Shown here: in pieces, positions 1 through 47,489 of the stretch
Position numbering within the stretch: the first letter of the stretch is position 1
How the letters are laid out: every line of letters begins with the position of its first letter
Origin: a phage
Reading direction: 5' to 3' (one strand)
Assembly: GCA_025699765.1 (NCBI GenBank)
Contig: GCA_025699765.1_4134.1
Length of the DNA stretch: 47,489 nt
Position numbers and translations under genes: made by a program
The notes under the pieces: model-generated
Told to the model about the DNA's origin: nothing
Seen by the model: only the letters and a program-made list of their open reading frames with translations
Database searches by the model: none

Positions 1-1
1 T

Positions 2-715
2 GAGGGGTCAAACTACTTCGAGACTAACAATAGATTCAGAGCCAATCAGTTTTTATGCCAGAAAACAACTATGGCTTATAACCAGATGTGGTCCGCTTCA
101 TGCTTTCAAGGAAATGCTTACACCGCTGATAGTGGTGCTGAAAACTATCAATCGCTTGTTGCTGGAACGTGCGACACTAGAGATAATGGATTCTTTGGCG
201 GCGTAGCTTTTGGCATGATGACTACGGGTAATAGTGAATGGCCCAGGGCACAAATATCAGTAGGTGTTCAAGATAGGGATGTAGCAGGCAATATTGGTCT
301 GCAAATGCATTTCAGGTTTATGGCTTCAGGGCAAATATCTTACTCTGGACCGCAATCGTCTGGAAGTTTCCAACAGGTTCCGGCATCTGACAGAAATATA
401 AAGCACAGCATAAAGGATGATGAATCAAGCATTGCATACAACAATATAAAATCAATGAGATTTAGGAACTTTATATTTAACGATGATGAGCAAGAAAGGG
501 TAAGGCGAGGTGTTATAGCTCAGGAGATAGAAGAGATCGACAATCTATATGTTAAGAGAAGGTTGTATGAGAGCCACGAGCTAAACGGGCCAAAAGTTGA
601 AAGGCTTGAGCTTGATACAACTCCTTTATTGCTTGACACTATGAGAGCTTTGCAGGATACAATAAAGAAAGTTGAAGAGTTACAAGAAGAGATAAAAATG
701 TTGAAGTCCAAATGA
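2..715 (+). CDS. Tail fibre, C-terminal fragment (5'-partial) with intramolecular chaperone-like domain
   Basis: Frame 2 is open from position 2, so the gene enters from upstream. The C-terminal ~130 aa (SDRNIKHSIKDDESSIAYNNIKSMRFRNF ... coiled-coil LQEEIKMLKSK) resembles the self-cleaving C-terminal chaperone of phage fibres/endosialidases. A hairpin terminator follows. Confidence 0.6.
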   Translation, partial: EGSNYFETNNRFRANQFLCQKTTMAYNQMWSASCFQGNAYTADSGAENYQSLVAGTCDTRDNGFFGGVAFGMMTTGNSEWPRAQISVGVQDRDVAGNIGLQMHFRFMASGQISYSGPQSSGSFQQVPASDRNIKHSIKDDESSIAYNNIKSMRFRNFIFNDDEQERVRRGVIAQEIEEIDNLYVKRRLYESHELNGPKVERLELDTTPLLLDTMRALQDTIKKVEELQEEIKMLKSK

Positions 716-721
716 TAAAAT

Positions 722-745
722 CCCCGCAATGCGGGGATTTTTGTT
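722..745. terminator. Hairpin (atccccgcaatgcggggat) plus T-run, bidirectional terminator between fibre and ssb
   Basis: Perfect 8-bp stem with 3-nt loop, flanked by an A-run and a T-run, between convergent genes. Confidence 0.5.
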
Positions 746-1157
746 AGAACGGGATATCATCATCGAAGGTTGATTGAGGATTTGGCTGTGGCTGTGATTG
801 CGTTCGTTGTTGTTGCTGCGGTGCTCGTTGTTGATTGCTTTGTCCTCGCTGACTAAATACCAACTTAGGGAAATCAGCAGCCTGCAATGAATTGTAAGTC
901 GTTCCGTTATGCTCACGGGATGAGATCTTCAACGTTTCGCAAGATACTGAAATTACCCGACCAACCTGAAACGCTTCGCGATACCAGTCAGCAAGACCAG
1001 GCTTTCCACCATCGCTAAAAAAGAATGTGTAGTTTGTGTATTCGCGATCGCCATCACGAGGCTTGTAGCTTTCTGCCAGTTCGATTATATAAGTATTCCC
1101 GCCATTACGTTCAAGAATCTTAGGTTCTTTTCGGATCTCGCCAGTGATAATATGCAT
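744..1157 (-). CDS. ssb: Single-stranded DNA-binding protein
   Basis: OB-fold-like N-terminus, Gln/Pro-rich linker and the acidic C-terminal tail DDDIPF typical of bacterial/phage SSB; AGGAGA ribosome-binding site upstream. Confidence 0.85.
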   Translation of the reverse strand: MHIITGEIRKEPKILERNGGNTYIIELAESYKPRDGDREYTNYTFFFSDGGKPGLADWYREAFQVGRVISVSCETLKISSREHNGTTYNSLQAADFPKLVFSQRGQSNQQRAPQQQQRTQSQPQPNPQSTFDDDIPF

Positions 1158-1203
1158 GATTTTCTCTCCTAAATTTTATGGGCGACCGAAGCCGCCCTGA
1201 TGA

Positions 1204-1851
1204 TTATTCGAAGTTGGTGATTGATTGAGATTGTACAGGCTTCGCGCTCGTTGCTTCAACCTGTTTTTTCTGTTCCGGTTGCGCTGGGCGAATGCCGCGA
1301 GCTTTGCCGATCTCAAATTTAGCCTTAAGTGCGTTGTAATGATCCTGAATGATTGATTTGCTCGCCGTGTCAGTTTGGCGGTAGGCGTTGGCCCATACAT
1401 CCTTCAGTGATTCGATATCTTCACACGCATCAAGTTCTTTCTTCCAGTCCTTGACAGATTTCACCGCAAGCTGCGCGTCGTCGTCACTTTGGCTAATTCC
1501 CAGCGCTGCGGCTAGAGAGTAGCGTCGCGCATACGTCATTGCAGAACCTACGCCTTGCGGATCGCGTTTTGCAATCGGCATCATCATGAAGAATTTGGCC
1601 CACTGCCCTGATTTGTGAATCAGCATAGTTTCAAGATGGAAAGTAGTTTCTGTACTGGTATCCAGCATTGATTGCAGGATCATGATATCGTTGTCGGTTA
1701 ACGCCGGACTGACTGCCGCCATCATTGCGTCAAGAGTTGCGTATGAATTTTTCAGGTGATTGTTTTTCGCGTCCTTTTTTGCCTTCGCGAATTTATTGCG
1801 AGCGTTGAACAGAGCCGGAAGGATTTCGTTTGTTTCTGGTGATAATTGCAT
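1204..1851 (-). CDS. erf: Erf-family single-strand annealing protein
   Basis: Motif GSAMTYARRYSLAAALGISQSDDD resembles the P22 Erf core (recalled from memory). Start refined to MQLSP with AGGAGA site; the track ORF begins 33 nt upstream. Confidence 0.65.
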   Translation of the reverse strand: MQLSPETNEILPALFNARNKFAKAKKDAKNNHLKNSYATLDAMMAAVSPALTDNDIMILQSMLDTSTETTFHLETMLIHKSGQWAKFFMMMPIAKRDPQGVGSAMTYARRYSLAAALGISQSDDDAQLAVKSVKDWKKELDACEDIESLKDVWANAYRQTDTASKSIIQDHYNALKAKFEIGKARGIRPAQPEQKKQVEATSAKPVQSQSITNFE

Positions 1852-1925
1852 CTTAACTTCTCCTGATTGGTGTATGAGGTGCATTATAACACCTCATTAA
1901 TTATTTGTTTAGCTATTTGTGCCGT

Positions 1926-2990
1926 TTACTTGTTTTGGTAGCGTACCCATGACGGCGTTTCAAGTTCAATCTCGCTTGCATCGCCAGCGTATCCAGGCCA
2001 AACATCCATTTCAGAGCAAGCCTTGTAAGTGTGGACTACGCTAATGTACTGACTGCGCCCGATCCTGATTTGCTCCATCGTCATACGATAAGCAAGGGCG
2101 ATGTAAGGCTCTTTTTTCTCCTGTGCCAGCAATCGAACTACGATCGGGATATCTTCCGGAAAGTCTCCTTCAAAAGCGCCAGCCTGGATTGCACGTCGTA
2201 GCAGGTCATGCTGCAAGGCCATTTTCAGGTAATATCCGTGATTGTATGCCAGTCGCGGGAACTCTAACGGGTTGGCGCTCATTGTAGTTTTGAAGTCAGT
2301 GATAATTAGCGCTTCAGGGAAAATAACGTCTTCAAATACAGGATCGCCGTTCTCATCATAACCAGTCAGCACTCGGCCTGGAACATTCTCTTTGTAGTCC
2401 AGATGGTCAAGACGAACCTTAACTTTGACGCCGGATATCTCACCGAAGATTGAGATCTCACGCTGCGCCGTTTTGCTGTTGATACACGCTTCATGATCGG
2501 GGTTCTGTTCAAGTATAGCTCTCATCTTCATGCAAGCATCATATTTATCAGCGTCAACCAGTTGCTTTCCTTCAGCGCGAGCCTCAGCTTCAGCAATAAG
2601 TTCAATAAGATATTGAACATTGAGATCTTCACCACAATCAACCATCATTTTGATGAGGTCAGGGTACTGCTTTCCTGATGTACCTTTCAGGCCGAATGAT
2701 TTTAATTTCGATGCAAGAGCGGCTTGTGACGTAATGAGATCCTTAAACTCTGACGGAGCCGGGCAACGGGCATACGATGCAGTAAACAGATCGCGACTCT
2801 CAAAGTTAGTATGCGACTGAGTACCAAATTCCAGCGCTTTAGTTGTCTCGTTCTTCTTGAATCGCCAGTTAGCCGGGCAAGTCTGATAGATTTCAGCAAG
2901 GCTAGATCCGCTTACATACTCCGCAGCCCAACCTTCATTGCTGTGATACTCGTCATTAGAAAGCTGACTTGATGTGAATACTTGGAACAT
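1926..2990 (-). CDS. Recombination exonuclease, PD-(D/E)XK (RecE/YqaJ-like)
   Basis: 354 aa with a D...ITDFKTT (D-x-K) nuclease motif; sits directly upstream of erf and ssb as in phage recombination modules; GGAG site before the ATG. Confidence 0.65.
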   Translation of the reverse strand: MFQVFTSSQLSNDEYHSNEGWAAEYVSGSSLAEIYQTCPANWRFKKNETTKALEFGTQSHTNFESRDLFTASYARCPAPSEFKDLITSQAALASKLKSFGLKGTSGKQYPDLIKMMVDCGEDLNVQYLIELIAEAEARAEGKQLVDADKYDACMKMRAILEQNPDHEACINSKTAQREISIFGEISGVKVKVRLDHLDYKENVPGRVLTGYDENGDPVFEDVIFPEALIITDFKTTMSANPLEFPRLAYNHGYYLKMALQHDLLRRAIQAGAFEGDFPEDIPIVVRLLAQEKKEPYIALAYRMTMEQIRIGRSQYISVVHTYKACSEMDVWPGYAGDASEIELETPSWVRYQNK

Positions 2991-3517
2991 TGCGTTTATC
3001 TCCTTCGTTTACGATGAATCCATTATAGCCATTAACAGCGTTTAGTCAATCGAATACATGTAATTGGTGTGTAATCGCGTGTCTATATTGCTCAAGTTAC
3101 AACCAGCATCAGCAGAATCAATGTCTTAAGTAGATTTTTATGCGCTGTCTATTGCGTAACACTTGTAACCGCTTTTTCTTAGAAATACAGAGATACCTAC
3201 AAATAGAATCCACATTGATTAAATTTTGAACATACATGATAGAAACTTGACGAATCAATCAAATCACCTGTTACACGATAGACAACTGTTACACAACAAT
3301 AATTATATATATAAAGCTAAAATTAAATATTATATATCTATATATATTATATAGAGTTTTTATCATATCTACCTGCGGTCGGATAGGGTCGATTTTGTAA
3401 CACCCCTTCCAGTGACAAAAATATACACCTGTTACACGAAAAATTTTGTAATCCAGCTATTGCAATAAAAGTAAATGCGACATACAATGCAATCACACTA
3501 ACGACGAGGACATACAA
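2991..3517. promoter_or_regulatory. AT-rich divergent control region with short direct and inverted repeats
   Basis: 527 bp non-coding stretch between divergent genes. CTGTTACAC occurs three times (about 3270, 3286, 3430), TGTCTAT twice, and there is a (TA)n-rich core at 3300-3360 containing tatatatattatataga, also found at about 32735. Confidence 0.45.
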
Positions 3518-3748
3518 ATGAAAAAGTTAATCACCATTATTGCTGCTGCATTCATCCTGACTGGTTGCGCTCAGAATCTTAAAAATGGAGACTGCGTCAC
3601 TTACGCTTACGGATCTTGCATGATGCGATTCGTTGACGGTAAGAAGGTTCCGGCTGGCGAAATCGATATGCGATTCAAAGGTCTGTCATCCGACGACGAT
3701 CAGGGTAACTTCAGCGGTAAGGTATCAATCAAAACCAAAGAGTGGTAA
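3518..3748 (+). CDS. Small lipoprotein, possible Cor/Llp-like superinfection-exclusion protein
   Basis: N-terminal signal peptide with lipobox LTGC (MKKLITIIAAAFILTGCAQ); 76 aa; lies next to the tail-tip gene, as for cor in phi80/N15 and llp in T5. Function inferred from size and position only. Confidence 0.5.
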   Translation: MKKLITIIAAAFILTGCAQNLKNGDCVTYAYGSCMMRFVDGKKVPAGEIDMRFKGLSSDDDQGNFSGKVSIKTKEW

Positions 3749-3750
3749 TT

Positions 3751-4707
3751 ATGGGACAAGGAATATACATAAACCTAAATGACGGTCGTCCAGCAATGGA
3801 GATAACCTCGGGACTTCGCGCCCCGTCATGGTGCGGACCAATACAAGCGGACGGGGTTGATTCATCTGGATCGGTTTTTGATTTTGGTCTGCAAATGAGT
3901 CCAGGATCTACCGCTTTTTGCCTTCCATCTCAGGCTATCTACATAGACGACATGTATTATATCCCGGAGGTGTATTATTTAACCAGCTTTCAGAAGGTTA
4001 ATGATTCAACAGGGAGAATAACGGTAGGTAATTTTAACGGTCATCGTGGAAGGAGAATGAGATTTTATGGAAACTGTTACGAAATCCTCCCAGCTCAGGC
4101 TGGAAATCAGGGGATGCTTGTTAGCGATTCAACGAACTTCGCGGCGATACCGAATAACGCCAGGTTGATGAGCGCGGCATTTGTTGGAGGTATCCAGGTT
4201 AACGGTCAGGCTCAGTTGCCAGTCCAGGGTGTTCCTTTCGGTATGTGGGATAACCCAAATGTAACACTGGAATCTGACGGGAATACAATATGGTGCAGAG
4301 ACGCAAACTATAACGGTATTGATGACGTTGGCGCGAGCGTATACGTTCAACTCGTAATATTTAATAACACTCCACCACCTCCCGGTCCGGGAATCACTAT
4401 GAGCAACCCTGCTGGTCAGATCGTTTTCTCAAGCGTTCGACGTCCTTTTGTTCTCGGCGGGACTATGGCGATAAATGACGGGTGGCAGTGGTGTGGTGGA
4501 TTTTTCCCAATACTAAGAACAGGTACGATATGTAGAGTTACAGGTGGATATAATAACATTCGATACAAGGGCGTGTGTATGAGCGGCGGTAACGTGAGAA
4601 GCGCCCCCGGAACAAGAGTAGGTAACTATTCCACCCAAAGCGGAGCGCGATTCCCCTTCAATATAAACATTTCAATGCCAATTCCTTTCACTCCAAACAT
4701 GTATTAA
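3751..4707 (+). CDS. Hypothetical protein, 318 aa, co-transcribed with the lipoprotein
   Basis: Long ORF starting 3 nt after the lipoprotein stop, with a Pro-rich PPPPGPG segment and no signal peptide. No family recognised. Ends at a bidirectional terminator. Confidence 0.5.
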   Translation: MGQGIYINLNDGRPAMEITSGLRAPSWCGPIQADGVDSSGSVFDFGLQMSPGSTAFCLPSQAIYIDDMYYIPEVYYLTSFQKVNDSTGRITVGNFNGHRGRRMRFYGNCYEILPAQAGNQGMLVSDSTNFAAIPNNARLMSAAFVGGIQVNGQAQLPVQGVPFGMWDNPNVTLESDGNTIWCRDANYNGIDDVGASVYVQLVIFNNTPPPPGPGITMSNPAGQIVFSSVRRPFVLGGTMAINDGWQWCGGFFPILRTGTICRVTGGYNNIRYKGVCMSGGNVRSAPGTRVGNYSTQSGARFPFNINISMPIPFTPNMY

Positions 4708-4710
4708 AAA

Positions 4711-4733
4711 AAAGGGGCCAGTCGGCCCCTTTC
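4711..4733. terminator. Bidirectional hairpin terminator (ggggccagtcggcccc)
   Basis: GC stem flanked by an A-run and T-rich sequence, between the convergent 318-aa gene and the J-like gene. Confidence 0.5.
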
Positions 4734-4735
4734 TG

Positions 4736-7700
4736 TTACCAGACACCAACAACCACTCGGCCCCCGTTAGGTAGGTTAACCGTGATCCCGTTATTGTTTA
4801 TCTGAACCGTATTGTTTGTCCCGTTGAATGCAAACGATCCGTTGTCTGCATACAAAGCACCCCTTACGGTTGCGTTCATGAAGTAAGCTGCACCATTCTT
4901 GTTAATATGCCATCCTTGATTTCCATCCCAATTGTTAGACTGAATCGCGTTACCAATCATGGCGTTAGTAATAAATCCATCCTTGATAATCGCGCTATTT
5001 AGAATAACCTGGCCATTCTCAACAACGAATGGGTACTGAGTCTGACCATTCATCCCTGTCATGATTGCAAATCGTGATGCCTCAAACAAAATCTGCGCCT
5101 TAACTGCTGCGCCTGAACCAATCAGAGACATAGCCATGCCTGCACTGTATTCCTGCCCATTATACTTAAGGCCCATCTTGACGCCGTACATTGCACCAGT
5201 CGAATCCGCATTGCTCCACGAATCAAGTTTTTGAGAAAGTGCTGCCTCATTATTCCCAAGCCTCGCGCTTAACGACAAGTCAGCTTGCGTTCTCGCCTCA
5301 GTCTCGTTTGCTATAGCCTCTCTGATATCAGTCAAACTTGCCTGGATATCATCACCAATCTCTGCCTTGAGTTGGTCAATTTCACGCGATAGCGCTCCAG
5401 TCTCAGTCGCTATAACTTCACGCAATTCGCTATTGCTTGCGCTAATCTGATCGTCAAAACTTGCCTTCAACTGCTCGATCGCCGTCACTCGCGCCTGCGT
5501 CTCATCAGCAATAAGTTTCAGTGATTTCGTGTACTCAGCTTTTCGTTTTCCGTTCTCCTTCTTCATGTAGATCGCGTCTTTATCATTGGCGAGCGCGTTT
5601 TCTATTGCTGCCTCTGCGTTAGCTGCGTTCTGCGCCGCGTTGTCTGTTGCGTTATCAACAAGCCACTCGTAACCCGGCGAGTTTTCGATATCGACAGAAA
5701 TCTCTCCGATGATATCGTCAACGTTTGTTGATGCCATACCTCTGACAAAATCAGTCCACTGAGACACGTTACCGATCCTGTCAACCGTCCTTACCCGATA
5801 CCACACAATATTCCCTCCAGGCATCGGTGAGTGATAATACTCATGCTGCGGGTACGGAATCAAAGAAAGCAAACTTGCGTTATCCACTGTTCCATCCGGT
5901 GACTGTTGCAACTCTGTATAGGCCGTATCTCCAGAACCATCAGAGAACCCCCATTTTGTACGGATACCAAAAACAACATCATCCGTAGCTGTAAGGTTAA
6001 TAGGTCGTCCCGGCTCACCTTGTTTACCCGTCAGCGTCGCAGCTACGATATTTGACCATCCTGAAGTCGTACCGGAACCAGCGACAGATCGAACGCGAAC
6101 CTGATAGTTGCCAGCGTAAATCCCTTCAACATAAACCTCCTTGTTTGCCGTCTGCGGGACGTTCTGCCAGTTGCCATTATCCTTTCGCCACTGGACGTCA
6201 TAGAAAACTGCGTACGGAACTTTATCCCAGCTAACAATCATCGTTTCTACGCTCATCCCCTGGACGATTCGTGATTCTGAGGACACTTGCACGTTTTCCG
6301 GTCTAGGGATCTGATCTGGTTCAACGATGCTAGTCGGTCGGTCGTCGATATTAACTCCGTAATCAATCTCATCGTACTTGTTAGGATTGTACTCCACCGC
6401 CGTGATTTTGTAGGTAAATTCCTCATCATCATCGCCCTTATCGATTTTTGTCACGACGTACTGCTGTAACGCAATGTCGGTGCGGTCGATAGCGAATACC
6501 GTGTTAGGCTTCACAGGAAAGCCAAAGCCAATGTTAACCTCTATAGTCTTACCATCCGCACTAACACTTGAGATTGTGCGCTTCACTGGCTTGCCATCTG
6601 GCTTATTTACGATAATAAAGTCACCAGCGCGTGCATCCACACGGAACGGCAAGAAAATCTGACTACCGGATACTTCGAGCAAGCGCCCTGATAGGTTCAT
6701 CGTTAAGTTACTTGACCAGAAGTTATCAGCTATTGCCACAACATCTCCGATTGTCGGGATCATGCCCTCAAGTCCGGTAGCGAAGTTTACCGTAGTGCTG
6801 CGGAGGTTAGTTTTCAGAATCCATCTCCCGCGTCGGTTAGCTTCACTTCGACGTGTGCACCCGATCGCTGTAATGCTCGTTACGTTATTCCCGAACCGTA
6901 GAGTTGCCTCTCTGTCGAATACTGGCTCAACGTCCTGCTGATACATGTTTTGTTCATCATCAAACATAACGTTGCACGTCGTGTACATACTTTTCTCGCT
7001 TGCGAACGTGTAGGAGAAGTCACCATTAACCACGTTGTCGTTAGTGAAGATGTACGCAGGTTCACGCGGCCTGTCGATGATTACCGAAATGCTTTCACCA
7101 TTCCAAAAGCTCATTCCACGGAAGATTGAGCAAATATCTCGAATCACCTTGTACGCATCAGTCTGTGACTGAATTATCACGTCGCAAAGGTAGCGAGGCT
7201 CAGTACCGCCTTTACCGTCAGGAACCATCTGATCACAATATTGCGCCGCCTCATATAGCGCCCATTTATCGACAGATATTCCAAGCTCTTTCTGATCAAG
7301 CCCATAACGCTGATTAATCATCAGGTCATAAAGTACCCAGGCAGGATTATTAGTCCACGCCTTCTTAAAAGTTCCATCCCAATTTCCGTTATAAGTTCGT
7401 GATTCTGGATCATAGTTTGACGGAACGTTTACAATCTTCCAGCGCTTACGAATTGAGATCGTAGGTAACTGGTTTGGGAACATCTTCGAATCGAACTCGA
7501 CGAAAAGAAGACCAGTCAGAGGGTAACGGAATTTGGCATCAATCACCTCGGCATAGCTCTTTACCTGAATCGCGTCAACAACGTTCGAGTCGTTAGAGTC
7601 TGGAGTTTTACGAACGACTCTGAATATCACCTGATTGTTGAAGTTAGGTAGGTTTACACGCCTGCTTCGATCGTAACCTGACATTGTTTTGCCTTCGATT

Positions 7701-8185
7701 ACATCGGTGAGCACCGTCTCAAACGAGCCGCCATCAACAGCTTGTTGCACCTCATACTCAACTCTTACGCCGTTTTTATCACCGTTGCTTTCAATTCGTA
7801 CTCCGCGAGGCATAAACATTTTGATACGGATTGCAGAAAGCGTTTTGTTGGTTACTGAGATCGTGTATGGGTTATCTGTAGTAACCTCACGGCTTACAGT
7901 TACCTCACTAGAGCTATCTTCCATCCCCTTGATATATTCCTGAGTCTGCGTCCCAGGCCTAAACTCTGCCTTTACTCCCTCGAAGTTAAATGAGCCATCC
8001 TCGTTTTGCACCGGGACTGAGTTAAACATCAACTGCTTTAGGCTGAATGTTTCGTCAATCTCGCCATCAGACACAGCTAACAGGATCTTGATTTTGTTGA
8101 TTGAGATTAGATTATCTTCCATCTCAACTGGCTTATGCGGCTTAGGTGAACCGCCTTTCGATCCGCTTATCACTTTTTGAATCAT
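4736..8185 (-). CDS. Tail tip / host-specificity protein (lambda J-like central fibre)
   Basis: 1149 aa; N-terminal two-thirds carries the conserved J-family core (NPAWVLYDLMINQRYGLDQ...), then a fibronectin-III-like region and a divergent C-terminal domain. Position after I/K/L/M matches lambda-like tail modules. Confidence 0.9.
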   Translation of the reverse strand: MIQKVISGSKGGSPKPHKPVEMEDNLISINKIKILLAVSDGEIDETFSLKQLMFNSVPVQNEDGSFNFEGVKAEFRPGTQTQEYIKGMEDSSSEVTVSREVTTDNPYTISVTNKTLSAIRIKMFMPRGVRIESNGDKNGVRVEYEVQQAVDGGSFETVLTDVIEGKTMSGYDRSRRVNLPNFNNQVIFRVVRKTPDSNDSNVVDAIQVKSYAEVIDAKFRYPLTGLLFVEFDSKMFPNQLPTISIRKRWKIVNVPSNYDPESRTYNGNWDGTFKKAWTNNPAWVLYDLMINQRYGLDQKELGISVDKWALYEAAQYCDQMVPDGKGGTEPRYLCDVIIQSQTDAYKVIRDICSIFRGMSFWNGESISVIIDRPREPAYIFTNDNVVNGDFSYTFASEKSMYTTCNVMFDDEQNMYQQDVEPVFDREATLRFGNNVTSITAIGCTRRSEANRRGRWILKTNLRSTTVNFATGLEGMIPTIGDVVAIADNFWSSNLTMNLSGRLLEVSGSQIFLPFRVDARAGDFIIVNKPDGKPVKRTISSVSADGKTIEVNIGFGFPVKPNTVFAIDRTDIALQQYVVTKIDKGDDDEEFTYKITAVEYNPNKYDEIDYGVNIDDRPTSIVEPDQIPRPENVQVSSESRIVQGMSVETMIVSWDKVPYAVFYDVQWRKDNGNWQNVPQTANKEVYVEGIYAGNYQVRVRSVAGSGTTSGWSNIVAATLTGKQGEPGRPINLTATDDVVFGIRTKWGFSDGSGDTAYTELQQSPDGTVDNASLLSLIPYPQHEYYHSPMPGGNIVWYRVRTVDRIGNVSQWTDFVRGMASTNVDDIIGEISVDIENSPGYEWLVDNATDNAAQNAANAEAAIENALANDKDAIYMKKENGKRKAEYTKSLKLIADETQARVTAIEQLKASFDDQISASNSELREVIATETGALSREIDQLKAEIGDDIQASLTDIREAIANETEARTQADLSLSARLGNNEAALSQKLDSWSNADSTGAMYGVKMGLKYNGQEYSAGMAMSLIGSGAAVKAQILFEASRFAIMTGMNGQTQYPFVVENGQVILNSAIIKDGFITNAMIGNAIQSNNWDGNQGWHINKNGAAYFMNATVRGALYADNGSFAFNGTNNTVQINNNGITVNLPNGGRVVVGVW

Positions 8186-8232
8186 GATGTTTACCTTTTT
8201 GTGCTATTTATCGGTGAACCCATTATACAGGC

Positions 8233-8258
8233 GAAAAAAAACCCGCGCAAGGCGGGTT
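8233..8258 (-). terminator. Rho-independent terminator (cccgccttgcgcggg + T8 on minus strand)
   Basis: Hairpin plus U-run after gene I. The same 22-nt sequence recurs at 10879-10900. Confidence 0.5.
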
Positions 8259-8262
8259 AATT

Positions 8263-8862
8263 TTAACTCATATCCTCGGCATAAGAACCTGCTGAGAAAG
8301 TTGCGCCACCTCCGGCGCGATATCCATACGGGACCGGGAGAGGGTATCCCGCCGCCGTCGTGTTGACAGCACCGCCGAACGCGTACGAAGGTTTATTCTT
8401 GCTTGATTGAACTTCAAAGTTTGCTCCACCCGGCTGCGGTGAAATCATTTGCATCACGCCGCCCAGCACCATAGCGCCGCCCATCATAAACAGAGACGAG
8501 GACATTGTGCCCATTAAAGCCAGAGATGCGCCGCCAGTATAGAATGCTGCAACCATTATTGCCGCGCCCAATACAACCTGAAATAGACCGCCTGACTTAG
8601 AGCCAGTTGGGATCGGGACGATTCTTATCTCTTTAGCGCATTTGAATTTTTCCTCTTCGTGGTGGCCTATGTTGATGCCATCCACAAATATTGCAAACTT
8701 GCTACGAGATCCTACCTCGCTTTGCATGTATTCTTTAAATCCGTCTACCTGACTGGATAGCGCCCGGATAGCTTCCGGGTAAGAGTCAACAGCGAATCTG
8801 TGAAAGACTCCGAAGCGTCTGCCAAGTGAACCGGATAGTTTGATTACTTTTACATCATTCAT
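8263..8862 (-). CDS. Tail assembly protein I-like
   Basis: N-terminal ubiquitin-like region and Gly-rich hydrophobic C-terminus, as in lambda gpI; sits between the K-like and J-like genes. Confidence 0.7.
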   Translation of the reverse strand: MNDVKVIKLSGSLGRRFGVFHRFAVDSYPEAIRALSSQVDGFKEYMQSEVGSRSKFAIFVDGINIGHHEEEKFKCAKEIRIVPIPTGSKSGGLFQVVLGAAIMVAAFYTGGASLALMGTMSSSLFMMGGAMVLGGVMQMISPQPGGANFEVQSSKNKPSYAFGGAVNTTAAGYPLPVPYGYRAGGGATFSAGSYAEDMS

Positions 8863-9593
8863 AATTTAAGATCCTTATGGCGAACAATTAAAACTGTGTG
8901 ATCCTGATACCAGCCGGAATAAATATCACGACGTGATAGCTTTCCGAATGCGTGATGCAAGATCTGATTATCACCCAGGTAAATCCCTGCGTGATTCCAT
9001 ACCGGAACATTTTGCCCTATCTGCATGATTACCATATCACCGAATGACGGATTATTCTGATCTGGAATCTCAACGAATCCATCTTGCTTGTAATAATCCT
9101 GATAGAGATTAATTCCATATTCCGGTTTCCACCATTCAAAATTCAACCTTCGATCGCGCAATTCTACGCCGTGCTCTTTGTGCCAAGCCATAACAAGACC
9201 GTAACAGTCAAATGAGCCTAACGACCACGGACGACCAATCAGGGGTAATTTCTCAGGCTTCACAAATCGCATATCTCCTTCCGGTACGCTAACAATAATC
9301 CAGGTCACCTCCATCTCATTACACATGCACGTATCGTGAGCGCTCGGTAGAGTTGTAGCCCCGTCTCCGGTGTGGCTGTGGACGATTGCGATCGTGGTTG
9401 AGTCTGCGTCGTCCTCAATGCATGCGTATTGCACTGCGTCCATCATGAAGTGATTTTCAGGATCGCGATGCACGTTATCAACGCGATGGTATTTTTGCAC
9501 GCGGCCCTTTTGGGTGACTACCCCGCAGCATTCGCGGGGGTATTCTTCTTGTGCATGAGTCATGATTTCAAGTTTAATTTTTGCGCTAATCAT
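8859..9593 (-). CDS. Tail assembly protein K-like (MPN/JAMM plus NlpC/P60 domains)
   Basis: JAMM-like motif HSHTGDGATTLPSAHD, then an NlpC/P60-like Cys/His region (CYGLV...H); gpK position. Confidence 0.8.
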   Translation of the reverse strand: MISAKIKLEIMTHAQEEYPRECCGVVTQKGRVQKYHRVDNVHRDPENHFMMDAVQYACIEDDADSTTIAIVHSHTGDGATTLPSAHDTCMCNEMEVTWIIVSVPEGDMRFVKPEKLPLIGRPWSLGSFDCYGLVMAWHKEHGVELRDRRLNFEWWKPEYGINLYQDYYKQDGFVEIPDQNNPSFGDMVIMQIGQNVPVWNHAGIYLGDNQILHHAFGKLSRRDIYSGWYQDHTVLIVRHKDLKL

Positions 9594-10057
9594 TTTCCGT
9601 GCCTCCAGGTAAAGCCATTTTTCATGTTAAATTCTTCCCTAGCCTTTACAGCCTCATCAAGTGAGTCATAGTAGCCTATATGAGTGTTTCCAGATGATAT
9701 CCTCCACTTTCCATTCCTGTATAAATTAACACCATTAAATCCAGAAGAATTTTTTGAGTTTTTCTTCTGGTTTTTTGCGTTAATGATAGCGTCAGCAAGT
9801 CTTAGGTTTTCTATTCTATCATCTCCAGCAATTCCATTTATATGATCTATAACCTTTCCTCCTGGTATAGATCCATTAAACATGGTCCAAATAATCCTGT
9901 GTCTGTAAAATCTTTCTCCATTTATTTTTACAATGACGTAGCCATCATTCCTTTTAGTTCCAGCCGATAAGCCGAGTAACCACGGCTTTCTCTTTGGCGC
10001 TAACTTGTAAAAAATCTCTCCGTCTCTATAAGAAAATAACTCAATGTAGTTAATCAT
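9590..10057 (-). CDS. HNH homing endonuclease with AP2-like DNA-binding domain
   Basis: HNH core (IDHINGIAGDDRIENLRLADAIINAKNQ) followed by an AP2-type segment (SGFNGVNLYRNGKWRISSG...GYYDSLDEAVKAREE). Inserted between the L-like and K-like tail genes; start refined to MINYIEL with a GAGG site. Confidence 0.8.
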   Translation of the reverse strand: MINYIELFSYRDGEIFYKLAPKRKPWLLGLSAGTKRNDGYVIVKINGERFYRHRIIWTMFNGSIPGGKVIDHINGIAGDDRIENLRLADAIINAKNQKKNSKNSSGFNGVNLYRNGKWRISSGNTHIGYYDSLDEAVKAREEFNMKNGFTWRHGK

Positions 10058-10836
10058 TGATTTTTCCTCTGTAGTGAAGCGACAGCGCAACCGCCAAAAT
10101 CCAGTTCATTGTTTGCTCCGAATCTCAGGCGGCAGGCCGTTACCGTACCTGGGCAGAAATCCAGAGAAGGATCATCTACCGGATTATTGTCTTTGTCAAA
10201 ATAACCGTTTTGCCCGTTGTATCCGCAGCCTTTCCCGGTTTTATACCATCCTCTTTGTGCAAAATAGCAAACGCTTTGCGTTAGTCGAGATGGTATCATG
10301 ATGCCATCCATATCATACGGAGACGTGAGATCGAAACGAGCGACACTCTTATCGACATAGCTCGGGCGTTCGATATAGTATACCAGTTTACGGTAAGCTC
10401 CATCAGCGATTGAGCCGTCAGGTTGAATTAAGTCCTTTTGAGTGATCCAGATTGTCACCTTCGCCTGCATCAATCCGTTATATGCACGAATCATTGCCGA
10501 CACTCTGCTATCAATATTTGCCACCGTTAATTGTGGTTTTGTAGCCTTGCCTGAACTGTCGAACGAGATCCCTGATATACCAAAAGGCCTCGCGCCGTAT
10601 TGCTCGCCACGGAAGGTGATTTCTTTCGGCGGCAGCGTTCCGGTTTGCTGGGCCTGCATGATTTCTTCTGGAGTGTACTGGATATTCTCGCCGTGAAATC
10701 TGTACACCTGAGCACCGAACTTACTACCATCAACTTCAATAAGGGTGATTATCTCGCCCGGATACAGTGATTGTAGGCAGTTGTGAAACAGGCTTCTCCC
10801 GCTTTCTTCATCATAAAGTTTTTTGTTTTCGCTCAT
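10054..10836 (-). CDS. Minor tail protein L-like
   Basis: gpL-like sequence with C-terminal Cys cluster (CPGTVTACRLRFG...GGCAVASL), consistent with the Fe-S site of lambda gpL. Start refined to MSENKKLY with AAGAGG site; the track ORF starts 57 nt upstream. Confidence 0.8.
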   Translation of the reverse strand: MSENKKLYDEESGRSLFHNCLQSLYPGEIITLIEVDGSKFGAQVYRFHGENIQYTPEEIMQAQQTGTLPPKEITFRGEQYGARPFGISGISFDSSGKATKPQLTVANIDSRVSAMIRAYNGLMQAKVTIWITQKDLIQPDGSIADGAYRKLVYYIERPSYVDKSVARFDLTSPYDMDGIMIPSRLTQSVCYFAQRGWYKTGKGCGYNGQNGYFDKDNNPVDDPSLDFCPGTVTACRLRFGANNELDFGGCAVASLQRKNQ

Positions 10837-10878
10837 TGATTTTTCCTCTTGTTTACCTGCAACCATTCTACAGCTACA

Positions 10879-10900
10879 AAAAAACCCGCGCAAGGCGGGC
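10879..10900 (-). terminator. Rho-independent terminator, same sequence as at 8233-8258
   Basis: aaaaaaacccgcgcaaggcggg on the plus strand reads as hairpin plus U-run on the minus strand after gene M. Confidence 0.5.
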
Positions 10901-10914
10901 TTTGTTATGTGGCG

Positions 10915-11268
10915 CTATTCCATAGATGTAAACTGCTCAATAAACGTTACGTTAATCTCCATCACGTCGCGTGATACTGGCTTCGCCCCCAGGCTGTTAG
11001 GCTTGACAACCCATACCCCGATCTTCCCGTCCGGCGGCGTCCATGCGAACGGATTAATGCGGTGAGAATCGCAGAAGTCGTAAACAGCCATGAAATCTTC
11101 CCCGGCATAGACAACTGAATACTCGCGTCGAGTGGTGTTAAATCCAGACGATGCAAGCTGCATGTAGCCATTACCAAACTGGATGGAGCGGTCGTTATTG
11201 GTAGTGGTAAGGGAGCCACCGCCCCCTTGAACCTGCGTACACCAACCGAAAGTGTCAAGTGTCGCCAT
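10915..11268 (-). CDS. Minor tail protein M-like
   Basis: 117 aa directly downstream of the tape measure gene and upstream of L, the gpM position; composition matches small tail-tip proteins. Confidence 0.7.
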   Translation of the reverse strand: MATLDTFGWCTQVQGGGGSLTTTNNDRSIQFGNGYMQLASSGFNTTRREYSVVYAGEDFMAVYDFCDSHRINPFAWTPPDGKIGVWVVKPNSLGAKPVSRDVMEINVTFIEQFTSME

Positions 11269-11270
11269 TA

Positions 11271-14144
11271 TTAACCTCCTGTTTTTTCCTGAATGTAATT
11301 ATAAACCTCGCCGCCCTGAGAACAAGACTCACGAATCATTTTTTTGAACATCATTTCTACACCCTGAGAAATGCCTCTCGGATCTGAACCGTTGTCAACT
11401 TTAACCTCCATACCCCTAACGTCAACGACCGTCCCACCTGCTGATTGGTTTACTGCCTTCGGTGCTGCTTTAGATGCGTTAAATCCAGATGTTGCCACAC
11501 TACCAGCTGCGGCAGCAAGAGAGGTAACGGCAGCGCCAGATGATAAAGACCTAAAACCGGAGGCGGCAGGCGTAGGAGTTGCCTGTGATGCCGCAGAAGC
11601 ACCAGACGACGCCACTCCAGCAAAGCTCCACGTCTTACCTCCCATCATGCCTGAGATCGTATTGAAGATTACCATCTGAGCAATCATCTTAATAATCATG
11701 CTAATGATGTTTTTCGCAAAGTCCTCAAAGTTTGCCTTACCTGTAGTCAGGAATTGAGTCATCATATCACTCATTCCGTTAAGTGAACTTGACGCGATAT
11801 CATATACGTTACCATACATATCCATTGCAGAATCGCCGTAATCTGCAAATGCGCTTTCAGCACCTGCCAACCAGTCAGCACGCTTGGCATCTTCCGCAGC
11901 ATAGTAATCATTTTGTGCTTTGATCATGTTCTGGAGTTTTTCATCTCCTTCGCTGCCACCTGCATTAATATAATCAGTGGTGATCTTAGCCAACTCAGCT
12001 TGCCGTTCCATTTCTCGGGTGCTCATCCCGCGAGACGCGTTTAGCTGCTCTGTAGCTGCCGTCAAATCATTAACAAATTTCAGTGATTTATCGGTAAGAG
12101 CGTTCAACTGCTGCTGCTTAACAATCTGATCGCCAATCTCAGCCTTCTGTTTCGCAAGCTCTAAAACTTTCTCCTGATTTGCAAGTAGTGCTTTTTCTTC
12201 CGCAGATAACTGACGCTTAGAACTAGCTTCTCTAAGAACAGCAATTGTAGCCTCAGTTGTAAACAACGCCTTTCTCTGTGCTGATAGCTTTTGACCGATC
12301 TCCTTGTGCTCCTGCAATACCTTAAGTTGAGCCTTGAGTGAAATTAATTCCTTGTCGAATTGCTCTGTCGGTGAACGTACAATTTTCGACTGCTTATTTC
12401 GCTCTCGGTTTCGCTTCTCGATCTCTTCAGCTTCTTTCCTTATTGCTTCCTTAGTTTCCTCACTGTACTGCTTTTCAAGAGTGCGACGCTGCTTCATCGC
12501 TTCAACGTATCCCATCTCGCCTTTTTCTACACGAGCGTTAATGGCGTCAAGCTCGGATGCCAACTGGTCGTAGTTGTCGCGAGAACTTTTTACGATGTTC
12601 TCCTGTTCCTTCAGCACATCAGCACCAAAATCACTCATGCCAGGCAGAGATTGCGTGGCCTTGATTGCAGAGGCAATAAAGTTTGAGATGTACTCATCAC
12701 CCTTAGCAAGAATCATTTTTACCTGAATTACCGTCCCCTGAACCACGTCAATAATCAGGTTTAATGCCCCGAGAGTATGATCCCCAACCCACCCCCACGC
12801 ATCAGAGGCCCACTGCTTAATATCGTTCCACATTTTTTCAAGAGGTGTGGCATTGTCTGCGATCGACTTCATTCGCTTCTCCATAACTTCTGCGAATAAT
12901 TTCGTGGCTTCAGACACCGCCTCAGTCTCACCCTTAGTGCGGCTTAGAGTGTCGATATATGTCAGTTGTCCTTTCTCCAGGAAGTTATATTGTTCGTTTA
13001 ACTTCTCCAGACCTTTAACCGGATCGCTTGCGATTTTGTCGAACTCAGCAATGATTTGGCTTGCTGATTTTCCAGTTGCTGCCGACCACTCAGCCGTCGC
13101 CTTAGTGATGTTCTTGATCTGCTCGCGGGTGTACTTACCAGAACTCGCCAACTCCGTTACAATATCACGAACACTTCCAACGGTTGAGTTGCTTGTCTGT
13201 GCGATCTTTTTGGCAACAGAATCAAGGTCATCAGCCGTAACGCCTGCATAACCGCCAGTCTCAATGAGAGCGTTTTGCATATCAGTGATTGACTTGTAAG
13301 AGTCATAACCAGCTTTCGCAAGAAGACCTAAAGAGCCGACAAGAACACCAATACCTGCTGTGACCGGATTAATATAACTGAGCAATACCTTAAACGTGTT
13401 GCCGATCCCGCCGAAAGAATCCTTAATCTGCCCTCCCTGCTGGATAGCAACCATCCATACAGGCATACCAGAAGCAAGAGACGTTACGACGTCTGTGATC
13501 TGCGCAGGAAGCATTCGCATTGCCTGCCTATATTGCCCTGCGCTAATGCCTGCGGCATTCATTGCCCGACCCTGATCTTTCAGTTTTGCGATTAGTGGCG
13601 CTGCTTCTTTCGATAAGCCAAGCTCAGCCGCTTTCAGTTCCATCAATTCAGCGTGAGTCTTGCCAATCGCGTTAACTTGACTATTCAGGGCATCCATGAA
13701 TGCCTTGCTTCGTGCTGCCGCCTGTTCTTTTGCTTTCGCTTCCTGCAATGCCGCCCGACCCTCTTCCGTCAGCATCGCACGACTGCGAGCAAGTTTTGCG
13801 TTTTGCATATCAAGCATTTCACCTAAACGGAAAAACGTGTCATCTGGAATAACGCCTTGCTGCCAGAGTTTATCAAGCTGCTGGGAAGCAACTTTTAACC
13901 TCTCCATTTTTGCAACTGTAGGATCGATTGCTTTCTCTACCGCTTCGTACTCTTTTCTCTGTCGCTTGAGTTGTTCTGCGTGTTCTTTAGCCTTCTGCTT
14001 CGCTACTTCCGCCTCATTGATTAAAGATCCCATAGAGTCAGCGGCCTGGTCGTTGGCCCTTGAAAACTCTTTCAGTGACTTGACGGCGCGCTGTACTGTT
14101 GACACGTCAACGTCAAGAGACAAACCTGCTACTTTATCAACCAT
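11271..14144 (-). CDS. Tail tape measure protein
   Basis: About 957 aa, strongly alpha-helical/coiled-coil (Ala/Lys/Glu/Gln-rich) with a Gly-rich hydrophobic C-terminal segment; follows the G/G-T chaperone pair. Start refined to MVDKVAGL; the track starts at an upstream TTG. Confidence 0.85.
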
Positions 14145-14162
14145 ATAGCCCCCTATATACGA

Positions 14163-14182
14163 AAAAACCGCCAAACGGCGGC
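14163..14182 (-). terminator. Hairpin plus U-run (attenuator) between G-T and tape measure gene
   Basis: ccgccaaacggcgg stem-loop with an A6 run on the plus strand, directly after the T-frame stop. Confidence 0.4.
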
Positions 14183-14817
14183 TTAGTTATTCTGCTTAGC
14201 AATCATTTCAAGCGCTTTCGCTTCCATGATTCTAACGTCCTGCAATGCCAGTTCTTCATCATCTATTTTATAGATTTTGAACAGCATAGGCAAAACATTA
14301 TAGTCAAGACCATAAGCTCCAGCGCCTGAACTTCTCCACTGAGTGAGCATTGACGTAAAAACATTCCACGCCTTCACCATTTCAGCGTCGCCAATTATCG
14401 TTTCCGGTTCCTCGTCTTCATAGTCAGAAAGACTGAGGCCAACCGATCGTAATTGCTCTTCTGTCGGCGGTTTCTGATATAACAGATAAACCGCCCTTTT
14501 TAGTTTTTTGCGCGGTGTCCGGCGAGCGCCTTGATGTAAGTTGCCGTCAGATTGTACGCTGCGGAAGGGTAATACTGTACCAGTTTACGCGCATTCTCTT
14601 CGTTAAATTCTTCTTCCAGATTCCATCCTGATGCGATCTTAGTGATGAAATCGCTATCATTCATTTCGCCCTGCTTCGCATACATATCTTGCACTTCTTT
14701 ACTGGAAAGGTGGCGTACTGTAAAAATAATAGTCGCATCCTCGCCGTTTGGCATGGTGAACGTCACCGGAAGTTTGAAGTCTGGAAGCTGGCCCAACACG
14801 AAATTGAATTTAGCCAT
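14183..14817 (-). CDS. Tail assembly chaperone G-T fusion, made by programmed -1 ribosomal frameshift
   Basis: The -1 frame is open across the 3' end of G and continues to a stop at 14183. The slippery heptamer A_AAA_AAC (minus strand, plus-strand coordinates 14503-14509) sits immediately before the G stop codon. Confidence 0.65.
14500..14817 (-). CDS. Tail assembly chaperone G-like (in-frame product)
   Basis: 105-aa ORF between the major tail and tape measure genes, ending at the slippery site; the conserved G/GT position. Confidence 0.7.
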   Translation of the reverse strand: MAKFNFVLGQLPDFKLPVTFTMPNGEDATIIFTVRHLSSKEVQDMYAKQGEMNDSDFITKIASGWNLEEEFNEENARKLVQYYPSAAYNLTATYIKALAGHRAKN

Positions 14818-14930
14818 GATGTTTCTCCTGATTGGTCGATAGCACTTTTTGTTAAAAGTTAAGTGAATAAAGTTGATAGGATGATTTTACAGAAATGAAT
14901 AAGGGGGCGCAAGCCCCCTATGGGTGGTAT

Positions 14931-15599
14931 TTAAGCACCAGGCGATGCCAGAGTGGATGAGATGAAAGTAAAGTCACCTTTCAGGGATACGGCGAGTTCC
15001 ACCGTTTCCATTTCGTTAACCTGCGTGGATGGGATATCGTTAAACGACAAGATGCCAGCCCACATACGCATTTCGCTCGCTTTCGGAACGTACATTCGAA
15101 CCGCTGTTACCTGACCAGACGAATCCAGCTTGCGCAGAATCGGGTAGATCGGGTTATCAAATTCGTGCGCGAAAGTGTACGTTAGCGATACCGCAGATTT
15201 AAACGTTGGGATCTGCTGCTCTTTATCGTCTGACAAGCACTGATAAGTATAATACTGCTGCTCGCCGCCGTCCTGACCAATCTCCTGAACGCAAGGAATC
15301 TCAGTCCAGCCAGTAATTTTTGCAAAGCTCATCGTACCGCCAGCCGGAAAAACAAGAGTATCAGAGGTGTCAATTCCAGCAAGAGTGATGCTTGTTTCCT
15401 GAGATTCAGTAACAATTAGCACTCGACTAGCCATCTTAGCCCAAGTTGACTGAGTTACAATAACGTAATCGCCTTTTACTAAGTCACCTTTAGATGCAAC
15501 TGTAGCAACAGGATTTTTTGCGTTAGTGACAGCGGTCGCCTCAATCTCTTTTCCGCGAGAGGTTTCCACGAAAATTTGCGCGCCATTTGGTAAGTGCAT
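14931..15599 (-). CDS. Major tail protein
   Basis: Position directly upstream of the G/G-T chaperones; about 222 aa. Start refined to MHLPNGAQ with AAGGAG site. Confidence 0.7.
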   Translation of the reverse strand: MHLPNGAQIFVETSRGKEIEATAVTNAKNPVATVASKGDLVKGDYVIVTQSTWAKMASRVLIVTESQETSITLAGIDTSDTLVFPAGGTMSFAKITGWTEIPCVQEIGQDGGEQQYYTYQCLSDDKEQQIPTFKSAVSLTYTFAHEFDNPIYPILRKLDSSGQVTAVRMYVPKASEMRMWAGILSFNDIPSTQVNEMETVELAVSLKGDFTFISSTLASPGA

Positions 15600-15601
15600 A
15601 A

Positions 15602-16000
15602 TTAAGTCTCCTTTGTGTCTACTCGTACTGTGAAACGAACTGGAATCATCCATCCGCTTTCATGTTTAACAATTTGATGCACGATTGCACCCTCAAAAAT
15701 ATAACCAACGTTAAGCATTTTACCATCTTTGAAAAAATCGGCAATCTCTTTTGCTTTCAATCTTGCCTCATCAACGCCGGAGCCTGGAGGGAACACTACG
15801 CCGATCTGAACGATTGCGATGTAAGATTTACACTTTCGGTCAATTGATAGATAAAGCGTATCCCCTTCAATGTAGTTGAACCTTAGCCACATGCCGCCAT
15901 CCTTAGGTGGTGTAAAGTTCCTGTTTTCCATGTAGTGAGGAAAGTCTCTATACTTCGACAGAAATGCGGCGCGCGCCGCCGCTGATAACTCATAGTGCAT
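15602..16000 (-). CDS. Tail terminator / tail completion protein (putative)
   Basis: 132-aa ORF between the neck genes and the major tail gene, overlapping its neighbours; assigned by position only. Confidence 0.45.
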   Translation of the reverse strand: MHYELSAAARAAFLSKYRDFPHYMENRNFTPPKDGGMWLRFNYIEGDTLYLSIDRKCKSYIAIVQIGVVFPPGSGVDEARLKAKEIADFFKDGKMLNVGYIFEGAIVHQIVKHESGWMIPVRFTVRVDTKET

Positions 16001-16502
16001 TTTGTTGTCTCCTTGCTTGCTTTATTGCGTCTGCCATATACGATCGCAATCTCAATGCAACCAGCCCGACGACGCCGTTTGGTGCTTGTTGTGAATGACC
16101 GTACTCAAGAGAGTTTGCATAAATCAACATGTTTGAGAAGTGGACGGATGTTATCGCTCCTCCACGGCTGAACATACCATAAGTTTTGGCTTGCTCCTCA
16201 CTACGGACGACGCCGCCAGTTTTATCGTATCGATTTAATGCGTAGTTAGGGATTTCGTTAAAAGTTATCTGCCAGTTACCTTTAAATCGCCCTGTGTCGA
16301 CAGGAGAACGGCTAACGAGCGCATCATGAACATCCCTCACGAATATCTCAATGGCATGCTTTAGCGTGCTTTCAGCGGCCTTAATCCACGCGTCAATCTC
16401 GCCTTGAAATCTACGAATCTGATAATTAGCCACCGACTGATACCCTCCGCAATACTGGACGATAGGCGACTGGTTCCAGTGACGCCTGAACCGGGCGAGC
16501 AT
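15990..16502 (-). CDS. Neck / tail-completion protein, HK97 gp10-like (putative)
   Basis: Contains a GRFKGNW-type motif seen in the HK97 gp10 family. The track ORF starts at TTG 16529; the true start is uncertain because of the overlap with the upstream gene. Confidence 0.5.
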   Translation of the reverse strand: MLARFRRHWNQSPIVQYCGGYQSVANYQIRRFQGEIDAWIKAAESTLKHAIEIFVRDVHDALVSRSPVDTGRFKGNWQITFNEIPNYALNRYDKTGGVVRSEEQAKTYGMFSRGGAITSVHFSNMLIYANSLEYGHSQQAPNGVVGLVALRLRSYMADAIKQARRQQNAL

Positions 16503-16806
16503 CAACGACAACATGACGAATGCCATCAATCTCTATATAGTCACCTTCGTTTATTTCATGATCATTATTGAAGATCCCCAAAATATCTGAGGCACGGATA
16601 GTTTCCCCGTCAATCTCACGCGCGTTTGGTCTTCGCGTCGCGCCGGATATTGGAATAACCTGTTCCATCGGTGGGATCTCGAATCCGTTTTCATCATATC
16701 CGTATTCACCTTGCTTTATCAGGTTCATAGGTCTTGAATGATCGGTGAAGAAATCCACACCTTTACGAGCCATCCTTTCAATCTGTGAGTAGTTCATTAG
16801 TGGCAT
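16426..16806 (-). CDS. Head closure / stopper protein (putative)
   Basis: 126-aa ORF in the connector gene block, overlapping its neighbours; assigned by position and size. Confidence 0.5.
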   Translation of the reverse strand: MPLMNYSQIERMARKGVDFFTDHSRPMNLIKQGEYGYDENGFEIPPMEQVIPISGATRRPNAREIDGETIRASDILGIFNNDHEINEGDYIEIDGIRHVVVDARPVQASLEPVAYRPVLRRVSVGG

Positions 16807-17207
16807 CCTCCACGGAGTCCTGTCATTAATGCGAATCGACCACGTCGTCGCGCTTTAAGCTGTTCGAACATCTTACCCCACGGTGTCGAAAGCATCATGT
16901 TCCCTGACTGGTTCTTCGCCACCTCTCCGAAAGTCTGACTAAATTCACCGCTCAGGGAGAATGACGTAACGCGTCGTGAGTACGATTCAATATCCTCATC
17001 TTCACCTTTTAGCGCCCCATCAAGGAAAGCAAGGTGCAATGCATAAAGAGCAAGCGCCTTGACGTATGCATCTTTAAAGGTCTTCTGGCATACAAATAGC
17101 TCAGCCATTTCTACCCACGCATAAAGCGTTTCGTCTGGAACCTTACGAAGTGCCGGAACCAGCTTTCGCATTTGCTCGATAACTGCAATTAAAGTTTCTT
17201 GATTCAT
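16797..17207 (-). CDS. Head-tail adaptor protein (putative, gp6-like)
   Basis: 136 aa with a YALHLAFLDG-type helical segment; first gene after the capsid block. Confidence 0.5.
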   Translation of the reverse strand: MNQETLIAVIEQMRKLVPALRKVPDETLYAWVEMAELFVCQKTFKDAYVKALALYALHLAFLDGALKGEDEDIESYSRRVTSFSLSGEFSQTFGEVAKNQSGNMMLSTPWGKMFEQLKARRRGRFALMTGLRGGCH

Positions 17208-17230
17208 AATTTACCCCCATAAAAAAAGGC

Positions 17231-17254
17231 GCTACGTGAGCGCCTTGATGATTA
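17231..17254 (-). terminator. Rho-independent terminator (ggcgct-acgtg-agcgcc + U-run)
   Basis: Perfect 6-bp GC stem with an A7 run on the plus strand, downstream of the 95-aa gene. Confidence 0.5.
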
Positions 17255-17539
17255 ATATTCGCCGCCGTCCTCAAGCTCTTTAACGCTTTTGCTATCCCAC
17301 GGATCTGGCTTCGTGATCTTTGCCATTTCATCGCGGATTTTTCGGTTGGTTGCACTGTCGTCTTTAACTTCGATTTCTTCGCGAGCAATTAAGCAACGCA
17401 GGCCAGGCAAATCAAGAACTGAAGCCGGAAGCGTGACCTCTTCATCTGGAAGAACTTTAGCAAAGGAACCATCTTCAAGACGGAACATCTGAAGAGCTAC
17501 ACCAACGTTTACGATAACAACAGTTTTTTCTTTAGCCAT
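17252..17539 (-). CDS. Hypothetical structural protein, 95 aa
   Basis: ORF between the major capsid gene and the connector genes, flanked by terminators on both sides. Confidence 0.5.
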   Translation of the reverse strand: MAKEKTVVIVNVGVALQMFRLEDGSFAKVLPDEEVTLPASVLDLPGLRCLIAREEIEVKDDSATNRKIRDEMAKITKPDPWDSKSVKELEDGGEY

Positions 17540-17553
17540 TTTGATTTCTCCAA

Positions 17554-17581
17554 TAAAAAAAGGGACTAACTAAGTTAGCCC
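17554..17581 (-). terminator. Terminator after the major capsid gene
   Basis: Hairpin (gggactaac/gttagccc) plus A7 on the plus strand, directly downstream of the capsid stop. Confidence 0.5.
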
Positions 17582-17589
17582 ATATAATA

Positions 17590-18549
17590 TTACACGCCAG
17601 TGATTAAGACAATAGTCATCGGGCGATAAATTGTAAGACCAGTGCACTTGGAGGTGCAAGGCACTTTAAAGTGCAAGTCTTTCGGCTGCGCTGGCAGCAT
17701 GTTAAACGCTTCCGGGATCTCGATGGACATATTCATCGGATTTTTTTCGTACACCAGCACGCCTTTAGTACCCGCACCGTCGATATCTTCAAGCTCTGCG
17801 ATAGAGTCGATTTCGATACCCGCATTCTGAGACTTGAAATAGTCCAGGTAAGACATGGTAGTTTCAGGCATACGGATCGCCAGAACCTTACGCATAGACG
17901 GCGGGATCAGGATGTTGGTAGCTCGGTGCTGGCCGCGCGTAATCGTCTCGATGGTTTCGATCGCCTGAGTCAATTCCGCTTCAGCCGTTTCCGGCTTCGG
18001 AGTTGCGGCATTCATCCACTTACCCGAGGTAATTTTGGTGATGTTCGGATGATTGAACACGGACACGATCTTGTGCGGAGCAGAACCTTTGAACACCAGG
18101 CGGTTAACCAGTTGGTCGTGTGCTAACTGACACGCGCTTGCCTTGCGAGTTGACAGTGGGCGACCAGTTGCCTGACCTGCTTTGATTTCATCAATTGAGA
18201 TCAGATACGCGTTACCCAAACGAAATACCTTGCCGAACTCAGAAGTACCCAGGGCATCAACAAGCGGCAGGTCATCTGTATAGTCAGCGATAATCTGCGC
18301 AGTACCAACCTTATCAAAGATCATATACTCAAACGTCTTGTCGGTCGGAGAAAGATCGGTAGTGACCGGGAATACTCGCAGCGCGGAGCCTACCGGGTAG
18401 TCTTCTTCATAGGACTGGCTTTTGATGCGGTGTAGTTCCTGAGCGGTCCAGATACCCATAGTTGCTGCTTCATCCTGTTTTACGCCAGCCTGGATCAGAT
18501 ACATTTCAACATTGCTTTTATCTGCTTCATCAAATTTTTTAGTAGTCAT
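17590..18549 (-). CDS. Major capsid protein (HK97 fold, lambda E-like)
   Basis: 319 aa, preceded by scaffold and decoration genes and followed by a strong terminator; composition typical of lambda-E-family capsid proteins. Confidence 0.8.
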   Translation of the reverse strand: MTTKKFDEADKSNVEMYLIQAGVKQDEAATMGIWTAQELHRIKSQSYEEDYPVGSALRVFPVTTDLSPTDKTFEYMIFDKVGTAQIIADYTDDLPLVDALGTSEFGKVFRLGNAYLISIDEIKAGQATGRPLSTRKASACQLAHDQLVNRLVFKGSAPHKIVSVFNHPNITKITSGKWMNAATPKPETAEAELTQAIETIETITRGQHRATNILIPPSMRKVLAIRMPETTMSYLDYFKSQNAGIEIDSIAELEDIDGAGTKGVLVYEKNPMNMSIEIPEAFNMLPAQPKDLHFKVPCTSKCTGLTIYRPMTIVLITGV

Positions 18550-18570
18550 GATTACTTCTCCGTAGTTAAT

Positions 18571-18599
18571 AAAAAAGCCGTGATTATGTTCACGGCTTC
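18571..18599 (-). terminator. Hairpin plus U-run between decoration and capsid genes
   Basis: agccgtga...tcacggct stem with an A6 run on the plus strand. Confidence 0.45.
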
Positions 18600-18640
18600 A
18601 ATAATAGCACTTTTTGTTAAAGCGTCAAAGTGTTTTTATG

Positions 18641-19408
18641 TTATACATCAACCTCTGGCGTTGGCACTGCTTCTACGCGATAAGCAATGGTCGCCGTCGT
18701 CTTGCTGGCATCGTTAGCCGTCCATGTGATATTGAAATCACCGACTGTTTCTCCACCAACAGGAGTCACAAGACCTGAGTCCGGATCGATGGTGGCGATA
18801 TTGGTGGCATCGATTGACCACTTACCAGTCTTGTCAGTTGCATTAGCCGGAAGAACATTCGCTACACACTGAATCGTAACATTGTTTGGCTGAGGACTTT
18901 CCTTGTTAGCGGTGATTGTAGCGGACTCAACAAGAACGACAGGTGGCGGCGGCGGTGGAACGATGAAAGCATTTTGTTTCACCTGAACCTCAATGACATA
19001 CCCGTCCTCGTGCTTAACAAAGCCGCCAGCAAAGGTCCATCCCGCGGAACCAGATCCACCAGTAACAACTCCACCAGCTCCAAACTGCAACCTTGAGAAC
19101 AAGCTGGGAGCCTCATCAAGAGAAGTAAGCGCCCATACTCGACCGTGAGAAACGACGCTGCACACTTCACCGTCGAGGATTTTACCGCTCAGGTGTTCAT
19201 ATTGGGAACGGAAGGCGATACCGTAAGGAGTCCCACCTTCATCAAGCGCCTTTACAACCTTCACTCCATCAACGATCCCGACAACCTGAACAGCCGCGCC
19301 GAACTTAATTTCACCTTGAGCAACGCAAGCGCCATCAATATTGTAGGTTGAAGTATCAGAAAGATTGCCGGGGCACGCAGGTCGCAACATTAAATTTTCG
19401 TAAGCCAT
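18641..19408 (-). CDS. Capsid decoration/cement protein paralog with Pro-rich linker and Ig-like C-terminal domain
   Basis: N-terminal ~150 aa is paralogous to the ORF at 19469-19945 (shared NIDGACV...AVQVV...VKAL...TPYG.A.RS...HGRVW). Then a PPPPPP linker and a beta-rich Ig-like domain. Start refined to MAYENL with GGAG site. Confidence 0.6.
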   Translation of the reverse strand: MAYENLMLRPACPGNLSDTSTYNIDGACVAQGEIKFGAAVQVVGIVDGVKVVKALDEGGTPYGIAFRSQYEHLSGKILDGEVCSVVSHGRVWALTSLDEAPSLFSRLQFGAGGVVTGGSGSAGWTFAGGFVKHEDGYVIEVQVKQNAFIVPPPPPPVVLVESATITANKESPQPNNVTIQCVANVLPANATDKTGKWSIDATNIATIDPDSGLVTPVGGETVGDFNITWTANDASKTTATIAYRVEAVPTPEVDV

Positions 19409-19422
19409 AATAATTTCTCCAT

Positions 19423-19454
19423 AAAAAAAGGGACTACCCAAAAGGATAGTCCCC
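19423..19454 (-). terminator. Hairpin (gggacta...tagtccc) plus U-run
   Basis: Perfect 7-bp stem with an A7 run on the plus strand, between the two decoration paralogs. Confidence 0.45.
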
Positions 19455-19468
19455 ATATTAAACTCTAA

Positions 19469-19945
19469 TTACAGTTGATGCAACTGAACTTCTACGAGCT
19501 TGATATCTTTGTATTTAGTCCAACCGCCTGCGTAGGTCCAGGTAGTTTCGATCGCGCCATCAGATTTCTCTTGACCATCAACGTCAAGTTTTACGGCGGT
19601 TCCGAAAGTTGGTGCTTTGGTGGATTTGGAAAGCATCCATACTCGGCCTGAAGTCATCACGTTGATTGCGCCGCCATTTTCGTAAACCATCTGATTTTGA
19701 TCATTAACAGTCTGCCAGTGAGATCGAATAGCTACACCGTACGGAGTGGTTCCGGTAGTAAGAGCCTTAACCAACTTATGACCATCAACCGCCTGAGCTT
19801 GAACGACTTGTACGGCAGAGCCAACAAAAACATCACCTTCGTTAACGACACAAGCGCCGTCAATGTTGTGCTTGGAAGTGTCTGCAACCATACCCGGAAG
19901 GGCGATCGCCATATCGCGCTGATAAGATGCGTTAATTTGTGCCAT
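19469..19945 (-). CDS. Capsid decoration/cement protein (short paralog)
   Basis: 158 aa; paralogous to the N-terminal domain of the next gene; immediately downstream of the scaffold gene. Confidence 0.6.
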   Translation of the reverse strand: MAQINASYQRDMAIALPGMVADTSKHNIDGACVVNEGDVFVGSAVQVVQAQAVDGHKLVKALTTGTTPYGVAIRSHWQTVNDQNQMVYENGGAINVMTSGRVWMLSKSTKAPTFGTAVKLDVDGQEKSDGAIETTWTYAGGWTKYKDIKLVEVQLHQL

Positions 19946-19956
19946 GATATTTCCCC

Positions 19957-21069
19957 TTACATTACTTTGCTTAAACGTGAATTTGGCGTAACAGGCGCGG
20001 CGTCGTTTTTCTCTTCCGGCTTACCGCCTTCGATAGAGTCGCCTTTTACTGCTTTACGCTGAATAGCCATGATATCAGAATCTTTAGCAACATCAAACAT
20101 AGCGTCTATATATGCATCAGATTTTTCGCTCACATCTTTGTTCAGCATTGCTTTGACGACTGCGACCTTAACGTCTTTGATTTCAAGGCCATCATGCTTA
20201 ACGCCTGCGGTTTCTGCCACTGCGGTAACTTCTGCACGTGCTGCGGCGTCAGCTTTCTGCTTCTCTACTTCTGCTTTTACCAGTTCAGGGATAGAATCAA
20301 CCTTAACCTTAAGAGCGTCGCGTTCAGCTTCGAAGCCATCAGCTTTCCCCTGAATGGCGGCAATCTGTGCGGTTAATTTTTCGATATGGTTAGCAACGTC
20401 TTCGGTTACTTCCACATCAACGGAGTCGATCTTGATTTTTTTCATTTGCTTGTCCTCGTTAGTTAATTGAACGTTATTATCATACGGAAATTCCTGTTCA
20501 GCATCAAGGTTTAATTTAGCAATTCCAGCACGACCCTTGAAAACTAGTGCGATATGGTTGACCTTGATATTAGTCTGTACCGCGTCAAATTTCACCCAGC
20601 CTTCCGGCGGCGCTTCATCCTGCTTCATATCCTCTTCGAAGATATATTCTCCAGTCTCGTTTGAACCCCAGCCTGGCTTATCAATATCTACCGACGTGTA
20701 CCCTACAGATAATTCCCCGGCCTCCTTCGCTTTAGCTTTGCTGATCGCGTAGTCGCTGTAAATACTCAAAGGAACTTCAACGCCAACCCCTGAAGCAATA
20801 CCAGCGCCAGCGCACGATCCCACAACAACATCCTTAGCATTTTGGGGAGTTACCGTTACGTGACCTACTGTAATCGGCTTGCCTGCAAAACTTTGCAATG
20901 AATCTTGCTTGAAAACTTCTGACGCCGGACGGAACTCAACGCGATCGCCGTGTGGCGTTTTGTAAACCTGAGCGCCGATTCGCGCCACGATTGGGCGATC
21001 AACCAAAAAACCATTATCATCAAAGTGTGCCTTGATTTTTACAGAATCGAATCTTTGCTTTGCCTTCAT
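19957..21069 (-). CDS. Scaffolding protein (possibly with N-terminal protease-like domain)
   Basis: C-terminal half is Ala/Glu/Lys-rich coiled coil, typical of scaffolds; sits between the head-morphogenesis and decoration genes. Start refined to MKAKQRF with GGAG site. Confidence 0.55.
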   Translation of the reverse strand: MKAKQRFDSVKIKAHFDDNGFLVDRPIVARIGAQVYKTPHGDRVEFRPASEVFKQDSLQSFAGKPITVGHVTVTPQNAKDVVVGSCAGAGIASGVGVEVPLSIYSDYAISKAKAKEAGELSVGYTSVDIDKPGWGSNETGEYIFEEDMKQDEAPPEGWVKFDAVQTNIKVNHIALVFKGRAGIAKLNLDAEQEFPYDNNVQLTNEDKQMKKIKIDSVDVEVTEDVANHIEKLTAQIAAIQGKADGFEAERDALKVKVDSIPELVKAEVEKQKADAAARAEVTAVAETAGVKHDGLEIKDVKVAVVKAMLNKDVSEKSDAYIDAMFDVAKDSDIMAIQRKAVKGDSIEGGKPEEKNDAAPVTPNSRLSKVM

Positions 21070-21071
21070 TT

Positions 21072-21833
21072 TTAATCTCCTGTGGAAAAGTCTGGAACAG
21101 CCCAACAACGGCAGTTATATTCTTCACCAGGGAATACGTGATCAGAATCTACCGCTATGCGCTTACCTTCCCATCTTACATGTTTTTCACGTTCGCGTAA
21201 ATCCATCACCCCGCGCCAGAAATAGTAAGAGACACCAGCATCTTTTATGCGTTGGCGCATTAGTCTACTGTTCCATGTTCCGACAATTCCAGACGCTCTA
21301 TTTTTGGCCCAATTACGGTAAATACCAAATCGCTCCTTAGCAAGCTCAACAACAAAATCCTTGCTTTTACCCTGACCGGATGCTGCACGAAGTTTATCAG
21401 TGAAATCAGTAACCATGTTGGCGGCAAATTTCCTGATAGAAGTAGTCACCTGAGATCGCCATAGATTATATTGTCCTGAGTACCAGCTTTCGGCAGCGGT
21501 AGGACCAATCAGGGCAAGTAGCATTACGGCCTGATTCTTCTTCCCTCCAGAGTTGCGAGCGATACGCAACCACTGCTTAGAGTTGAATTTATAGATCGTG
21601 AGCGCAACTGAGGATAGGGAACCGATAATCGGCGCGATGAGCGATTCAACGTAATCAAGCAATGACCTTTCTGCCTGGTCTATCTCTTCGTCGGTAGCAT
21701 CAAATTTCATCGGCTTTAATTCGTCACGCATTTTTTCAGTTAGTTTGGCTGCTACATCCTGTAAGGAGCGCGACATTGCGCGCTCGCTCATTTCAGGATG
21801 GCGCCACTGAGTAGCAACGCCATTAATTTTCAT
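21072..21833 (-). CDS. Head morphogenesis protein (SPP1 gp7 / Mu F-like)
   Basis: Directly downstream of the portal gene with overlapping stop/start; size and position match the minor head protein family. Confidence 0.6.
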   Translation of the reverse strand: MKINGVATQWRHPEMSERAMSRSLQDVAAKLTEKMRDELKPMKFDATDEEIDQAERSLLDYVESLIAPIIGSLSSVALTIYKFNSKQWLRIARNSGGKKNQAVMLLALIGPTAAESWYSGQYNLWRSQVTTSIRKFAANMVTDFTDKLRAASGQGKSKDFVVELAKERFGIYRNWAKNRASGIVGTWNSRLMRQRIKDAGVSYYFWRGVMDLREREKHVRWEGKRIAVDSDHVFPGEEYNCRCWAVPDFSTGD

Positions 21834-23106
21834 CTTCTAACTTCTCCCCCAATCCCGGCTCCGGTTCCGTTGTTTCTTCCGGTTCGCGAATATTGATGTT
21901 ATTACCGTCCTTGAGTTTAAACTCAGGAGCGATAGAGCGCAACGTATCGCGAGCCTCTTCCAGATCGATGATTTGCTCAGTGATGGCTTTCGTCACTGAA
22001 TCAACGTTATTCTTCGTGATCTCTGATTCCTCTTTCTTGCTCGGAACAGATAAAGGCTCAAACTCGATCGACCACTCTTGCTCGTCAACAATGAACGGCA
22101 ACAAGAACTCAAGAAGCGGCCTGTAATCTTCCTCACGCTTACGATCGACTAACTTATAGAAAGTCTCAAGCGCTGTGTTTTGGCTCGCTGATACGCCGCC
22201 TACGTTCTTATTTTTGATGATAATCTCATGAATCCCGGAAAGGGAAACAATACGATCCATCTTGCTTGATAAGAACTCAGGTACTCCGCTGATATCAGAG
22301 TTTAGAACATCGTATTCTTCCGTCTCAGCATCGATACCGATCGCGCGGCCTACGCCGGAGTTATCATCAACCTGAGCAAGTCGCAGGCGCGCAGCATACT
22401 GAGCATCGTCATCATCGCACATTTCGGCAAGACCTTTGACCTTCCATACCGCCTGTTGCTTACGCCGCAGAATCTGAGTCGCAAGTGATTCGCAATAGTC
22501 GTAGTCGCAGATTGCATCAATCAGTGACTTATTCAAAACGGAAGCACCCCACCCCTGATTCTGCCTTCGAATCTGAGGGGTAACTCTCTCACCATCAGCA
22601 ATGAAAATTCTCGTGTGGTGGATTAAGTAAGGTTGAACATTGTCGCCTGGCGACACCTTATAGATCTCAGGCTCACCATAGCGAGGCGATCTCGCATTGG
22701 TTACTCTTTTTTCTATTGTAATTGAGAACCTATCGTAAACACGCACACCTTCAAGTTTAGCTCCGGGCTTAACTGGACTGGTTAGCATTCTGTTGTCATT
22801 AATGATTGCTACAATAGCCGCCCCGCCGTATAGTCGCGCCCAGCAAAGAACATCAACCAAGCTAGGATCAATTTTGTAACTATCCCACAGAGATTTGAAC
22901 TCTTTTTCATCCTTAACGCCTGAAATTTTAAACCCAGCCGTCACCATTTCTTCTGGTATCACATCTACAATTCGCTTTGCTGTGGCGTTATCGTTATAGA
23001 AAGATCCTACGTGATATGATGCGTCTGACATAAAGAATGGCTTTGGTGAACCGTCCGCGCCGCCGTTAAAGATATCGTTATATCCATCATGTTTAACAAT
23101 TTTCAT
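21823..23106 (-). CDS. Portal protein
   Basis: About 427 aa immediately downstream of the terminase large subunit. Start refined to MKIVKHDGY with GGAGG site; the track ORF starts 51 nt upstream, inside the terminator. Confidence 0.85.
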   Translation of the reverse strand: MKIVKHDGYNDIFNGGADGSPKPFFMSDASYHVGSFYNDNATAKRIVDVIPEEMVTAGFKISGVKDEKEFKSLWDSYKIDPSLVDVLCWARLYGGAAIVAIINDNRMLTSPVKPGAKLEGVRVYDRFSITIEKRVTNARSPRYGEPEIYKVSPGDNVQPYLIHHTRIFIADGERVTPQIRRQNQGWGASVLNKSLIDAICDYDYCESLATQILRRKQQAVWKVKGLAEMCDDDDAQYAARLRLAQVDDNSGVGRAIGIDAETEEYDVLNSDISGVPEFLSSKMDRIVSLSGIHEIIIKNKNVGGVSASQNTALETFYKLVDRKREEDYRPLLEFLLPFIVDEQEWSIEFEPLSVPSKKEESEITKNNVDSVTKAITEQIIDLEEARDTLRSIAPEFKLKDGNNINIREPEETTEPEPGLGEKLEDEN

Positions 23107-23116
23107 GTTTCCTCCA

Positions 23117-23142
23117 ATAAAAAAGGCCGTCAATTGACAGCC
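23117..23142 (-). terminator. Hairpin plus U-run between terminase and portal genes
   Basis: ggccgtcaattgacagcc imperfect palindrome with an A8 run on the plus strand. Confidence 0.4.
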
Positions 23143-23157
23143 TTGATTATATCTCAT

Positions 23158-24729
23158 TTATTGCCGCTTAACCATCCCGGCAAGTCGCTTCATTCTCTCG
23201 ATAGGATCGTCAATAGTCAGCAATTCAATGTTCGCCGCATCCATGAAGTTATCAACAATGTCATCATGCGGATGTGTGTCATCATATGTGAAAGCGCTAT
23301 GCTCTGCGATGATTTCAGCAAGCATAGGGTGCTCCTCTGGAAGAACTACACGCCCGGCCTTAATAACTGGCTGAGCATCCATCGCTCGGGTAACTTTATC
23401 TTTGTTACGTTGCAATGGTGTAATTGAGATCGGGGTCTTTTTCCTTAAGTTCTGAATCAAGCCCGTTCCGCTCGCTTTATCTTCCACGTAGATTTTGCGA
23501 AGCACGCCCATTGATTTATTGTGCCTCCATGCCTGATTCACAAAGGCGGTAAATTGTTTCTCCATATCAGGCGCTTCCCACTTTCCGCGAATACCGTCGA
23601 TAAAGTAAACCTTATCGTTTTTCTTACCCCACAAACAAAAGACTGTGTAGTCGTTTAGCTCACCCGTCTTCTGAGCGGTATCGGCTGTGATAAAACGGTA
23701 ATCATATTTACCAGGATCTGGCTCGTCAGCGTCAAGGCTGCTGCCGTAATAAGTCCACCACTCCGAGTTAAACACGGAGCCACCAAGCGCGATCGGCTTC
23801 TGCTGATACTGAGAGTCAAAGGTGTACTGGTCCGCTTCGCGCAAAGCTAACAGGTCGTGTACACTTTCCTTGCTGGGCCAGAATGAGTAATGCTTAACTC
23901 CATCCAACTCTACATATTCAGACGACAAAACGTCGCGCTCAAAGTAAGGCTGTAACCAGTCAGGGAGCGTCTTTCCGTATTCTTCAGTAACCAGTGCAGG
24001 AATTGAGATCTGATCAAACTCAATACCCATGCCTCCATTCATCATAAACCAGGTCGAATCCTGCGCGTGTAGTCGCTGCTGGATTGCGATAATTGGTGTC
24101 TCGTTATGCATACGACGGGATCGAATGGTGTTTTTCAATAGCATGTGCGTACGCTCACGCTTAACCTTTGAGAACATATCATCAGGCTTGTCGATGTCGT
24201 CGAGCATTACCATACCTGAGAATCCCGGTGTCATGTAGCCACCACGCGAACCAGTAATACGACCGCCAGCCGCTGCGGAGATTAGCTCAAACCAAACCTT
24301 TCCGTCACTATTCAGAACCTGAATCTCTTCGTCTTTAGATGTGCCGAACTTGCAAGGCCATAACTCCTGGAATTCGTTACTGCTGATAATCTCACGAACG
24401 CGCTTACTGTTACGCTTCACCAGGCTGTCGGCAAACGACACGTTAAGGTTACGAATCTTTTTACACTTAAGCATTGCGTACACCGGGAGGTGGATTGAGA
24501 ATATCTCAGTTTTTGATGATCCTGGCGTTACGTTAAAGATGGTGTTACCGCGACGACCCGCAACAATCTCTTCAGCCTCATGACACAAGTAAATATGATG
24601 CCAGTTCATTGAGTATTTTTGCGCCTGCATAATCTGGAACCATGCCCTAATCATTCCAGAAAAGCTTGCCTCAGATATTTTCTTTATAGCCAGCTTCTCA
24701 AGATCGTTTAACTCTTCCCATTGCAACAT
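23158..24729 (-). CDS. Terminase large subunit
   Basis: 523 aa with an N-terminal ATPase region and a C-terminal nuclease-like region containing conserved acidic residues; flanked by the small subunit and portal genes. Confidence 0.9.
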   Translation of the reverse strand: MLQWEELNDLEKLAIKKISEASFSGMIRAWFQIMQAQKYSMNWHHIYLCHEAEEIVAGRRGNTIFNVTPGSSKTEIFSIHLPVYAMLKCKKIRNLNVSFADSLVKRNSKRVREIISSNEFQELWPCKFGTSKDEEIQVLNSDGKVWFELISAAAGGRITGSRGGYMTPGFSGMVMLDDIDKPDDMFSKVKRERTHMLLKNTIRSRRMHNETPIIAIQQRLHAQDSTWFMMNGGMGIEFDQISIPALVTEEYGKTLPDWLQPYFERDVLSSEYVELDGVKHYSFWPSKESVHDLLALREADQYTFDSQYQQKPIALGGSVFNSEWWTYYGSSLDADEPDPGKYDYRFITADTAQKTGELNDYTVFCLWGKKNDKVYFIDGIRGKWEAPDMEKQFTAFVNQAWRHNKSMGVLRKIYVEDKASGTGLIQNLRKKTPISITPLQRNKDKVTRAMDAQPVIKAGRVVLPEEHPMLAEIIAEHSAFTYDDTHPHDDIVDNFMDAANIELLTIDDPIERMKRLAGMVKRQ

Positions 24730-25273
24730 TTTTCAACTCCCCTTCATTAAATGACCTTTCACACAAGTTTTCATGAATTTCTAATTTCGCTTTCGCGTAT
24801 GCTGCTCTACATTCTTCCGGAGTGTCAAAATAACCAATGAATGTTACCTTGCCTTTCCTCTTAATCCTGCAATGCCATCGACCAACCCTTTTCTCAAAAT
24901 ATCCACCAGCAATATCATTGCAATCTCTATTCTGCTGATTCCTCATCGCGTCAGTTTCTTGCAGGTTTTTTACTGCATTGTTTTGTCTGTCACCATCAAT
25001 GTGATCTATTTTTTCAGGCCATACCCCATAATGAAGGAACCACACCACGCGATGAGCAAAAAACCTCCTACCCCTACTACCGCGCTGACCTCTAAAATAA
25101 CCGTCTTTAGTAACCTCCCTGAATGCGACGGAGTTTTCCTTATTCCTATGAAACATGTTCTTAAACCTCAATGATGTAGGTGATGATTCGTCGTAATATA
25201 CGTGCTCCAACAACCACGCCTCATCATCTGCACTTACTTCTCTTGCTAATCCTGTGTTCATAGTCAAACCCAT
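24698..25273 (-). CDS. HNH endonuclease, terminase-associated
   Basis: HNH core (KIDHIDGDRQNNAVKNLQ) plus a Cys/His-containing region; lies between the small and large terminase genes and overlaps the large-subunit start. Confidence 0.7.
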   Translation of the reverse strand: MGLTMNTGLAREVSADDEAWLLEHVYYDESSPTSLRFKNMFHRNKENSVAFREVTKDGYFRGQRGSRGRRFFAHRVVWFLHYGVWPEKIDHIDGDRQNNAVKNLQETDAMRNQQNRDCNDIAGGYFEKRVGRWHCRIKRKGKVTFIGYFDTPEECRAAYAKAKLEIHENLCERSFNEGELKNVAMGRVKRS

Positions 25274-25301
25274 AAAATGTTACCCATCCGTGGGTAAGAT
25301 A

Positions 25302-25826
25302 CTACAGCAATCCAATAACCTTGTCTACCGCGTCCTTCATTGCATCCTCAGTAGTGGCTACTACTGTCGATGCGGAGGCTGCCGAGTTTTCGATGTTGAT
25401 TGAGGCTGGCTTGTCGATTCCGAGATCCTTGCCGATAAATGAGGCGTTAATAACGCCGTTTGCGGCAAGCTGAAATTTTTGCTCGTTGATTACCGATTCC
25501 ACGAACTCCATAACCTCACTGTATTCTTCCTCACGCTTCCACTTAATGATTGCGGCCTCGCTTGCACCGATAAACAGTCGATATCCGGTCCAGGTGAAGA
25601 CGCGCGGCTTATGAACAAGCGATTCATAAACGCCACCCTGAAAGCTGGCTGATTCTGAAGCCTTTATCGCGTTGTCCTCAGCCCATTCGAAATACTTCAC
25701 CGATAGATCGAATAGTTGTTCTGGCGTCATCGCACGGTTCTTCGCAAGAACAGTGCCGAATTTTTTCTTGTATAGCTCTTTGAAATTACCTCCCTGGACT
25801 ACGGGAGCATTCTTAGGTTCGCTCAT
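25302..25826 (-). CDS. Terminase small subunit
   Basis: 174-aa ORF immediately upstream of the HNH/large-subunit pair. Start refined to MSEPKNAP with AAAGAGG site. Confidence 0.6.
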   Translation of the reverse strand: MSEPKNAPVVQGGNFKELYKKKFGTVLAKNRAMTPEQLFDLSVKYFEWAEDNAIKASESASFQGGVYESLVHKPRVFTWTGYRLFIGASEAAIIKWKREEEYSEVMEFVESVINEQKFQLAANGVINASFIGKDLGIDKPASINIENSAASASTVVATTEDAMKDAVDKVIGLL

Positions 25827-25879
25827 AAATCCATCCTCTTTGTTTAACATTTAGTGCTATTTTACCATATTGCAGGCAT

Positions 25880-25901
25880 AAAAAAACCCGCCGAAGCGGG
25901 T
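25880..25901 (-). terminator. Rho-independent terminator (cccgcttcggcggg + U7)
   Basis: GC hairpin with an A7 run on the plus strand, separating the early operon from the terminase genes. Confidence 0.5.
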
Positions 25902-25910
25902 TAGTATTTA

Positions 25911-26138
25911 TCACGATAATCGTCGTTTAATGCCTTTGGGGTGGGTCTGAGCTTCAGAGTAGCAGTGAGCAAGGTCGCCAGTCATTTCCCATTGGTCCTT
26001 CTTAGGTGAGTAGGTCAGCCATACACCAGTTTTATTCTTCGCGTCCATCGCAATTCCTGCCGCCGCAAGTGCGAACCCAGCATACAAACCAGCACCAAAA
26101 ATAACGATACCAGCGATAATCAATAAAAAAATGGTCAT
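25911..26138 (-). CDS. Small membrane protein
   Basis: 75 aa with an N-terminal hydrophobic helix (IFLLIIAGIVIFGAGLYAGFALAAAGIAM) and a charged C-terminal tail. Confidence 0.5.
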   Translation of the reverse strand: MTIFLLIIAGIVIFGAGLYAGFALAAAGIAMDAKNKTGVWLTYSPKKDQWEMTGDLAHCYSEAQTHPKGIKRRLS

Positions 26139-26139
26139 G

Positions 26140-26325
26140 TTAAATCTCCTTGATTAATTCAATATTTATTTTGTGAGTGTCAAGGTTGGCGCCGGAAAGT
26201 TTTTTCGCTTTCGTGATGGCCTCTTCCTGACTGGTTGCTGATAATTCAGCCTCGAAAGATTGTTTGCACGACTGGCAAAACATTCCCATCTTTCGAATAA
26301 TTAATTTAACTTTGAATCGCTTCAT
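26140..26325 (-). CDS. Hypothetical protein, 61 aa
   Basis: ORF starting 2 nt after the next gene's stop; contains a single CxxC. Confidence 0.4.
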   Translation of the reverse strand: MKRFKVKLIIRKMGMFCQSCKQSFEAELSATSQEEAITKAKKLSGANLDTHKINIELIKEI

Positions 26326-26467
26326 CTTCCTGCGCCTTAATCATAACGCCAGCAATGCGACCAATAACAGCCTCGCCAGGATTTAATCGCTTTTTATAAC
26401 GAGTGGTTTCACCGTTGCGAGTTACTTTAATTTCAATTTTTACTGATTCGTCTTTATTGTTTTGCAT
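26306..26467 (-). CDS. Hypothetical small protein, 53 aa (below the ORF-track cutoff)
   Basis: Hand translation: MQNNKDESVKIEIKVTRNGETTRYKKRLNPGEAVIGRIAGVMIKAQEDEAIQS. AAGAGG-type site upstream; overlaps the next gene's start by about 20 nt. Confidence 0.35.
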   Translation of the reverse strand: MQNNKDESVKIEIKVTRNGETTRYKKRLNPGEAVIGRIAGVMIKAQEDEAIQS

Positions 26468-26604
26468 TATGCAATCCTCTTGAATTGTTGCCGCTTACGG
26501 GTCTGCGGCGTTGCTTAACCACTATGCAACCGAGCTTGTTAGCTGGAAGTGTGAGAATCATCTCACGCGTTGCGCTTCATTGCGCCTCGTCTGGACACAG
26601 ATAC

Positions 26605-26633
26605 ATAGTACAATTGTTAATTATGTCTGTCAA
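26605..26633 (-). promoter_or_regulatory. Sigma-70-like promoter (minus strand)
   Basis: On the minus strand TTGACA, 17-nt spacer, TACTAT. The leader downstream contains the inverted repeat GTGAGA-tgat-TCTCAC. Confidence 0.35.
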
Positions 26634-27115
26634 CTGATTCCGTGATTTTTATGAAACCCATTAACAATTCTAAACCTCATGGCGGCATCTCCAGCGTCTT
26701 TAGCGTTATGAAATCTTCCTACAGTATGAGTGACTCCATTAATCTTAACTTTAGCTATGAATTTACCACTCACAGTATCTAGGTGAACTCCGCAGAATCC
26801 TGTTTTATTAGATTTCTTTAACTTGACGTTTTTCATATTTTTAGAATGAGAAACTATCCTTAAATTATCAATCCTGTTATCTGCTTTGTCGTGATTTATG
26901 TGATCTACCTCCATCCCTTCCGGTATAGATCCAAAATGAATAATCCATGCCACACGGTGAGCCAACCATTGCTCATTACCTAAACTTAACTTTATGTACC
27001 CGTTCTTAAATTTTGTGGTGTTCTCCTTTCTGTTCCACCTGTTTAATATAACTCCAGTTTTTGGATTGTATATGTACAATGAATTAAAATATGATTGACT
27101 AGTCATTTGCCTCAA
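26630..27115 (-). CDS. HNH homing endonuclease with AP2-like domain
   Basis: HNH core (EVDHINHDKADNRIDNLRIVSHSKN) followed by an AP2-type segment (TGFCGVHLDTVSGKFIAKVKINGVTHTVGRFHNAKDAGDAA). Confidence 0.8.
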   Translation of the reverse strand: MRQMTSQSYFNSLYIYNPKTGVILNRWNRKENTTKFKNGYIKLSLGNEQWLAHRVAWIIHFGSIPEGMEVDHINHDKADNRIDNLRIVSHSKNMKNVKLKKSNKTGFCGVHLDTVSGKFIAKVKINGVTHTVGRFHNAKDAGDAAMRFRIVNGFHKNHGIS

Positions 27116-27302
27116 ACCCTCCTAAATTCATATCCTGCGGGTAATCAATCTCATGCAAGTTTCCATCGTCGCCGTACACATATACGAGTCTCTTTGCTTT
27201 ACTAACCTTTTCCACATCGTAAGAGCAACCAGCAGAGAAAGTCTCGCCATTGCGTGACGTTACGCATCGAACCTGATCGCCTTTCTTTGGTAAATTAGCC
27301 AT
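27099..27302 (-). CDS. Hypothetical protein, 67 aa
   Basis: Tightly packed ORF in the early operon with overlapping start/stop. Confidence 0.45.
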   Translation of the reverse strand: MANLPKKGDQVRCVTSRNGETFSAGCSYDVEKVSKAKRLVYVYGDDGNLHEIDYPQDMNLGGFEAND

Positions 27303-27532
27303 TATTCGTAATCCCCTTCTTTGTTACCTACGCGCCCGGCAATATACCCGGCAGTCCAGACAAATTTGTAGCGATCGATTAGTAATTCGACCTTTTTGTG
27401 GTGAGCAGAAATAACGTCAATCATGATCTTGTCGTTTTTCCGATCTTCTTTTTTCATGCCACTGACGAATTTATTTAATTCCTTCGCCGCGCGCTTTACC
27501 ACGTTCCATTCCGCTTCACTTAAACCGAACAT
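27302..27532 (-). CDS. Hypothetical protein, 76 aa
   Basis: ORF in the operon with start/stop overlap to its neighbours. Confidence 0.45.
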   Translation of the reverse strand: MFGLSEAEWNVVKRAAKELNKFVSGMKKEDRKNDKIMIDVISAHHKKVELLIDRYKFVWTAGYIAGRVGNKEGDYE

Positions 27533-27876
27533 TATTTACCTCTCCCAAATGAAAAATTAGCACCTAAAACCTGATTGCAAACTGATTCCATGTATCGCAA
27601 CTGATATTGAGCAACCTTTGAAGGACTTAATTCATCGGTAAATAAATCCTCAACGTTGATTTCTTTTTTATGCTTGCGCTTCCATGCATTGATGATATTT
27701 GGCAAGATGCGCTCGCTCTTCCAGGCTGCAAACTCAGATTGATTCGTTGATGCTGGGGTAAGCTGCCTTTCGATCTGGTTAAGAAGTTCAGCGGTAGCGC
27801 ATTTGATGTGTAACTGGTCGCCGATCGTATCCAGGATTTCACGAGCTTGCTTCTCTGACAGGTTAATCGTAATCAT
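27532..27876 (-). CDS. Hypothetical protein, 114 aa
   Basis: ORF in the operon; the antisense-frame ORF at 27627-27842 is rejected. Confidence 0.5.
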   Translation of the reverse strand: MITINLSEKQAREILDTIGDQLHIKCATAELLNQIERQLTPASTNQSEFAAWKSERILPNIINAWKRKHKKEINVEDLFTDELSPSKVAQYQLRYMESVCNQVLGANFSFGRGK

Positions 27877-28082
27877 GCCTCTTCTCCATCTTCCTCGATC
27901 GGGGTAAAAAACTGCGTGTTAACTGCCGGATTGTAATAAACTCCTTCTTCATAGTCGCTTTCTTTCACTTCAATGAAAACGTCGCAACCGTCATGCATGA
28001 AATCACCGTTGTCAGTATGAACCAGTTCGAATACCTCGGAAGTTTTAGTGCAAGTAAAAAACTTATCAGTTGATACCATCAT
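27873..28082 (-). CDS. Hypothetical acidic protein, 69 aa
   Basis: First ORF downstream of a palindrome-bearing promoter region. Confidence 0.45.
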   Translation of the reverse strand: MMVSTDKFFTCTKTSEVFELVHTDNGDFMHDGCDVFIEVKESDYEEGVYYNPAVNTQFFTPIEEDGEEA

Positions 28083-28154
28083 TTTGATTTTCTCTCTTCG
28101 TTGTCGATGAGGTAACTATATCAAATCACCCCATCGACGTTTTAGCAATTCGTG

Positions 28155-28727
28155 CTATTTATTGATGAACGTGGCGGCTATGTGCTGAGCGGTAATTTCT
28201 GGATGACCTTCGACAGAAAAGAAGTCACACTCCTGATAACCGTTGACACCGATCATATCGTCAAGATAGATATAGTCGCGGCTGTCGTTGTCAAAGTTGC
28301 AACCGTTGCGATGGATTCGACACAGCTTGACCTGGATGTCACCTTCAATCATCTGCAAGATCTCGTCTTTGAATCCACCGTCAGTAAATACCGAAAGTGA
28401 ATGCGACTCTTTCACCTTGCTTTCCGCTCGCATACCGAAGAAGCGATTTCCGAACTGCGGCTTGATGACCTCCTCGCTAATCCAGATCATAAACTGGCGC
28501 GGGCTTTTACCGTTCAGGATTGATGCTGGCTCTTCTTTATATCGACGGTCCTCATACAAGAACATGAAATACTCGTAGTTAGCTTCACCCAGGATTGCCC
28601 GGGCAATCTCAAACATTGGCGCTTTGAAGCTGCGTAGCGCTACATGATCGTAAGTGTCAGCCAGGATGCATCCGATAGTGTCCTTTCCTGCGCCAGGCGC
28701 GCCGTTTAAAATGATAGCTGTTTTCAT
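28155..28727 (-). CDS. Deoxynucleoside monophosphate kinase-like P-loop protein (T4 gp1-like)
   Basis: Walker A GAPGAGKDT and an NGKSP motif, both resembling T4 gp1 dNMP kinase (recalled from memory). Confidence 0.6.
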   Translation of the reverse strand: MKTAIILNGAPGAGKDTIGCILADTYDHVALRSFKAPMFEIARAILGEANYEYFMFLYEDRRYKEEPASILNGKSPRQFMIWISEEVIKPQFGNRFFGMRAESKVKESHSLSVFTDGGFKDEILQMIEGDIQVKLCRIHRNGCNFDNDSRDYIYLDDMIGVNGYQECDFFSVEGHPEITAQHIAATFINK

Positions 28728-28835
28728 GTTAGCATCTCCCTAAAAATAATTTTGCCATATTGATGATAGTGTGATTGATGATTAACAGGATGATAACCGT
28801 CAATACCGGATGTGCTGAAATAAATTCGTACAGGT

Positions 28836-29369
28836 TCATTCATCTACCCCGTGAGATTTTAAATGACTGTGAACGTTATCGCCATAGTCAACTACAGCGT
28901 AAGTGGTTATCCCAAGCGATCTGAATTTTTTTATTATATTCACTGAGTCATCCCAAGCCGCAAGAATGTTTTCAATGCCGATCGCGCGAACCGCCTCCTC
29001 TTTCATCACCGTATCTTTCCGGTTATCGGTGCGCGGACGCATAATCAGGTAATCATATCGCGCACCGTGATGCTTAAGCCATAACTCAGATGCGTAACGC
29101 ACCTCATCACTTCGCCCGGTTAAAATTATTACATGATATCCAGCGGCAAACATGGAGTTCATCACATCGATCGTGCTTTGGATAGGGTTGTCAAATATTG
29201 CAGCGCGGTTAAACTCGGACCAGCTTTCGGTTAAGTGCAAATCCTTTGTAGGTAGCAGGTGAAGTCGACCAGATCCATCGCTAAGTGTTCCGTCAAAGTC
29301 AAAGATTGCTACGCGGCGCGGGCCGAGAAACAGGTTGATTGTCTGGCCCCAAATTGTGATTTTATCCAT
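28836..29369 (-). CDS. HAD-family phosphatase resembling the 3'-phosphatase domain of T4 polynucleotide kinase
   Basis: HAD motif I AIFDFDGTL; further matches to the T4 Pnk phosphatase domain (ILTGRSDE vs VVSGRE; DNRKDTVMKEE vs DTRKDDVVKEE), recalled from memory. Confidence 0.65.
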   Translation of the reverse strand: MDKITIWGQTINLFLGPRRVAIFDFDGTLSDGSGRLHLLPTKDLHLTESWSEFNRAAIFDNPIQSTIDVMNSMFAAGYHVIILTGRSDEVRYASELWLKHHGARYDYLIMRPRTDNRKDTVMKEEAVRAIGIENILAAWDDSVNIIKKFRSLGITTYAVVDYGDNVHSHLKSHGVDE

Positions 29370-29409
29370 GATTTATTCCTCTGATTGGTACATCATTTTT
29401 AACTTGGGG

Positions 29410-29535
29410 TTGCGAGGCTACGGTCTACGTTTGCCCCTTCCTTCCTAATGGGTTTTCCCAAGTCAATTTGCTTCGAGGTTTGCGCGGCTCCGGTATACGT
29501 TTGCCGCTTCCTTCTTTTGGGTTTGCCACGAAGCG
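29410..29535. repeat. Tandem imperfect direct repeat (2 x ~60 bp) in the leader of the phosphatase/kinase operon
   Basis: ttgcgaggctacggtctacgtttgccccttccttcc... and ttgcgcggctccggtatacgtttgccgcttccttct... are about 85% identical and adjacent. Confidence 0.5.
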
Positions 29536-29537
29536 TT

Positions 29538-29594
29538 TCGATGGAGTAACTATATCAAGATGCCACGATCCGGTTTTAACAAAAAGTGCTATTC
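29538..29594. repeat. 57-bp exact repeat, copy 1, promoter-like element
   Basis: tcgatggagtaactatatcaagatgccacgatccggttttaacaaaaagtgctattc; the second exact copy is at 31549-31605. Contains TAACA-N5-TGCTA and ACTATA. Confidence 0.7.
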
Positions 29595-29794
29595 GTTTTA
29601 ATAGTGATGCAAAAATAATTTTTTAAGCACGTCACCACGCGCGCTGAATCGACTTGTGGGAGCCTTAAAATCTCGTGGACCAATTGCACTGCCGACACCT
29701 CAGATTTGTAGTAGTGGGCGATTCTGGAGGTATTTGGGCGCATTCCTTCCACTGCGTCGCGTGCTGCATCTTCTGCTGTCATGATAGTAGCCAT
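29576..29794 (-). CDS. Hypothetical ORF, 72 aa (weak)
   Basis: Track ORF whose 3' end overlaps the repeat element; coding status uncertain. Confidence 0.25.
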   Translation of the reverse strand: MATIMTAEDAARDAVEGMRPNTSRIAHYYKSEVSAVQLVHEILRLPQVDSARVVTCLKNYFCITIKTNSTFC

Positions 29795-29903
29795 AAAACA
29801 CCCTTAAGAGATAATGTCAGGATCAGGAGGCAAAATAGCAACCCCTGAAATGATGGCGGCTCGTTATTCCAGTTAGAAAAGTCTGGCATAGTGTTTTCTC
29901 CAA

Positions 29904-29936
29904 AAGAAAGGGGAACCGTTCAGAGCCGATTCCCCA
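29904..29936 (-). terminator. Hairpin (ggggaa...ttcccc) plus U-rich tail
   Basis: Stem-loop immediately downstream of the 29943 gene stop on the minus strand. Confidence 0.4.
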
Positions 29937-29942
29937 TTAGCA

Positions 29943-30317
29943 TTACATGATGAACAACAGCGAAATCGAAGCGACCAAGAGAACAAGAGCGATAGCCAAA
30001 CCAGACAAATCTGCCTTCTCTTCAAACTTCAGCGCTGGCTTACGGTCAACTTCCGACGGCTTGACGTTGTTGATCTTGTTAGCTGCAACATTGCCATTGA
30101 CGCTGAAAGTGCGCTTGCGCTTCTTGCCGAACGTTGCGAACTTAGTGCCGCCGCTATTCCATCGAAGACCTTCGCCATTATGCGTTACGGTTGCAATGCG
30201 GTGTCGGCCCGTGTCGTCGGTCAGCGCTACGGTGTGCTTTGCGTGCTCAGTGGGCACGTCGTAGATTTTGCCAACAGTAAATTTTTTGGTGTTATCACTG
30301 ATACATTCGAATTTCAT
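29943..30317 (-). CDS. Tail-anchored membrane protein, 124 aa
   Basis: C-terminal hydrophobic anchor (LSGLAIALVLLVASISLLFIM). Start refined to MKFECIS with AAAGAGG site; the track ORF extends to a GTG at 30467 with a weaker site. Confidence 0.5.
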   Translation of the reverse strand: MKFECISDNTKKFTVGKIYDVPTEHAKHTVALTDDTGRHRIATVTHNGEGLRWNSGGTKFATFGKKRKRTFSVNGNVAANKINNVKPSEVDRKPALKFEEKADLSGLAIALVLLVASISLLFIM

Positions 30318-30576
30318 GAATTTTACCTCTTTATTATGCAGTTGGTTGATTTCTTCGATTGCGTCTTTAAATTTAACACCATCTACGATTCGATGAAAGA
30401 TATATTTTGAACTACCGCCATACGGAAGAAAAATTTCCTGATATTCGCGACGACGGACAATGTTCACATTTCAGCCGTTCTCATCAGCAATGATAAAACT
30501 ATCATCACTCACTCTAGCGCCTTCATACACCTCCCCCACTTGAAACCAGATCCGCTACTTGATACACATTCAAATT

Positions 30577-30864
30577 TCATGGTCTAACCTTCCTGTAAGG
30601 TTTGATTGATAACATCACGTACTGCGTGAAGTCGCATTCTTGCTCGTCATACCCGCGATTGATGTATGGCGTCACATCAGTAACATCAGATACCCTGGCA
30701 TGCACTTCCCACCCGGTAAACTCATCCCGATCGAACTCGCATAGCTCCAGGATATCGCCAGGCTGGAAGTTGCGGTCATTAATGCGGAACTCTGCCGTTT
30801 TTGTTCCGTTCATTACTCCGATGAAATGTACAGGAGCGATTTTTAACTTATGAGTTTTTCTCAT
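30577..30864 (-). CDS. DUF3850 / ASCH-like (PUA-fold) domain protein
   Basis: HKLKIAPVHFIGVMNGTKTAEFRINDRNFQPGDILEL matches the DUF3850 pattern H-x-LKI-x-P-x-YF...K-x-FE-x-R-x-NDR-x-FQ-x-GD. Confidence 0.55.
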   Translation of the reverse strand: MRKTHKLKIAPVHFIGVMNGTKTAEFRINDRNFQPGDILELCEFDRDEFTGWEVHARVSDVTDVTPYINRGYDEQECDFTQYVMLSIKPYRKVRP

Positions 30865-30971
30865 AGCTGATTCCTCTGATTGGTTGCTTTGCTTCAATAA
30901 GGCCACTATATCAAATGGCCTTGCGGAATGTTTAGCAATTTGTGCTTAGTAATTTTATGGCTTTATATTAA

Positions 30972-31271
30972 TCAATCAGGTTCGCGAGGCTTGTAGTTAA
31001 AACGATGCCAGCTTGTTCTTAGTTCTATTTGTTCGTAACTATCCCTACGCTCAGCGAAGCCAAGCTCCACAGCTAACGCGTGCAATTCATGTTTCCGCTT
31101 TATCTGTGCCATTCCAAGCCAGTCTGCGTCTGCATTACGCCGTTCACACTGCTTCGGGGTCATATCGTTGAAATCTTTTTCGCTTAGCTTCTGCTGCCGT
31201 TTTGTGTCGGCTTTCATGTCGCGCAGATGTTTAATCATCTTGTCAATCTTACTGATAGTATATTCTGTCAT
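30972..31271 (-). CDS. Hypothetical protein, 99 aa
   Basis: ORF in the early operon downstream of a palindrome-bearing region. Confidence 0.5.
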   Translation of the reverse strand: MTEYTISKIDKMIKHLRDMKADTKRQQKLSEKDFNDMTPKQCERRNADADWLGMAQIKRKHELHALAVELGFAERRDSYEQIELRTSWHRFNYKPREPD

Positions 31272-31309
31272 GTTAACCTCTGCGCCCGGCTTTCGCTGGG
31301 CTTTGAATA

Positions 31310-31522
31310 TTACATTGGCGGTTGTACTCGGAAGAATTCAAAATCTTTCAGTGTGGCAAGTTTCAACTTATCTTTACTGGTGATCACTTTTGGTTCTTCC
31401 GACCAGCTGGCTCCGAGTTGCGGCTTGCTTGCCAGAACACCTAATACCTCAGGTTGTTCGTCGAGCACGTAGCCAAATGTGTGGCCGTTCATTACGTAGT
31501 AAGTTGCGTTGTTGAATTTCAT
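31310..31522 (-). CDS. Hypothetical protein, 70 aa
   Basis: Start refined to MKFNNATYY with GAGG site; the track ORF extends upstream through the 57-bp repeat. Confidence 0.5.
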   Translation of the reverse strand: MKFNNATYYVMNGHTFGYVLDEQPEVLGVLASKPQLGASWSEEPKVITSKDKLKLATLKDFEFFRVQPPM

Positions 31523-31548
31523 TTTGTTTTCCTCGGTATGTTTCGTTG

Positions 31549-31605
31549 TCGATGGAGTAACTATATCAAGATGCCACGATCCGGTTTTAACAAAAAGTGC
31601 TATTC
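31549..31605. repeat. 57-bp exact repeat, copy 2, promoter-like element
   Basis: Identical to 29538-29594; lies between the 31600 and 31310 genes. Confidence 0.7.
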
Positions 31606-31920
31606 TACGGTAAACTCGACGTCGGTGATTTTCCACTTCTCAGTCTTGGGAGTGGTGAGGTTCTCAATTTCAAGAATGTTACCCTCAACCTTGAGGAATT
31701 TTAGATCTTGCCCACTTATTTCACGCAACTTACCTACGAGCATTCCAGCGTTTAGTCTTACGACGCTCCCATCAAATCCTTTTGTGAAGTATCTTGGGCC
31801 AACGGTATCAAGGTTTATCTTGATTGACCTCTTACCAATCAGTGCGTCAGCTATCTTCTTGATGTTTTCCTTCTGCTTACCAATTGCCTTACGCTCTTCT
31901 TCTGTTAACGGTTTAAACAT
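31600..31920 (-). CDS. Hypothetical protein, 106 aa
   Basis: ORF in the early leftward operon. Confidence 0.5.
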   Translation of the reverse strand: MFKPLTEEERKAIGKQKENIKKIADALIGKRSIKINLDTVGPRYFTKGFDGSVVRLNAGMLVGKLREISGQDLKFLKVEGNILEIENLTTPKTEKWKITDVEFTVE

Positions 31921-31932
31921 AGTAATTCCTCC

Positions 31933-32448
31933 TCACAGTCCACACTTTTCGATATGCGCCTTCATCTGGCGAACCAGGTCGCGCACGGTGCTTACAGTCA
32001 CGTCGCCTTTCTCAAGGTCATCAATATCAGGAACAAACGAATCCAGACAATCGGCTATGCTAACTTTTTTCCGACTACGGCGCTTCTTCACTGGAACCTC
32101 TTCGTCAGTAACGGTAACGGTTATCATTGTGATTGCCGACTCATTACGGCCCACCTTCACCTTTGCCACCTTGCCGTACTTGCAGAAGTGCCGGGTAATA
32201 ATCGGAGTGATGAAAGCAGACTTAAATCGCTTCTCCACCTCCTTCCCGTTCGAGGTCAACCATGTTGATGCGCCTCGCTCAATCTCTTCCTCTGTAATAT
32301 CCCGATCTCGGAAGTAAAATTTTACCGCCTCTCTCGCCATATCATCAGCCAAGAAAGAGAACTCGGTCATGCCTTTGTCGCGATACATTTTGTCACAGGT
32401 TAGGCGAATCATGTCGGTGATTTTTAATTCCTGATTGGTATTGCTCAT
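31933..32448 (-). CDS. Hypothetical protein, 171 aa (first gene of leftward early operon)
   Basis: First ORF leftward of the AT-rich control region; basic patch KKRRSRKK. Confidence 0.55.
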   Translation of the reverse strand: MSNTNQELKITDMIRLTCDKMYRDKGMTEFSFLADDMAREAVKFYFRDRDITEEEIERGASTWLTSNGKEVEKRFKSAFITPIITRHFCKYGKVAKVKVGRNESAITMITVTVTDEEVPVKKRRSRKKVSIADCLDSFVPDIDDLEKGDVTVSTVRDLVRQMKAHIEKCGL

Positions 32449-33134
32449 AATATAACCTCTTTGTCTATTCGTGTGTAAATGGCGTCATAACGTGTCAACA
32501 ATTGCCATTGTGACGGCGCAATACAGATATGTCAACGCCTGCGAGCCAATTTTAAGCCGTGTAACATTTGTCTAGCTGTCTAGAGTCACTATAGAAATAT
32601 ATAGCTCCCAAAAAAAGTACTGTATATATAAACATGCAGATAGAAATATGCCAACAGTACGCTAGACAATGTAAGACAACTATACACAACTATTACAATA
32701 TAATTATCTATATATATAAATAAAAAAAACACTATATATATTATATAGATACATATATCTATATGTATATTTAGAGGCGTCACAGTGTGTAATTTTGTCA
32801 CAATGGCGATTCTAGACAAATATTACAGTCGTGACAAGTTAAAGTGTAATCGATAGCACTTTTTGCTAAAAATGGGGATTACTACCAGGCGAACCGGGTA
32901 ACACTAGATCCTCCCTCTCACAATCATTGCATTCTCAGCAACAAATCAACCAACTGTTGCACACCATGCAATAATCACGTTTCATCATTCGAGATCAATC
33001 GGGATCGCAATTATTCCAGATATTCCAGCATTGATGGAATAATGAGCAATTATTGGAATAGCATTTTTTGCTAACGACTTAGCTATGTTGGCAGGGTATG
33101 ATTCATCACATCAACCAGCCAGGAGAATAACAAG
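32449..33134. promoter_or_regulatory. AT-rich divergent control region with nested inverted repeats and two TAGCA-N5-TGCTA sites
   Basis: 686 bp non-coding. Inverted pair gccattgtgac (about 32507) / gtcacaatggc (about 32798); TGTCTAG twice (about 32568) and CTAGACA (about 32660, 32812); (TA)n-rich core 32690-32780; palindromes at about 32862 and 33053. Confidence 0.5.
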
Positions 33135-33515
33135 ATGACAGATTCAAAACTTCAGGCAGCAATTGACCGTGCAAATGAGAAAGGTTTCAAAGTTGTGATT
33201 TACAATCACCGGCCTGTCGGGATAATCCGCCCCCGCAACCGAGTTGTTATTACTCAGCGCGATACCGGGATCATCATTACCAATATTTTCACCATTAAAG
33301 AGCATCAAATCATGATTGATTATATCAATCGACACGTCGAATCGGTTGAGTTCGGAAAGCTGGACGGTGACGAGAAGGATGCTATCATTGAAAACCTTCT
33401 CGAAGAGGTGGGCCTCGCGTTTGAAGAGCGACCGGATAACGGAACGACTCGTTGGGATTGTGATAAGCTGGACGCAATAAACCGCATCCGTGAAATCCTG
33501 GAGGAAAAATTATGA
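33135..33515 (+). CDS. Hypothetical protein, 126 aa (first gene of rightward operon)
   Basis: ORF with AGGAGA site, directly after the control region. Confidence 0.55.
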   Translation: MTDSKLQAAIDRANEKGFKVVIYNHRPVGIIRPRNRVVITQRDTGIIITNIFTIKEHQIMIDYINRHVESVEFGKLDGDEKDAIIENLLEEVGLAFEERPDNGTTRWDCDKLDAINRIREILEEKL

Positions 33516-33543
33516 TCGTATATATCTATACTGGAGGAATTGC

Positions 33544-33744
33544 ATGAGTGATAATATTTACCGCGTAGTGGCGATCTCACGCAAGACTCAGAAAAAAGTA
33601 ATTGCCTACATGGGAGATAGCGCCATTGAAGCTACAGACGTCTTCGAACTACTGAAGAACAACGAAGTATTTATGAACAAGTTCCGCGTTCGACTTGAAC
33701 GCCTTGAGCCTGTTATCATTGATGAAGCGAGAAAGCTATCCTGA
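33544..33744 (+). CDS. Hypothetical protein, 66 aa
   Basis: Start refined to MSDNIYR with GGAGG site. Confidence 0.45.
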   Translation: MSDNIYRVVAISRKTQKKVIAYMGDSAIEATDVFELLKNNEVFMNKFRVRLERLEPVIIDEARKLS

Positions 33745-33760
33745 CTGGTTAGGGGGAATA

Positions 33761-34081
33761 ATGAACCACACTTACAAAATCACAACGAATTCACCGAAGA
33801 TTAACGGAAGCACGGTCGCGGCACTAAATAACGCGGCGGCAATCCACGAAAAAAACATCATGGAGCGCGTGAAGGCGGCGGTAGGCCGATTCTACGGAAT
33901 CAACGCAGACATTGCCGACAGCAAGCGACTATTCAAATATGTGCCAGGTAATCCATATAGCCGGATGATTGATATTAAGCATGATAAAGAACTGGTTCGA
34001 ATCGGATCGCTTAGCGTTGACGAGTTCGACCATAGCATCAACCTAGTTACGGCATATCAAACATGGGACGGTAAAAAATGA
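33761..34081 (+). CDS. Hypothetical protein, 106 aa
   Basis: Start refined to MNHTYKI with GGGGGA site. Confidence 0.5.
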   Translation: MNHTYKITTNSPKINGSTVAALNNAAAIHEKNIMERVKAAVGRFYGINADIADSKRLFKYVPGNPYSRMIDIKHDKELVRIGSLSVDEFDHSINLVTAYQTWDGKK

Positions 34082-34221
34082 TTTATGTTCACACCTTTTA
34101 TACAGGAAAGTTTAACAGCGTAAAAAATGTTCGCGTTTACGATAGTCACCAAAAAGCAATGATGCAGAGAGTAGTGCTGGGAGGAACAGTCAAAGAGTGT
34201 AAAGTAATCTCTGAGTACTGA
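34078..34221 (+). CDS. Hypothetical small protein, 47 aa (below track cutoff)
   Basis: ATGA start/stop overlap with the upstream gene; hand translation MIYVHTFYTGKFNSVKNVRVYDSHQKAMMQRVVLGGTVKECKVISEY. Confidence 0.3.
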   Translation: MIYVHTFYTGKFNSVKNVRVYDSHQKAMMQRVVLGGTVKECKVISEY

Positions 34222-34298
34222 TAGCACAAATTGCTAAATACACACACCGGGGAGTGAGTTATATTACTCCCACACCAAACGAAACAAAGGAATCAAAA

Positions 34299-34523
34299 AT
34301 GAGCATTAAAGTTGAGAATATCATCAATCACTTGAACGCAAAAGGCCGTGTCGTTATTAAGATGGATAAGTCTTCAGGTTTTATTTCAATGACGGTAACT
34401 AAGACGCGTAACGGAAATAGTGTTATTGGCAGCACGCCAGGATCGCGCTTAGTAAATGCAACAGATGTGGATGTTCGCGCAACGCTTGAGGCTAACTCGA
34501 TTTACATTAATTCATGGAGCTAA
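34299..34523 (+). CDS. Hypothetical protein, 74 aa
   Basis: Start refined to MSIKVENI; a palindrome-bearing element lies upstream at about 34215-34245. Confidence 0.45.
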   Translation: MSIKVENIINHLNAKGRVVIKMDKSSGFISMTVTKTRNGNSVIGSTPGSRLVNATDVDVRATLEANSIYINSWS

Positions 34524-34526
34524 TTA

Positions 34527-34739
34527 ATGGAACAGGATAATTTCTGGACTCGTTATTTTGCCGCGCTTGATGCCGGGCTTAGTGCGGAATGGTGTATCAA
34601 GGTTGCATATAAAGAAATTACGCTTGACGACGCACTAGGGAATATGGATATGGACGCAGAAAGTGAATATAATCCCGACTTCGAGATGCCCGGCGATGAT
34701 ATTGGTGATAATGACGACGACGATTATATTCCATGGTAA
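34527..34739 (+). CDS. Highly acidic small protein, 70 aa (possible DNA mimic)
   Basis: About 20 Asp/Glu against 3 Lys/Arg; C-terminal run DDIGDNDDDDYIPW. Confidence 0.45.
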   Translation: MEQDNFWTRYFAALDAGLSAEWCIKVAYKEITLDDALGNMDMDAESEYNPDFEMPGDDIGDNDDDDYIPW

Positions 34740-34819
34740 ATAGCACGATTTGTTAATATTGCCGCAAGGTCATTTGTTAAAGTGGCCTTGTTCAAGATAA
34801 CCAATCAGGAGTGAACGCA

Positions 34820-35236
34820 ATGAAATCCATCAAACTTAAATGTACTTCCGCAGACAAAATCACAGGATTTGAAGTTAACAACCTTTACAAAGGTCGAGAG
34901 CGCTACGATGGAACTCGTGAGGTTAAGTTAAAGTGCGGTAAGTATTTAAAACTTGATAAGCATGATGAATTACAGATTCACGGATCTGATGAAATCTTCT
35001 TCGCAAAATTCACTGAACTTAAAACCAAAACACTCAAGTGTACCGGGCTTGACCATCGCAACCCAATGAAAAAATCATTCAAAGTTGGCAAGCGTTACCA
35101 GGTTGAAAGCGGTCGCGCGCTCGGTATTGTTGCTGGTTACATCTTTGATGAGGATGGTTGCCGCTGGAATTTATTTCGTGCGGATGTCGGATTCATCATT
35201 GCAGACGGCACAACCTTTGAGGCCAAATACTTATAA
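34820..35236 (+). CDS. Hypothetical protein, 138 aa
   Basis: Start refined to MKSIKLK with AGGAG site. Confidence 0.5.
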   Translation: MKSIKLKCTSADKITGFEVNNLYKGRERYDGTREVKLKCGKYLKLDKHDELQIHGSDEIFFAKFTELKTKTLKCTGLDHRNPMKKSFKVGKRYQVESGRALGIVAGYIFDEDGCRWNLFRADVGFIIADGTTFEAKYL

Positions 35237-35309
35237 CCAATAGCACTTTTTGCAAAACGCGTGTACCATTGGCGGTGTATCATTCACACCGTCAACTAAG
35301 GAGTTTATT

Positions 35310-36881
35310 GTGATGTTTAATATTAAGCCAAAACTGAATTACCAACAGATTATTGAGATCGCAAATAGCACTGGAGTGAATCCGGTGGCGATCGCAATTC
35401 GTGAAAACAGTTACGGGGATTCAGTTTCTTTTTGGCAAGATCCGATCGATATCAACAGCGGAAACGATAAGTTCCCTCTGATTTCGTTAGGTGGCGATAA
35501 CCTGGTATTCGAATATGCAAAGGCAAAGGCTGAGTCTGTACAGTTCCCGGTTTCATCCGCGTATGCTCATTTTATCGGTTGCATCTCAGCCGCGATGCTC
35601 GGGAAGTTTTGGGTGCAATATCATGGAGAAGAACAGCCGACAGCGCTTTACATGGTAATCAGTCAGCCACCATCAACAGGTAAATCAGCGATTAACTCAG
35701 CGGCGATTACACCTATGCGTGCGGAGATTCAGCGACTGAATGAAGAGCGCAAAAAGGAACGTATCCGTTTAACCAGTCAGCTACGTCAGGTCGAGAAGGA
35801 AATAAAAAACGATCCGAAGGGTAACACGACGGCGGCTCTGTACGAGGACAAAGAAAAACTGGAAGAGAAGATCAAGAAGATGGCTGATATTGTTTTCGCG
35901 GTATCAGATCCTACACCTGAAGGTCTTGCGAAAGTGGCTGCTGTTCAAGGTCACTTCTCCGTAATCTCTGATGAGGCAACAGCAATAAATACATTGCTTG
36001 GACTGACCTATGGCGGTTCAGATAAGAAATCTAACAGTGAGCTTATCCTTAAGGCGTGGGATAAAAACCATATGGAGGTCGCGCGTTCAAATCAGGACAA
36101 CAACTTATCTCTTTGCCCGGTCGGTTCGATCTGCGTCATTGCGCAGGATGAAACAATCAAGGGTATCATGGATGCAGGCCAGCGAGGTATCGGTGTATCC
36201 GAACGTTTCTTGTTGGTTCGCGAGGAGCCGCTTTTAGGTACTCGTATTCTTTGTGATGAAAATGGCGATGCGCTGTATAAGGAAGTCGATCGAGGATTGG
36301 TTAGTAAATATTATCGACTCGTGCACAACATCATGAAGGAGGACAACGTTGTTCTCTCTGTGAGCCGTAATGCTATGCGTGAATTAAACCTTGCTCGCCA
36401 GGCGATGGAGCCTGATTTCGCTGCCGGGGGGAAATACTCTCACTCAATGCTTCGCGGTCATCTCGGCAAGTTCGATAAGCACGCTTTGCGTATTGCTTCA
36501 GTTCTCCACACGATCAAGAATTGGGAGGGTGAATCACCGAACCGTTCCAACCGTGAGATTGACCTTGAAACAATGCAGGAAGCGATCATGATCTTCAATG
36601 AGCTTTCCAGGACTTATCTGTCGTCTGCCAGCGCTGCCGGGTATGCTGGTGATGAGGCTGAATCTCGTAAGCTGATTGATGTTATCACTGAGATCGCGAA
36701 GAAGAACAAAGGCCGCGCACCTATTCATAGTATTGTTGCAAAGTGCCGGAACGTTACGCCGTTCAACGGTCAACAGAAAGTATCTGAGCGAATCGACAGC
36801 CTTCTGATTACGCTCGAAGAGATGAACTACACTTGCCGAATTGATGATATTGTTTTCATCAATCCTCGACTGATGGGTTAA
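35310..36881 (+). CDS. P-loop-motif protein, about 523 aa, unknown function (possible replication ATPase)
   Basis: Degenerate Walker-A-like SQPPSTGKSA and a long coiled-coil stretch; AAGGAG site before GTG/ATG at 35310/35313. Confidence 0.5.
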   Translation: MMFNIKPKLNYQQIIEIANSTGVNPVAIAIRENSYGDSVSFWQDPIDINSGNDKFPLISLGGDNLVFEYAKAKAESVQFPVSSAYAHFIGCISAAMLGKFWVQYHGEEQPTALYMVISQPPSTGKSAINSAAITPMRAEIQRLNEERKKERIRLTSQLRQVEKEIKNDPKGNTTAALYEDKEKLEEKIKKMADIVFAVSDPTPEGLAKVAAVQGHFSVISDEATAINTLLGLTYGGSDKKSNSELILKAWDKNHMEVARSNQDNNLSLCPVGSICVIAQDETIKGIMDAGQRGIGVSERFLLVREEPLLGTRILCDENGDALYKEVDRGLVSKYYRLVHNIMKEDNVVLSVSRNAMRELNLARQAMEPDFAAGGKYSHSMLRGHLGKFDKHALRIASVLHTIKNWEGESPNRSNREIDLETMQEAIMIFNELSRTYLSSASAAGYAGDEAESRKLIDVITEIAKKNKGRAPIHSIVAKCRNVTPFNGQQKVSERIDSLLITLEEMNYTCRIDDIVFINPRLMG

Positions 36882-36885
36882 TTAT

Positions 36886-37293
36886 ATGCTTCTTCTTTTA
36901 GATCTGTTCAGGTTCTGCGAAGGTTACGACAAATACACTCGTCAGCACATAGCGAAATTTATATACGCCCACAAGGAAAGTGAGCGATTTGCTAAGGCCG
37001 CCGGGATGACTCACCGTGAATTTACAAGCGCGCTATCTAAGGAGTTTTGCGCTCGTTGCGTTACTGATGGTTACTTGGATCGTAAGGATGGATTTTACTG
37101 GTGCAAGGGAAAGATCAAGCGCCCGGTAATGATGAAGCTGATGTGTATTGATGGCTACAACAATCGATATACGTGGGAAATGATGCATATTGGAGAAATG
37201 AGTGATGATGAATTGTTTGGCGAACGTAGAAACGTTGATAGATCGGAACGTCGAATTGTGCGCAAGACTCCAGCTTACGAAAGAAGAATTTGA
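36886..37293 (+). CDS. Hypothetical protein, 135 aa (C-terminal part doubtful)
   Basis: ORF starting 5 nt after the previous stop; its basic low-complexity C-terminus overlaps a better-looking ORF in another frame. Confidence 0.35.
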   Translation: MLLLLDLFRFCEGYDKYTRQHIAKFIYAHKESERFAKAAGMTHREFTSALSKEFCARCVTDGYLDRKDGFYWCKGKIKRPVMMKLMCIDGYNNRYTWEMMHIGEMSDDELFGERRNVDRSERRIVRKTPAYERRI

Positions 37294-37405
37294 ACAAGGA
37301 TTGCTCAGTCTATTGCTTACTTCTATGAGGGCAAATAACGACAGTGAGCACAATCTTTGCGATCAGGAGGGCGAATTACTCCTCCATGTAAAAAGGCACA
37401 AATAA
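37205..37405 (+). CDS. Hypothetical protein, 66 aa
   Basis: Overlapping-frame ORF with GGAG site and helical-looking sequence; ends at a strong terminator. Confidence 0.35.
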   Translation: MMNCLANVETLIDRNVELCARLQLTKEEFEQGLLSLLLTSMRANNDSEHNLCDQEGELLLHVKRHK

Positions 37406-37406
37406 G

Positions 37407-37427
37407 AAAGGAGGCTAAGCCTCCTTT
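37407..37427. terminator. Bidirectional terminator (aggaggct-aagcctcct + T7)
   Basis: Perfect hairpin followed by a T7 run; overlaps the spanin stop codon on the other strand. Confidence 0.55.
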
Positions 37428-37819
37428 TTTTCGCCCTTACGAATTGAAAAATAAACCAGCAACAGACCAATGAGAACGAGGGTCCAACCAACTATAGGAT
37501 CATACCAGTTTCCGGGCTTAGTCACAGTGATGCTTTCAGCGTTAACCGTGTTAGCCTTAATGGTTGACACTTCAATTGACTTCTTCACGGAAGAGTCAAC
37601 CTTTCCTACATTGGACTTTTCAACTTTAACATCTCGCTTATCTTCGGATTTTGCGGTTACTCCTGCTAATTGCTTTGTGTTCTCCTCTCCAATCTGTGCT
37701 GTAACTTCCGGTTTAGATCCGATTAAACCGCTCAGGGCAGATGGCATCGAGCAACCGGATAGAGAAATAACACCAACAGCCACTACAATCGCAATGCATG
37801 TTTTCTTCAGTTTCATCAT
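37415..37819 (-). CDS. Unimolecular spanin (lipoprotein with C-terminal transmembrane anchor)
   Basis: N-terminal signal peptide with lipobox LSGC plus a C-terminal TMD ([15 protein letters not shown]); about 134 aa, the architecture described for T1 gp11; last gene of the lysis cassette. Confidence 0.7.
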
Positions 37820-38304
37820 AATTCCTTAACGCAATACGCGTATTCTTCAGCGCGTCTGTTCTTGAGTCCTCTAGACACTTCGCGCTTTTTGGTTTTTGGG
37901 TTGTAGTAGTATACCCATCGCCATAACTGATTGCACGCTTCCCTGTGCTTACCCTGATTTATTAGCTTAAGCATTGTAGAAGATCCGAACGCGCCAGTAC
38001 CAACGTTGAAAGTAAAGCTATACAATGACGCGCGCATCGTTACAGGAATATCAACATTCACCTTTTTGTCTACGTATCTCTGAGCAACGCCGATGTGTTT
38101 TATCAACAAAGCATCGCATTCTCGCTTAGTGTATTTCTTACCAGGTATGACGTCCGGCCCGGTTATTCCGCTGCATACGGTAGGGACTCCGGCGATATCG
38201 TAATAAACCTCGTATTCTACACCTTCGATTCGTTCCAGTAGGGTAGGCGTCAACATCAAAGCTGCCCCGATCGATGCGCCTATAACGTTATTTTTTAAAC
38301 TCAC
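37816..38304 (-). CDS. Endolysin, phage lysozyme family, with N-terminal SAR-like segment
   Basis: Resembles P21 R21-type lysozyme ([24 protein letters not shown]; [25 protein letters not shown]; CNQLWRWVY), recalled from memory. N-terminal weakly hydrophobic Gly/Ala-rich stretch [17 protein letters not shown]. Confidence 0.8.
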
Positions 38305-38546
38305 TATCTCCCCCTGATCTTAAGCACCTTATTTAGATCGCCATCGTTTAACGCTTCCTGAATTGCCTTGCTATCGCGATACTTCCAGTACGCTCCCCAA
38401 GCGCCAAAAAGCAGAAAGCAAATGAATGTAGCGCCAGCAATATAAAGTTGACCTGTCGCTGCCCCCACCAACGAAGCACCGCCCGTGCTTGACGTAGCTG
38501 CTGTTAAAAATTCTTTCATAATCTCACCATATATTTTTTTGAACAA
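38304..38546 (-). CDS. Holin (possible pinholin)
   Basis: 80 aa with Gly/Ala-rich hydrophobic segments and a charged C-terminus, immediately upstream of the endolysin with ATGA overlap. Confidence 0.6.
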
Positions 38547-38638
38547 GTGAGTCGATTTTAACCTTCAAATTTACTTGATACAACGCAAAAAGGCCAGCAT
38601 GTAAATCATGCCAGCCTGTAAGGTGATGAATGATATTG

Positions 38639-38815
38639 TTAATCTATCTCAATAAATTCCAGGTAGTAACCATTCAGAGGTGCTTGGATTACTGAGCCTC
38701 TACCGTCGTAAATCTCAAACAATCCCCCACCGAAATCATAACCAACACTATAGATCTGATTTACGCGGAATGGAAGTGTTTTGGAGTCATTTCGGATGCA
38801 CTTAACTCGTTTCAT
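38639..38815 (-). CDS. Hypothetical small protein, about 58 aa (below track cutoff), first ORF of lysis transcript
   Basis: Hand translation MKRVKCIRNDSKTLPFRVNQIYSVGYDFGGGLFEIYDGRGSVIQAPLNGYYLEFIEID; AAAGAGG site upstream. Confidence 0.3.
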   Translation of the reverse strand: MKRVKCIRNDSKTLPFRVNQIYSVGYDFGGGLFEIYDGRGSVIQAPLNGYYLEFIEID

Positions 38816-38880
38816 GATATGTAGCCTCTTTGTTTTTGATGTGGTTACTATACCCGAATCCCTTCGGGCGTTTTTATCAA

Positions 38881-40032
38881 TTAGTGCGATCCTGTCATTT
38901 CTGGACGGTAGATGAATCGACCTATCTCACCAAATTTCTTGTCGTAAACGATTACCGCCGCCTGACGATATGAGCGCCACCCGCCGCGCGCGGCGTATGC
39001 ATCCTTCGCTCCTAACTGACCGTGAACCTCATCGATACCTAACGAGTGTTCAGTGATTGTCTGATGATGCCAGTGACCGCTATGAGTATACACATACTTG
39101 CTCTCTCCGAAGTCTGCACGGAAGTCTGCCGCCATCGCTGCAAGTCGCGTGTCTGCCTTTTTCATAGTGTGCCCGTGAGTGTATCCCAATAAGGTGTTTC
39201 CCCATCGAGTCTTATGCAGAATCATAGGGCTAACGTCAACGAATACTCGCGGCTCGTCTTCATAATATGCCGACATTGCAGCACGTAGCCAAATCATCCC
39301 GGCCTGGTCGTGGTTCCCTTCAATAATCTGAACCTCGACTTCTTTGTGTTTCATAAGCATTTTGTCGATAGCGCGACGCACAGAACGGATCGCAACATGC
39401 ACCAATTTTGCGTATCGTGAATCCTGATCCAGAACGTGACCGCTTGCCGGGGTAACAGCATCAAGACTGTCCGAGTGAAGGAAGTCACCGCCAATTAACA
39501 GAACAGCCTTCTCTGCGTTAGGGGCAATATCGATCGCGTAATTGAAGAAGTCGCTAAGCACTTTTTCCGCTACGTCGGTAGAGTAGTTCTCTCCGCATTC
39601 ATGCTTATGAGCAAGCGCACCAATATGGAGATCGAATACCGGATAGAGTGCCAACTTACCCATCGCTGTCGTAAGTCCTTGTGAGGTTAGTAGTTCAGTT
39701 GGCTTTGCTCGCGGCAGGTCTTCACAGAATGCAATGCGCGCCGCTTCCATCATTGCCGCAATCTTCTCGCGGTCCTGATCGGTCTTTACCCAGCGCACTA
39801 CCTCGGTCCCATCACCTCGAATCATCGTCGACGTGCCTTTTACCATGAATCCCTCGGGAACGTTTTTAGCAACATGCTCGTTACCGTGAAAATGACCTTC
39901 TTTTGCCAGCTTGGCGTGACGCGCTTCAACAGTGCGAATGTGCATGCCGTATTTTTCCGCGATCTCTCGAAGTGTTAGGCCGCTCATGCGCTCTTCGATA
40001 AGTTGCTCGGTAGTGATTTTAGCTTGTGACAT
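38881..40032 (-). CDS. HTH-metallophosphoesterase fusion protein
   Basis: N-terminal helix-turn-helix (LTLREIAEKYGMHIRTVEARHAKL) fused to a calcineurin-like phosphoesterase domain (DLHIG; GGDFLHSD; EGNHD; GHTHG; GHWHH). Confidence 0.7.
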   Translation of the reverse strand: MSQAKITTEQLIEERMSGLTLREIAEKYGMHIRTVEARHAKLAKEGHFHGNEHVAKNVPEGFMVKGTSTMIRGDGTEVVRWVKTDQDREKIAAMMEAARIAFCEDLPRAKPTELLTSQGLTTAMGKLALYPVFDLHIGALAHKHECGENYSTDVAEKVLSDFFNYAIDIAPNAEKAVLLIGGDFLHSDSLDAVTPASGHVLDQDSRYAKLVHVAIRSVRRAIDKMLMKHKEVEVQIIEGNHDQAGMIWLRAAMSAYYEDEPRVFVDVSPMILHKTRWGNTLLGYTHGHTMKKADTRLAAMAADFRADFGESKYVYTHSGHWHHQTITEHSLGIDEVHGQLGAKDAYAARGGWRSYRQAAVIVYDKKFGEIGRFIYRPEMTGSH

Positions 40033-40110
40033 ATTTTAATCCTTACATGATAATGAAATACATTACTGAAAATGAAATTAGCGGTGTTAATACTACAGCA
40101 AAATAAAGTT

Positions 40111-40512
40111 TCATGCCACAGCCTTTAACCAGAATCCTAGATCCGAAGATTTAAACTCAACAAGTTTTCCGTCAACCTCAAGCATCATACTGTTTCTGCC
40201 TGGTGAGTAGTAACCTATATGCAACTCCTGCTCAATACCGATAGTGCACAGCACGTTAACGAAGTCAGGTGGTAGCCAGTCAGAGAAAGGGATTTGCTTA
40301 ACCTGCCTTTTCCCGATCCATATTGTCTGGTAGTCATCTGAGTTAATATTTAAGCCTGGAAGTCTTGTTGTTCTTTGCGTTTTTTCGTTCTCGCTCAATT
40401 CTCTTTCCTTCTTCACGATAAAACTCAAGTGACGGGGTGGCTGGCACTCTATGCATTTTTCTCGGCATATCTTCCATAAATGAAATCTTTCCGTTTGATA
40501 TAATGCTAACAT
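40111..40512 (-). CDS. Hypothetical ORF, 133 aa; overlaps 40343-40615 in another frame
   Basis: C-terminal ~80 aa looks protein-like; the N-terminal part overlaps the neighbouring ORF. Confidence 0.3.
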   Translation of the reverse strand: MLALYQTERFHLWKICREKCIECQPPRHLSFIVKKERELSENEKTQRTTRLPGLNINSDDYQTIWIGKRQVKQIPFSDWLPPDFVNVLCTIGIEQELHIGYYSPGRNSMMLEVDGKLVEFKSSDLGFWLKAVA

Positions 40513-40615
40513 CCTTTATATCGAAATATTTTGCTATTAGTGCTATATCGTCTGATATTCCGCATTCCTTCGCGTGCTCCCAAACCTCTCGTTTACCTTG
40601 TTTTTTTATCAGCAT
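40343..40615 (-). CDS. Hypothetical ORF, 90 aa; overlaps 40111-40512
   Basis: N-terminal ~55 aa looks protein-like; the C-terminus is low-complexity basic. Confidence 0.35.
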   Translation of the reverse strand: MLIKKQGKREVWEHAKECGISDDIALIAKYFDIKDVSIISNGKISFMEDMPRKMHRVPATPSLEFYREEGKRIERERKNAKNNKTSRLKY

Positions 40616-40817
40616 TGGTTAGTTTCTCCACGCTTTCAATAAAACACTCAACATCTTTGACTGAGCATAGGTAATAAGCCATTTTAAGGAAGTTCATAGC
40701 AATATCCCAATCAAAGTTACCGCCTTTCTTGTTGGTGATATTAACAGCCATTTTTGCTGACTGTTGAGCGATATTGAAAAAGTTTGCGTTAATGCGTGCC
40801 ATCTTTTGATTCCTCAT
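40593..40817 (-). CDS. Hypothetical protein, 74 aa
   Basis: ORF immediately downstream of a palindrome-bearing promoter element. Confidence 0.45.
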   Translation of the reverse strand: MRNQKMARINANFFNIAQQSAKMAVNITNKKGGNFDWDIAMNFLKMAYYLCSVKDVECFIESVEKLTNADKKTR

Positions 40818-40868
40818 CTTGTCTCAATGAAATAACTATACCCGACTTTCGCCGGGTATTTTTAGCAA

Positions 40869-41120
40869 TTAGTGCTGAACGATCGTATCTGCTTTAAGTT
40901 CATCTACGTCTTTCTGGATAATTGAAGGCCAATTCTCGATATGTTCATTTTTTATCTCATCGAAAGACATATCAAGAGAACTAGTGAAATCCCACAGATC
41001 GCAACCAATAACATCCTGAGTCAATCCGTTTCGCTCCATAATTTCGCAGCACGTAGCTCGATAAAGTAGCCATAAACCTTGATCAGTTAACTTAACAGGA
41101 ATCATTTTCTCGTTAATCAT
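40869..41120 (-). CDS. Hypothetical protein, 83 aa
   Basis: ORF with ATGA overlap to the upstream methyltransferase gene. Confidence 0.45.
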   Translation of the reverse strand: MINEKMIPVKLTDQGLWLLYRATCCEIMERNGLTQDVIGCDLWDFTSSLDMSFDEIKNEHIENWPSIIQKDVDELKADTIVQH

Positions 41121-41830
41121 ACTTTCCTTACTTTTGCGCGCTTGTTTTTAACCGAAGGGCAAATGCTTGTGATTGGGATATAGTGAGTCTGTTGAACCTC
41201 ACCCTCTTTCAGTTCGCGCATAATGAAAATTACCGAACCTTTGTTATTACCATCAACGGCCTTCCCGGTTTCACCTGATATGAACGCCAGGCGACCGGAT
41301 CGGGCGTACTCGTTCCCGTAGATATCCTCCGTCAAATCCGCTTCAATCCAGATAATCTCAGCCGCGTGCTGTCGCGCCTCAGTAAACCACGCTGTAGAAT
41401 TATCGGCAGGCAACAGAATATCAATCTGGTTGTTGTGCTCCATTTGCTCGATCGCCTTCTTGACGAATATATCAGGTCGACTGTAAGGAGGATTTAACCA
41501 TACGTGCTTATTTTTACCCCACCAACGCTTTAAGCAGTTTGTTTCATGAGAATAAAACTTCTCGCAAACTTTATTTTCCTCGCTTGCCGCAGCGTCAAGA
41601 TCATATTTTCCGTAACGCCCCTCAAGGTATGCAATAACCTCGCGTGGAGTTGACCATAAATCACGAACTGCGTCAGGTGTATTGGTTCCCTTGTATCGAC
41701 GCCCTGAAATCTCTTTGCAGGTTGGCGTTTTCAATGCCTGATAATAACCGCCTGATGCTATTGCTTCGCGAGTTAATGAGCAACCAGTATCTGCAAAGTA
41801 GATGGTTTCAATATCATTGAAGTCTTTCAT
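41117..41830 (-). CDS. dam: DNA N6-adenine methyltransferase (Dam-like)
   Basis: DLDAAAS (AdoMet-binding) and NPPY (catalytic motif IV) in the order typical of phage N6-adenine methyltransferases. Confidence 0.8.
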   Translation of the reverse strand: MKDFNDIETIYFADTGCSLTREAIASGGYYQALKTPTCKEISGRRYKGTNTPDAVRDLWSTPREVIAYLEGRYGKYDLDAAASEENKVCEKFYSHETNCLKRWWGKNKHVWLNPPYSRPDIFVKKAIEQMEHNNQIDILLPADNSTAWFTEARQHAAEIIWIEADLTEDIYGNEYARSGRLAFISGETGKAVDGNNKGSVIFIMRELKEGEVQQTHYIPITSICPSVKNKRAKVRKV

Positions 41831-41897
41831 TTTTAGTCCTCTCGTTTTGGTGAAATAATAATGCCATATTCCATTCCGGCAGTTTTAACAAAAAGTG

Positions 41898-42329
41898 CTA
41901 TTTCATCATTTCGTAGATTGAGATCTTGAATTGCGCGAATCCGTATGCGACGGCAGAGAAGCCGCCACGCTCCCGGACCTTTCGAAGAAACTCCCTTTGC
42001 TTGTCGCTGACTGGTGACGCCTTTCCTTTGCCTGACTTATTAACCCGCTTTAGTTCTATTGCTGCAAACGGGTATTTTGAGTTGACACCAATCAGGATAA
42101 CGAAGTCTGACACGCCTTTAAGCAATCCGGCCTGCTCATCCCTGAGCGCCGATGTGATTGTTTTTTCACCTTCATTGACAGTGTGCCAAAATAGAAGGTG
42201 CGGGAAGTTGTATTTCAGCCAGGACACGCAATCTACCTGGTGAGCATCCTCCTTTCGCATGTCGCTTGGATCTCGTTCGTAAAATTCTAAGTAATCGCCT
42301 TTATCAGTTACTGACATTCTTATCTCCAT
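41898..42329 (-). CDS. VRR-NUC domain nuclease
   Basis: PD-(D/E)XK-type core ...GVSDFVILIGV...AIELK...; size typical of VRR-NUC proteins. Confidence 0.6.
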   Translation of the reverse strand: MEIRMSVTDKGDYLEFYERDPSDMRKEDAHQVDCVSWLKYNFPHLLFWHTVNEGEKTITSALRDEQAGLLKGVSDFVILIGVNSKYPFAAIELKRVNKSGKGKASPVSDKQREFLRKVRERGGFSAVAYGFAQFKISIYEMMK

Positions 42330-42804
42330 GATTTCTGTGGAAGTTAAACTTTACTTCTGCATCTACCCTTGCTTCCCTAGCTTCTTCTATGTCCTTAAAA
42401 TAACCTAAGTGATATGTCTTTCCGTTGTACTTTATTGATGCTTTCCATTTTCCTGTTTTCTTGAATAGTGAAACTCCAGTTACTCCGCTAGTGTTTGATT
42501 TTGACATTGAAAGGTTTTTTGCGTTATCAGATCTTTTTACCAATCTCAAGTTATCTTTAGCTTGGTTTTTTGGGTTATGGTCAATGTGATCTATCTCAAG
42601 GCCACAAGGAACCTTAAAGCCGTGGTGAATTTCCCAAGCTATGTGATGAGCCATAAGCCTTTCACCCATTACCATTACGCTTATGTATCCATTTTTGTTT
42701 GGGCTTCCGGCAACTTCGCCTATGTTGTTCTTTTGTTTTTTACTTGATTTAGCCCTCCATCTAAGAGAACCATTTTTACACACATAAAACAAATCTGTAA
42801 TCAT
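42304..42804 (-). CDS. HNH homing endonuclease with AP2-like domain
   Basis: HNH core (EIDHIDHNPKNQAKDNLRLVKRSDN) plus AP2-type segment (SGVTGVSLFKKTGKWKASIKYNGKTYHLGYFKDIEEAREA); third copy of this family. Confidence 0.8.
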   Translation of the reverse strand: MITDLFYVCKNGSLRWRAKSSKKQKNNIGEVAGSPNKNGYISVMVMGERLMAHHIAWEIHHGFKVPCGLEIDHIDHNPKNQAKDNLRLVKRSDNAKNLSMSKSNTSGVTGVSLFKKTGKWKASIKYNGKTYHLGYFKDIEEAREARVDAEVKFNFHRNHGDKNVSN

Positions 42805-44819
42805 TCCGGGATATCCTCCATACCGAAGTCTTTGCGTGAAATAATATCTTCTTTCTTCTGGTTGCGACGATGAGTTACGCGCACCGGGTGAGCAATATGA
42901 TGTGCGTATTGCACGATCTTGATGGCATTCTTCATTCCGATAAAGTAGCGTCGCATTTTAGGATCTGATACGTGTGGCAATACGCCTTTCGTTTTCCATA
43001 TTGTACCGCAAATCTTAGAGTCGGACTCAGGGAAAAATTTTTCATACGCATTGAACTCATCACCTTCGTCGTTAATCAGCGTGTATTTGTATATTATGCC
43101 TTTCTGGTTTTTGGTTAGCGTAACCTCAAAATTCTTTACTTCATACCAGTCATTCTTGGTGTACGCCTTACCTGATAACTTCAAGTTAGGATCGACAAGC
43201 GAAACATCACAACAACGACAGACTCGGGCCACAACGTCATTCTCTGCACCGCATCCTTTAACAAGGATTTTTCCGGTGCGCTCGTCAACCTGGTCCTCAC
43301 AAATCTGAGAAATCCAGAAATGATCGCATCTCTCACCGTCTATAACGTTAACGCATCGGCGAGCGTAGAAGCTATTAACGCAACCGCATTTCGGACATGT
43401 TTTCGGATCTTTGCCGTTTTCAAAACGCTTCTGGAATTGCGCCTGCTCAAGTATCGGATCGAAATAAAGCTGACCCAACTCATCCATAGTGCCAGCGAAA
43501 TCCCATACCAGATGGTCTTGCTTAACCATTCCTTCAGCAACCTGCCATGATTTAAGCAGCCGCATACCCCTACCCAAAAGCTGAATCAACAGAGTGAGAG
43601 ATCCTATCTTGCGGAGTATGACACTAAAATCCCAATTTGGAACGTTAACGCCAGTAGTGAGCGCCATTACCTGAAAGGTGTATTTAATCTTCCCGGCCCT
43701 TACATCGTCCAGAATCTTCTTGCGCGTTTTGGTGTCTGTGTCGCCAGTGATGATTGCATAGGTGCTTCCTGGAGGCAGTGCTGCCGCCGCCTCTTTACAG
43801 TGACGCACCCCAGCGCATGTAATCAGAACCGCGTTACGCTCTTCAGCCTTTTTGGCGACCATTTGCATGATTCGCTGAGTAAGAGATTTATCATGAAGGA
43901 TCTCATCTTCCATTGCCTTCATATCTTTCTCTGTAAAGTCCTGTACGCCGTCTTCGCTTGATGCCTTGAACTTATCCAGATCGTAGTGTACGCCGTCAGT
44001 TGAACCGAATATCGTCGGCACAACAGATCCGAACTCAATCAGATAGTTTGTGTCGATATCAGTTACTCGCTCACGCCAGAATCCCAGCGCTTTAGGATTC
44101 TCTACCAGAATAGGAACTACACCCCGAAATTCAGATCCGGTCATACCAAATATTCTGAGATCGTGACCGTGAACCTTTTTACAGCGCCGCATCATTTCCA
44201 TGATTACGATCGTGTACTGACTGCGCTTGGTTCCAAGTAAAGGTTTTCCATCATTACCAATCATGGGGGCATCTCCGTCCATGATAACTTTCCCTTTTTC
44301 TCCCCTCATCTGTTCCATCGTTTCCTTGCCTTCTATTGCTTGCGCAAGGTCTTCCCAATCCACCTGGTGACATTCGTCGATCCCAATTACATGCGGGACA
44401 AAATCAGCCAACTCATTGTCGAGGCCATTTGCAACCGTACCCTCAGAGCCAACCACGATCGGGAAGTAGCAGGACTTGATTCCAAGCGATGCTGAGAAGA
44501 TGGAGTTCGTTACCCCGAAGTTGTCGATCTCCTCACTATCCTGATCGACAATCTCACCCTGCCGGGCAAGCACAAGCATTTTCAGGCCCATTTTTTGACA
44601 CTGCTTTGCCACCATAGCGAATATGATTGTTTTACCCGCAGATACTGACGCTTTAACAAAGAATGGATGCTCGTAATTTGACAGGCGTTTTGCAATCTCG
44701 GCATAAGCAACAACCTGATACGGATAAGGAACGACCTCACCGACAGTAAATCGTTCTTGAGTGCGTTTTATATAGTCCTCGCCAAGTAATGCGATTTGCT
44801 TCTTGATGTTAATTGTCAC
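42801..44819 (-). CDS. Superfamily-2 helicase (DEAD/DEAH-like) with C-terminal zinc finger
   Basis: Walker A (SVSAGKT), DECH box, and a C-terminal CPKCGC...C..H cluster; 672 aa; GTG start. Confidence 0.8.
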   Translation of the reverse strand: MTINIKKQIALLGEDYIKRTQERFTVGEVVPYPYQVVAYAEIAKRLSNYEHPFFVKASVSAGKTIIFAMVAKQCQKMGLKMLVLARQGEIVDQDSEEIDNFGVTNSIFSASLGIKSCYFPIVVGSEGTVANGLDNELADFVPHVIGIDECHQVDWEDLAQAIEGKETMEQMRGEKGKVIMDGDAPMIGNDGKPLLGTKRSQYTIVIMEMMRRCKKVHGHDLRIFGMTGSEFRGVVPILVENPKALGFWRERVTDIDTNYLIEFGSVVPTIFGSTDGVHYDLDKFKASSEDGVQDFTEKDMKAMEDEILHDKSLTQRIMQMVAKKAEERNAVLITCAGVRHCKEAAAALPPGSTYAIITGDTDTKTRKKILDDVRAGKIKYTFQVMALTTGVNVPNWDFSVILRKIGSLTLLIQLLGRGMRLLKSWQVAEGMVKQDHLVWDFAGTMDELGQLYFDPILEQAQFQKRFENGKDPKTCPKCGCVNSFYARRCVNVIDGERCDHFWISQICEDQVDERTGKILVKGCGAENDVVARVCRCCDVSLVDPNLKLSGKAYTKNDWYEVKNFEVTLTKNQKGIIYKYTLINDEGDEFNAYEKFFPESDSKICGTIWKTKGVLPHVSDPKMRRYFIGMKNAIKIVQYAHHIAHPVRVTHRRNQKKEDIISRKDFGMEDIPE

Positions 44820-44913
44820 GGCTATTTAATCCTTTGAATCGTTGTATCGTTTACGCTATAATACACGACATACAGTAAACGTTTTTAGCAAAAAGTGCTA
44901 CAGGAGAATTAAG

Positions 44914-45366
44914 ATGAATATGCAACGTATCGCAGAGTCAACTGGTGAAATCGATAAACGTCACATTAATGGTAACAACGGAACGCGACGCGGTAAAGAC
45001 AAAAAGCCTCGGCAGCGCTGCGGCTTCTATATTCATAAAGAAGAAACACGAGCGGGACTGCGAGCGCGACTTGACGCTCTTATTGAATATTACGGCGGCC
45101 CAGCGGCCTGCGCAAAAGCTCTGAAGGTTAGCAATCAGACCGTGCAAGGATGGAAAGATCGCAACATGATTTCGTGGCAAGGTGCTGAAGCTGCGCATCG
45201 TGCTTACCGCCGTCAGGGGTGTAAAGGATTCCGCGCCGCATGGCTGCGATTCGACCTGAAGTTTGACGGTAACGGCAAATGCCTTGAGAAGAGATGCAAG
45301 AATAAGAAATTTATGCGCGTCGTGAAGAAGGAAGATATCGGAACGACCAATAGCATTTTTAGTTAA
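44914..45366 (+). CDS. Cro/YdaS-like HTH DNA-binding protein (candidate transcription regulator)
   Basis: YYGGPAACAKALKVSNQTVQGWKDRNMIS resembles Cro/YdaS-type HTH; basic N-terminal region. Start refined to MNMQRIA with AGGAGA site; palindrome elements lie on both sides. Confidence 0.55.
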   Translation: MNMQRIAESTGEIDKRHINGNNGTRRGKDKKPRQRCGFYIHKEETRAGLRARLDALIEYYGGPAACAKALKVSNQTVQGWKDRNMISWQGAEAAHRAYRRQGCKGFRAAWLRFDLKFDGNGKCLEKRCKNKKFMRVVKKEDIGTTNSIFS

Positions 45367-45369
45367 AAC

Positions 45370-45412
45370 AATAGACGCGTAGCGGGTTAACATCCTTCTA
45401 CGCGTTTTTTAT
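45370..45412 (+). terminator. Rho-independent terminator (gacgcgtag...ctacgcgt + T6)
   Basis: Long hairpin followed by a T-run directly after the regulator gene. Confidence 0.55.
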
Positions 45413-45426
45413 TTGGAGATCTGGAA

Positions 45427-46362
45427 GTGAACGAAGAATTTATGATGTTTCAGAAAGAGGACGTATTGCCGTATATGAAGGGGTTATGGCGTGAGGCGTT
45501 CCAGTCCGTATGCGGATTACCTAACGAGGTTTTCAACAAGAAGCACCAACCTTGCCCTAACTGCGGCGGCAAAGACCGTTTTCGCTGGACTGATAATCTG
45601 AATACTCCTGGCGACGGCGGCGCGATCTGCAACTCCTGCGGTAACGACTCCGGGATCGGTTGGTTGATGAAGTTAACTGGTATGCCGTATAGCGATTGCA
45701 TAAACATCCTGGGAAGATTTCTCGGAAAAGTCCCTCAGGAATACATCGTCAAGGCAAACAAGAAAGCACGCAGGACTCCGGTGTCTGGTGTCAATGTGAT
45801 GATGGCAGATCATGAAGCAGTGATGAAAGTAATGGAGCGCACAGAGAAGCGCGTAAACACACCTCTAAGCATGTTTGAATCTCTACCAACTGAATCATTC
45901 GACGTTTTACGCCAACGTCGCGATGATGGCAGGGAGAGCGTATTTCACACTATCCCGTGTCAACTTGTACACGATGACGGTCTTGATGACGAGTTTTGCA
46001 ATATTTTGATTATTGATGAAGAAGGAAGGGAATCGTTTTACGCTAAGAAATATACGAGTTGTTCGGTTGCCGTGACTGGTAAAACAGAAAAAGCGATCTA
46101 CTTATGCCTTAATTGGATTGATGCTCAGCATATTGCATTTCACACAAAGCAAGAGGTATGGGCCTGCTTCACTCCTGAGAATCTGGAAATGGTTGCATAC
46201 AGATATAAAGGGGATCGAGAAGTAAGGGTTGCGTGCGAACCTTCAGACAAGGAGACTTTATACATGGCAGACGACCGACAATTAAAAATAATCATCCCAA
46301 ATCCTGGAGGATACCGCTCAGGGATGCAAGCCAAGTTATTCTCAGCGAGTGACCTACTCTAA
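45427..46362 (+). CDS. DNA primase (zinc-ribbon type)
   Basis: N-terminal CPNCGG.DRFRW...CNSCG zinc-ribbon motif typical of phage/plasmid primases; GTG start with GGAG site. Confidence 0.65.
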   Translation: MNEEFMMFQKEDVLPYMKGLWREAFQSVCGLPNEVFNKKHQPCPNCGGKDRFRWTDNLNTPGDGGAICNSCGNDSGIGWLMKLTGMPYSDCINILGRFLGKVPQEYIVKANKKARRTPVSGVNVMMADHEAVMKVMERTEKRVNTPLSMFESLPTESFDVLRQRRDDGRESVFHTIPCQLVHDDGLDDEFCNILIIDEEGRESFYAKKYTSCSVAVTGKTEKAIYLCLNWIDAQHIAFHTKQEVWACFTPENLEMVAYRYKGDREVRVACEPSDKETLYMADDRQLKIIIPNPGGYRSGMQAKLFSASDLL

Positions 46363-46363
46363 C

Positions 46364-46386
46364 CGCCTTCTGGCGGTTTTTTATTG
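46364..46386 (+). terminator. Rho-independent terminator (accgcc-ttct-ggcggt + T6)
   Basis: Hairpin plus U-run immediately after the primase stop. Confidence 0.55.
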
Positions 46387-46462
46387 TCCATTGCAAGTCA
46401 GATAGCACAATGATAAAATCATTGTTTAGCAATTCGTGCTATTTACTTAAGGAGTTTATACT

Positions 46463-47489
46463 ATGGCTTTATACAGACGCGGTACTGCATCAATGGATGC
46501 AGACGGTACGGTTCACGGAACAGATACAAAATGGAAAGATCAGCTTGCTCTGATTCGAGTCGGTGCAACTATCGTATTCCTGGAGCAACCAATTAAGCTG
46601 GCTGTAATTAGCGATATTGTGAGCGACACAGAGCTAAAGGCTATCTCTACGGATGGTCAGACCGCATCTGACGGAAAGTATGTGATCTTGCTTAACGATT
46701 CGTTAACTGTTAACGGCTTAGCTCAAAACGTTGCCGAGACGCTTCGATACTATCAAAGCAAAGAGACTGAGATCGCGGCAGCTATAGATCTGATAAATCA
46801 GCTTGATATGAATAAACTTGAGCAAATAGTTGCTGATGTGAATAAGGCGAAATCTGATTCTCAAGCTGCGCAAAATCAGGCTCAATTAGCGCGTGACGCA
46901 GCCAACGCTGCGCGTGATGAAACTAACTCAATCAAGAGTCAGACACAGCAGATTGTTGACAGTGCTGTCGGTGGAATTAATGCCGCAAAAGATCAGGCTA
47001 TCACTGATATCGGCTCTAAGGAATCATCTGTCATCTCTCACATCGACACGGAAGAGGCTTCGGCTATTCAGGCAATTAATGATGCTAAAGGTGATTTATC
47101 GGTTTACGTTAACGACGCTCAAACGGCAGCGCAAACGGCAACCTCTGCAAAAAACGATGCTCAGGCAGCGCGTGACGATGCCGTAAGATCAAAAGATGCG
47201 GCTTCGGTAAGCGCTCAAGAAGCTAAAGACGCAGCTAATAGCATTAATGCCGATAATCTTTTAACTAAGGATGGTAATCTTTCTGGTCTTGTGGACAAAA
47301 AAGAGTCTAGAAAAAATATTGGTTTAGGTGAAAATGATGCTGTTAACTTTCTTACTATTAACACCACGGGGGCTATAGGTGCAGGAAGGAACTCATGGAA
47401 CGGTTCTAACTGGGGTAGTAAGTCCATATTGTCATCATTTATGATTATGTCACCTGATGGAGTGTCTGATCCAGGGATTTACGTCAGAA
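46463..47489 (+). CDS. Tail fibre, N-terminal fragment (3'-partial)
   Basis: ORF with GGAG site that runs to the window edge without a stop; Ala/Gln/Asp-rich coiled-coil shaft typical of side tail fibres. Confidence 0.65.
   Translation, partial: MALYRRGTASMDADGTVHGTDTKWKDQLALIRVGATIVFLEQPIKLAVISDIVSDTELKAISTDGQTASDGKYVILLNDSLTVNGLAQNVAETLRYYQSKETEIAAAIDLINQLDMNKLEQIVADVNKAKSDSQAAQNQAQLARDAANAARDETNSIKSQTQQIVDSAVGGINAAKDQAITDIGSKESSVISHIDTEEASAIQAINDAKGDLSVYVNDAQTAAQTATSAKNDAQAARDDAVRSKDAASVSAQEAKDAANSINADNLLTKDGNLSGLVDKKESRKNIGLGENDAVNFLTINTTGAIGAGRNSWNGSNWGSKSILSSFMIMSPDGVSDPGIYVR

Follow-up and report, generated by a model that had tools for sequence, protein, structure and literature searches.

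The window analysed here (the whole stretch of 47,489 nucleotides, contig GCA_025699765.1_4134.1) derives from a T1-like phage, a Tunavirus with 93% nucleotide identity to Tunavirus Shfl1, and holds two adjacent minus-strand genes, one for a stand-alone HAD phosphatase and one for a P-loop kinase. To judge from the sequence, the two would form a conserved nucleotide-salvage module of T1-like phages and not a tRNA-repair system, a reading to which we assign a probability slightly above even (about 0.55). The locus itself is a known T1-like early-gene pair whose products have been annotated before as PNK and dNMP kinase (PMC11447400, PMC13164509). In phage TLS the products carrying these annotations are Gp09 and Gp14, respectively (PMC11447400), and a role in 'enhancing nucleotide supply' has been ascribed to the pair (PMC13164509).

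Layout of the locus

The open reading frames for the kinase, the HAD phosphatase and a DUF3850 protein are all present at the coordinates given below, each on the minus strand, and are genuine genes rather than chance open reading frames. Homologues of the kinase number 1431 among phage records and those of the HAD protein 2324. The features of the region are as follows.

28155..28727, minus strand: P-loop kinase, 190 aa, most likely of the T4 gp1/T5 Dnk (dNMP kinase) superfamily; orthologous to a protein whose annotation reads 'similar to T1p62'
28728..28835, minus strand: spacer of 108 nt between the HAD and kinase genes, holding the kinase ribosome-binding site GGGAG
28836..29369, minus strand: stand-alone HAD phosphatase, 177 aa, Pnkp-phosphatase family, without a kinase domain; orthologue of T1 'pnk'
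29407..29514, no strand assigned: 38-nt direct repeat in two copies, inside the 206-nt spacer that precedes the HAD gene and has no ORF
29576..29794, minus strand: 72-aa ORF (phrog_11330), between the HAD and DUF3850 genes
29910..29935, minus strand: terminator-like hairpin from a consensus scan, 9-bp stem and T-rich tail, just past the end of the 174-aa ORF
29943..30467, minus strand: 174-aa ORF (phrog_10580) with a hydrophobic C-terminal tail, between the HAD and DUF3850 genes
30577..30864, minus strand: DUF3850/ASCH-like (PUA-like) protein, 95 aa (PF12961; phrog_986; PDB 3IUW)

The kinase gene starts with ATG, with GGGAG placed 8 nt upstream, and the HAD gene starts with ATG preceded by GAGGA and encodes the motif FDFDGTL. 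At least one deposited annotation begins the HAD gene downstream of this catalytic DxDxT motif, and databases widely name the 177-aa product 'polynucleotide kinase' despite its having no kinase domain. The repeat-bearing spacer upstream of the HAD gene folds unremarkably (z -1.3), and an Rfam scan of positions 27800-31400 gave no match. The hairpin at 29910-29935 would part the DUF3850 unit from the HAD-kinase unit. The boundaries of the operons are uncertain, because the promoter and terminator scan yielded no more sites than are expected from shuffled sequence.

The earlier note on this DNA had drawn the DUF3850/ASCH-like protein, encoded a few genes away, into one cluster with the two enzymes. 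Its family assignment stands, since PF12961 matches the 95-aa protein at 58.8 bits against a cut-off of 22.9 and PDB 3IUW matches it with an E-value of 8.7e-7, but its place in the cluster does not. The gene lies within 4 kb of the kinase in 15 of 80 kinase loci, all from close Tunavirus relatives, and it is absent from the other genera among these loci and from the loci of Webervirus, Guernseyvirinae and Ahphunavirus. Two unrelated ORFs (72 and 174 aa) and the terminator-like hairpin separate it from the HAD gene. DUF3850 is an independent accessory gene, a neighbour and not a conserved partner of the pair. For its start, a GTG at 30906 was rejected, as it has no ribosome-binding site and the ATG at 30864 has one.

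The phosphatase and the kinase

The HAD protein is, as had been proposed, a Pnk-like phosphatase encoded by a separate gene directly upstream of the kinase gene. The HAD_PNKP profile (PF25109) matches it at 59.2 bits, the cut-off being 27.6, in an alignment that spans positions 3-141 of the 143 in the profile, and the protein is 91% identical to the product of phage T1 'pnk' (P0085). The Pnkp catalytic set is kept, with D24, D26, T84, K123 and D141 corresponding to D165, D167, S211, K258 and D278 of the T4 enzyme, and D24, D26, K123 and D141 are invariant in a nine-sequence alignment (A4). In T4 Pnkp the DxDxT motif provides the nucleophile and the acid, the Ser/Thr and Lys contact the phosphate and the last Asp binds Mg (PMC3592404). 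The residues that align with Arg176, Arg213 and Arg246 of T4 Pnkp/Pnkp1 are conserved as well, and the predicted fold is nearest to solved Pnkp phosphatase domains.

This closeness to T4 Pnkp and Pnkp1 in sequence and fold, with all catalytic residues kept, favours an alternative in which the two proteins form a split, sometimes fused, end-healing system. At breaks in DNA or RNA, the phosphatase would remove 3'-phosphates or 2',3'-cyclic phosphates, the gp1-like kinase would have been recruited to phosphorylate 5'-OH ends and a host ligase (LigA for DNA) would do the sealing, so that the pair would counter host nucleases as a non-orthologous analogue of Pnkp. We consider this unlikely, on account of the kinase and of the genomic settings described below.

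The HAD protein has relatives outside the Pnkp family. The next-nearest folds are relatives of the class B/C acid phosphatases, which are nucleotidases, and plant VSP1 and Nir2 LNS2 score nearly as well as Pnkp. The weaker profile matches are to acid phosphatase B (PF03767, 27.4 bits), to LNS2/lipin-like families and to generic HAD families. Given these matches and the great diversity of substrates among HAD phosphatases, the two genes might serve unrelated processes, the kinase being a dNMP kinase and the HAD protein acting on a substrate other than a nucleotide (sugar phosphate, lipid or phosphoprotein, for instance), with adjacency reflecting shared early expression only. Such a division of roles is also improbable, as HAD_PNKP is the best family match and lies well above its cut-off, and the linkage of the two genes argues against it as well.

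A conserved, family-specific insertion of about 20 aa, HRLHLLPxxDLxxTESWxEFN, follows motif I of the HAD protein and is absent from T4 Pnkp, whose core is capless and leaves the site open to polynucleotide ends. Eight of its residues (L38, L39, P40, H45, T47, W50, F53 and N54) are invariant, and it is modelled at low confidence, with pLDDT below 50 for residues 42-53. The position after motif I is where HAD enzymes place substrate-selecting caps.

The kinase has an N-terminal P-loop of the GxxGxGK(D)T type, GAPGAGKDT at residues 9-17, in which G14, K15 and D16 vary little or not at all across the family alignment. It is most likely a nucleotide kinase of the T4 gp1/T5 Dnk type, an assignment drawn from profile comparison and a predicted structure. 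T4 gp1 (PDB 1DEK) is the best fold match of the predicted structure, with 171 of 190 residues aligned, ahead of other P-loop kinases. By hhalign, the comparison with T4 gp1 gives 94% over 176 columns, which indicates homology beyond the P-loop, and that with T5 Dnk gives 96% over 50 columns; an earlier run with a narrow kinase alignment (A1) had reached the N-terminal 74 columns only, at 77% probability. The identity with gp1 is only 12%, and the gp1 segment PDTRQDHE aligns with TDGGFKDE in the kinase, so that the Asp and Glu are retained and the Arg is replaced by Gly. Phrog_139 matches the kinase with an E-value of 2.4e-46. No curated Pfam or NCBIfam family scores above threshold for the kinase, and HMM searches of PDB sequences with it returned P-loop matches only and did not retrieve 1DEK.

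The earlier suggestion that this kinase is closer to T4 gp1 than to the Pnk kinase domain is borne out. In the structural comparison that had been proposed, the phosphatase falls nearest to the Pnkp phosphatase and the kinase nearest to 1DEK. The likeness to the T4 Pnk kinase is confined to the P-loop and that to dNMP kinases spans the full length, which speaks against end-healing. K35, located after strand 2, is invariant in the kinase family; at this position T4 Pnk has Asp35, which we take to be the catalytic residue for hydroxyl phosphorylation, and the difference weighs against end-healing too.

Linkage, genomic context and a proposed role

The two genes are linked beyond the T1-like phages as well. 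Among 80 related kinase loci, 71 have an HAD gene upstream of the kinase gene and in its orientation, at a distance of 200 bp or less in 45, and the same order, HAD then kinase, recurs in three further lineages, namely Webervirus, Guernseyvirinae and an Autographiviridae phage. In other lineages the genes abut or overlap, as opposed to the 108-nt spacer found here. Natural fusion proteins occur with the HAD domain N-terminal and the kinase C-terminal (P0218 and P0234), one of them on three contigs. The constancy of this order across four phage groups, despite relocation within the genomes, and the existence of fusions are difficult to reconcile with unrelated processes, to which the nine of 80 kinase loci with no HAD gene nearby and the many phage lineages carrying the kinase alone lend some weight. 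Linkage and fusion also suit the end-healing alternative, since a fused phosphatase and kinase is precisely how end-healing enzymes such as bifunctional Pnkp are built, and this is a point against salvage. Eukaryotic PNKP, a DNA end-repair enzyme, has the phosphatase before the kinase, the same order as here. In Webervirus and Ahphunavirus the pair comes after a 'DNA repair exonuclease' or phosphoesterase gene, which may be counted in favour of end-healing, and in the Autographiviridae phage it adjoins exo- and endonuclease genes.

The settings of the separate homologues point towards nucleotide metabolism. Kinase homologues with no adjacent HAD gene are found near thymidylate synthase (thyA) and ribonucleotide reductase (RNR) genes in a Vequintavirus, and beside RNR, a thioredoxin-like gene and nucleoside 2-deoxyribosyltransferase in a Lahexavirus; such company counts against end-healing. 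In Krischvirus FL38 an HAD gene of the stand-alone type directly follows nrdAB and overlaps the end of nrdB, a position that is at odds with a role unrelated to nucleotides. The same phage additionally encodes a full Pnkp and an RNA ligase, so the stand-alone HAD protein is not simply a Pnkp substitute, and this again disfavours end-healing. The earlier note had recognised no RNA ligase in the window, and tblastn of the window agrees in giving no match to T4 Rnl1 or to a DNA ligase of the T4 type; the annotation of the relative phiL likewise lists no ligase among 78 CDS. That no RNA or DNA ligase was found in the window or in this annotated relative is a further point against end-healing. That the pair is an unrecognised end-healing enzyme, arisen apart from Pnkp by way of a dNMP-kinase fold and used with a host ligase by T1-like, Jersey-like and some T7-like phages against damage from defence nucleases, seems a little more doubtful still.

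Of the two roles that the earlier note had offered, salvage fits the thyA, RNR and nrdAB contexts better and end-healing is less favoured. Salvage is preferred because relatives of the kinase adjoin thyA, RNR and deoxyribosyltransferase genes, because the HAD gene follows nrdAB in Krischvirus FL38 and because T1 is reported to reuse host nucleotides. For both T1 and TLS, breakdown of host DNA and reuse of its nucleotides are reported (PMC11447400).

We infer the substrates of the two enzymes and their coupling as follows. Both genes would be expressed from the minus strand alongside other early genes, the first giving a stand-alone DxDxT phosphomonoesterase of the Pnkp-phosphatase clade and the second a P-loop nucleotide kinase of the T4 gp1/T5 Dnk type. 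T1-like phages bring neither a DNA polymerase nor a ribonucleotide reductase, and they dismantle the host chromosome. The kinase would turn the released 5'-dNMPs into dNDPs, which host NDP kinase would convert to dNTPs. The HAD protein may act on nucleotides or on short products of nuclease digestion (3'-dNMP, pdNp or 3'-P-terminated fragments, for example), stripping them of 3'-phosphates or of other phosphomonoesters that block them, and the dephosphorylated products could then join the same salvage line. It counts against this coupling that a nucleoside, the product of a phosphatase, cannot serve an NMP kinase as substrate, so that a bisphosphate or polynucleotide intermediate, itself speculative, would be needed. 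A gp1-like dNMP kinase supplies TMP kinase activity in vivo (PMC10653934). Searches of the literature for experiments on T1 pnk or T1p62 turned up papers on genome annotation only. The retron Eco2 paper was rejected as evidence on pnk, its mention being of T4 PNK as a reagent, and the RloC paper was rejected as evidence on T1, which it cites in its reference list only.

The genes lie in the early region with small accessory genes around them, a location that might also suit an anti-defence function, in which the pair would destroy or divert immune signals derived from nucleotides, or would replenish nucleotide pools depleted by defence systems such as dNTPases or deaminases. The phosphatase of T4 Pnkp opens 2',3'-cyclic phosphates (PMC3592404), and a dNMP kinase could help to restore depleted dNTP pools. 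The pair occurs in nearly all Drexlerviridae and is not patchily distributed, and the papers searched held no experimental hint of such a function, which makes it very improbable. Reconstitution of NAD+, as in the phage NARP pathways, was considered and rejected, since neither protein has a profile or fold match to enzymes of that kind.

If the salvage reading is true, the pair helps to explain how T1-like phages, which lack a polymerase and RNR, draw their dNTP supply from the breakdown of host DNA. The study of TLS could not identify the early gene products that degrade the host genome (PMC11447400). The HAD-kinase fusions, the coexistence of the HAD protein with a full Pnkp in Krischvirus and the cap-like insertion make the question of substrate directly testable in a classic phage; they leave the picture of the locus itself ordinary and known.

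Comparison with known systems

The genes described here have direct orthologues in phage T1 pnk (P0085) with its adjacent T1p62-type kinase and in TLS Gp09 and Gp14, with the same order and the same early-region position, and the kinases of T1-like contigs are about 99% identical to this one. Differences from the T1-like relatives are found in the spacer, which is 108 nt here and 190 or 487 nt in some of them, and in the surroundings, as the small ORFs upstream are others in the window and an additional HNH endonuclease lies downstream.

The kinase is likened to T4 gp1 and T5 Dnk, phage enzymes through which dNMPs enter DNA synthesis. It shares with gp1 (1DEK) the fold, the P-loop GxGKDT and profile homology past the P-loop, but is about 50 residues shorter, the large insertion being that of gp1.

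The nearest characterised relatives of the phosphatase are T4 Pnkp (PseT; 1LTQ, 5UJ0) and bacterial Pnkp1 (4XRP), which are nucleic-acid end-healing enzymes. Unlike these, the phosphatase here is accompanied by neither a kinase domain of the Pnk type nor a partner ligase, and the HAD protein bears the insertion after motif I, to which the Tunavirus protein adds an N-terminal hairpin. The class B/C acid phosphatases and plant VSP (HAD subfamily IIIB; PF03767) are secreted or periplasmic and larger, and the HAD_PNKP model fits the protein far better (59 bits). With respect to tRNA repair by T4 PseT and Rnl1, the locus differs in having no Pnk-type 5'-OH kinase domain and no partner RNA ligase found in the window or in the phiL annotation. 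The fused forms P0218 and P0234 resemble eukaryotic PNKP in the order of HAD phosphatase and P-loop kinase.

Gene layout around the HAD-kinase pair

The window is a Tunavirus genome (Drexlerviridae), from a T1-like siphophage. The 5 kb around the genes for a stand-alone HAD phosphatase and a P-loop kinase share 93% nucleotide identity with Shigella phage Shfl1 and match 294 phage records. The pair, two intervening ORFs and a gene for a DUF3850 protein all lie on the minus strand, and the coordinates given for this cluster in an earlier note are the exact gene ends of the called ORFs.

28155-28727, minus: kinase, 190 aa
28836-29369, minus: HAD phosphatase, 177 aa
29576-29794, minus: intervening ORF, 72 aa
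29943-30467, minus: intervening ORF, 174 aa, phrog_10580
30577-30864, minus: DUF3850 protein, 95 aa

The kinase, HAD and DUF3850 genes alike have a Shine-Dalgarno-like sequence and an ATG; the GTG at which the DUF3850 ORF could alternatively start lacks one. A 14-nt sequence that includes the ribosome-binding site, CCAATCAGAGGAAT, is identical at 29375-29388 and 30870-30883 (minus strand), where it precedes the ATG of the HAD and DUF3850 genes, respectively. The sequence may represent a cassette for translation initiation common to both genes, or else mark a junction where mosaic modules recombined. The ORF-free spacer just upstream of the HAD gene (29370-29575) also holds two copies of a 38-nt direct repeat (29407-29444 and 29477-29514; 87% identical, 70 nt apart). 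The repeat-bearing segment of about 200 nt is present in four phage records only, and the Shfl1 copy lies at another genome position, annotated as the opposite-strand CDS Shfl1p06; the spacer gave no Rfam match and a fold z-score of -1.3.

The product of the 174-aa ORF has a hydrophobic, membrane-anchor-like C-terminal tail, and the hairpin after this ORF (29910-29935) is the only strong terminator-like one on the minus strand in the region. Downstream of the kinase block, a minus-strand gene (26630-27115) encodes a 161-aa HNH_3 homing-type endonuclease (PF13392, E 1e-20), and the corresponding place holds no gene in the relatives Shfl1 and Shigella phage phiL. At 27532-27876 (minus) is encoded a 114-aa protein with a strong DUF7180 match (PF23805, E 5.5e-31), a conserved T1-like early protein annotated 'similar to T1p60' in relatives.

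Relationships of the two enzymes

The HAD protein scores 59.2 bits against Pfam HAD_PNKP (cut-off 27.6), with lower-scoring matches to acid phosphatase B and generic HAD families, and matches phrog_415 (E 3.5e-65). The nearest solved structures by sequence are Pnkp1 (4xrp, E 6e-7) and T4 Pnkp, the T4 polynucleotide kinase-phosphatase. Residues D24, D26, T84, K123 and D141 align with D165, D167, S211, K258 and D278 of the T4 protein, which provide the nucleophile, general acid-base, phosphate contacts and Mg ligand (PMC3592404), while R35, R86 and R111 align with R176, R213 and R246. Unlike T4 Pnkp, the protein has no kinase domain, which bears out the earlier description of a lone Pnk-type phosphatase and makes its widely used product name, 'polynucleotide kinase', a misnomer. 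It also differs in carrying about 20 extra, strongly conserved residues after motif I (HRLHLLPxxDLxxTESWxEFN), of which L38, L39, P40, H45, T47, W50, F53 and N54 are invariant among 28 homologues. The structure prediction of this insertion is of low confidence. Its position is that at which HAD enzymes carry substrate-selecting cap elements, and a similar cap-like role may be envisaged here. The deposited CDS of the phiL orthologue (L001 3209-3616) is just 408 nt; since that start loses the DxDxT motif, it is probably mis-called, and the start that yields 177 aa is the credible choice.

Searches of the kinase against curated Pfam and NCBIfam models gave none above threshold; it matches phrog_139, 'deoxynucleoside monophosphate kinase' (E 2.4e-46), and its AlphaFold model is confident (pLDDT 95). 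A profile of 69 diverse representatives, drawn from a full-library search that returned 4940 representative clusters at E <=0.001, was compared by hhalign with T4 gp1 (whole-length alignment, 94% probability, E 1.3e-7) and T5 Dnk (96%, E 2.9e-9), whereas the alignment with T4 Pnkp is limited to the 25-column P-loop. The earlier claim that the kinase resembles gp1 more closely than it does the kinase domain of Pnk is thus correct. The SFxKPxxExAxxILG segment after strand 2 is common to the family and T5 Dnk. Identity with gp1 is just 12%, and the arginine of the gp1 PDTRQDHE segment is not conserved.

Linkage, fusion and the likely function of the pair

The closest kinase homologues are encoded at 80 viral-contig loci. 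In 71 of these, the HAD gene lies no more than 2.2 kb upstream in the same orientation, and in 45 of the 71 the gap is 200 bp or less, the genes often overlapping. The pair has relocated as a unit. In Webervirus-like Klebsiella phages it has a 'DNA repair exonuclease' gene on one side and the lysis genes on the other, a placement also described in a 2026 paper on T1-like phages (PMC13164509). The same order occurs in a Guernseyvirinae phage (kinase 40% identical) and in an Autographiviridae phage (36%), in the latter after exonuclease, endonuclease and phosphoesterase genes. Two representatives are natural fusions, P0218 (403 aa; L091 6001-7212, on a 60.8-kb Logan contig) and P0234 (461 aa; L092 498-1883), with an insertion-bearing HAD_PNKP domain at the N-terminus and a T1-type kinase at the C-terminus, the reverse of the domain order in T4 Pnkp; P0218 is found on three contigs, one of them phage-like and 60 kb long. 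The conserved synteny, the relocation and the fusions point to a functional coupling of the two enzymes, which they support well.

The 95-aa neighbour is a bona fide DUF3850/ASCH-like member by sequence, a domain for which a recent preprint describes phage-enriched fusions to ParB-CTPase folds (10.1101/2025.10.10.680097). Its family stands as first proposed, but its inclusion in the cluster does not: just 15 of the 80 loci, all close Tunavirus relatives, have it alongside the pair, and in the window two unrelated ORFs and the terminator-like hairpin stand between them. It is best left out of the module.

The closest characterised relatives of the HAD protein are end-healing enzymes and a phosphatase-kinase fusion is the classic end-healing architecture. 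Both facts weigh against a simple salvage reading, so a split analogue of Pnkp has to be kept as a live rival. However, Escherichia phage FL38, a T4-like Krischvirus, has a stand-alone, insertion-bearing T1-type HAD gene that overlaps the end of nrdB, and within a few kb its genome holds genes for a full-length Pnkp and an RNA ligase as well (L008 2998-3474, L093 4456-5334), indicating that the HAD protein is not simply standing in for the phosphatase of Pnkp. Homologues of the kinase that lack a HAD neighbour lie next to thymidylate synthase and ribonucleotide reductase (RNR) genes in a Vequintavirus; in a Lahexavirus their neighbours are RNR, a thioredoxin-like gene and a nucleoside 2-deoxyribosyltransferase. 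No ligase was detected in the window by tblastn with T4 Rnl1 and T4-type DNA ligase queries, in agreement with the first reading, and none is annotated in a complete relative. T1 and TLS reportedly break down the host genome and recycle its nucleotides, and they have no DNA polymerase of their own (PMC11447400); genetic evidence shows that a gp1-like dNMP kinase supplies TMP kinase activity (PMC10653934). Together these observations favour nucleotide metabolism, one of the two functions entertained before, over tRNA or nucleic-acid end repair, which appears improbable. The pair would then be a nucleotide-salvage module, a reading to which we assign a probability of about 0.55, the substrate of the HAD protein being its weakest link.

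Comparison with the known T1 genes

The pair consists of known T1 genes at a locus already described. A protein 91% identical to the HAD phosphatase carries the name 'polynucleotide kinase [Escherichia phage T1]', the label 'similar to T1p62' is given to neighbouring genes in relatives, and both the TLS re-annotation and the KanT1 paper treat the pair as PNK and dNMP kinase tied to nucleotide supply (PMC11447400, PMC13164509). The genes seen in the earlier note are confirmed, and its interpretation holds in part. New here are the fusion proteins, the presence of the HAD protein beside a full Pnkp in one phage, the insertion conserved in the HAD family and the counts of shared gene order; they sharpen a testable question but leave the locus an ordinary one.

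Follow-up and report, generated by a model that had tools for sequence, protein, structure and literature searches.

The leader of the operon that begins with a HAD-type phosphatase gene raises the question of what an imperfect tandem repeat is doing between a phage promoter and a start codon. The first-pass annotation had offered a structured regulatory RNA leader, repeated protein-binding sites and a small non-coding RNA as possible answers. The window, by which we mean the whole analysed stretch of 47,489 nucleotides, comes from a T1-like phage (Tunavirus, Drexlerviridae), and the 1.8 kb around the repeat is 89-93% identical to many Tunavirus genomes, e.g. ULIM2, pSf-2 and SH6. The minus strand carries the genes of this region and is the transcript strand of the repeat.

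A tandem repeat is indeed present on the minus strand. Its period, first given as about 60 bp, is 70 bp: in an ungapped self-comparison an offset of 70 gave 45/71 matches, in a sharp peak, and an offset of 60 gave 16/71. The most similar part is a direct repeat of 38 nt (29407-29444 and 29477-29514, 87% identity, 70 bp spacing), and a second short repeat lies in register with it. The identity that had been reported was about 85%; whole 70-nt units, aligned with gaps, reach 74%. Exactly two occurrences of the core pattern GGAAGSGGYAAACGTAKRCCGKA are present in the window, compared to 0.00 expected from 100 shuffles. Tandem Repeats Finder, run with a minimum score of 30, missed the repeat, as a pair of copies with 74% identity scores under its threshold. 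We also ran over the window a covariance model of the family that is described below, and it found exactly two copies, denoted units A and B. The units reach slightly further than the extent of 29410-29535 originally proposed, from 29534 to 29470 for A and from 29466 to 29399 for B. As units A and B are the only matches of the model, the earlier statement that no comparable repeat precedes other genes in the window stands.

29470..29534, minus strand: unit A, three-way-junction RNA motif (covariance-model match 29469-29535, 56.2 bits, E = 4e-15)
29399..29466, minus strand: unit B, three-way-junction RNA motif (covariance-model match 29398-29467, 60.1 bits, E = 2e-16)
29489..29502, minus strand: L3 loop of unit A (AAACGUAUACCGGA); the CG/CG pair inside the loop is invariant
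29419..29432, minus strand: L3 loop of unit B (AAACGUAGACCGUA), conserved across 15 units

Each unit folds as a three-way junction consisting of a closing helix P1, a P2 hairpin, and a P3 of 5 bp capped by a 14-nt loop. This loop, L3, is near-invariant (AAACGUAGRCCGGA), and the junction strands are A-rich. In unit A the helices are GCUUCGUGG/CCUCGAAGC for P1, CC/GG for P2 and GCGGC/GCCGC for P3; in unit B they are UUGACUUGGG/CCCAAGUUAA, CC/GG and GGGGC/GCCUC, respectively. The P1 sequence is wholly different between the two units with pairing kept in both, and where P3 of unit A has a C-G pair, unit B has G-U. Minimum-free-energy folding of the whole window leader puts each unit into the same junction (z = -2.1), and so does the folding of each window unit taken alone. 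When the comparison is widened to the 15 units that we collected from phage genomes, single-sequence folding gives the same junction in 14 of them.

Across these 15 units, 10 of the 14 positions of L3 are invariant and 3 more are at least 90% conserved. In a register-fixed alignment, 99.2% of the 251 pair cells are standard pairs, 9 cells being G-U, and 18 of the 22 pairs have changed on both sides. As a control, the pairing partners were slid by 1-3 columns, which lowered pairing to 30-48%, and 0 of 500 shuffles reached the observed values. The 99.2% and 18-of-22 values belong to an alignment fitted by hand and are to be read together with three checks, namely RNAalifold, the single-unit folds given above, and an alignment made by the covariance model. 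RNAalifold, applied to an unsupervised MAFFT alignment, recovered P3 with 4 covarying pairs. Genomic matches aligned by the covariance model showed 90% pairing and 19 of 22 covarying pairs, the non-pairing cells being confined to outer P1 columns of units with a short P1. The variants of P3 (CGGC/GCCG, CGGU/ACCG, GGGC/GCCU, CGGC/GUCG, UUGC/GCAA, UGAU/AUCA and CGUU/AACG) occur with a constant flanking G-C pair and a constant loop. P2 ranges from the 2-bp CC/GG closure up to hairpins of 4-6 bp with unrelated sequences, P1 ranges from 2 to 10 bp, and the units are 57-68 nt long across the family (65 and 68 nt in the window).

We consider it very probable that the element is a conserved structured RNA. 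RNA is favoured over duplex DNA because the G-U pairs correspond to A-C mismatches on the opposite strand, and because the motif is co-oriented with the genes in 8/8 contexts. The proposal of a structured regulatory RNA leader is thus strongly supported in its structural part, both by the junction fold and by the compensation seen within the window pair and across 15 units, a support that does not extend to the word regulatory. Repeated protein-binding sites in duplex DNA are disfavoured, since it is base pairing and not sequence that is conserved and since G-U pairs are present. The third suggestion, a small non-coding RNA, may still apply, although no terminator follows the units.

The surroundings of the repeat on the transcript strand, together with the further copies of the promoter-associated box, are as follows.

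29549..29592, minus strand: promoter-like cassette (box, 18-nt spacer, extended -10), with putative promoter function
29591-29576, minus strand: imperfect, near-palindromic box TAGCACTTTTTGTTAA, part of the promoter-like cassette
29557-29549, minus strand: extended -10 TGATATAGT, following the box after an 18-nt spacer
29367..29382, minus strand: Shine-Dalgarno AGAGGAA (29382-29376) and ATG (29369-29367) of the phosphatase gene, read from the sequence
28836..29369, minus strand: first cistron, HAD-type polynucleotide kinase/phosphatase, phosphatase domain (PF25109 HAD_PNKP, 59.2 bits; phrog_415)
14840, 18605, 32854, 33059, 34222, 34741, 45351, plus strand: box copies by pattern match
28157, 29591, 31602, 41900, 44900, 46441, minus strand: box copies by pattern match

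The location given by the first-pass annotation, between a duplicated promoter cassette (29592-29549) and the phosphatase start codon (29369-29367), was correct. Its leader length of about 170 nt also agrees with our estimate of about 173 nt, counted from a transcription start predicted near 29542 from the position of the -10 element. The near-palindromic box pattern TAGCAYNNNTNGYTAA occurs 13 times in the window compared to 0.05 expected; an extended -10 stands about 18 nt after the box in the copies that we read, and the spacing between box and -10 is constant at other copies. Box and -10 together resemble a promoter cassette under regulation, in which an operator-like dyad takes the place of the -35 element. 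The same cassettes are annotated as 'terminator' in SA32RD and as 'repeat_region' in Citrobacter phage Stevie. A 57-nt stretch of the cassette (29594-29538) has an identical copy at 31605-31549. That copy precedes an ordinary leader of about 30 nt and then a gene, and no RNA motif is found after the cassette at that site. Two (TA)n or AT-rich microsatellite-like runs were also observed in the window (32733-32770 and 3322-3353), the former in the divergent region that separates the leftward early genes from the rightward cassettes (32854 and 33059).

Downstream, the phosphatase gene is followed by a 39-aa ORF, then a 190-aa P-loop ORF and then the cassette at 28157. The assignment of a HAD phosphatase as first gene is confirmed by Pfam (PF25109 HAD_PNKP at 59.2 bits). 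The label dNMP kinase for the 190-aa P-loop ORF, however, finds no confirmation there, with nothing above cutoff. In the region 28155-29369 (minus strand), the 'polynucleotide kinase' consists of the HAD_PNKP phosphatase domain only (177 aa), and the P-loop ORF is separate from it, two genes downstream. Judging from this arrangement, the two ORFs might be a split kinase-phosphatase. In T1 an HNH endonuclease gene (ST63) lies between the two genes, a place where the window has just the 39-aa ORF. The phosphatase gene is context and not a motif-specific partner. No terminator-like site of the Rho-independent kind was predicted on the minus strand of the window from 29399 to 28155.

The association of the motif with the phosphatase gene is not kept among close relatives. 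In SA32RD, ULIM2 and T1 the pnk gene has a short leader that lacks the motif; the covariance model found no motif in 20 kb of T1 early regions, nor in the pnk regions of SA32RD and ULIM2. The same 191-nt module is present in Shfl1 with 93% identity, before a T1p75-like gene, and in ULIM2 with 97% identity, at a site that lies upstream of the pnk gene of this phage by about 3.7 kb. At the site that matches the module of Shfl1, just downstream of the T1p77 homologue, the window has an identical cassette without the motif. The boundaries of the module are the reused cassette on one side and a reused ribosome-binding-site stretch, CCAAUCAGAGGAAU, on the other, which fits movement by recombination between such linkers. 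The latter stretch, located at the Shine-Dalgarno and start of the phosphatase gene, is likely the right-hand recombination junction, because it is common to the motif-less pnk leader of SA32RD and to the Shfl1 module. As read from these comparisons, promoter cassette, RNA domain or domains, and ribosome-binding site are one portable module, which stands before different genes in different phages and is missing from most close relatives. Conservation in related genomes, which the first-pass annotation had named as a point against which its proposal could be held, is accordingly divided: the closest relatives have no repeat at pnk, and the same structure is found elsewhere in related and unrelated phages.

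We then searched by BLAST with the region and with the relatives so found. This brought the collection to 15 units in 8 sequence contexts, covering four Drexlerviridae genera, the unclassified phages OzMSK and Msk, a Hafnia phage of the Guernseyvirinae and a Klebsiella jumbo phage.

Tunavirus (Shfl1, ULIM2, ECO104 4-5-2): tandem units
Tlsvirus (FSL SP-126): tandem units
Webervirus (F20, Solomon, VAC2): single unit
Nouzillyvirus (TH27): tandem units
Unclassified phages OzMSK and Msk: tandem units
Guernseyvirinae (Hafnia phage TS33): single unit
Klebsiella jumbo phages K64-1 and RCIP0023: tandem units

Phage genomes bearing the motif number about 13 among 50,697 records, and such counts are a lower bound, as BLAST and fixed patterns miss divergent members. 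In IMG/VR, four progressively looser patterns returned true instances only in the isolates SP-126, F20 and Shfl1; the remaining pattern matches there either had no flanking structure or scored at most 16 bits. A scan of species genomes gave one chance match, upstream of an hpf-like gene, and a metagenome scan gave one real match, on a K64-1-like contig, together with five chance matches. BLAST found no motif match in 5,426 E. coli genomes and two chance ParA matches only in plasmids. A 21-nt match in the jumbo phage PBECO4 was rejected, being merely promoter-like and located in a 67-nt intergenic gap. The literature that we covered, which did not include the supplement of a catalogue of phage structured RNAs (PMC10690425), holds no description of the motif or of its loop sequence.

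The position of the motif is the same throughout. There are one or two copies per leader, always on the gene strand, and the first P1 nucleotide lies 8-16 nt after the -10 in 8/8 contexts, i.e. at an estimated +2 to +10 of the transcript. In the window the RNA domain begins about 8 nt past the predicted start site of a strong extended -10 promoter. The -10 elements themselves vary (TGATATAGT, TGGCATAAT, TGGCATACT, TATAGT and TATAAT), as do the promoter types, which are extended -10 in Drexlerviridae, TTGCAA...TATAGT in TS33, and a perfect TTGACA-17-TATAAT in K64-1. The first downstream genes of the 8 contexts belong to 7 different PHROG families, only one of which has a named function. A common downstream gene was considered and rejected: F20 and TH27 share phrog_4344, but Shfl1p05 is unrelated to it.

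Several of these loci have features of their own. The covariance model found one motif copy in the whole genome of TS33, heading an 8-kb leftward replication operon. Right after this unit (about 1440-1490 of the extracted locus, minus strand) there is a 7-bp hairpin, UAGCAGG...CCUGCUA, followed by CUUUU, which from its sequence could be a weak terminator just downstream of the motif; a second hairpin stands between it and the first gene of the operon. What comes after the tandem units of OzMSK and Msk is another promoter cassette, near-identical to the first, and not a ribosome-binding site (about 1400-1700 of the OzMSK locus, minus strand). The units of these two phages may form a separate transcript, or a very long leader that is read through a promoter. 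'Hypothetical proteins' are annotated over the RNA motif in Shfl1 (Shfl1p06, locus 1485-1715, opposite strand), VAC2 (QZE50433, 1452-1610) and K64-1 (gp429, 1416-1571), and these are probably spurious ORF calls.

The reading of the domain's role that we tentatively prefer, and to which we give a chance somewhat short of even, is a cis-acting leader domain that would bind a host factor and raise the output of the downstream gene. The conserved loop and junction would form a recognition surface for a component common to Enterobacterales hosts. A specific partner is suggested because the helices vary freely while loop and junction are invariant, and a host component is suggested because no phage partner is evident in a comparison of the window with TS33 and because the hosts are Enterobacterales only. 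The window and TS33 have in common a tail protein, HNH endonucleases and a protein that is ASCH-like. This last one was the sole shared candidate RNA binder and is not supported as a phage-encoded partner: it is also present in the motif-less SA32RD and is for this reason not motif-specific. The corresponding ORF of the window (30577-30906, minus strand, ASCH/DUF3850-like) has 40% identity to a protein of the motif-headed operon of TS33 and is unchanged in SA32RD. Action in cis, on any transcript that the domain heads and with an increase in downstream gene output, is suggested because the 5'-end position is obligatory, the motif is fused in sense to the mRNA and there is no terminator. Two copies would simply increase occupancy. 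We also counted in favour of this reading the portability of the module, its independence of the gene that follows, and the long TS33 operon, which a single copy heads and in which a hairpin resembling a weak terminator comes next.

This cis-acting domain could work in two ways. In the first, the domain would bind the elongating RNA polymerase and confer a resistance to pausing or termination like that of the put RNAs of phage HK022. We slightly prefer this version, although we regard it as a modest possibility, and it is weakened because no terminator-like site is predicted in the window operon before the cassette at 28157. In the second, the domain with its bound factor would be a folded obstacle at the 5' end that blocks mRNA decay or helps ribosome loading. 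We find this version rather doubtful; it is weakened because a simple obstacle needs no invariant loop, and the predicted single-stranded 5' tails of 2-10 nt, longer than in classical 5' stabilisers, count against an obstacle to decay. Two observations count against the preferred reading more generally. The same genes are expressed in relatives that lack the motif, and the family is small (about 13 genomes of 50,697 records).

The OzMSK and Msk loci, in which a second cassette follows the units, suit a self-contained RNA better than a leader, and they bear on an explanation that we consider unlikely but serious. In this explanation the motif is a trans-acting decoy or sponge, an abundant early RNA that, either in the leader or processed at A/U-rich linkers, titrates a host protein, RNA or signalling molecule (e.g. 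a defence component), its fusion to the mRNA being incidental. The downstream gene of OzMSK and Msk is independent of the unit pair, with its own promoter cassette between, and across the family the identity of the downstream gene is unlinked to the motif. However, in every context the motif is in sense fusion with an mRNA, right at the 5' end of the message, and no terminator follows the units in any context, so that no discrete RNA is defined. Tandem copies, invariant loop and junction combined with variable helices, and a patchy, accessory-like distribution among close relatives that extends over unrelated phage families of Enterobacterales would all be expected of a decoy, yet the motif resembles none of the known defence systems and host RNA families. 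Also counted in favour of a decoy was the core of L3, CGUAGGCCGGA: the final 11 nt of the E. coli REP consensus are its exact reverse complement. This is the commonest form of the core (9/15 units), from which the window loops differ at 2 positions each, and we confirmed the REP consensus in 5,426/5,426 E. coli genomes, at 40 or more places in each. The match is imperfect in the window units (2 mismatches each), in Shfl1, in TS33 and in unit B of K64-1, and the complementarity of CGUAGGCCGGA to REP may be a coincidence.

That the units are riboswitch-like aptamers, one alone or two in tandem, which tune early genes in response to a metabolite or a signalling nucleotide, is improbable in our view. 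A three-way junction in a 5' UTR, with conserved junction and loop nucleotides, variable helices and the possibility of tandem copies like those of glycine aptamers, is what such an element could look like, and we also counted in its favour what we take to be loose sequence echoes of the glycine aptamer (GAAGGAAGCGGCAA). But even with E up to 5-10, the Rfam aptamer classes gave no match to any member. An expression platform is not seen: P1 is not followed by a terminator, and no conserved alternative pairing occludes the ribosome-binding site. P1 and the Shine-Dalgarno are anywhere from 9 to more than 150 nt apart, and the downstream genes are mutually unrelated, mostly without an assigned function, and point to no single pathway. 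Finally, an element acting as DNA or an inert passenger (sites for a protein that binds DNA, a structure of single-stranded DNA with a part in replication or recombination, or a neutral trace left by cassette recombination) is very improbable: although the module is flanked by reused sequences (promoter cassette, CCAATCAGAGGAAT), so that recombination alone could move it, and although G-T wobbles are tolerable in single-stranded DNA too, neutral DNA that is spread over Drexlerviridae, Guernseyvirinae and a jumbo phage would not retain 18-19 compensated pairs and an unchanging loop, duplex binding sites keep sequence and not pairing, and orientation and position just past the -10 are identical in 8/8 contexts.

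The locus carries a covariation-supported three-way-junction RNA, which is borne on a portable promoter-leader module in enterobacterial phages. The covariation is unusually clean for such a small family, and the motif has crossed between unrelated phage families whose sole common point is the host order. To our knowledge, few structured RNAs are known in lytic coliphages, and we know of essentially one kind of protein-independent RNA element at the 5' end of phage early transcripts, the put RNAs of HK022, which suppress pausing and termination in vitro with no help from proteins. It is conceivable, though we think it rather unlikely, that the motif represents a new class of phage RNA making direct, protein-independent contact with a conserved host target, either as a second polymerase-binding family of antiterminators or anti-pausing elements that is structurally unrelated to put, or as an early aptamer or decoy for a defence component or an immune signalling nucleotide. 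The antiterminator or the decoy version of such an RNA would explain the patchy, horizontally spread and gene-independent distribution. At 65 nt the motif is small enough for direct biochemistry, and if its partner proved to be RNA polymerase, a defence component or part of the decay machinery, the motif would offer a new handle on phage early expression and a compact, portable part for synthetic biology. The analysis also points to annotation errors in several deposited genomes, in which hypothetical proteins are placed over the RNA and promoter cassettes are labelled as terminators.

Comparison with known RNAs starts from Rfam. The whole window gave 0 matches to Rfam 15 at gathering thresholds; the region 29300-29700, searched at E up to 10, gave three noise matches, all at or below 29420; and six other motif-bearing loci, searched at E up to 5, gave nothing on the motif. 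The motif is an RNA family that is absent from the Rfam catalogue. Likenesses to the sarcin-ricin loop, to domain IV of 4.5S RNA (GGAAGCAGC), to helix IV of 5S rRNA and to the handle of type I-E CRISPR repeats were dropped because they are not conserved across units, and so was a kink-turn in the P3 internal loop, which in addition has the wrong strand lengths.

Some repeated elements could be set aside. REP elements are imperfect palindromes of about 35 nt preceded by GTAG and present in hundreds of copies in host genomes; just 11 nt (CGTAGGCCGGA) are common to the motif and the REP consensus, and BLAST with the motif has no match in 5,426 E. coli genomes, so the motif is not a REP element. 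Sponge RNAs of the Csr/Rsm type have repeated GGA in hairpin loops. GGA is found as GGAAGG in Tunavirus-type units, and this type of sponge was rejected since the GGA upstream of P3 is missing in unit A of TH27, of Msk and of SP-126, in TS33 and in unit B of K64-1. Type III toxin-antitoxin loci and pseudo-ToxI arrays have direct repeats of structured RNA in tandem behind a promoter, and their phage copies serve as counter-defence. ToxI repeats are 34-45 nt long and nearly identical, and are followed by a terminator and then an endoribonuclease toxin gene. An array of this kind was rejected: the units of our motif are 57-68 nt long, 74% identical in the window and single in F20 and TS33, with no terminator and no toxin gene.

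The ompA 5' stem-loop and the RNase III sites of T7 early mRNA are modular, gene-independent structures at the 5' end or between cistrons. The motif is likewise modular, gene-independent and located at the 5' end of the message. These elements are hairpins of simple or irregular form, and they have no invariant 14-nt loop. In T7 the sites are found all along the genome and relatives conserve them, whereas the motif locus is found once per genome and is patchy, and unlike RNase III substrates the motif has too short a P1 (4-5 bp in TS33 and K64-1). The glycine riboswitch (RF00504) resembles the motif in having junction domains, conserved junction nucleotides, variable helices and two adjacent imperfect copies in a 5' leader. 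It differs in that the motif has no Rfam match and no expression platform, exists also in single copies (F20, TS33), precedes unrelated genes and occurs in lytic phages only.

The remaining comparison is with the put RNAs of HK022, putL and putR, which are cis-acting antiterminators that bind RNA polymerase and consist of two stem-loops arranged in a V shape with a triplex (PMC9378689). The family model (R1), run with filters off over 17 kb of HK022, had no match at putL or putR, its best score being 11 bits on the wrong strand; this null model score, the unrelated sequence of putL and the different architecture rule out homology. The motif has a P1-closed three-way junction in contrast to two stem-loops, its copies are in tandem in one leader in contrast to one per operon, it is optional among close relatives, and no terminator-like site was predicted in its operon in the window. 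What it has in common with put is a folded RNA of about 65-70 nt that is encoded on the transcript strand a short way past an early phage promoter (PMC9378689), with no evident phage protein, more than one copy per genome and enterobacterial hosts, and while put acts independently of the gene that follows, the motif could do the same.

Follow-up and report, generated by a model that had tools for sequence, protein, structure and literature searches.

A perfectly duplicated 57-bp promoter-like cassette at two recombination junctions of a T1-like phage

The window, a stretch of 47,489 nucleotides, is a T1-like phage genome (Tunavirus, Drexlerviridae); compared block by block, its identity to Tunavirus genomes is 87-95%. 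As the preliminary description had reported, a sequence of 57 bp occurs in it exactly twice, at 29538..29594 (copy 1) and 31549..31605 (copy 2); no chance match is expected, none appeared in 100 dinucleotide shuffles and no third site exists in the window at up to three mismatches. The working strand of the cassettes is the minus strand, on which copy 1 reads GAATAGCACTTTTTGTTAAAACCGGATCGTGGCATCTTGATATAGTTACTCCATCGA and both copies follow the layout GA-ATAGCACTTTTTGTTAAAA-N16-TGA-TATAGT-N6-A. Both were described as lying in intergenic gaps. Each is indeed placed between minus-strand ORFs and read on the minus strand, but it overlaps the ORF upstream of it, the overlap being limited to a stop codon: the box of copy 1 (29574..29592, minus strand) holds the TAA of ORF 29576..29794 and that of copy 2 (31585..31603, minus strand) the TAG of ORF 31600..31920.

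Upstream of copy 1 lies a T1p66-like ORF (29576..29794, minus strand; phrog_11330, E=8e-49), with 92-95% nucleotide identity to relatives starting at 29572. On the other side, copy 1 would now serve a polynucleotide kinase/phosphatase gene (HAD_PNKP; 28836..29369, minus strand; Pfam PF25109, E=6.5e-16), from which it is separated by a structured leader of 173 nt running from the copy 1 start to the kinase ATG at 29369 (29370..29541, minus strand). This leader is composed of two tandem domains of ~65 nt, as seen by alignment and consensus fold, and is 96% identical to ULIM2 L007 7439-7657; a search of 28800-32000 against Rfam at E<=1 gave no match. The sequence preceding the copy 1 box shows 95% identity to the context of T1_4344 and SA32RD_45222; beginning with the box, 200 nt agree at 96% with ULIM2_7638. 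A T1p66-like gene meets, at copy 1, a cassette core and a structured leader that are found elsewhere in phage ULIM2, and the leader appears to have moved together with the core. Further downstream, after the kinase genes, a sibling cassette (28104..28160, minus strand) carries the strongest hairpin in the window (-22.7 kcal/mol, z=-5.3).

Copy 2 takes the place of the ST76 cassette of T1 (T1 cassette 1450), a position assigned because the ORF upstream of it (31600..31920, minus strand) is ST76-like: T1 1509-940 aligns to window 31543-32107 at 78.7%. Homology to pSf-2 (94%) starts at 31583, inside the copy 2 box. The two genes that copy 2 is predicted to drive form a foreign module (30947..31541, minus strand) absent from the five relatives compared, blastn finding no match to it in T1, SA32RD, pSf-2, Eco_BIFF or ULIM2. 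Its ORFs, 31310..31522 (70 aa) and 30972..31271 (99 aa, phi80 N-like, with 70.9% nucleotide identity to the phi80 N gene), match phrog_25091 and phrog_11458. The downstream boundary of the module (breakpoint 30946) is marked by another sibling cassette, located between the two copies (30894..30950, minus strand), which forms an AAGGCCA/TGGCCTT hairpin around TATAGT (-15.5 kcal/mol, z=-2.9). Searches of Pfam, PHROGs and NCBIfam with the flanking ORFs were uninformative beyond PNKP and DUF3850/ASCH.

A repeat search placed the 57-mer pair within a wider set of related elements (families D1, D2 and D5). Its upstream part corresponds to a 21/22-nt repeat of T1, TLS and Stevie that was published as being of unknown function, its describers having proposed stoperator, enhancer or UP-element roles while leaving the function open (PMC11447400, PMC4319613). 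The consensus of the TLS intergenic repeat is aaATAGCACnnnTTGnTAAAA (PMC11447400) and the Stevie repeat reads VWATAGCAYKWWTTGYTAAAAV, with 20 copies reported in T1 (PMC4319613). Both copies read GAATAGCACTTTTTGTTAAAA, without mismatch to the specified bases of aaATAGCACnnnTTGnTAAAA, and belong to the T subtype; on the minus strand, bases 3-21 of the 57-mer fit the consensus at every position, and the copy 1 box matches VWATAGCAYKWWTTGYTAAAAV as well. Like the published repeats, the boxes are intergenic, co-oriented with transcription and present in about 16-20 copies per genome. The window holds 16 of them at up to two mismatches and ~20 at up to three, the latter intergenic and nearly all oriented as the next gene. 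The papers are confined to the 21/22-nt repeat, whereas here it forms the upstream part of a longer cassette with an extended -10 element and a +1 at fixed distance, and the identity of the two copies extends well past the repeat, to 57 bp. The repeat was published as lying about 76 nt upstream of start codons, which is consistent with the 20-32 nt that separate most cassettes from a Shine-Dalgarno sequence (SD) and start codon. The copy 2 box starts 81 nt before its ATG, in line with this feature; that of copy 1 lies 223 nt upstream of the start codon because of the inserted structured leader.

The composite pattern of box plus TATAGT is found at 11 sites in the window against 0.02 expected. 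A few boxes have no -10 partner, those at 25842 and 8189 abutting start codons and those at 14839 and 18604 lying antisense in the late operon; because of them, the box should have at least one role beyond these promoters. To describe the signature, 86 non-redundant cassettes from six T1-like genomes were placed in a gapless register, in which the box stands at a fixed distance from T-15/G-14, TAnnnT and C-1/A+1. The conserved base is found in 77 of the 86 cassettes for G-14, 51 for T-15, 63 for T-12, 73 for A-11, 66 for T-7, 52 for C-1 and 70 for A+1. The same layout recurs in TLS, which is ~48% identical to T1, as well as in Stevie and in IMG/VR contigs. In both copies, TGA-TATAGT (29549..29557 and 31560..31568, minus strand) supplies TG at -15/-14 followed by TAnnnT, and an A preceded by C lies 7 nt after the hexamer, within the 6-8 nt where a purine start is expected, a start position set by a sequence criterion only. 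The predicted starts are 29542 in copy 1 and 31553 in copy 2 (both on the minus strand), the latter leaving a 31-nt 5' UTR before a GAGG SD and the ATG at 31522. The ACTATA element noted earlier, at 29549-29554 and 31560-31565, is thus the reverse complement of the -10-like hexamer TATAGT; as to the palindrome reported with it, the 57-mer contains a partial dyad within its box and a weak inverted repeat flanking the hexamer. The box, at about -50 to -32, has the dyad TAGCA-N5-TGTTA centred at -42, with four of five positions symmetric in the 57-mer and all five in roughly half of the cassettes, those with C at -37.

The 57-mer has no TTGACA-like -35 element: AAAACC lies 17 bp upstream of the -10 and the TTGTTA of the box 22 bp upstream. 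A scanner built on the canonical -35/-10 consensus makes no call on its minus strand and calls one sibling (30905-30934) only with a shifted first hexamer. Canonical promoters were found only upstream of copy 2, clustered where the leftward operon begins (32449..32837, minus strand; TTGTCA-17-TAGAAT, TATACA-18-TATAAT and TTGACA-17-CACAAT), total matches in the scanned region not exceeding the shuffled expectation. Extended -10 (TGn) sigma70 promoters carry TGnTAnnnT without a usable -35 hexamer, and class II activator-dependent promoters have, for example, a CRP or FNR site at -41.5. The cassettes share with these the TGnTAnnnT motif, the want of a usable -35 and an upstream, partly dyad site near -42 that overlaps the -35 region; they differ from class II promoters in that the box is asymmetric outside its TAGCA/TGYTA core, and we know of no activator for them. 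The comparative evidence supports the promoter-like character claimed earlier and identifies the cassette as a predicted sigma70 extended -10 promoter in which a partly dyad box near -42 would replace the -35. The literature searched contained no transcript, transcription start, RNA-seq or reporter data on cassettes of T1-like phages.

Several other assignments were considered and rejected. A sigma54 promoter (TGGCAC-N5-TTGCW, with GG and GC 10 bp apart) does not fit the TAGCAC-N3-TTGC of the box, where AG replaces GG and GC is 2 nt too close. For sigma32, a CCCCAT after the hexamer occurs only in some cassettes, as part of a variable stem, and the CTTGA element is wrongly spaced. TTGnTA is too far from the hexamer, at a constant 22 bp, to act as a -35, and the IHF consensus is matched poorly on either strand. 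An UP element is kept as a minor possibility: relative to the rrnB-type consensus the A/T tracts are displaced by ~5-6 bp, and the invariant AGCAC is no A/T-rich sequence.

In most sibling cassettes the -10 is surrounded by a co-adapted hairpin. The 57-mer has lost this structure: its fold of -6.3 kcal/mol does not exceed that of shuffles in stability (z=+0.55), and its T1 orthologue reaches -14.7. A fixed-register covariation test gave a signal that was real but diluted by varying hairpin centres, and it was replaced by a chimera control, in which real cassettes fold at -11.6 kcal/mol against -7.1 for half-swapped chimeras (z=-13.8). Of 48 cassettes, 41 fold more stably on the sense strand (p=9e-6). 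This bias points to a further function of the siblings at the RNA level and would be expected if G-U pairs matter; consistently with this, -37 is C or T opposite the invariant G-47, keeping a G-C or G-U pair. One could go further and suppose that the cassette acts mainly in RNA, the box hairpin UAGCA-N5-UGYUA and the larger variable hairpin forming a site of processing, stabilization, termination or antitermination on read-through transcripts, with TATAGT incidental or secondary. Several hairpins annotated as terminators in SA32RD and T1, and the boxes standing directly before start codons without a -10, would agree with such a role. We nevertheless judge it unlikely as the main function, given that the 57-mer itself is without significant structure, that the left-arm cassettes have no U-tract after the hairpin, that no Rfam family matches and that it leaves unexplained the fixed spacing of TG, TAnnnT and C-1/A+1, the bases that sigma70 contacts. 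It is in any case compatible with the promoter reading and need not replace it. The intrinsic terminator annotated for the homologous cassette of SA32RD was rejected for the 57-mer, which has no significant stem and received no call in a terminator scan, the sequence that follows being CGACAACGAA or AACGCTT; a terminator role is plausible for siblings with a tight GC spacer hairpin (38872 and 40860 in the window, 39976 and 41956 in T1). Another function was put forward for the box by the Stevie and TLS authors, from its asymmetry, intergenic position and orientation with transcription: that of a site for repression or roadblocking, comparable to the stoperators of mycobacteriophage L5, through which a phage protein would shut off or time early and middle transcription instead of activating it (PMC4319613, PMC11447400). 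The repeats do resemble L5 stoperators, as cited in these two papers, in being short, asymmetric, numerous, oriented with transcription and placed in or between transcribed genes. Boxes inside transcription units and beside late-gene start codons also suit this function, as does the T1 gp23 homologue (44914..45366, plus strand), a lead only for a box-binding regulator, whose canonical promoter at 44834-44862 produces a predicted transcript that crosses a box before its own SD, an arrangement typical of autoregulation. L5, however, is temperate and its repressor binds the stoperators, while T1-like phages are virulent with no known repressor; the constant distance of 19 nt between box and extended -10 suggests that the box cooperates with RNA polymerase at a promoter instead of being a free-standing roadblock; and the weak Cro/YdaS-type HTH of the gp23 homologue matches below curated cut-offs (Pfam P22_Cro, E=5.5e-5; NCBIfam NF046037, 34.9 bits against a cut-off of 38), a PDB sequence search with gp23 returning no solved homologue. 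We therefore hold it to be quite unlikely that the boxes are stoperators.

The identity of the two copies calls for an explanation of its own. At the 22 positions that normally vary between cassettes, the pair matches throughout, whereas the remaining pairs, formed within each of the genomes (the window, T1, SA32RD and TLS), share 6.7±2.7 of 22, with a maximum of 18. Because only this pair is identical at the variable positions, its identity is attributed to recent descent and not to selection. The preliminary description had offered recent duplication or gene conversion beside strong selection. Strong purifying selection on the whole 57 bp, as an element recognized by protein or RNA, could account for the clearly constrained box, TG, TAnnnT and +1 but not for the spacer core of 16 nt or the 6 nt that follow the hexamer, in which functional siblings differ freely; the orthologues by position in T1, SA32RD, pSf-2, Eco_BIFF and ULIM2 have different cores and depart from the 57-mer at variable positions, and we consider such selection highly improbable. 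Neither of the two identical copies is found in relatives: the exact 57-mer occurs in none of 50,697 phage genomes, the best full-length match being 94.6%, the exact 36-nt core has no match in IMG/VR, and orthologous positions carry other cores. A scan of IMG/VR with the pattern of box plus extended -10 gave 4 loci only, and the phage GenBank collection was used in its place. That the exact arrangement is absent from both collections, and that both copies lie at mosaic junctions which chimeric assembly could imitate, might indicate an artefact of the assembly or a chimera formed from two T1-like phages in one culture. Reads of normal length, however, exceed a 57-bp repeat; each of the four flanks is unique, and three lead into long stretches with 79-96% homology to different relatives, as is usual for natural mosaicism in this family; and the gene order of the window is otherwise collinear with T1, so that an artefact would be very surprising. 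The comparison supports recent recombination at the cassettes, and not constraint on all 57 bp, as what probably made the two copies identical.

Both copies lie at recombination junctions, and the family as a whole is enriched in breakpoints. Of 65 ends of high-scoring pairs (HSPs), 18 lie inside cassettes, where 6.7% would be expected (p=1.7e-7), although ends from related genomes are not independent; when distinct breakpoint clusters are counted, 8 of 29 lie inside cassettes against the same 6.7% (p=5e-4). The phage encodes an Erf-family annealing protein and a PDDEXK exonuclease (1204..2990, minus strand; Pfam ERF E=1e-23, DUF3799 (PDDEXK-like) E=3e-15), likely the machinery for short-homology exchange between cassettes. 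No intermediate genome for the recombination events was found. Cassettes of promoter and stem-loop that mediate module shuffling have a precedent in T4-type phages, whose PeSLs (promoter-early stem-loop) are the closest analogue of the T1 cassette (PMC2839356, PMC4122927). Taken as families, both are short composite cassettes of a sigma70-type promoter, predicted in T1, and a stem-loop (often GGGG...CCCC), the 57-mer itself having no significant stem; they flank small early ORFs of unknown function and occur at junctions of insertion, deletion or replacement, where recombination proceeds through homology patches of <50 bp. They belong to unrelated phage families and are unrelated in sequence. 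PeSLs have a canonical strong promoter beside a terminator stem-loop, in contrast to the T1 cassettes, which have no -35, carry a box at about -42 and often place the -10 in the hairpin loop; moreover, mini-circles and promoter and terminator activities were demonstrated experimentally for PeSLs (PMC2839356, PMC4122927); in the T1 cassettes, promoter activity is predicted from the sequence.

Taken together, these data lead us to regard each 57-mer as probably one promoter-cassette unit, and the pair as probably identical through recent recombination between cassettes. T1-like phages would place a promoter cassette before most early and middle genes. The host sigma70 RNA polymerase would recognize TGA-TATAGT and start at the conserved A seven bases downstream (29542, 31553), and the conserved 19-bp box ATAGCACnnnTTGnTAAAA, with its partial dyad TAGCA-N5-TGYTA near -42, would stand in for the -35 as an upstream recognition or regulatory site, bound by some factor or by the alpha subunit of the polymerase. 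The box, the +1 region CCATCGA/CAACGAA and the ribosome-binding site (RBS) block ACCAATCAGAGGAAT would offer patches of homology through which the Erf/exonuclease system of the phage could exchange modules of promoter, leader and gene. Copy 2 would then occupy the ancestral position downstream of ST76, now driving the foreign two-gene module, and copy 1 would represent the same T-type box and core, together with the structured leader, pasted before the polynucleotide kinase gene; the order and mechanism of these events may have differed in detail.

The 57-bp duplicate is an ordinary feature, a routine by-product of phage mosaicism. It nevertheless catches a module exchange that appears recent enough for both junctions to be read, and it suggests that the conserved intergenic cassettes of T1-like phages are swap sites of promoter-leader-gene modules, much as PeSLs are in T4-type phages. 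The family-wide analysis also gives a testable answer to the question raised in the 2024 TLS paper (PMC11447400): we propose that the 21-nt repeat makes up the upstream half of a promoter of the extended -10 type whose geometry is fixed. Such promoters would explain the near-absence of promoters in standard searches of T1-like genomes, and their recognition would improve the annotation of several hundred Drexlerviridae genomes, in which these elements are now labelled terminators, repeats or nothing.

A more ambitious possibility, which we put forward tentatively and regard as somewhat doubtful, is that the T1-family cassette constitutes a distinct, undescribed architecture. Its components would be a sigma70 promoter of the extended -10 type, a dyad box that replaces the -35 and is centred at -42, a dedicated regulator reading this box, and a sense-strand hairpin, with the -10 in its loop, by which read-through RNA is processed or terminated. 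One and the same cassette would end one transcript, start the next and supply the stop codon of the upstream gene, and would behave as a portable recombination linker of which the 57-mer pair is a freshly caught exchange. If true, this would answer the open question of the role of the 21-nt repeat. The candidate regulators are the Cro-like gp23, expressed from its canonical promoter, and the host Lrp: the box scores 11.7/15 against the E. coli Lrp consensus yAGhAwATTwTdCTr, for a background of 6.0±1.7, which is a resemblance only.

The 57-mer was found exactly twice in the window, at 29538-29594 (copy 1) and 31549-31605 (copy 2), and no further matches were detected there at up to 3 mismatches, nor in 100 shuffles, which bears out the perfect duplication reported in the preliminary description. 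Since all genes surrounding the two copies lie on the minus strand, the reverse complement, GAATAGCACTTTTTGTTAAAACCGGATCGTGGCATCTTGATATAGTTACTCCATCGA, is the form in which the element has to be considered, and the 'ACTATA' noted earlier becomes TATAGT. The region is the counterpart of the early arm of T1 and aligns blockwise, at 87-95% identity, with Tunavirus genomes (T1-like, Drexlerviridae) such as SA32RD, Shfl1, pSf-2, Eco_BIFF and T1. The exact 57-mer is present in none of 50,697 phage genomes (top full-length match 94.6%), and its 36-nt core has no exact match in IMG/VR. Repeat finding in the window placed the pair within a bigger family of related ~50-nt elements (D1, D2 and D5).

Part of this family has been described before. 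The re-annotation of phage TLS listed 18 intergenic copies of aaATAGCACnnnTTGnTAAAA, in the same orientation as transcription and located ~76 nt before start codons; its authors found just three sigma70-like promoters, mentioned similar repeats in T1, Rtp and Rogue1 and left the function of the repeat as an open question (PMC11447400). The Stevie genome announcement gave the consensus VWATAGCAYKWWTTGYTAAAAV, cited 20 T1 copies and called their role unknown (PMC4319613). Bases 3-21 of the 57-mer match the Stevie consensus perfectly. The upstream third of the 57-mer can be identified with the published T1/TLS/Stevie repeat, and the duplicate is a further instance of a known repeat family and no new kind of element.

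The window, T1, SA32RD, pSf-2, Eco_BIFF and ULIM2 served as the sources of all boxes, the conserved 19-bp upstream part, each taken along with what follows downstream; a gapless stack of these gave 86 non-redundant cassettes, whose numbering presumes a hexamer at -12 to -7. Positions A-48, G-47, C-46, A-45, G-38, A-35 and A-34 are near invariant in the box, and conservation extends downstream to T-15 (51/86), G-14 (77/86), T-12 (63/86), A-11 (73/86), T-7 (66/86), C-1 (52/86) and A+1 (70/86). An extended -10 sigma70 promoter and the start site belonging to it are defined by just these downstream bases, and such conservation across T1-like cassettes argues for the promoter-like nature initially proposed for the 57-mer. 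The box-plus-TATAGT pattern occurs at 11 sites of the window versus 0.02 expected. The layout of box, 19 nt, (T/C)AnnnT, 6 nt and A is also encountered in TLS, Stevie and one IMG/VR contig, and is still the same between TLS and T1 at ~48% identity. For most window cassettes the SD and start codon follow 20-32 nt downstream; with the 50 nt separating box and +1 included, this agrees with the ~76 nt of the literature. At 17 bp upstream of the cassette -10 there is no -35 hexamer, and the spacing of TTGnTA to the hexamer is uniformly 22 bp; a generic promoter scanner therefore misses the cassettes, and the canonical promoters that it reported are confined to the operon head (32449-32837). The box forms a partial dyad, TAGCA-N5-TGYTA, centred at ~-42; class II activator sites centre near -42. 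The analysis backs a specific promoter model for a repeat still listed as of unknown function.

The sole recognisable DNA-binding candidate for the box is the homologue of T1 gp23 (44914-45366, +), which has matches to Cro/YdaS-type HTH domains under the curated cut-offs and for which no solved homologue was found. Its own predicted promoter, a canonical sigma70 TTGAAT-17-TATAAT within 44834-44913, is placed back to back over the divergent helicase cassette, and the predicted gp23 transcript passes the box of that cassette and then its own SD, a layout that would fit an autoregulated regulator. The box also scores 11.7 of 15 against the E. coli Lrp consensus yAGhAwATTwTdCTr, for a background of 6.0±1.7. 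The gp23 homologue and Lrp are offered as candidate box readers, that is, as leads and not as tests.

In most left-arm cassettes the flanks of the hexamer are complementary to each other yet differ between cassettes, as in GGGGTA/TACCCC, AAGGCCA/TGGCCTT, AGGGGAAT/ATTCCCCT and GGGAGTAA/TTACTCCC. The symmetry is most often centred on the 5' edge of the hexamer, which lies in the hairpin loop or overlaps the 3' arm; examples are found at 28104-28160, 30894-30950 and 34740-34800 in the window and at 1450, 2269, 3535, 4344 and 4864 in T1. Among 48 independent cores, the folding energy is -11.6 kcal/mol for the real 39-nt segments, versus -7.1 for chimeras whose 5' and 3' halves stem from different cassettes (permutation z=-13.8). 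The sense strand is stabler than the antisense in 41/48 cassettes (p=9e-6), which suggests a role at the RNA level in read-through transcripts, processing or stabilisation of this RNA being a possibility. A second class of cassettes (e.g. window 38872 and 40860) carries a tight GC hairpin within the spacer, resembling an intrinsic terminator. The 57-mer departs from this pattern: with a folding energy of -6.3 kcal/mol (z=+0.55) it lacks the type of hairpin seen in most siblings, its T1 orthologue reaching -14.7 and the neighbouring cassettes -22.7 and -15.5.

To account for the perfect identity of the copies, the preliminary description had invoked recent duplication or gene conversion, or else strong selection. 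The pair matches at all 22 freely varying positions, where cassette pairs within a genome share 6.7±2.7 and other pairs at most 18 (T1 and SA32RD) or 16 (TLS). Selection on the conserved blocks fails to account for such a match, and the two copies are therefore identical by recent descent, in support of duplication or gene conversion.

Both copies can also be recognised as recombinant junctions. At copy 1, the 140 nt upstream together with the box match, at 94-95% identity, the cassette following the T1p66-like gene in T1, SA32RD, pSf-2 and Eco_BIFF, and the 200 nt that begin with the box match another cassette and its downstream leader, ULIM2 7638, at 96% identity (window 29375-29593 corresponding to ULIM2 7439-7657); the two homologies overlap in the box only. 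The far end of the leader joins the polynucleotide kinase/phosphatase (PNK) gene inside a recurrent RBS block, ACCAATCAGAGGAAT, the ULIM2 homology stopping at 29375 and the T1 PNK homology beginning at 29389. At the other site, T1 1509-940 aligns to 31543-32107, so that copy 2 is the positional equivalent of T1 cassette 1450, behind gene ST76. The pSf-2 homology (94%) begins at 31583, within the copy 2 box; none of the five relatives compared has anything corresponding to the 595 bp that follow downstream of copy 2 (30947-31541), and homology to relatives returns at the next box, 30946. Because the box of copy 1 is of the T-type native to the ST76 position, the T1p66 cassette and ULIM2 7638 both being GAA-type, the entire 57-mer appears to have been copied from one site to the other. 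A plausible order of events would start with fusion of the ST76 cassette to a 7638-type core and leader; a copy of this block would then have been pasted before PNK via GAATAGCAC and RBS homologies, and the sequence downstream of the original would finally have been replaced by a foreign module.

More generally, 18/65 HSP ends fall inside cassettes versus 6.7% expected (p=1.7e-7), these ends being not fully independent because relatives share ancestry, and so do 8/29 distinct breakpoint clusters (p=5e-4). Among the genes of the phage are those for an Erf-family annealing protein and a PDDEXK exonuclease; Erf/exonuclease-type systems use short homologies, and these two proteins are the presumed machinery of cassette exchange. 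The 57-mer pair documents the exchange of modules via cassettes. The closest described analogues of the T1-family cassettes are the PeSLs of T4-type phages, composite promoter and stem-loop cassettes beside small early ORFs, for which module shuffling and mini-circle formation were shown experimentally (PMC2839356, PMC4122927).

The structured leader (29370-29541, -) extends over 173 nt from the predicted start of copy 1 to the PNK start codon. Its two ~65-nt domains follow one another in tandem, and both combine an outer stem and an inner hairpin, GCGGC-AAACGUAGACCGGA-GCCGC, with a purine run, AGGAAGGAAG. The leader is conserved in ULIM2 (96%), Shfl1 (92%) and ECO104 4-5-2 (88%) and partially in TLS-like FSL SP-126. 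In place of PNK, the gene following it in Shfl1 and ULIM2 is T1p75-like. Its MFE is -45.7 kcal/mol (z=-2.0) and two compensatory pairs are seen among four sequences; the leader, matched by no Rfam family, may represent a cis-regulatory RNA not described so far. The foreign segment 30947-31541 codes for a 70-aa and a 99-aa ORF. The latter (30972-31271, -) shows 70.9% nucleotide identity to the gene of the phi80 early antiterminator N and belongs to phrog_25091 (E=1e-42), relatives in Salmonella, Hafnia and Morganella phages being annotated N or 'regulator'; it has no Pfam domain, and none of the five Tunavirus relatives compared carries it. Such a phi80 N-like gene is unexpected in a virulent T1-like phage. 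Nearby, the counterpart of a 639-bp gene of relatives (SA32RD_64, pSf-2 gp55) is apparently interrupted (29943-30467 / 30500-30590, -), with two MKFE... starts and a stop between them, suggesting a frameshift or pseudogene.

The upstream gene regularly takes its stop codon from ATAGCAC (TAG) or TTGnTAAAA (TAA) (window 31600-31603 and 29576-29578; T1 ST62, ST65, ST66, ST69, ST71, ST72 and ST76), so that recombination anywhere downstream in the cassette would spare this gene. The RBS block, as ACCAATCAGAGGAAT or ACCAATCAGGAG, precedes many early genes (e.g. window 29375-29389 and 30870-30884) and, as the second crossover of the copy 1 module falls on it, looks like a second kind of short-homology linker. 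Boxes 25842-25860 (-) and 8189-8207 (-) adjoin the small terminase and tail fibre genes right at their SD and start codon; as they have no in-register -10 partner, the box seems to serve another function at these genes, perhaps that of a translational or roadblock operator. Boxes 14839-14857 (+) and 18604-18622 (+) are antisense to the late structural operon, in the intergenic gaps that precede the major head and the tail-chaperone gene, with TAnnnT-like hexamers downstream. T1 and SA32RD have them at the same position and in the same orientation, and they might act as antisense promoters. The spacer of the 57-mer (29555-29573, 31566-31584) includes a GATC (Dam) site within CCGGATCG, a prefix common to a sub-family of cassettes (T1 1450; ULIM2 7638 and 8377; Eco_BIFF 7093), and the phage encodes a Dam-type methylase.

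Follow-up and report, generated by a model that had tools for sequence, protein, structure and literature searches.

Which role is played by the 686 bp that, in a phage of the T1 kind, separate the genes read leftwards from those read rightwards? The whole stretch of DNA analysed here (47,489 bp, hereafter the window) is the near-complete genome of a T1-like siphophage (Drexlerviridae, Tunavirus), with vB_EcoS_SA30RD, pSf-2 and further Escherichia and Shigella Tunaviruses as its top DNA matches. The original prediction considered positions 32449-33134 as an AT-rich region dividing two early operons, and thus as a candidate promoter hub or replication origin. The first part of this description holds to the nucleotide, as the region is the exact gap between a leftward ORF (31933-32448) and a rightward ORF (33135-33515), with outward-facing blocks of small genes on both sides; in T1 genome numbering it corresponds to the gap between ORF77 and ORF1. 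Only the stretch from about 32562 to 32875 is AT-rich, and the right 260 bp have a normal G+C content. Searches of the plasmids in PLSDB and of complete E. coli genomes turned up neither plasmid nor prophage copies of the control region. To compare the region between phages, 47 loci were gathered by a strict anchor from the conserved right half and fell into 11 upstream types, a looser anchor (TATTCCA N1-2 TATTCCA) run against viral contigs having returned almost solely unrelated contigs. Furthermore, conservation was measured block by block in an alignment of 17 sequences from five lineages.

The (TA)n-rich, unwinding-prone core that had been proposed for the region is real. Positions 32672-32771 form the least stable 100-bp duplex of the window (z 5.7), followed by the core of a second divergent region, region B (z 5.0), with the next best segment at about 3 in a nearest-neighbour stability analysis of the whole window.

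32690-32775 (no strand assigned): AT core, with 5 G+C in its lowest 60-nt window; holds the 17-mer shared with region B

This core of about 85 bp is 0.89 identical between the window and T1 lineages and about 0.55 identical to other lineages (mean 0.57), and the arms flanking it have a mean between-lineage identity of 0.34-0.44. Nevertheless an equally AT-rich core, with 3-10 G+C per 60 nt, is present in every upstream type. In the window, the core is 240-330 bp away from the start codon on its left and 360-445 bp away from the one on its right, and the 11 lineages have no strong sigma70 promoter that keeps its position, either within the core or directed at it. The term promoter hub therefore suits the flanks of the region, not its core.

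Short repeated sites surround the core. The two copies of TGTCTAG and two of inverted CTAGACA that had been pointed out at first sight (32569 and 32577 on the plus strand; 32662 and 32812) exceed chance expectation: four copies of any 7-mer did not arise in any of 300 dinucleotide shuffles of the 405-nt arm, and the region holds four of the five copies in the entire window. They occupy three places, given here with their distance from the core centre, which we refer to as stations.

32569-32583, plus strand: outer-left station, TGTCTAG twice in tandem 8 bp apart, at about -149 and -141
32662-32668, minus strand: inner-left station, CTAGACA, about -55
32812-32818, minus strand: right station, CTAGACA, about +95

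Across the relatives, these places are kept and the motif that fills them is exchanged. In the T1 lineage, GTTAATCG replaces TGTCTAG, with three tandem copies, one inverted copy and another past the core; the lineage of phiL, DELF2 and SH6 carries TGCAACCGA, twice at the outer-left place; a metagenomic lineage uses TGTCTAGCT; and the Klebsiella Webervirus phages, in which the AT core and the stations exist as well, use GGTAAGATT. A type-specific 8-9-mer occurs at least three times in nine of the 11 types (reached in at most 7, mostly at most 2, of 200 shuffles). The outer copies are found at about -140 to -230 from the core centre (to -277 in L193), often as two or three in tandem at 9-bp spacing, whereas the inner-left copies, inverted in most cases, stand at -40 to -60 and the right ones at +73 to +113. 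In a tenth type these stations hold two copies, and a single type is without signal, so that the plan recurs with changing motifs in 10 of 11 lineages, including another genus. Thus, of the symmetric repeats said to flank an AT-rich core, the flanking on both sides and its placement are conserved, but TGTCTAG itself is limited to certain lineages. The expectation that the repeats would be conserved in relatives must be qualified in the same way, since their positions are kept across lineages while TGTCTAG is lineage-specific and a further repeat, the inverted 11-mer pair described below, is not retained. That three stations are conserved in place but filled with sequences that vary by lineage points to a sequence-specific protein, and the stations are probably binding sites; we infer protein binding, as we do promoter activity and any role in replication or packaging.

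The remaining repeats named in the original prediction contribute unequally to this picture. An inverted 11-mer pair, which had been stressed there, is present and is embedded in arms of 22 nt that show 86 % complementarity and lie 282 nt apart.

32504-32514, plus strand: left 11-mer arm, GCCATTGTGAC, with its complement at 32797-32807; overlapped by the -10 hexamer of the leftward promoter

Taken alone the pair is weak, as two or more genome-wide matches at one mismatch or fewer were obtained in 25 of 100 shuffles, and its right arm carries two uncompensated changes in the close relatives pSf-2, IME18 and EF3-1, so that the pairing is lost in all three. By contrast with this pair, the 17-mer reported to be common to both divergent regions (TATATATATTATATAGA, at 32733-32749 and 3339-3355) is beyond chance (none in 100 shuffles); it sits in an 81-nt stretch that is 76 % similar between the AT cores of the two regions. 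Two palindrome sites had been claimed with their positions unspecified; palindromes with overlapping arms do occur at 32704-32725 in the TA core, where many TA-rich repeats are of low complexity. Between the two left stations lies one more element:

32619-32636 (no strand assigned): element ACTGTATATATAAACATG, with an identity of 90 % for the window lineage against the T1 lineage and of 76-81 % to types 4a and 4b

Within it, 32620-32635 reads CTGT-N8-ACAT, one mismatch from the LexA box CTGT-N8-ACAG. A LexA (SOS) box was rejected here because CAT, which is kept in four lineages, stands where the LexA box has CAG.

The same design is found a second time in the genome.

2991-3517 (no strand assigned): region B, a paralogous module with recE (leftward) on one side and cor (rightward) on the other; its AT core is at 3271-3370 and its station plan is the same

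Here, GTAACA/TGTTAC lies at -167, at -54 and -36 (inverted), at +74 and at +107 from the core centre, and TGTCTA at -243, -177 and -44 (inverted). Eight of the 13 genome copies of TGTCTA are found in the two regions, and the motif is depleted elsewhere in the genome. Region B is situated about 18 kb from the region studied here (region A) around the circular map and would represent a second, constant module of the same design, being 92-94 % identical in all lineages. For this reason, co-variation of repeats between A and B was rejected as proof of a common lineage-specific factor. Region B also contains the recE promoter, for which experiments in T1 showed repression by Pir and by cAMP-CRP, and a twin design at a regulated promoter favours a transcriptional reading at least as much as one involving an origin.

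The early-promoter hub that had been suggested is thus partly borne out: promoter elements for both directions exist on the flanks, but none that is both strong and conserved was found in or facing the core. On the left, a sigma70-like promoter would drive the first leftward gene.

32507-32535, minus strand: sigma70-like promoter TTGACA-17-CACAAT, 10 of 12 consensus positions in a promoter scan, with its -10 hexamer 59 nt upstream of the start codon

In the records of SA30RD and SA32RD, the homologous site carries a promoter annotation, and a gene-proximal leftward promoter with at least 10 of 12 matches recurs in 4 of 11 lineages; across the region as a whole, the sigma70 scan gave 6 matches against 4.7 expected from shuffles, which is no excess. 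On the right, the relevant element is aaATAGCACnnnTTGnTAAAA, an intergenic repeat of 21 nt known from TLS, T1, Rtp and Rogue1, the function of which was left as an unanswered question (PMC11447400). About 15 copies of this motif occur in the window, always pointing along the downstream genes, and canonical copies have a -10-like hexamer 22-23 nt after TTGnTA, a geometry that we derived from the window copies and that puts the quasi-palindrome at about -42. The region contains two copies.

32851-32871, plus strand: orphan copy of the 21-nt repeat, with the core TAGCACTTTTTGCTA at 32854-32868 and no mismatch to aaATAGCACnnnTTGnTAAAA
33056-33102, plus strand: canonical T1-type rightward promoter, consisting of the 21-nt repeat (core 33059-33073, one mismatch) and the -10 hexamer TATGAT at 33097-33102
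33121-33137, plus strand: AGGAG as Shine-Dalgarno sequence, together with the start codon that opens the first rightward gene (126 aa, function unknown)

In the second of these copies, TATGAT stands at +23, as in the other window copies, and together with the 21-nt element near -42 it would drive the rightward operon. The start of its repeat core precedes the ATG at 33135 by 76 nt, a distance that matches the report on TLS (PMC11447400), and the repeat (33059-33076) is kept in all lineages with a mean identity of 0.87. This rightward copy thus resembles those of TLS, T1, Rtp and Rogue1 in consensus and orientation. The other differs from them in lacking both a -10 hexamer and a gene: as there is no -10 hexamer at the canonical distance (none within 17-28 nt), and no ORF in the following 200 nt, we consider the copy at 32854 as an orphan site. 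Its block (32851-32874) is at the same time the most conserved element of the region, with a mean identity of 0.92 over five lineages. A study of transcription starts in T1-like phages was not found in the literature searched. Altogether, the region is very probably a composite early control region that carries the promoters for both directions.

Which protein could read the stations? A phage-encoded, lineage-specific DNA-binding protein would be expected to occupy them and to organise the core, and one candidate is encoded next door.

31933-32448, minus strand: first leftward gene, 171 aa, counterpart of T1 ORF77 (PHROG 11083, function unknown)

This gene differs in every lineage, always encoding 171-195 aa and starting 534-644 nt from the anchor, and its positional counterparts comprise at least three sequence families without detectable homology between them; remote homology between the Tunavirus-type and Webervirus-type counterparts was rejected (hhalign probability 0.5 %). 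Pfam gives only a sub-threshold match to DUF7174, the AF2 model (pLDDT 82) has no significant structural neighbour, and neither a helix-turn-helix nor any other regulator domain was detected. Furthermore, the gene tracks the motif type imperfectly: the window type and type 4b share TGTCTAG though their first leftward proteins are only 49 % identical, and types 4a and 4b, with proteins 74 % identical, have different motifs. The N-terminus as specificity determinant was rejected as well, because the N-terminal halves of two counterparts (P0054 and P0056) are near-identical and their site motifs differ. Other candidates fared no better. Pir (pir at 44914-45366) is a regulator resembling C2 of P22, which in T1 activates hol and dam and represses its own and the recE promoters; it is 96-100 % identical in all lineages and was rejected as the lineage-specific factor. 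So was Orf65, which is absent from this window, present in all groups and does not track lineage, and likewise the small terminase subunit TerS, for which T1 shares 95 % identity with this phage and 99 % with SH6. Nor does any gene within about 2.5 kb follow the motif type, so that no co-varying initiator was found among Pir, Orf65, TerS and these neighbours.

Taken together, we view the locus as a family-conserved control region with a central module that, at close to even confidence, we would read as either an origin-type or a looped nucleoprotein element. In the centre (32560-32850), an easily melting and bending core is bracketed by copies of a short motif at about -150 (tandem), -55 (inverted) and +95, and origin-type unwinding, with iteron-like sites beside an unwinding element, is its most likely mode of action. 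That the module indeed acts as a replication origin is a somewhat more tentative proposal. As in iteron origins, multiple short specific sites were found beside an AT-rich unwinding element. Origins of this type with an adjacent matched initiator include the lambdoid O/ori types and oriL/oriR of SPP1, which are bound by G38P, and in archaeal oriC, inverted ORB sites flank the unwinding element next to orc1/cdc6. The module resembles them in that short tandem and inverted sites flank an AT core beside a lineage-variable gene, and in that site sequences shift between close relatives while the architecture is kept; SPP1 also has two modules per genome, as this phage does. In contrast, the sites described here have only 7-9 bp, IHF sites and an enrichment of DnaA boxes are lacking, and the adjacent gene co-varies imperfectly. 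The host-factor sites of the IHF/Fis type that had been anticipated did not appear, the motif scan of the region returning no IHF consensus and no Fis site, and DnaA-like boxes (4 against 1.3 expected at one mismatch) and GATC (3 in 686 bp, genome mean 5.1 per kb) were judged not enriched; CRP sites likewise had no support in the scan. GC skew, which had been suggested as a check, follows gene orientation and does not single out the region. Previous searches in relatives gave a similar outcome, with no iterons found in TLS (PMC11447400) and no oriC-like site in the SU57 paper. On the other hand, T1 encodes its own helicase and primase, and it was reported to persist as a stable extrachromosomal element, for which a replicon function is needed. 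Since the core is far longer and more AT-rich than promoters need, and no strong promoter is conserved there, the origin reading is slightly ahead of a looped transcriptional switch.

A bolder version of the origin reading considers both regions as paralogous origin- or centromere-like modules, of which A would be an exchangeable specificity cassette read by a fast-diversifying early protein. This cassette would define replication, incompatibility or exclusion groups among virulent phages that are nearly identical otherwise, and would supply the replicon function for the plasmid-like carriage reported for T1. We regard this as rather improbable.

The best surviving alternative is a purely transcriptional switch, in which an early repressor or activator would use the stations as its operators and the AT core has no role in replication; proteins bound at about -55 and +95 would loop the TA-rich core and control divergent early transcription, and perhaps co-infection exclusion. 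Looped repressor complexes of this kind are the gal repressosome, lambda OL-OR and ara, and operator specificity that diversifies among close relatives, as it would here, is typical of immunity-type regulators. The likeness to the gal repressosome and lambda OL-OR is evident in the sites about 150 bp apart on either side of a flexible AT segment, within a divergent region that has promoter elements on both flanks. The regulated recE promoter in region B points in the same direction, and a leftward sigma70-like match (TTGTCA-17-TAGAAT, 32837-32809) overlaps the right station, even if such a match recurs in only 2 of 11 lineages. However, unlike in those complexes, the putative loop contains no conserved promoter and the AT tract extends much further; with about 90 % A+T, its 85 bp seem to go far beyond the usual need of promoters or loop apices. 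Furthermore, the core is hundreds of base pairs away from both start codons, the adjacent gene has no detectable regulator domain, and differences between the sites are not matched by the known regulators Pir and Orf65. Thus, we consider a switch alone unlikely, despite its being the strongest competitor.

The right half of the region raises a question of its own, as this non-coding stretch is conserved more strongly than the neighbouring genes.

32906-32985 (no strand assigned): conserved non-coding block with the inverted repeat 32923-32943 / 32955-32975 and the T1 map start between 32972 and 32973; mean identity 0.77
33012-33060 (no strand assigned): four TATTCCA sites, direct at 33012 and 33021 and inverted at 33035 and 33054

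The TATTCCA cluster accounts for 4 of 13 genome copies (Poisson P about 1e-5), has a mean identity of 0.84 across lineages (33011-33058) and is conserved in Klebsiella Webervirus. This cluster, the two copies of the 21-nt repeat and the T1 genome start as a landmark of the pac region had escaped the original prediction. The conserved right half contains no credible ORF, shows no sign of RNA folding, with z-scores of -1.0 and -0.8 for the two strands, and has no Rfam match at the gathering threshold or at E of 1 or below, so that a non-coding RNA or a small protein was rejected and the right half most likely acts as DNA. The part from 32851 to 33060 would then be a DNA-level element, most likely for packaging initiation and/or control of the rightward promoter.

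It could be argued that packaging accounts for the whole region, including the core repeats, as a site recognised and bent by terminase for the first headful cut. Among the pac sites of headful phages, that of P1 has hexamer repeats flanking the cut and that of SPP1 comprises pacL/pacC/pacR; lambda cosB may be compared as well. The T1 records AY216660, MK213796 and MN153797 have both ends inside the gap, T1 base 1 aligning between 32972 and 32973 within an invariant GCAAT/AATCAC; JMPW1, JMPW2, phi2457T and FCWL1 also begin and end there, and Chapo ends there, with several relatives opening at the same point as T1. In addition, bases 1-2800 of MK213796 are annotated as a repeat region, and the SU57 paper places the T1 pac in this untranslated region. 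As in pac sites of headful phages, the map start lies in a conserved block flanked by short repeated sites (TATTCCA four times), and in relatives AATCA arrays adjoin it. Here, however, the block is about 7 kb away from the terminase genes (TerS 25305-25826), and the variable stations do not track TerS: because this protein is near-identical where the motifs differ completely, the lineage-specific stations cannot be TerS sites. The conserved TATTCCA cluster, on the other hand, may be a candidate for recognition by this protein. Moreover, the same design recurs in region B on a distant part of the map, and later records may merely copy the orientation chosen for T1. Packaging would at best account for the conserved right-centre block and not for the central module, and as an explanation of the entire region it is quite improbable.

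Least of all do we favour a spacer without specific function, its repeats generated by slippage or low complexity and conserved by recent divergence, which is very improbable in spite of the lost 11-mer pair, the promoter matches not exceeding shuffles and the low complexity of many core repeats, as the station plan recurs with different motifs in nearly all lineages and in another genus, copies of the motifs include G+C and are significantly more frequent than in dinucleotide shuffles, the rest of the genome is depleted of TGTCTA, and the non-coding right half is conserved above its neighbouring genes.

Some elements of this region were already known, namely the intergenic region as the opening of the T1 map, the 21-nt repeat and Pir. 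In contrast, neither the plan of fixed stations with changing motifs around an AT core, nor its duplication as regions A and B, nor the orphan 21-nt site was found in the literature searched. Among the classic T phages, T1 is the one understood least, and its origin, its early regulation and the role of the 21-nt repeat are all at stake here. With the region now dissected at precise coordinates, replication and early control of T1 become testable. If the central module is an origin, it would explain how T1 persists outside the chromosome, and the knowledge of such a control region could aid the engineering or containment of T1-like laboratory contaminants.

The plan of hub A, the gap between the divergent early operons, with short repeated sites at fixed distances on both sides of an AT-rich core, is shared by region B (2991-3517), an AT-rich interval between recE and cor whose core (3271-3370) is surrounded by GTAACA/TGTTAC and TGTCTA sites and which retains 92-94% identity across all Tunavirus lineages. 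The recE promoter located here is repressed in T1 by Pir and cAMP-CRP. Throughout the remainder of the window, TGTCTA/TAGACA is depleted, as only 5 copies occur outside both hubs in ~46 kb against ~22 expected. Furthermore, hub A contains a conserved element resembling a LexA box:

32619-32636, LexA-box-like element, ACTGTATATATAAACATG

This element, however, carries CAT in place of the CAG essential to the LexA box, a change kept in four lineages.

Close to the point inside hub A where the T1 reference sequence opens, two adjoining heptamers (32991-33009) co-vary between relatives, reading GAGATCA/GGGATCG, with two Dam sites, in the window and T1, and GCAATCA/ACAATCA-type sequences in other relatives. 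To the right of the same point, AATCA[AC] units are found on the plus strand only: Webervirus has 7 of them, the lineage of DELF2 (L022) has 5 and the window only 2; these could be packaging-related repeats. In one relative they are placed as follows:

1700-1810 of Klebsiella phage VAC2 (L036), plus strand, AATCA[AC] units

Neither complete E. coli genomes nor PLSDB plasmids yielded a match to the hub A region, and the contig is probably a phage within a draft assembly, either as a contaminant or in a carrier state.

The 21-nt repeat of the T1 family has a promoter-like geometry of its own. Canonical copies include:

28143-28157, minus strand
29577-29591, minus strand
31588-31602, minus strand
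34222-34236, plus strand
40863-40877, minus strand
41886-41900, minus strand
44886-44900, minus strand

Window-wide, TTGnTA is followed in canonical copies by a -10-like hexamer at a distance of exactly 22-23 nt, and thus the quasi-palindrome TAGCA-N5-TGCTA is centred near -42, the same geometry as that of a class II activator site. One 21-nt-repeat promoter is present in each copy of a 62-bp direct repeat (29534-29594 and 31544-31605; 98% identical). The T1 regulator Orf65, which nearly all relatives carry, is absent from the window between two genes:

28836-29369, PNK phosphatase gene
29576-29794, orf66-like gene

In the T1 study, Orf65 was characterised as a transcriptional regulator and a repressor of pir. 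Its homolog in phage EF3-1 (PQ571291, 38783-39226) is labelled “replication initiation protein” in the record. A single copy of the 21-nt repeat also separates the divergent helicase and pir genes:

44914-45366, pir, encoding an invariant C2-like regulator

Pir is an obvious candidate to bind the 21-nt repeat.

Follow-up and report, generated by a model that had tools for sequence, protein, structure and literature searches.

The lysis cassette of phage T1 has been published as a class II pinholin, a SAR endolysin and a spanin that is unimolecular (u-spanin) (PMC4559738, PMC11447400, PMC13164509), with the SAR nature of gp12 and the pinholin nature of gp13 both termed 'predicted' (PMC11447400). 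Its spanin, gp11, is the experimentally characterised prototype of the u-spanins and complements lambda Rz/Rz1 (PMC6139136). A second described system, that of P21/DLP12, combines the S21 pinholin and the R21/RrrD endolysin with a two-component Rz/Rz1 spanin, whereas the T1-type spanin is a single polypeptide. In April 2026, a DUF7244 protein was reported as a stand-alone SH3 protein encoded beside Drexlerviridae lysis modules, with a gene of this type in 188 of 522 genomes; the account, which concerns phage KanT1, describes the protein as an auxiliary component of the lysis module and leaves terminators and promoters unmentioned (PMC13164509).

We analysed the corresponding locus in a 47,489-nt stretch of phage DNA (contig GCA_025699765.1_4134.1 of assembly GCA_025699765.1), referred to here as the window. 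The window represents a Tunavirus genome that shares 99.8% identity with Shigella phage phiL across the region, and the locus is syntenic with those of T1, Shfl1 and phiL.

Layout of the lysis locus

The locus carries four ORFs, encoding a 58-aa protein (ORF58), a holin, an endolysin and a spanin, all on the minus strand (Table 1). The initial annotation had left the strand unstated and had given coordinates for the four ORFs that match ours to the base. All four match curated families in Pfam and PHROG profile searches, with scores far above chance.

Table 1. Features of the lysis locus and its borders, in the order in which the minus strand is read
Feature	Position	Strand	Description
Short hairpin (weak)	38853..38868	-	Between exonuclease gene and ORF58; -10.7 kcal/mol, z -1.8
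ORF58	38639..38815	-	58 aa; T1 gp14 orthologue; Pfam DUF7244 (SH3 clan)
Intrinsic (rho-independent) terminator	38591..38617	-	11-bp GC-rich stem, 5-nt loop, then UUUUUGCGUUGU
Promoter-like element	38555..38583	-	-35 TTGTAT (38578-38583), 17-nt spacer, -10 TAAAAT (38555-38560)
Holin	38304..38519	-	71 aa; T1 gp13 orthologue
Endolysin	37816..38304	-	162 aa; GTG start; GH24 (T4-lysozyme-type) muramidase; T1 gp12 orthologue
Spanin	37415..37819 (or from 37816)	-	Unimolecular; T1 gp11 orthologue
Bidirectional terminator hairpin	37407..37427	both	Convergence point; overlaps last spanin codons

In gene order, gene sizes and start/stop overlaps the locus matches T1 genes 13-12-11 and 14, and it shares with T1 the sequence of the upstream terminator as well as the convergent terminator. 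The two loci differ in an HNH endonuclease gene (gp15), which T1 carries between the exonuclease gene and gp14 and which is absent from the window. The spanin is the most diverged of the four proteins (78% identity to its T1 counterpart), compared to 99% for gp13, 96% for gp12 and 93% for gp14. Read from the sequence, the holin and endolysin genes overlap by one base and the endolysin and spanin genes by four. We consider it highly probable that the cassette is a T1-like siphophage lysis operon of three translationally coupled minus-strand genes, with ORF58 lying outside the lysis transcript.

The cassette is of the standard T1 type already in the literature, where the small upstream ORF has also been published, and the reading as pinholin, SAR endolysin and u-spanin that the initial annotation had offered is the published description of T1. 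The discovery value is small, since a textbook cassette recurs here in a close-to-identical relative of T1; its practical value is for annotation.

A probable conserved transcriptional boundary between ORF58 and the holin gene

We found a strong intrinsic terminator between ORF58 and the holin gene, with a hairpin of -16.9 kcal/mol (z -3.2). All 12 Drexlerviridae loci have a corresponding hairpin and T-run, with at least six different stem sequences among them, and three of these loci have no ORF58. In the shuffle control for this conservation, 1 of 540 shuffles was equally good. An independent annotation of the terminator is found in GenBank for phage SA32RD (97.9% identical).

The terminator is followed by a promoter-like element whose -10 hexamer is located about 35 nt 5′ of the holin ATG. 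Its -35 is weak, its consensus score is 8/12 and it is absent from the sigma-70 scan list; we kept it as a candidate because the -10 hexamer, as TAnnAT, occupies a single aligned column in 12/12 loci. The element is a match to a sequence consensus and a putative promoter of the lysis cassette. Transcription of the lysis operon probably starts at about 38548, just 3′ of the terminator, and stops at the bidirectional terminator at 37407-37427. The terminator may be leaky, in which case part of the transcription through ORF58 could continue into the holin gene.

The initial annotation had the 58-aa ORF leading the lysis transcript. This part of it is not supported, as the terminator and the -10 element intervene at all 12 related loci, including the three without the ORF. 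ORF58 is located upstream of the terminator, and so it would be a neighbour of the lysis transcript and not its leader. The other parts fared better: the four ORFs, the R21-like endolysin with its SAR-type N-terminus and the u-spanin are all supported, while the pinholin is an assignment of lesser strength, taken up below.

Nature of the holin

The holin is 99% identical to T1 gp13 and matches PHROG 2877 ('holin') at 1.3e-37; its homologues carry PF27028. Residues F4 to W45 form an uncharged stretch of 42 residues, in which a Gly/Ala/Ser/Thr-rich N-half (residues 4-24) ends in a conserved G23-Q24 and is followed by a strongly hydrophobic transmembrane domain (TMD; residues 25-45), beyond which lies a basic cytoplasmic tail. 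The mean hydropathy of the N-half is 0.63, which is too low for a confident TMD call.

This protein is a putative pinholin. In the family alignment, the uncharged stretch with its near-invariant Gly-Gln midway is of a length that would suit a tight helical hairpin, and the composition of its first half resembles that of the SAR-like TMD1 of S21. The holin stop codon overlaps the GTG start of the endolysin gene, pairing the holin with a SAR-type endolysin. S21, too, is 71 aa long and works with a SAR endolysin, but its sequence is unrelated. We obtained no BLASTP alignment between the window holin and EssD at E<=100, and PF04971, which matches EssD at 2e-35, does not match it; kinship with S21 was rejected on these grounds. 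Nor does the window holin have a dual-start holin/antiholin motif, as it begins with a single Met start (MKEF...). The initial annotation's small, pinholin-like holin is therefore retained as a holin of 71 aa, with its pinholin character qualified by the missing S21 similarity and the weakly hydrophobic N-half.

Alternatively, the holin could have a single TMD (N-out, C-in) or be a canonical large-lesion holin, serving a SAR endolysin that does not need lesions. SAR endolysins are able to work with large-hole holins, as in the case of P1 Lyz, and only one segment of the window holin, residues 25-45, is clearly hydrophobic. The AlphaFold2 (AF2) model (pLDDT 64) contains one confident helix, residues 21-58, and a disordered N-half with pLDDT below 50, and the RefSeq note on the T1 holin reads 'single transmembrane domain'. 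The absence of similarity to S21 or PF04971 points in the same direction. Against this reading stand the helical-hairpin dimensions of the uncharged stretch, the S21-like composition of its first half and the assignment by the Center for Phage Technology annotators and others, who describe a two-TMD class II pinholin (PMC4559738, PMC11447400). We set the AF2 model aside as a judge of one versus two TMDs, since at pLDDT 64 it is uninformative beyond helix 21-58. Taken together, a holin other than a pinholin is possible but unlikely.

A longer version of the protein was also considered. The 80-aa, TTG-started form in the ORF list is an over-extension, and it was rejected as a possible antiholin because PHROG 2877 covers only its residues 10-80 and because T1, with an A6 run in place of the A7 of the window, has the TTG in another frame. 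In phiL, the closest GenBank record, the holin is unannotated.

ORF58 encodes a stand-alone protein of predicted SH3-like fold

At 58 aa, ORF58 falls under the 60-aa default cutoff of the ORF list, and a GAGG stands 9 nt 5′ of its ATG; the initial annotation had noted a good ribosome-binding site and a length below the cutoff. Its product is 93% identical to T1 gp14, matches DUF7244 over its full length in a Pfam search (4.3e-28; 97.6 bits, gathering cutoff 27) and matches PHROG 4788 at 8e-34. The AF2 model (pLDDT 88) has five strands, at residues 2-9, 21-29, 32-36, 42-46 and 52-57, and according to this model the protein is a stand-alone, five-strand small beta-barrel of SH3-like fold. We searched the model against the PDB with Foldseek and found SH3 domains with TM-scores of 0.6-0.72 but E>0.09. 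These matches are generic and gave no lead, so the search was discarded as a route to function.

The KanT1 stand-alone SH3 protein shares the family of ORF58, its position between the exonuclease and holin genes and its predicted SH3-like fold (PMC13164509). Following that proposal, ORF58 could be a working lysis accessory, either a wall-binding or an endolysin-modulating subunit, that is co-expressed with the other three genes in a four-gene cassette. Across Drexlerviridae, the DUF7244 gene, where present, always adjoins the lysis cassette (PMC13164509 and the loci examined here), the protein has a predicted SH3-like fold, and SH3b domains are cell-wall-binding modules of Gram-positive phage lysins (PMC13164509).

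Most of our measurements run counter to such a role. At every locus examined, the terminator and -10 element separate ORF58 from the holin gene, and phages lacking ORF58 have the same boundary. In two lineages, the ORF58 start overlaps the stop of the upstream exonuclease gene (TAATG). Neither a signal peptide nor a TMD is present in the protein, in which no 19-residue hydropathy window reaches 1.0, and a pinholin would bar it from the periplasm until the cell lyses. We searched 1.84 billion proteins for relatives that are fused or secreted and obtained 24 representative clusters, all stand-alone proteins of 32-67 aa with one exception and none of them a lysin fusion; the exception, a 999-aa match, is probably spurious, as it covers only 17 positions of the profile. 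SH3b-type access to the wall is therefore offered neither by a hydrophobic segment nor by lysin fusion. The top 50 PDB matches from Foldseek include no SH3b or cell-wall-binding domain, all being eukaryote-type SH3. Moreover, homologues of the spanin were found in 1127 records compared to 296 for ORF58, so that the cassettes of most relatives lack ORF58 and lysis proceeds without it in the majority of Drexlerviridae. We therefore regard a lysis-accessory role as improbable.

In contrast to the KanT1 account, the conserved terminator/promoter boundary would place ORF58 outside the lysis transcription unit, and the recent claim of an SH3-like gene in the lysis module has to be weighed against that boundary. 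Judged from its sequence and context, ORF58 is a genuine gene that lies on the replication/repair-operon side of the terminator, and its product would be a cytoplasmic, stand-alone protein. It is a doubtful but conceivable proposal that the DUF7244 protein partners a cytoplasmic target other than peptidoglycan and that, separately, the junction before the holin times lysis-gene expression. One candidate partner is the Mre11-like exonuclease; in some lineages the DUF7244 start overlaps the stop codon of the exonuclease gene. Other candidates are the basic cytoplasmic tail of the holin or a small peptide with a single TM segment found before it in SRT8, NBD2 and KL3; if the protein partners either of these, it would be a regulator of lysis timing.

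The endolysin and spanin resemble characterised lysis proteins

The endolysin is 96% identical to T1 gp12 and matches PF00959 (Phage_lysozyme) at 8.8e-34. Its best PDB matches are 3hde and 3hdf (P21 R) and 4zpu (RrrD), with 3hde at 9e-35, and it is a true homologue of the P21/DLP12 enzymes (45% identity to RrrD) with the same E-D-T catalytic triad, here E27, D36 and T42 (E-x8-D-x5-T), aligned to the R21 equivalents. Residues 11-139 align to residues 19-147 of 3hde, the full-length R21, and the alignment begins inside the N-terminal hydrophobic segment. This segment, N5-L23, consists of 19 uncharged residues between K4 and E24, and the uncharged N-terminus is kept in 11 relatives. Gly, Ala, Ser and Thr make up 44% of residues 6-23, and hydropathy peaks at 1.27, compared to 2.11 for R21. 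The evidence supports a predicted SAR-type, R21-like GH24 lysozyme.

That the N-terminus is instead an ordinary cleaved Sec signal peptide, from which the enzyme would be secreted and not SAR-held, is very improbable: its n-region/h-region layout (MSLK, then the 19 uncharged residues) and its lower hydropathy peak than that of R21 would suit such a peptide, but inspection by eye of the sequence behind the hydrophobic stretch revealed no Ala-X-Ala-type cleavage motif, the segment aligns to the SAR region that the mature enzyme of the 3hde structure retains, its character is kept in the 11 relatives, and an active muramidase, if constitutively secreted, would lyse the host prematurely.

The spanin is 78% identical to T1 gp11 over 133 aa (E 8e-77) and matches PHROG 1804 (Rz-like spanin) at 2e-45. 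Its start is likely the second ATG, at 37816, as in T1, which yields a protein of 133 aa. Its N-terminal lipoprotein signal (hydropathy peak 2.14) leads to the lipobox LSGC, which is that of T1 (PMC6139136), and the Ser at +2 (SMP after the Cys) indicates sorting to the outer membrane. The same polypeptide has a C-terminal TMD (residues ~108-126, hydropathy 2.20) followed by a basic tail, RKGEKKEA. Lipobox and C-terminal TMD are kept together in 12 relatives, and between the two, in the predicted periplasmic domain, the motifs AQxGAENxKQ and VGKVDSS are common to family members. The data support a predicted u-spanin of the T1 gp11 family. The gene is the last of the cassette, overlapping the endolysin stop and followed by a terminator. 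A 28-aa ORF inside it (37713-37799) was rejected as an embedded o-spanin, having no signal sequence and no valid lipobox. In the original GenBank records of several relatives, the spanin is listed as a mere 'hypothetical protein'.

Proposed lysis mechanism

Because of their homology to characterised proteins, the three gene products can be placed in a sequence of steps. The 71-aa holin would build up in the inner membrane, trigger at a set time and collapse the proton-motive force. Until then, the endolysin would be exported by Sec, and its weakly hydrophobic SAR segment would keep it in the inner membrane in an inactive state. Depolarisation would free it into the periplasm, where it would refold like P21 R and cut glycan strands via E27, D36 and T42. 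A lipid at Cys23 (133-aa numbering, as in T1 gp11) would fix the spanin in the outer membrane, and its C-terminal TMD would fix it in the inner one; once the peptidoglycan mesh is lost, the spanin would be freed and would disrupt or fuse the outer membrane.

Hairpins at the borders of the locus

The hairpin at the convergence point has folding energies of -16.9 kcal/mol on the minus strand and -18.5 kcal/mol, followed by U7, on the plus strand. The SA32RD record annotates it on each strand, the T1 record on the strand of the converging genes, and it is predicted to close the lysis operon as well as the plus-strand genes that converge on it. At the other border, the weak hairpin before ORF58 lacks a proper T-run on the gene strand and is a terminator by the SA32RD annotation. 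Its position corresponds to the site in T1 that holds a terminator and the inserted HNH gene.

Gene content of the lysis region

The window is a T1-like siphophage genome whose 37300-39000 region shares 99.8% identity with Shigella phage phiL and 98-91% with other Tunavirus genomes, among them pSf-2, Shfl1 and SA32RD. The initial annotation had located a holin, an endolysin and a spanin here, led by a 58-aa ORF (ORF58); its coordinates exactly fit four consecutive ORFs, though it left their minus-strand orientation unmentioned. These four genes are real and well above chance, because BLASTP identities to T1 agree with profile matches to DUF7244 (ORF58, 4e-28), PHROG 2877 'holin' (1e-37), PF00959 'Phage lysozyme' (endolysin, 9e-34) and PHROG 1804 'Rz-like spanin' (2e-45). 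An 80-aa holin called by the ORF tool was rejected as an over-extension, since in T1 the TTG start falls in a different frame.

Coordinates of features in the window and, where named, in the extracted loci of relatives
Feature	Coordinates	Strand	Basis or remark
ORF58, 58 aa	38639-38815	-	BLASTP vs T1 reference genome: gp14, 93% identity
Holin	38304-38519	-	BLASTP vs T1 reference genome: gp13, 99% identity
Endolysin	37816-38304	-	BLASTP vs T1 reference genome: gp12, 96% identity
Spanin	37415-37819	-	BLASTP vs T1 reference genome: gp11, 78% identity
Hairpin and T-run	38591-38617	-	-16.9 kcal/mol
Promoter-like TTGTAT-N17-TAAAAT	38555-38583	-	Sequence consensus
'CACTTAA...TTGACA' stretch	~38520-38550	-
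Bidirectional terminator	37407-37427	both	Overlaps last spanin codons
67-aa convergent ORF	37202-37405	+
gp10 homologue	36886-37293
Spacer at T1 gp15 site	38816-38880		65 nt
gp15	T1 locus 3957-4583		Region with this HNH homing-endonuclease gene
Single-TM peptide	SRT8 locus ~2384-2490
Single-TM peptide	NBD2 locus ~2389-2497
Single-TM peptide	KL3 locus 2353-2487
Region of unannotated holin gene	phiL locus 9181-9514
Holin of K50_evo26	K50_evo26 locus 2732-2887 and 2898-3035		Two pieces

A conserved boundary between ORF58 and the holin

The spacer between ORF58 and the holin contains a GC-rich 11-bp hairpin and then UUUUUGCGUUGU. We compared the equivalent spacers of nine loci from Tunavirinae, Tempevirinae, Braunvirinae, Rogunavirinae and Vilniusvirus. 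All nine have a hairpin and T-run starting 20-27 nt past the ORF58 stop, built from at least six different stem sequences, and only 1 of 540 dinucleotide shuffles matched the real arrangement. The same kind of terminator precedes the holin in all three Drexlerviridae examined that have no ORF58 (pSf-1, FZ10 and Salmonella phage 36), and a TAnnAT hexamer 3' of the T-run occupies a single alignment column in all 12 loci. The SA32RD GenBank record independently annotates the ORF58-holin terminator, together with one that separates ORF58 from the exonuclease gene and the bidirectional one at the spanin end. On the other side, the exonuclease stop and the ORF58 start share bases (TAATG) in two lineages, represented by a Klebsiella K50-type phage and by JohannLBurckhardt.

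Taken together, the conserved terminator, the hexamer, the SA32RD annotation and the TAATG overlaps indicate that ORF58 lies upstream of a conserved transcription boundary, on its replication/repair side. The proposal that ORF58 leads the lysis transcript is not supported: a terminator and the hexamer precede the holin in 12/12 loci, three of which lack ORF58. Some read-through may occur. The lysis cassette proper would consist of holin, endolysin and spanin, with its own putative promoter, and end at the bidirectional terminator.

Apart from the transcript claim, the initial interpretation repeats what has been published on the T1 cassette, to which the window's cassette proteins and ORF58 are 78-99% identical; the lysis-cassette finding is already known. 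The boundary is the sole new point of this analysis, and mildly so; it argues against the SH3-like ORF58 gene as a member of the lysis operon. The KanT1 paper, which describes the ORF58 gene (PMC13164509), does not mention terminators or promoters.

A 'CACTTAA...TTGACA' stretch that lies after the -10 element and ahead of the holin start is conserved in several lineages; as part of the 5' UTR of the lysis transcript, it is possibly regulatory. T1 has a gp15 gene between the exonuclease gene and gp14. At that site the window carries no more than a spacer containing a short hairpin; the boundary therefore carries an insertion/deletion polymorphism.

The ORF58 protein

ORF58, which corresponds to T1 gp14, is a true gene and conserved; GAGG lies 9 nt 5' of its ATG. 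Its AF2 prediction is a five-strand barrel (pLDDT 88) that superposes on SH3 domains (TM 0.6-0.72). In a PDB structure search with this model no match had a lower E than 0.09, and the top 50 included no bacterial SH3b domain. Among 1.84 billion representative proteins, a profile search recovered only 24 clusters, essentially all of stand-alone proteins of 32-67 aa. No hydrophobic segment was found in the protein. The KanT1 paper, of April 2026, presents the gene as a 'stand-alone SH3 domain' that is widespread, though not universal, beside the lysis modules of Drexlerviridae (188 of 522 genomes), and hypothesises that its product modulates the endolysin (PMC13164509).

Immediately 5' of the ORF58 homologue, SRT8, NBD2 and KL3 encode a 35-44-aa single-TM peptide (e.g. 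MKKFVLGYVIPFVLGAVVTAALLSVIHLASNFKGF) that the window lacks and that the SRT8 and NBD2 records leave unannotated. This peptide might serve the SH3-like protein as a membrane partner.

The lysis proteins

Homology bears out a SAR-type endolysin resembling R21, the P21 endolysin. Its best solved relatives are P21 endolysin R (3hde, 3hdf; E about 1e-34) and the DLP12 copy RrrD (4zpu; 45% identity), and its triad E27-x8-D36-x5-T42 lines up with the R21 catalytic residues. The N-terminus has 19 uncharged residues (N5-L23) bounded by K4 and E24, which are Gly/Ala-rich and weakly hydrophobic (hydropathy peak 1.27, versus 2.2 in the spanin TMD); the HMMER alignment to full-length R21 starts within this segment, and its character is kept in 11 Drexlerviridae endolysins. 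By analogy, the protein would be exported, escape cleavage and be released on depolarisation.

The spanin has a lipoprotein signal with a terminal lipobox, LSGC, and towards its C-terminus a TMD and then a basic tail, so that one polypeptide appears to hold all the defining parts of a unimolecular spanin; Ser at +2 would direct it to the outer membrane. LSGC is the exact lipobox of T1 gp11, the prototype unimolecular spanin, which complements lambda Rz/Rz1 (PMC6139136). That study's database holds 58 unimolecular and 528 two-component spanins; the architecture is therefore the rarer one, as first annotated. In most relatives' original GenBank records, the spanin is a hypothetical protein.

The pinholin assignment is the weakest part of the initial interpretation. 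The holin has a 42-residue uncharged stretch (F4-W45), with a clear TMD at residues 25-45 and a first half that is 76% Gly/Ala/Ser/Thr (mean hydropathy 0.63). This composition and a near-invariant central Gly-Gln would be compatible with a tight hairpin whose TMD1 is SAR-like, as it is in the P21 pinholin S21. In published annotations the T1 holin is a class II pinholin with two TMDs (PMC4559738, PMC11447400), but the T1 RefSeq note reads 'single transmembrane domain'. The holin shares no sequence similarity with EssD, an S21 homologue, and lacks both a profile match to PF04971 and a dual-start motif; in the AF2 model (pLDDT 64) residues 21-58 form the one confident helix, and the N-half is disordered. 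These results do not support placing it in the S21 family, but it is reasonable to suppose that the protein works like a pinholin, because it is paired with a SAR endolysin.

The holin gene is unannotated in phiL, the closest GenBank record (99.8% identical). In K50_evo26, a Klebsiella phage from an evolution experiment, the holin annotation is split, which suggests that a frameshifted or truncated holin was selected as the phage evolved. Precomputed annotations give holin homologues a Pfam accession, PF27028.1, without counterpart in the Pfam release used here; a newer release therefore apparently has a dedicated family for this holin.

Neighbouring gene and database records

A 67-aa ORF converges on the spanin, terminates at the bidirectional terminator and shares about 90 nt, read in another frame, with the 3' end of the gp10 homologue. 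It is conserved at the protein level in 10 Drexlerviridae loci (37-96% identity). The phiL, SRT8, NBD2 and pSf-1 records annotate it; the T1 RefSeq record does not. Between 6 and 21 'Campylobacter phage' records (host Campylobacter jejuni) contain this T1-like lysis region or its genes; such a label is unexpected for a phage type of enterobacteria and could stem from mislabelling or contamination.

Follow-up and report, generated by a model that had tools for sequence, protein, structure and literature searches.

The locus considered here raises a question of identity and a question of function: what is a phage protein that joins a helix-turn-helix (HTH) to a metallophosphoesterase, and on what would such an enzyme act? 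The gene lies in a 47,489-nucleotide stretch of phage DNA (GCA_025699765.1; hereafter the window, whose numbering we use throughout), where a minus-strand open reading frame starts with ATG and encodes 383 amino acids (Table 1). A sequence-only reading of the window had described this protein as an N-terminal HTH followed by a phosphoesterase with all five motifs of its superfamily, and had called the fusion unusual. The description was borne out by the sequence, by a profile of the family and by an AlphaFold2 (AF2) model; the judgement of rarity was not.

At the DNA level, the region is 97–98% identical to the Shigella phages phiL, pSf-2 and Shfl1 and 90–96% identical to many Escherichia T1-like phages, and we assign the source of the window to the T1-like phages. 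The protein matches the PHROG 704 profile ("DNA repair exonuclease") over residues 4–380 (E = 8e-157), and its counterpart in RefSeq Shfl1 is Shfl1p67, annotated as "DNA repair exonuclease, similar to T1p16". From these sequence comparisons, it is the orthologue of T1 gp16, Shfl1p67 and bas01_0050 of phage Bas1 within PHROG 704. The T1 gp16-family gene is a core gene, present in 39 of 42 Tunavirus genomes, and its synteny is kept in Shfl1, Rogue1, Klebsiella phage 13 and Bas1. Given a deposited protein with 99.5% identity to the window protein, a catalogued family and an orthologue recovered in a defence-escape screen (see below), the gene must be regarded as already known. By sequence it is an ordinary member of this catalogued set of T1-family core genes and nearly identical to known copies, with the same HTH and phosphoesterase architecture and no material difference from the family. 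The "DNA repair exonuclease" label on the T1 gp16 family is itself a homology-based guess. Literature on the function of the family yielded nothing beyond a preprint on Bas1 and the DRT7 defence; the TLS, BASEL, Metis, PUA-Cal-HAD and daunorubicin papers are silent on the gene.

Table 1 Features of the HTH-metallophosphoesterase locus in window coordinates
Feature	Coordinates	Strand	Evidence or remarks
Complete HTH-metallophosphoesterase gene	38881..40032	-	ORF and full-length match to PHROG 704
Shine-Dalgarno AAGGA, 7 nt before the ATG	40040..40044	-	direct sequence reading
HTH domain, residues 1-56, LuxR/GerE or sigma-70 region 4 type	39865..40032	-	AF2 helices and family profile
Beta-hairpin (62-71 / 77-86), helix 88-104 and variable linker, residues 57-122	39667..39864	-	AF2, conservation
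Binuclear metallophosphoesterase (calcineurin-like) domain, residues 123-383	38884..39666	-	
Motif I, D134-L-H136, then I-G	39625..39633	-	D134 in 143/143, H136 in 142/143 homologues
Motif II, G182-D183-F-L-H186	39475..39489	-	D183 in 143/143, H186 in 140/143 homologues
Family-specific loop, residues 186-206, H-x-D-x5-T-P-x-S-G-H-x-L-D-x-D-x-R	39415..39477	-	conservation
Motif III, G239-N240-H241-D242	39307..39318	-	N240 and H241 in 143/143 homologues; GGGAACCACGAC readable on the minus strand
Motif IV, H286-G287-H288	39169..39177	-	H286 in 143/143 homologues
Motif V, G319-H320-W-H322	39067..39078	-	H320 in 138/143, H322 in 143/143 homologues
Helicase, upstream of the gene	42801-44819	-	
HNH-AP2 homing endonuclease, then VRR-NUC	between helicase and Dam	-	
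Dam methyltransferase, followed by several small ORFs and the phosphoesterase gene	41117-41830	-	
Intercistronic hairpin past the stop codon, 7-bp GC-rich stem, GGGA (GNRA) loop	38852..38869	-	folding
58-aa DUF7244 "SH3" gene, downstream of the phosphoesterase gene	38639-38815	-	
Strong terminator, after the DUF7244 gene	38591-38617	-	z = -2.9
Holin, endolysin, spanin	beyond the terminator 38591-38617	-	
HAD_PNKP 3'-phosphatase gene	28836-29369		

The catalytic domain contains five of the five motifs of the calcineurin-like superfamily signature (DxH, GD, GNH[DE], H and GHxH). Its metal ligands (D134, H136, D183, N240, H241, H286, H320 and H322) show no or almost no variation across an alignment of 143 diverse family members with 30–45% identity, and the histidine three residues past the motif II aspartate, H186, is of the Mre11 type. 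Since the active-site residues are conserved across these 143 homologues, selection acts on catalysis. The loop that begins at H186 is peculiar to the family: D188, T194, D202, D204 and R206 are each kept in at least 90% of the 143 homologues, and the whole segment is modelled as coil within blocks of mean pLDDT 95–97. AF2, when supplied with the 143-sequence alignment, gave a model with a pLDDT of 93.7 and a pTM of 0.81, superseding an attempt with just 14 close homologues (pLDDT 56), and in this model residues 123–375 form the metallophosphoesterase core with its beta-sandwich fold. Single-sequence searches are less telling: PDB and NCBIfam gave no meaningful match, and the window protein scores 15–16 bits against Pfam Metallophos and Metallophos_2, below their cutoffs of 21.5 and 27; some family members do pass, for example P0142 with 25.1 bits.

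The N-terminal region, whose failure to fold as a DNA-binding domain would have counted against the sequence-only reading, is predicted as a helical bundle (helices 8–16, 21–27, 32–44 and 51–55) with mean block pLDDT values of 94–96, and the same range holds across residues 11–40. In this model, residues 32–44 are likely to be the recognition helix. Pfam HTH scores for the window sequence alone stay below threshold (E of 0.02–0.1); a profile built from 66 family N-termini, by contrast with the single sequence, matched GerE, NarL, VraR and RhlR at about 4e-5, and individual family members match Pfam GerE and Sigma70_r4_2 with E-values down to 1.7e-9 and 7e-11. The HTH signal is present too in the Vibrio, Xanthomonas, Rhodobacter, Jersey, Dhillonvirus and Bas1 homologues. 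The sole exception that we noted is the 317-residue Campylobacter homologue, which lacks the HTH and still aligns from residue 66; all 143 aligned diverse members have 49–129 residues before the conserved beta-hairpin. The hairpin carries the motif KGTSTM...W81-x-K83, in which G66, S68, G75, W81 and K83 are conserved. Long family members, considered as possible carriers of extra domains, merely contain a second HTH.

How common is this architecture? When 1.84 billion cluster representatives were searched exhaustively with a profile, 5,223 clusters, formed at 50% identity, passed E<=1e-3 and 1,290 of them passed E<=1e-30; most are 370–420 amino acids long and matched end to end. By tblastn, the protein occurs in 2,019 of 50,697 phage records, or about 4%. 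The phages concerned include Drexlerviridae, Jerseyvirus and Dhillonvirus, phages of Vibrio, Rhodobacter, Xanthomonas and Campylobacter, and the jumbo phage PAU. Homologues also occur in many proteobacterial chromosomes, mostly beside phage genes, so that these copies presumably reside in prophages. From the cluster counts and the family-wide HTH, the fusion is the norm of a very large phage family, and the combination that had been called unusual is a standard architecture with more than 5,000 clusters. Database labels for its members conflict: DNA repair exonuclease, phosphoesterase, transcriptional regulator, protein phosphatase and polymerase subunit are all in use.

We then asked where the phosphoesterase belongs within its superfamily, by the profile and structure searches that the sequence-only reading had proposed. 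A core-only profile run against PDB sequences matched solely Mre11/SbcD (E=0.0065) and "Nuclease MPE" (6nvo, E=0.7), and motifs I (DxHLG) and II (GDxLH) fall in register with DWHLG and GDLLH of Thermotoga maritima Mre11. Foldseek agreed on the metallophosphoesterase fold, with low TM-scores (0.35–0.41) and identities of 10–14%. These profile and model comparisons lean towards the DNA-nuclease branch (PolD DP1, Mre11 and SbcD) as the nearest relatives of the catalytic domain, by a small margin only. Within predicted structures of viral proteins, the closest relatives are phage phosphoesterases that are likewise uncharacterised and that often bear the automatic label "DNA polymerase II small subunit"; annotated viral SbcD/Mre11 proteins give far weaker structural matches (E of about 1e-7, TM 0.37–0.40). 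In predicted structure, the T1 gp16 family is a clade of its own, apart from viral Mre11/SbcD.

The surroundings of the gene add to this picture. Its position just upstream of the lysis cassette, as first read, is correct: on the minus strand the gene is followed by DUF7244, a terminator and the lysis genes. The DUF7244 neighbour is likewise conserved in Bas1; as an obligate partner it was rejected, the small ORFs that overlap the stop codon in Jersey and Dhillonvirus not being DUF7244. Elsewhere the gene keeps varied company. It lies between the lysis genes and terS in Dhillonvirus, behind holin, endolysin and Rz/Rz1 in Rhodobacter phage RcWhiteOak, behind antiterminator Q and a small ORF and upstream of the large terminase in Xanthomonas phage PBR31, in an island within the tail genes of Salmonella phage Jersey, ahead of a HAD_PNKP phosphatase and a dNMP kinase in Webervirus, and directly behind an ATP-dependent DNA ligase, with RusA upstream, in Campylobacter phage NCTC12673. 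When neighbours were clustered over 75 loci, endolysins were the commonest (21), followed by integrase (9) and then by HNH endonuclease, large terminase and portal; no neighbour cluster occurred in more than 15 of the 75 loci, and no obligate partner gene emerged. The frequent site by lysis genes or prophage ends would likewise be compatible with an accessory gene of a different function.

A palindrome next to the gene had been pointed out as well. The hairpin 3' of the stop codon is probably the element meant; it is there, with a stem of only 7 bp, a folding energy of -12.3 kcal/mol and a fold z-score of -1.73, which alone is not significant. Read on the plus strand, it is a terminator-like site, and GC-rich hairpins of other sequences occupy the same position 3' of the gene in Rogue1 and Klebsiella phage 13. 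Most likely it stabilises the 3' end of an mRNA or acts as a weak terminator. We found no evidence linking the HTH to this hairpin, and upstream of the gene there was no significant inverted repeat or structure that could serve the HTH as an operator.

The only experimental data on function come from a bioRxiv preprint on the Bas1 orthologue. Four escape mutants of the BASEL phage Bas1 selected on the DRT7/UG10 defence had missense or frameshift mutations in bas01_0050, described by the authors as "a nucleic acid-targeting phosphoesterase", and the gene was toxic in E. coli, which made its co-expression with DRT7 impossible; in the same screen, lambda escapers mapped to gam, the RecBCD inhibitor (10.64898/2026.02.16.706125). 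In the Bas1 (AugustePiccard) genome (MZ501051), bas01_0050 occupies positions 38005–39135, syntenic with the window gene, and its 376-residue product aligns with the window protein over the full length at 65% identity and 81% similarity. By virtue of this orthology, plaque formation probably does not require the window gene, and the gene probably harms the host when expressed alone and acts as a determinant of sensitivity to DRT7. The sequence-only reading would have been refuted by a common, conserved T1-like housekeeping phosphatase of known function; this applies by half, since a common, conserved core gene it is, but neither a housekeeping gene nor one of demonstrated function.

Our preferred reading, to which we give about an even chance, is that the protein is a DNA-tethered, binuclear-metal phosphodiesterase or nuclease that works independently of Rad50 in host takeover or in the processing of DNA ends. 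The LuxR/GerE-like HTH would hold the enzyme on double-stranded DNA. The catalytic domain would bind two metal ions, probably Mn2+, through D134, H136, D183, N240, H286, H320 and H322, with H241 and H186 stabilising the transition state and positioning the substrate as in Mre11, and the bonds hydrolysed would be phosphodiesters of a nucleic acid, DNA being the likeliest. The enzyme would act alone, with no Rad50/SbcC ATPase, the HTH and the beta-hairpin module replacing the capping domain of Mre11. Presumably expressed from a DNA-metabolism operon that runs into the lysis genes, it may serve as a conserved, probably laboratory-dispensable enzyme of host takeover or DNA-end processing, and its host-damaging activity may create, directly or indirectly, the condition that DRT7/UG10 senses, as lambda Gam does.

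Several observations speak for a nuclease. Helicase, VRR-NUC, HNH and Dam genes lie upstream in the window, and RusA and a ligase accompany the Campylobacter homologue; the HTH is family-wide; the PDB profile matches are to nucleases only; and bas01_0050 combines toxicity with DRT7 escape. Of the three functions that had been proposed at the outset, a DNA-targeted nuclease with Mre11/SbcD-like chemistry fits best, on the core profile and the Bas1 toxicity, and a regulator and an enzyme of nucleotide second messengers are less favoured. Other observations speak against it. The loop aspartates D188, D202 and D204 are unlike what is expected of a DNA-binding surface, the annotated viral SbcD/Mre11 proteins are distant, and DRT7 escape and toxicity are no proof of DNA cleavage. 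T4-like phages encode the Mre11-Rad50 pair gp46/47, and the Campylobacter phage that carries a homologue is T4-like, as judged from its gp30 ligase and gp18 sheath; simple redundancy with Mre11 is therefore disfavoured.

The acidic character of the conserved loop would suit a different substrate, namely a small nucleotide: the protein might be a phosphodiesterase or phosphatase of cyclic or linear oligonucleotide signals, 2',3'-cNMP, Ap4A or dNMP/dNTP, engaged in anti-defence or salvage, with the HTH serving only for autoregulation or localisation. A gene that is apparently dispensable yet strongly conserved is typical of counter-defence, and in Webervirus the homologue adjoins a HAD phosphatase and a dNMP kinase. 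We nevertheless regard this as unlikely. A DNA-binding-type HTH throughout the family is hard to account for on such a function, the PDB profile matches are all nucleases, and strong toxicity of the Bas1 orthologue in uninfected E. coli is unexpected of an enzyme that degrades a signal. PADLOC defence and anti-defence profiles gave no match, and to our knowledge the known anti-CBASS and anti-Pycsar enzymes have other folds.

The ligase that adjoins the homologue in Campylobacter phage NCTC12673 raises the further thought of nucleic-acid end healing, in which the protein, as a 3'-phosphatase or 2',3'-cyclic phosphodiesterase comparable to the phosphoesterase module of Clostridium thermocellum Pnkp, would make broken ends of DNA or RNA fit for ligation and in this way oppose host nucleases. 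The weak profile matches to ligase-associated PdeM/MPE and the PNKP-type HAD phosphatase next to the gene in Webervirus agree with it. The latter does not make an end-healing pair: the neighbour called "polynucleotide kinase" consists of the HAD phosphatase domain only, and the same gene lies elsewhere in the window. T1-like phages already possess a HAD_PNKP 3'-phosphatase; moreover, the complete Bas1 genome has no annotated ligase, adjacency to a ligase occurs in just one of the lineages examined, and toxicity would be unexpected. We hold end healing to be decidedly unlikely.

A role in transcription, for instance of the late or lysis genes, with the phosphoesterase as sensor or modulator, draws on the resemblance of the HTH to sigma-70 region 4 and GerE, on a Q-like site at the lysis/terminase boundary in PBR31, T1-like phages and Dhillonvirus, and on the label "transcriptional regulator" in some records. 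It is nonetheless improbable. Invariant catalytic residues indicate that enzymatic activity is under selection, and since the frameshift escapers of Bas1 still form plaques, an essential late activator is unlikely; in addition, the Campylobacter homologue has no HTH, and no palindromic operator lies upstream of the gene. Finally, a Ser/Thr/Tyr protein phosphatase of the lambda type, from the same superfamily and so labelled in PBR31 ("protein phosphatase (phage lambda like)"), is hardly credible, as the PPP signatures GDxHG, GDxVDRG and GNHE are absent and DLHIG, GGDFLH and GNHD stand in their place.

The question of biochemical function concerns the whole family rather than the window gene. 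The T1 gp16 family is among the more widespread phage genes without a demonstrated function and is inconsistently labelled, and definition of its substrate would correct thousands of annotations. It could further account for the way in which T1-like phages deal with host DNA or RecBCD, and reveal what DRT7/UG10 senses.

Characterised systems allow some comparison. LuxR/GerE-type regulators carry their HTH downstream of a receiver or ligand-binding domain, whereas the window protein carries it upstream of an enzyme. The ligase-associated Mn2+ endonuclease Nuclease MPE/PdeM of Pseudomonas putida likewise stands alone without Rad50; the matches to this type are weak (TIGR04123, E=0.067, in addition to the 6nvo match given above). 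The small subunit DP1 of archaeal PolD, a 3'-5' proofreading exonuclease, is 14% identical to the window protein. DP1 has an OB-fold module ahead of its core and the DP2 polymerase as its partner. The window protein, by contrast, has merely a two-strand hairpin and one helix ahead of its core in the AF2 model, and the Bas1 genome has no annotated DNA polymerase.

With Mre11/SbcD, including T4 gp47 and T5 D12, the window protein aligns in register at motif I (DxHLG) and motif II (GDxxH), and about 190 of the 319–386 Mre11/SbcD residues can be aligned, with only 13–17% identity. The toxicity of the Bas1 orthologue makes nucleic acid a plausible substrate here too. Mre11 continues into a C-terminal capping domain, whereas the window protein ends 8 residues past the last core strand in the AF2 model and has its HTH and beta-hairpin module at the N-terminus instead. 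No Rad50/SbcC partner is annotated in the complete Bas1 genome, and none was found among the recurrent neighbour clusters of the 75 loci. Lacking both the capping domain and the partner, the window protein falls outside the Mre11/SbcD family. A bolder and more doubtful proposal is that the HTH-metallophosphoesterases are a clade of Mre11-like nucleases independent of Rad50, with an HTH in place of the cap and the ATPase clamp. In T1-like phages such an enzyme might be the agent of host takeover, attacking host DNA or disturbing RecBCD and the metabolism of DNA ends as a functional counterpart of lambda Gam or T4 DenA, and its activity, rather than the protein itself, would be the danger signal for DRT7/UG10.

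In the window, the phosphoesterase gene is followed directly by a gene for a small DUF7244 ('SH3') protein, which a 2026 paper assigned to the lysis cassette. On transcription grounds, however, the SH3 gene belongs with the phosphoesterase operon and not with the lysis cassette, because a strong intrinsic terminator falls between it and the holin gene. Phage Bas1 keeps the DUF7244 protein (44% identity), with a homing endonuclease lying between its gene and that of the phosphoesterase. DUF7244 is not among the small ORFs 3′ of the phosphoesterase gene in Jersey and Dhillonvirus. The short hairpins found at the same place in three Drexlerviridae lineages differ in sequence, and their shared location suggests that a hairpin 3′ of the phosphoesterase gene is a positionally conserved mRNA element.

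Positions of the features in the window and in the compared loci
Feature	Location	Strand	Details
DUF7244 (SH3-clan) protein	window 38639-38815	minus	58 aa; E=4e-28
Strong intrinsic terminator	window 38591-38617	minus	11-bp stem and U-tract; z=-2.9
GC-rich tetraloop hairpin	window 38852-38869		short; 3′ of phosphoesterase stop codon
GC-rich tetraloop hairpin	Drexlerviridae locus L081, about 3640-3665		as above
GC-rich tetraloop hairpin	Drexlerviridae locus L082, about 3110-3130		as above
Candidate ORF	window 40111-40512	minus	133 aa; upstream of phosphoesterase gene
Candidate ORF	window 40343-40615	minus	90 aa; upstream of phosphoesterase gene
Weak inverted repeats	window 40494-40549		
VRR-NUC nuclease	window 41898-42329	minus	E=1.9e-13
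HNH_3 + AP2 homing-endonuclease-like gene	window 42304-42804	minus	
Stand-alone HAD_PNKP-type 3′-phosphatase domain protein	window 28836-29369	minus	E=6.5e-16
ORF adjoining HAD_PNKP gene	window 28155-28727	minus	190 aa
Gene group	Campylobacter phage NCTC12673, 1694-4951		RusA resolvase, gp30-type DNA ligase, phosphoesterase homologue

The two candidate ORFs upstream of the phosphoesterase gene overlap each other, and neither has a Pfam match. Since the equivalent (T1p17-like) gene of Shigella phage Shfl1 is annotated at just 95 aa, the true start is uncertain. Farther upstream, the VRR-NUC and HNH_3 + AP2 ORFs, which overlap by 26 nt, are both placed between the helicase and Dam genes.

Elsewhere in the window, Pfam gives no match for the 190-aa ORF that adjoins the HAD_PNKP gene. 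The gene immediately 3′ of the phosphoesterase gene in Webervirus also carries the HAD_PNKP domain; it encodes the phosphatase domain only, and its 'polynucleotide kinase' label is wrong. The phosphoesterase homologue of the T4-like Campylobacter phage NCTC12673 (317 aa, without the HTH) is encoded directly 3′ of a gp30-type ATP-dependent DNA ligase. A RusA resolvase is encoded upstream, and the group is possibly a DNA-repair mini-cluster.
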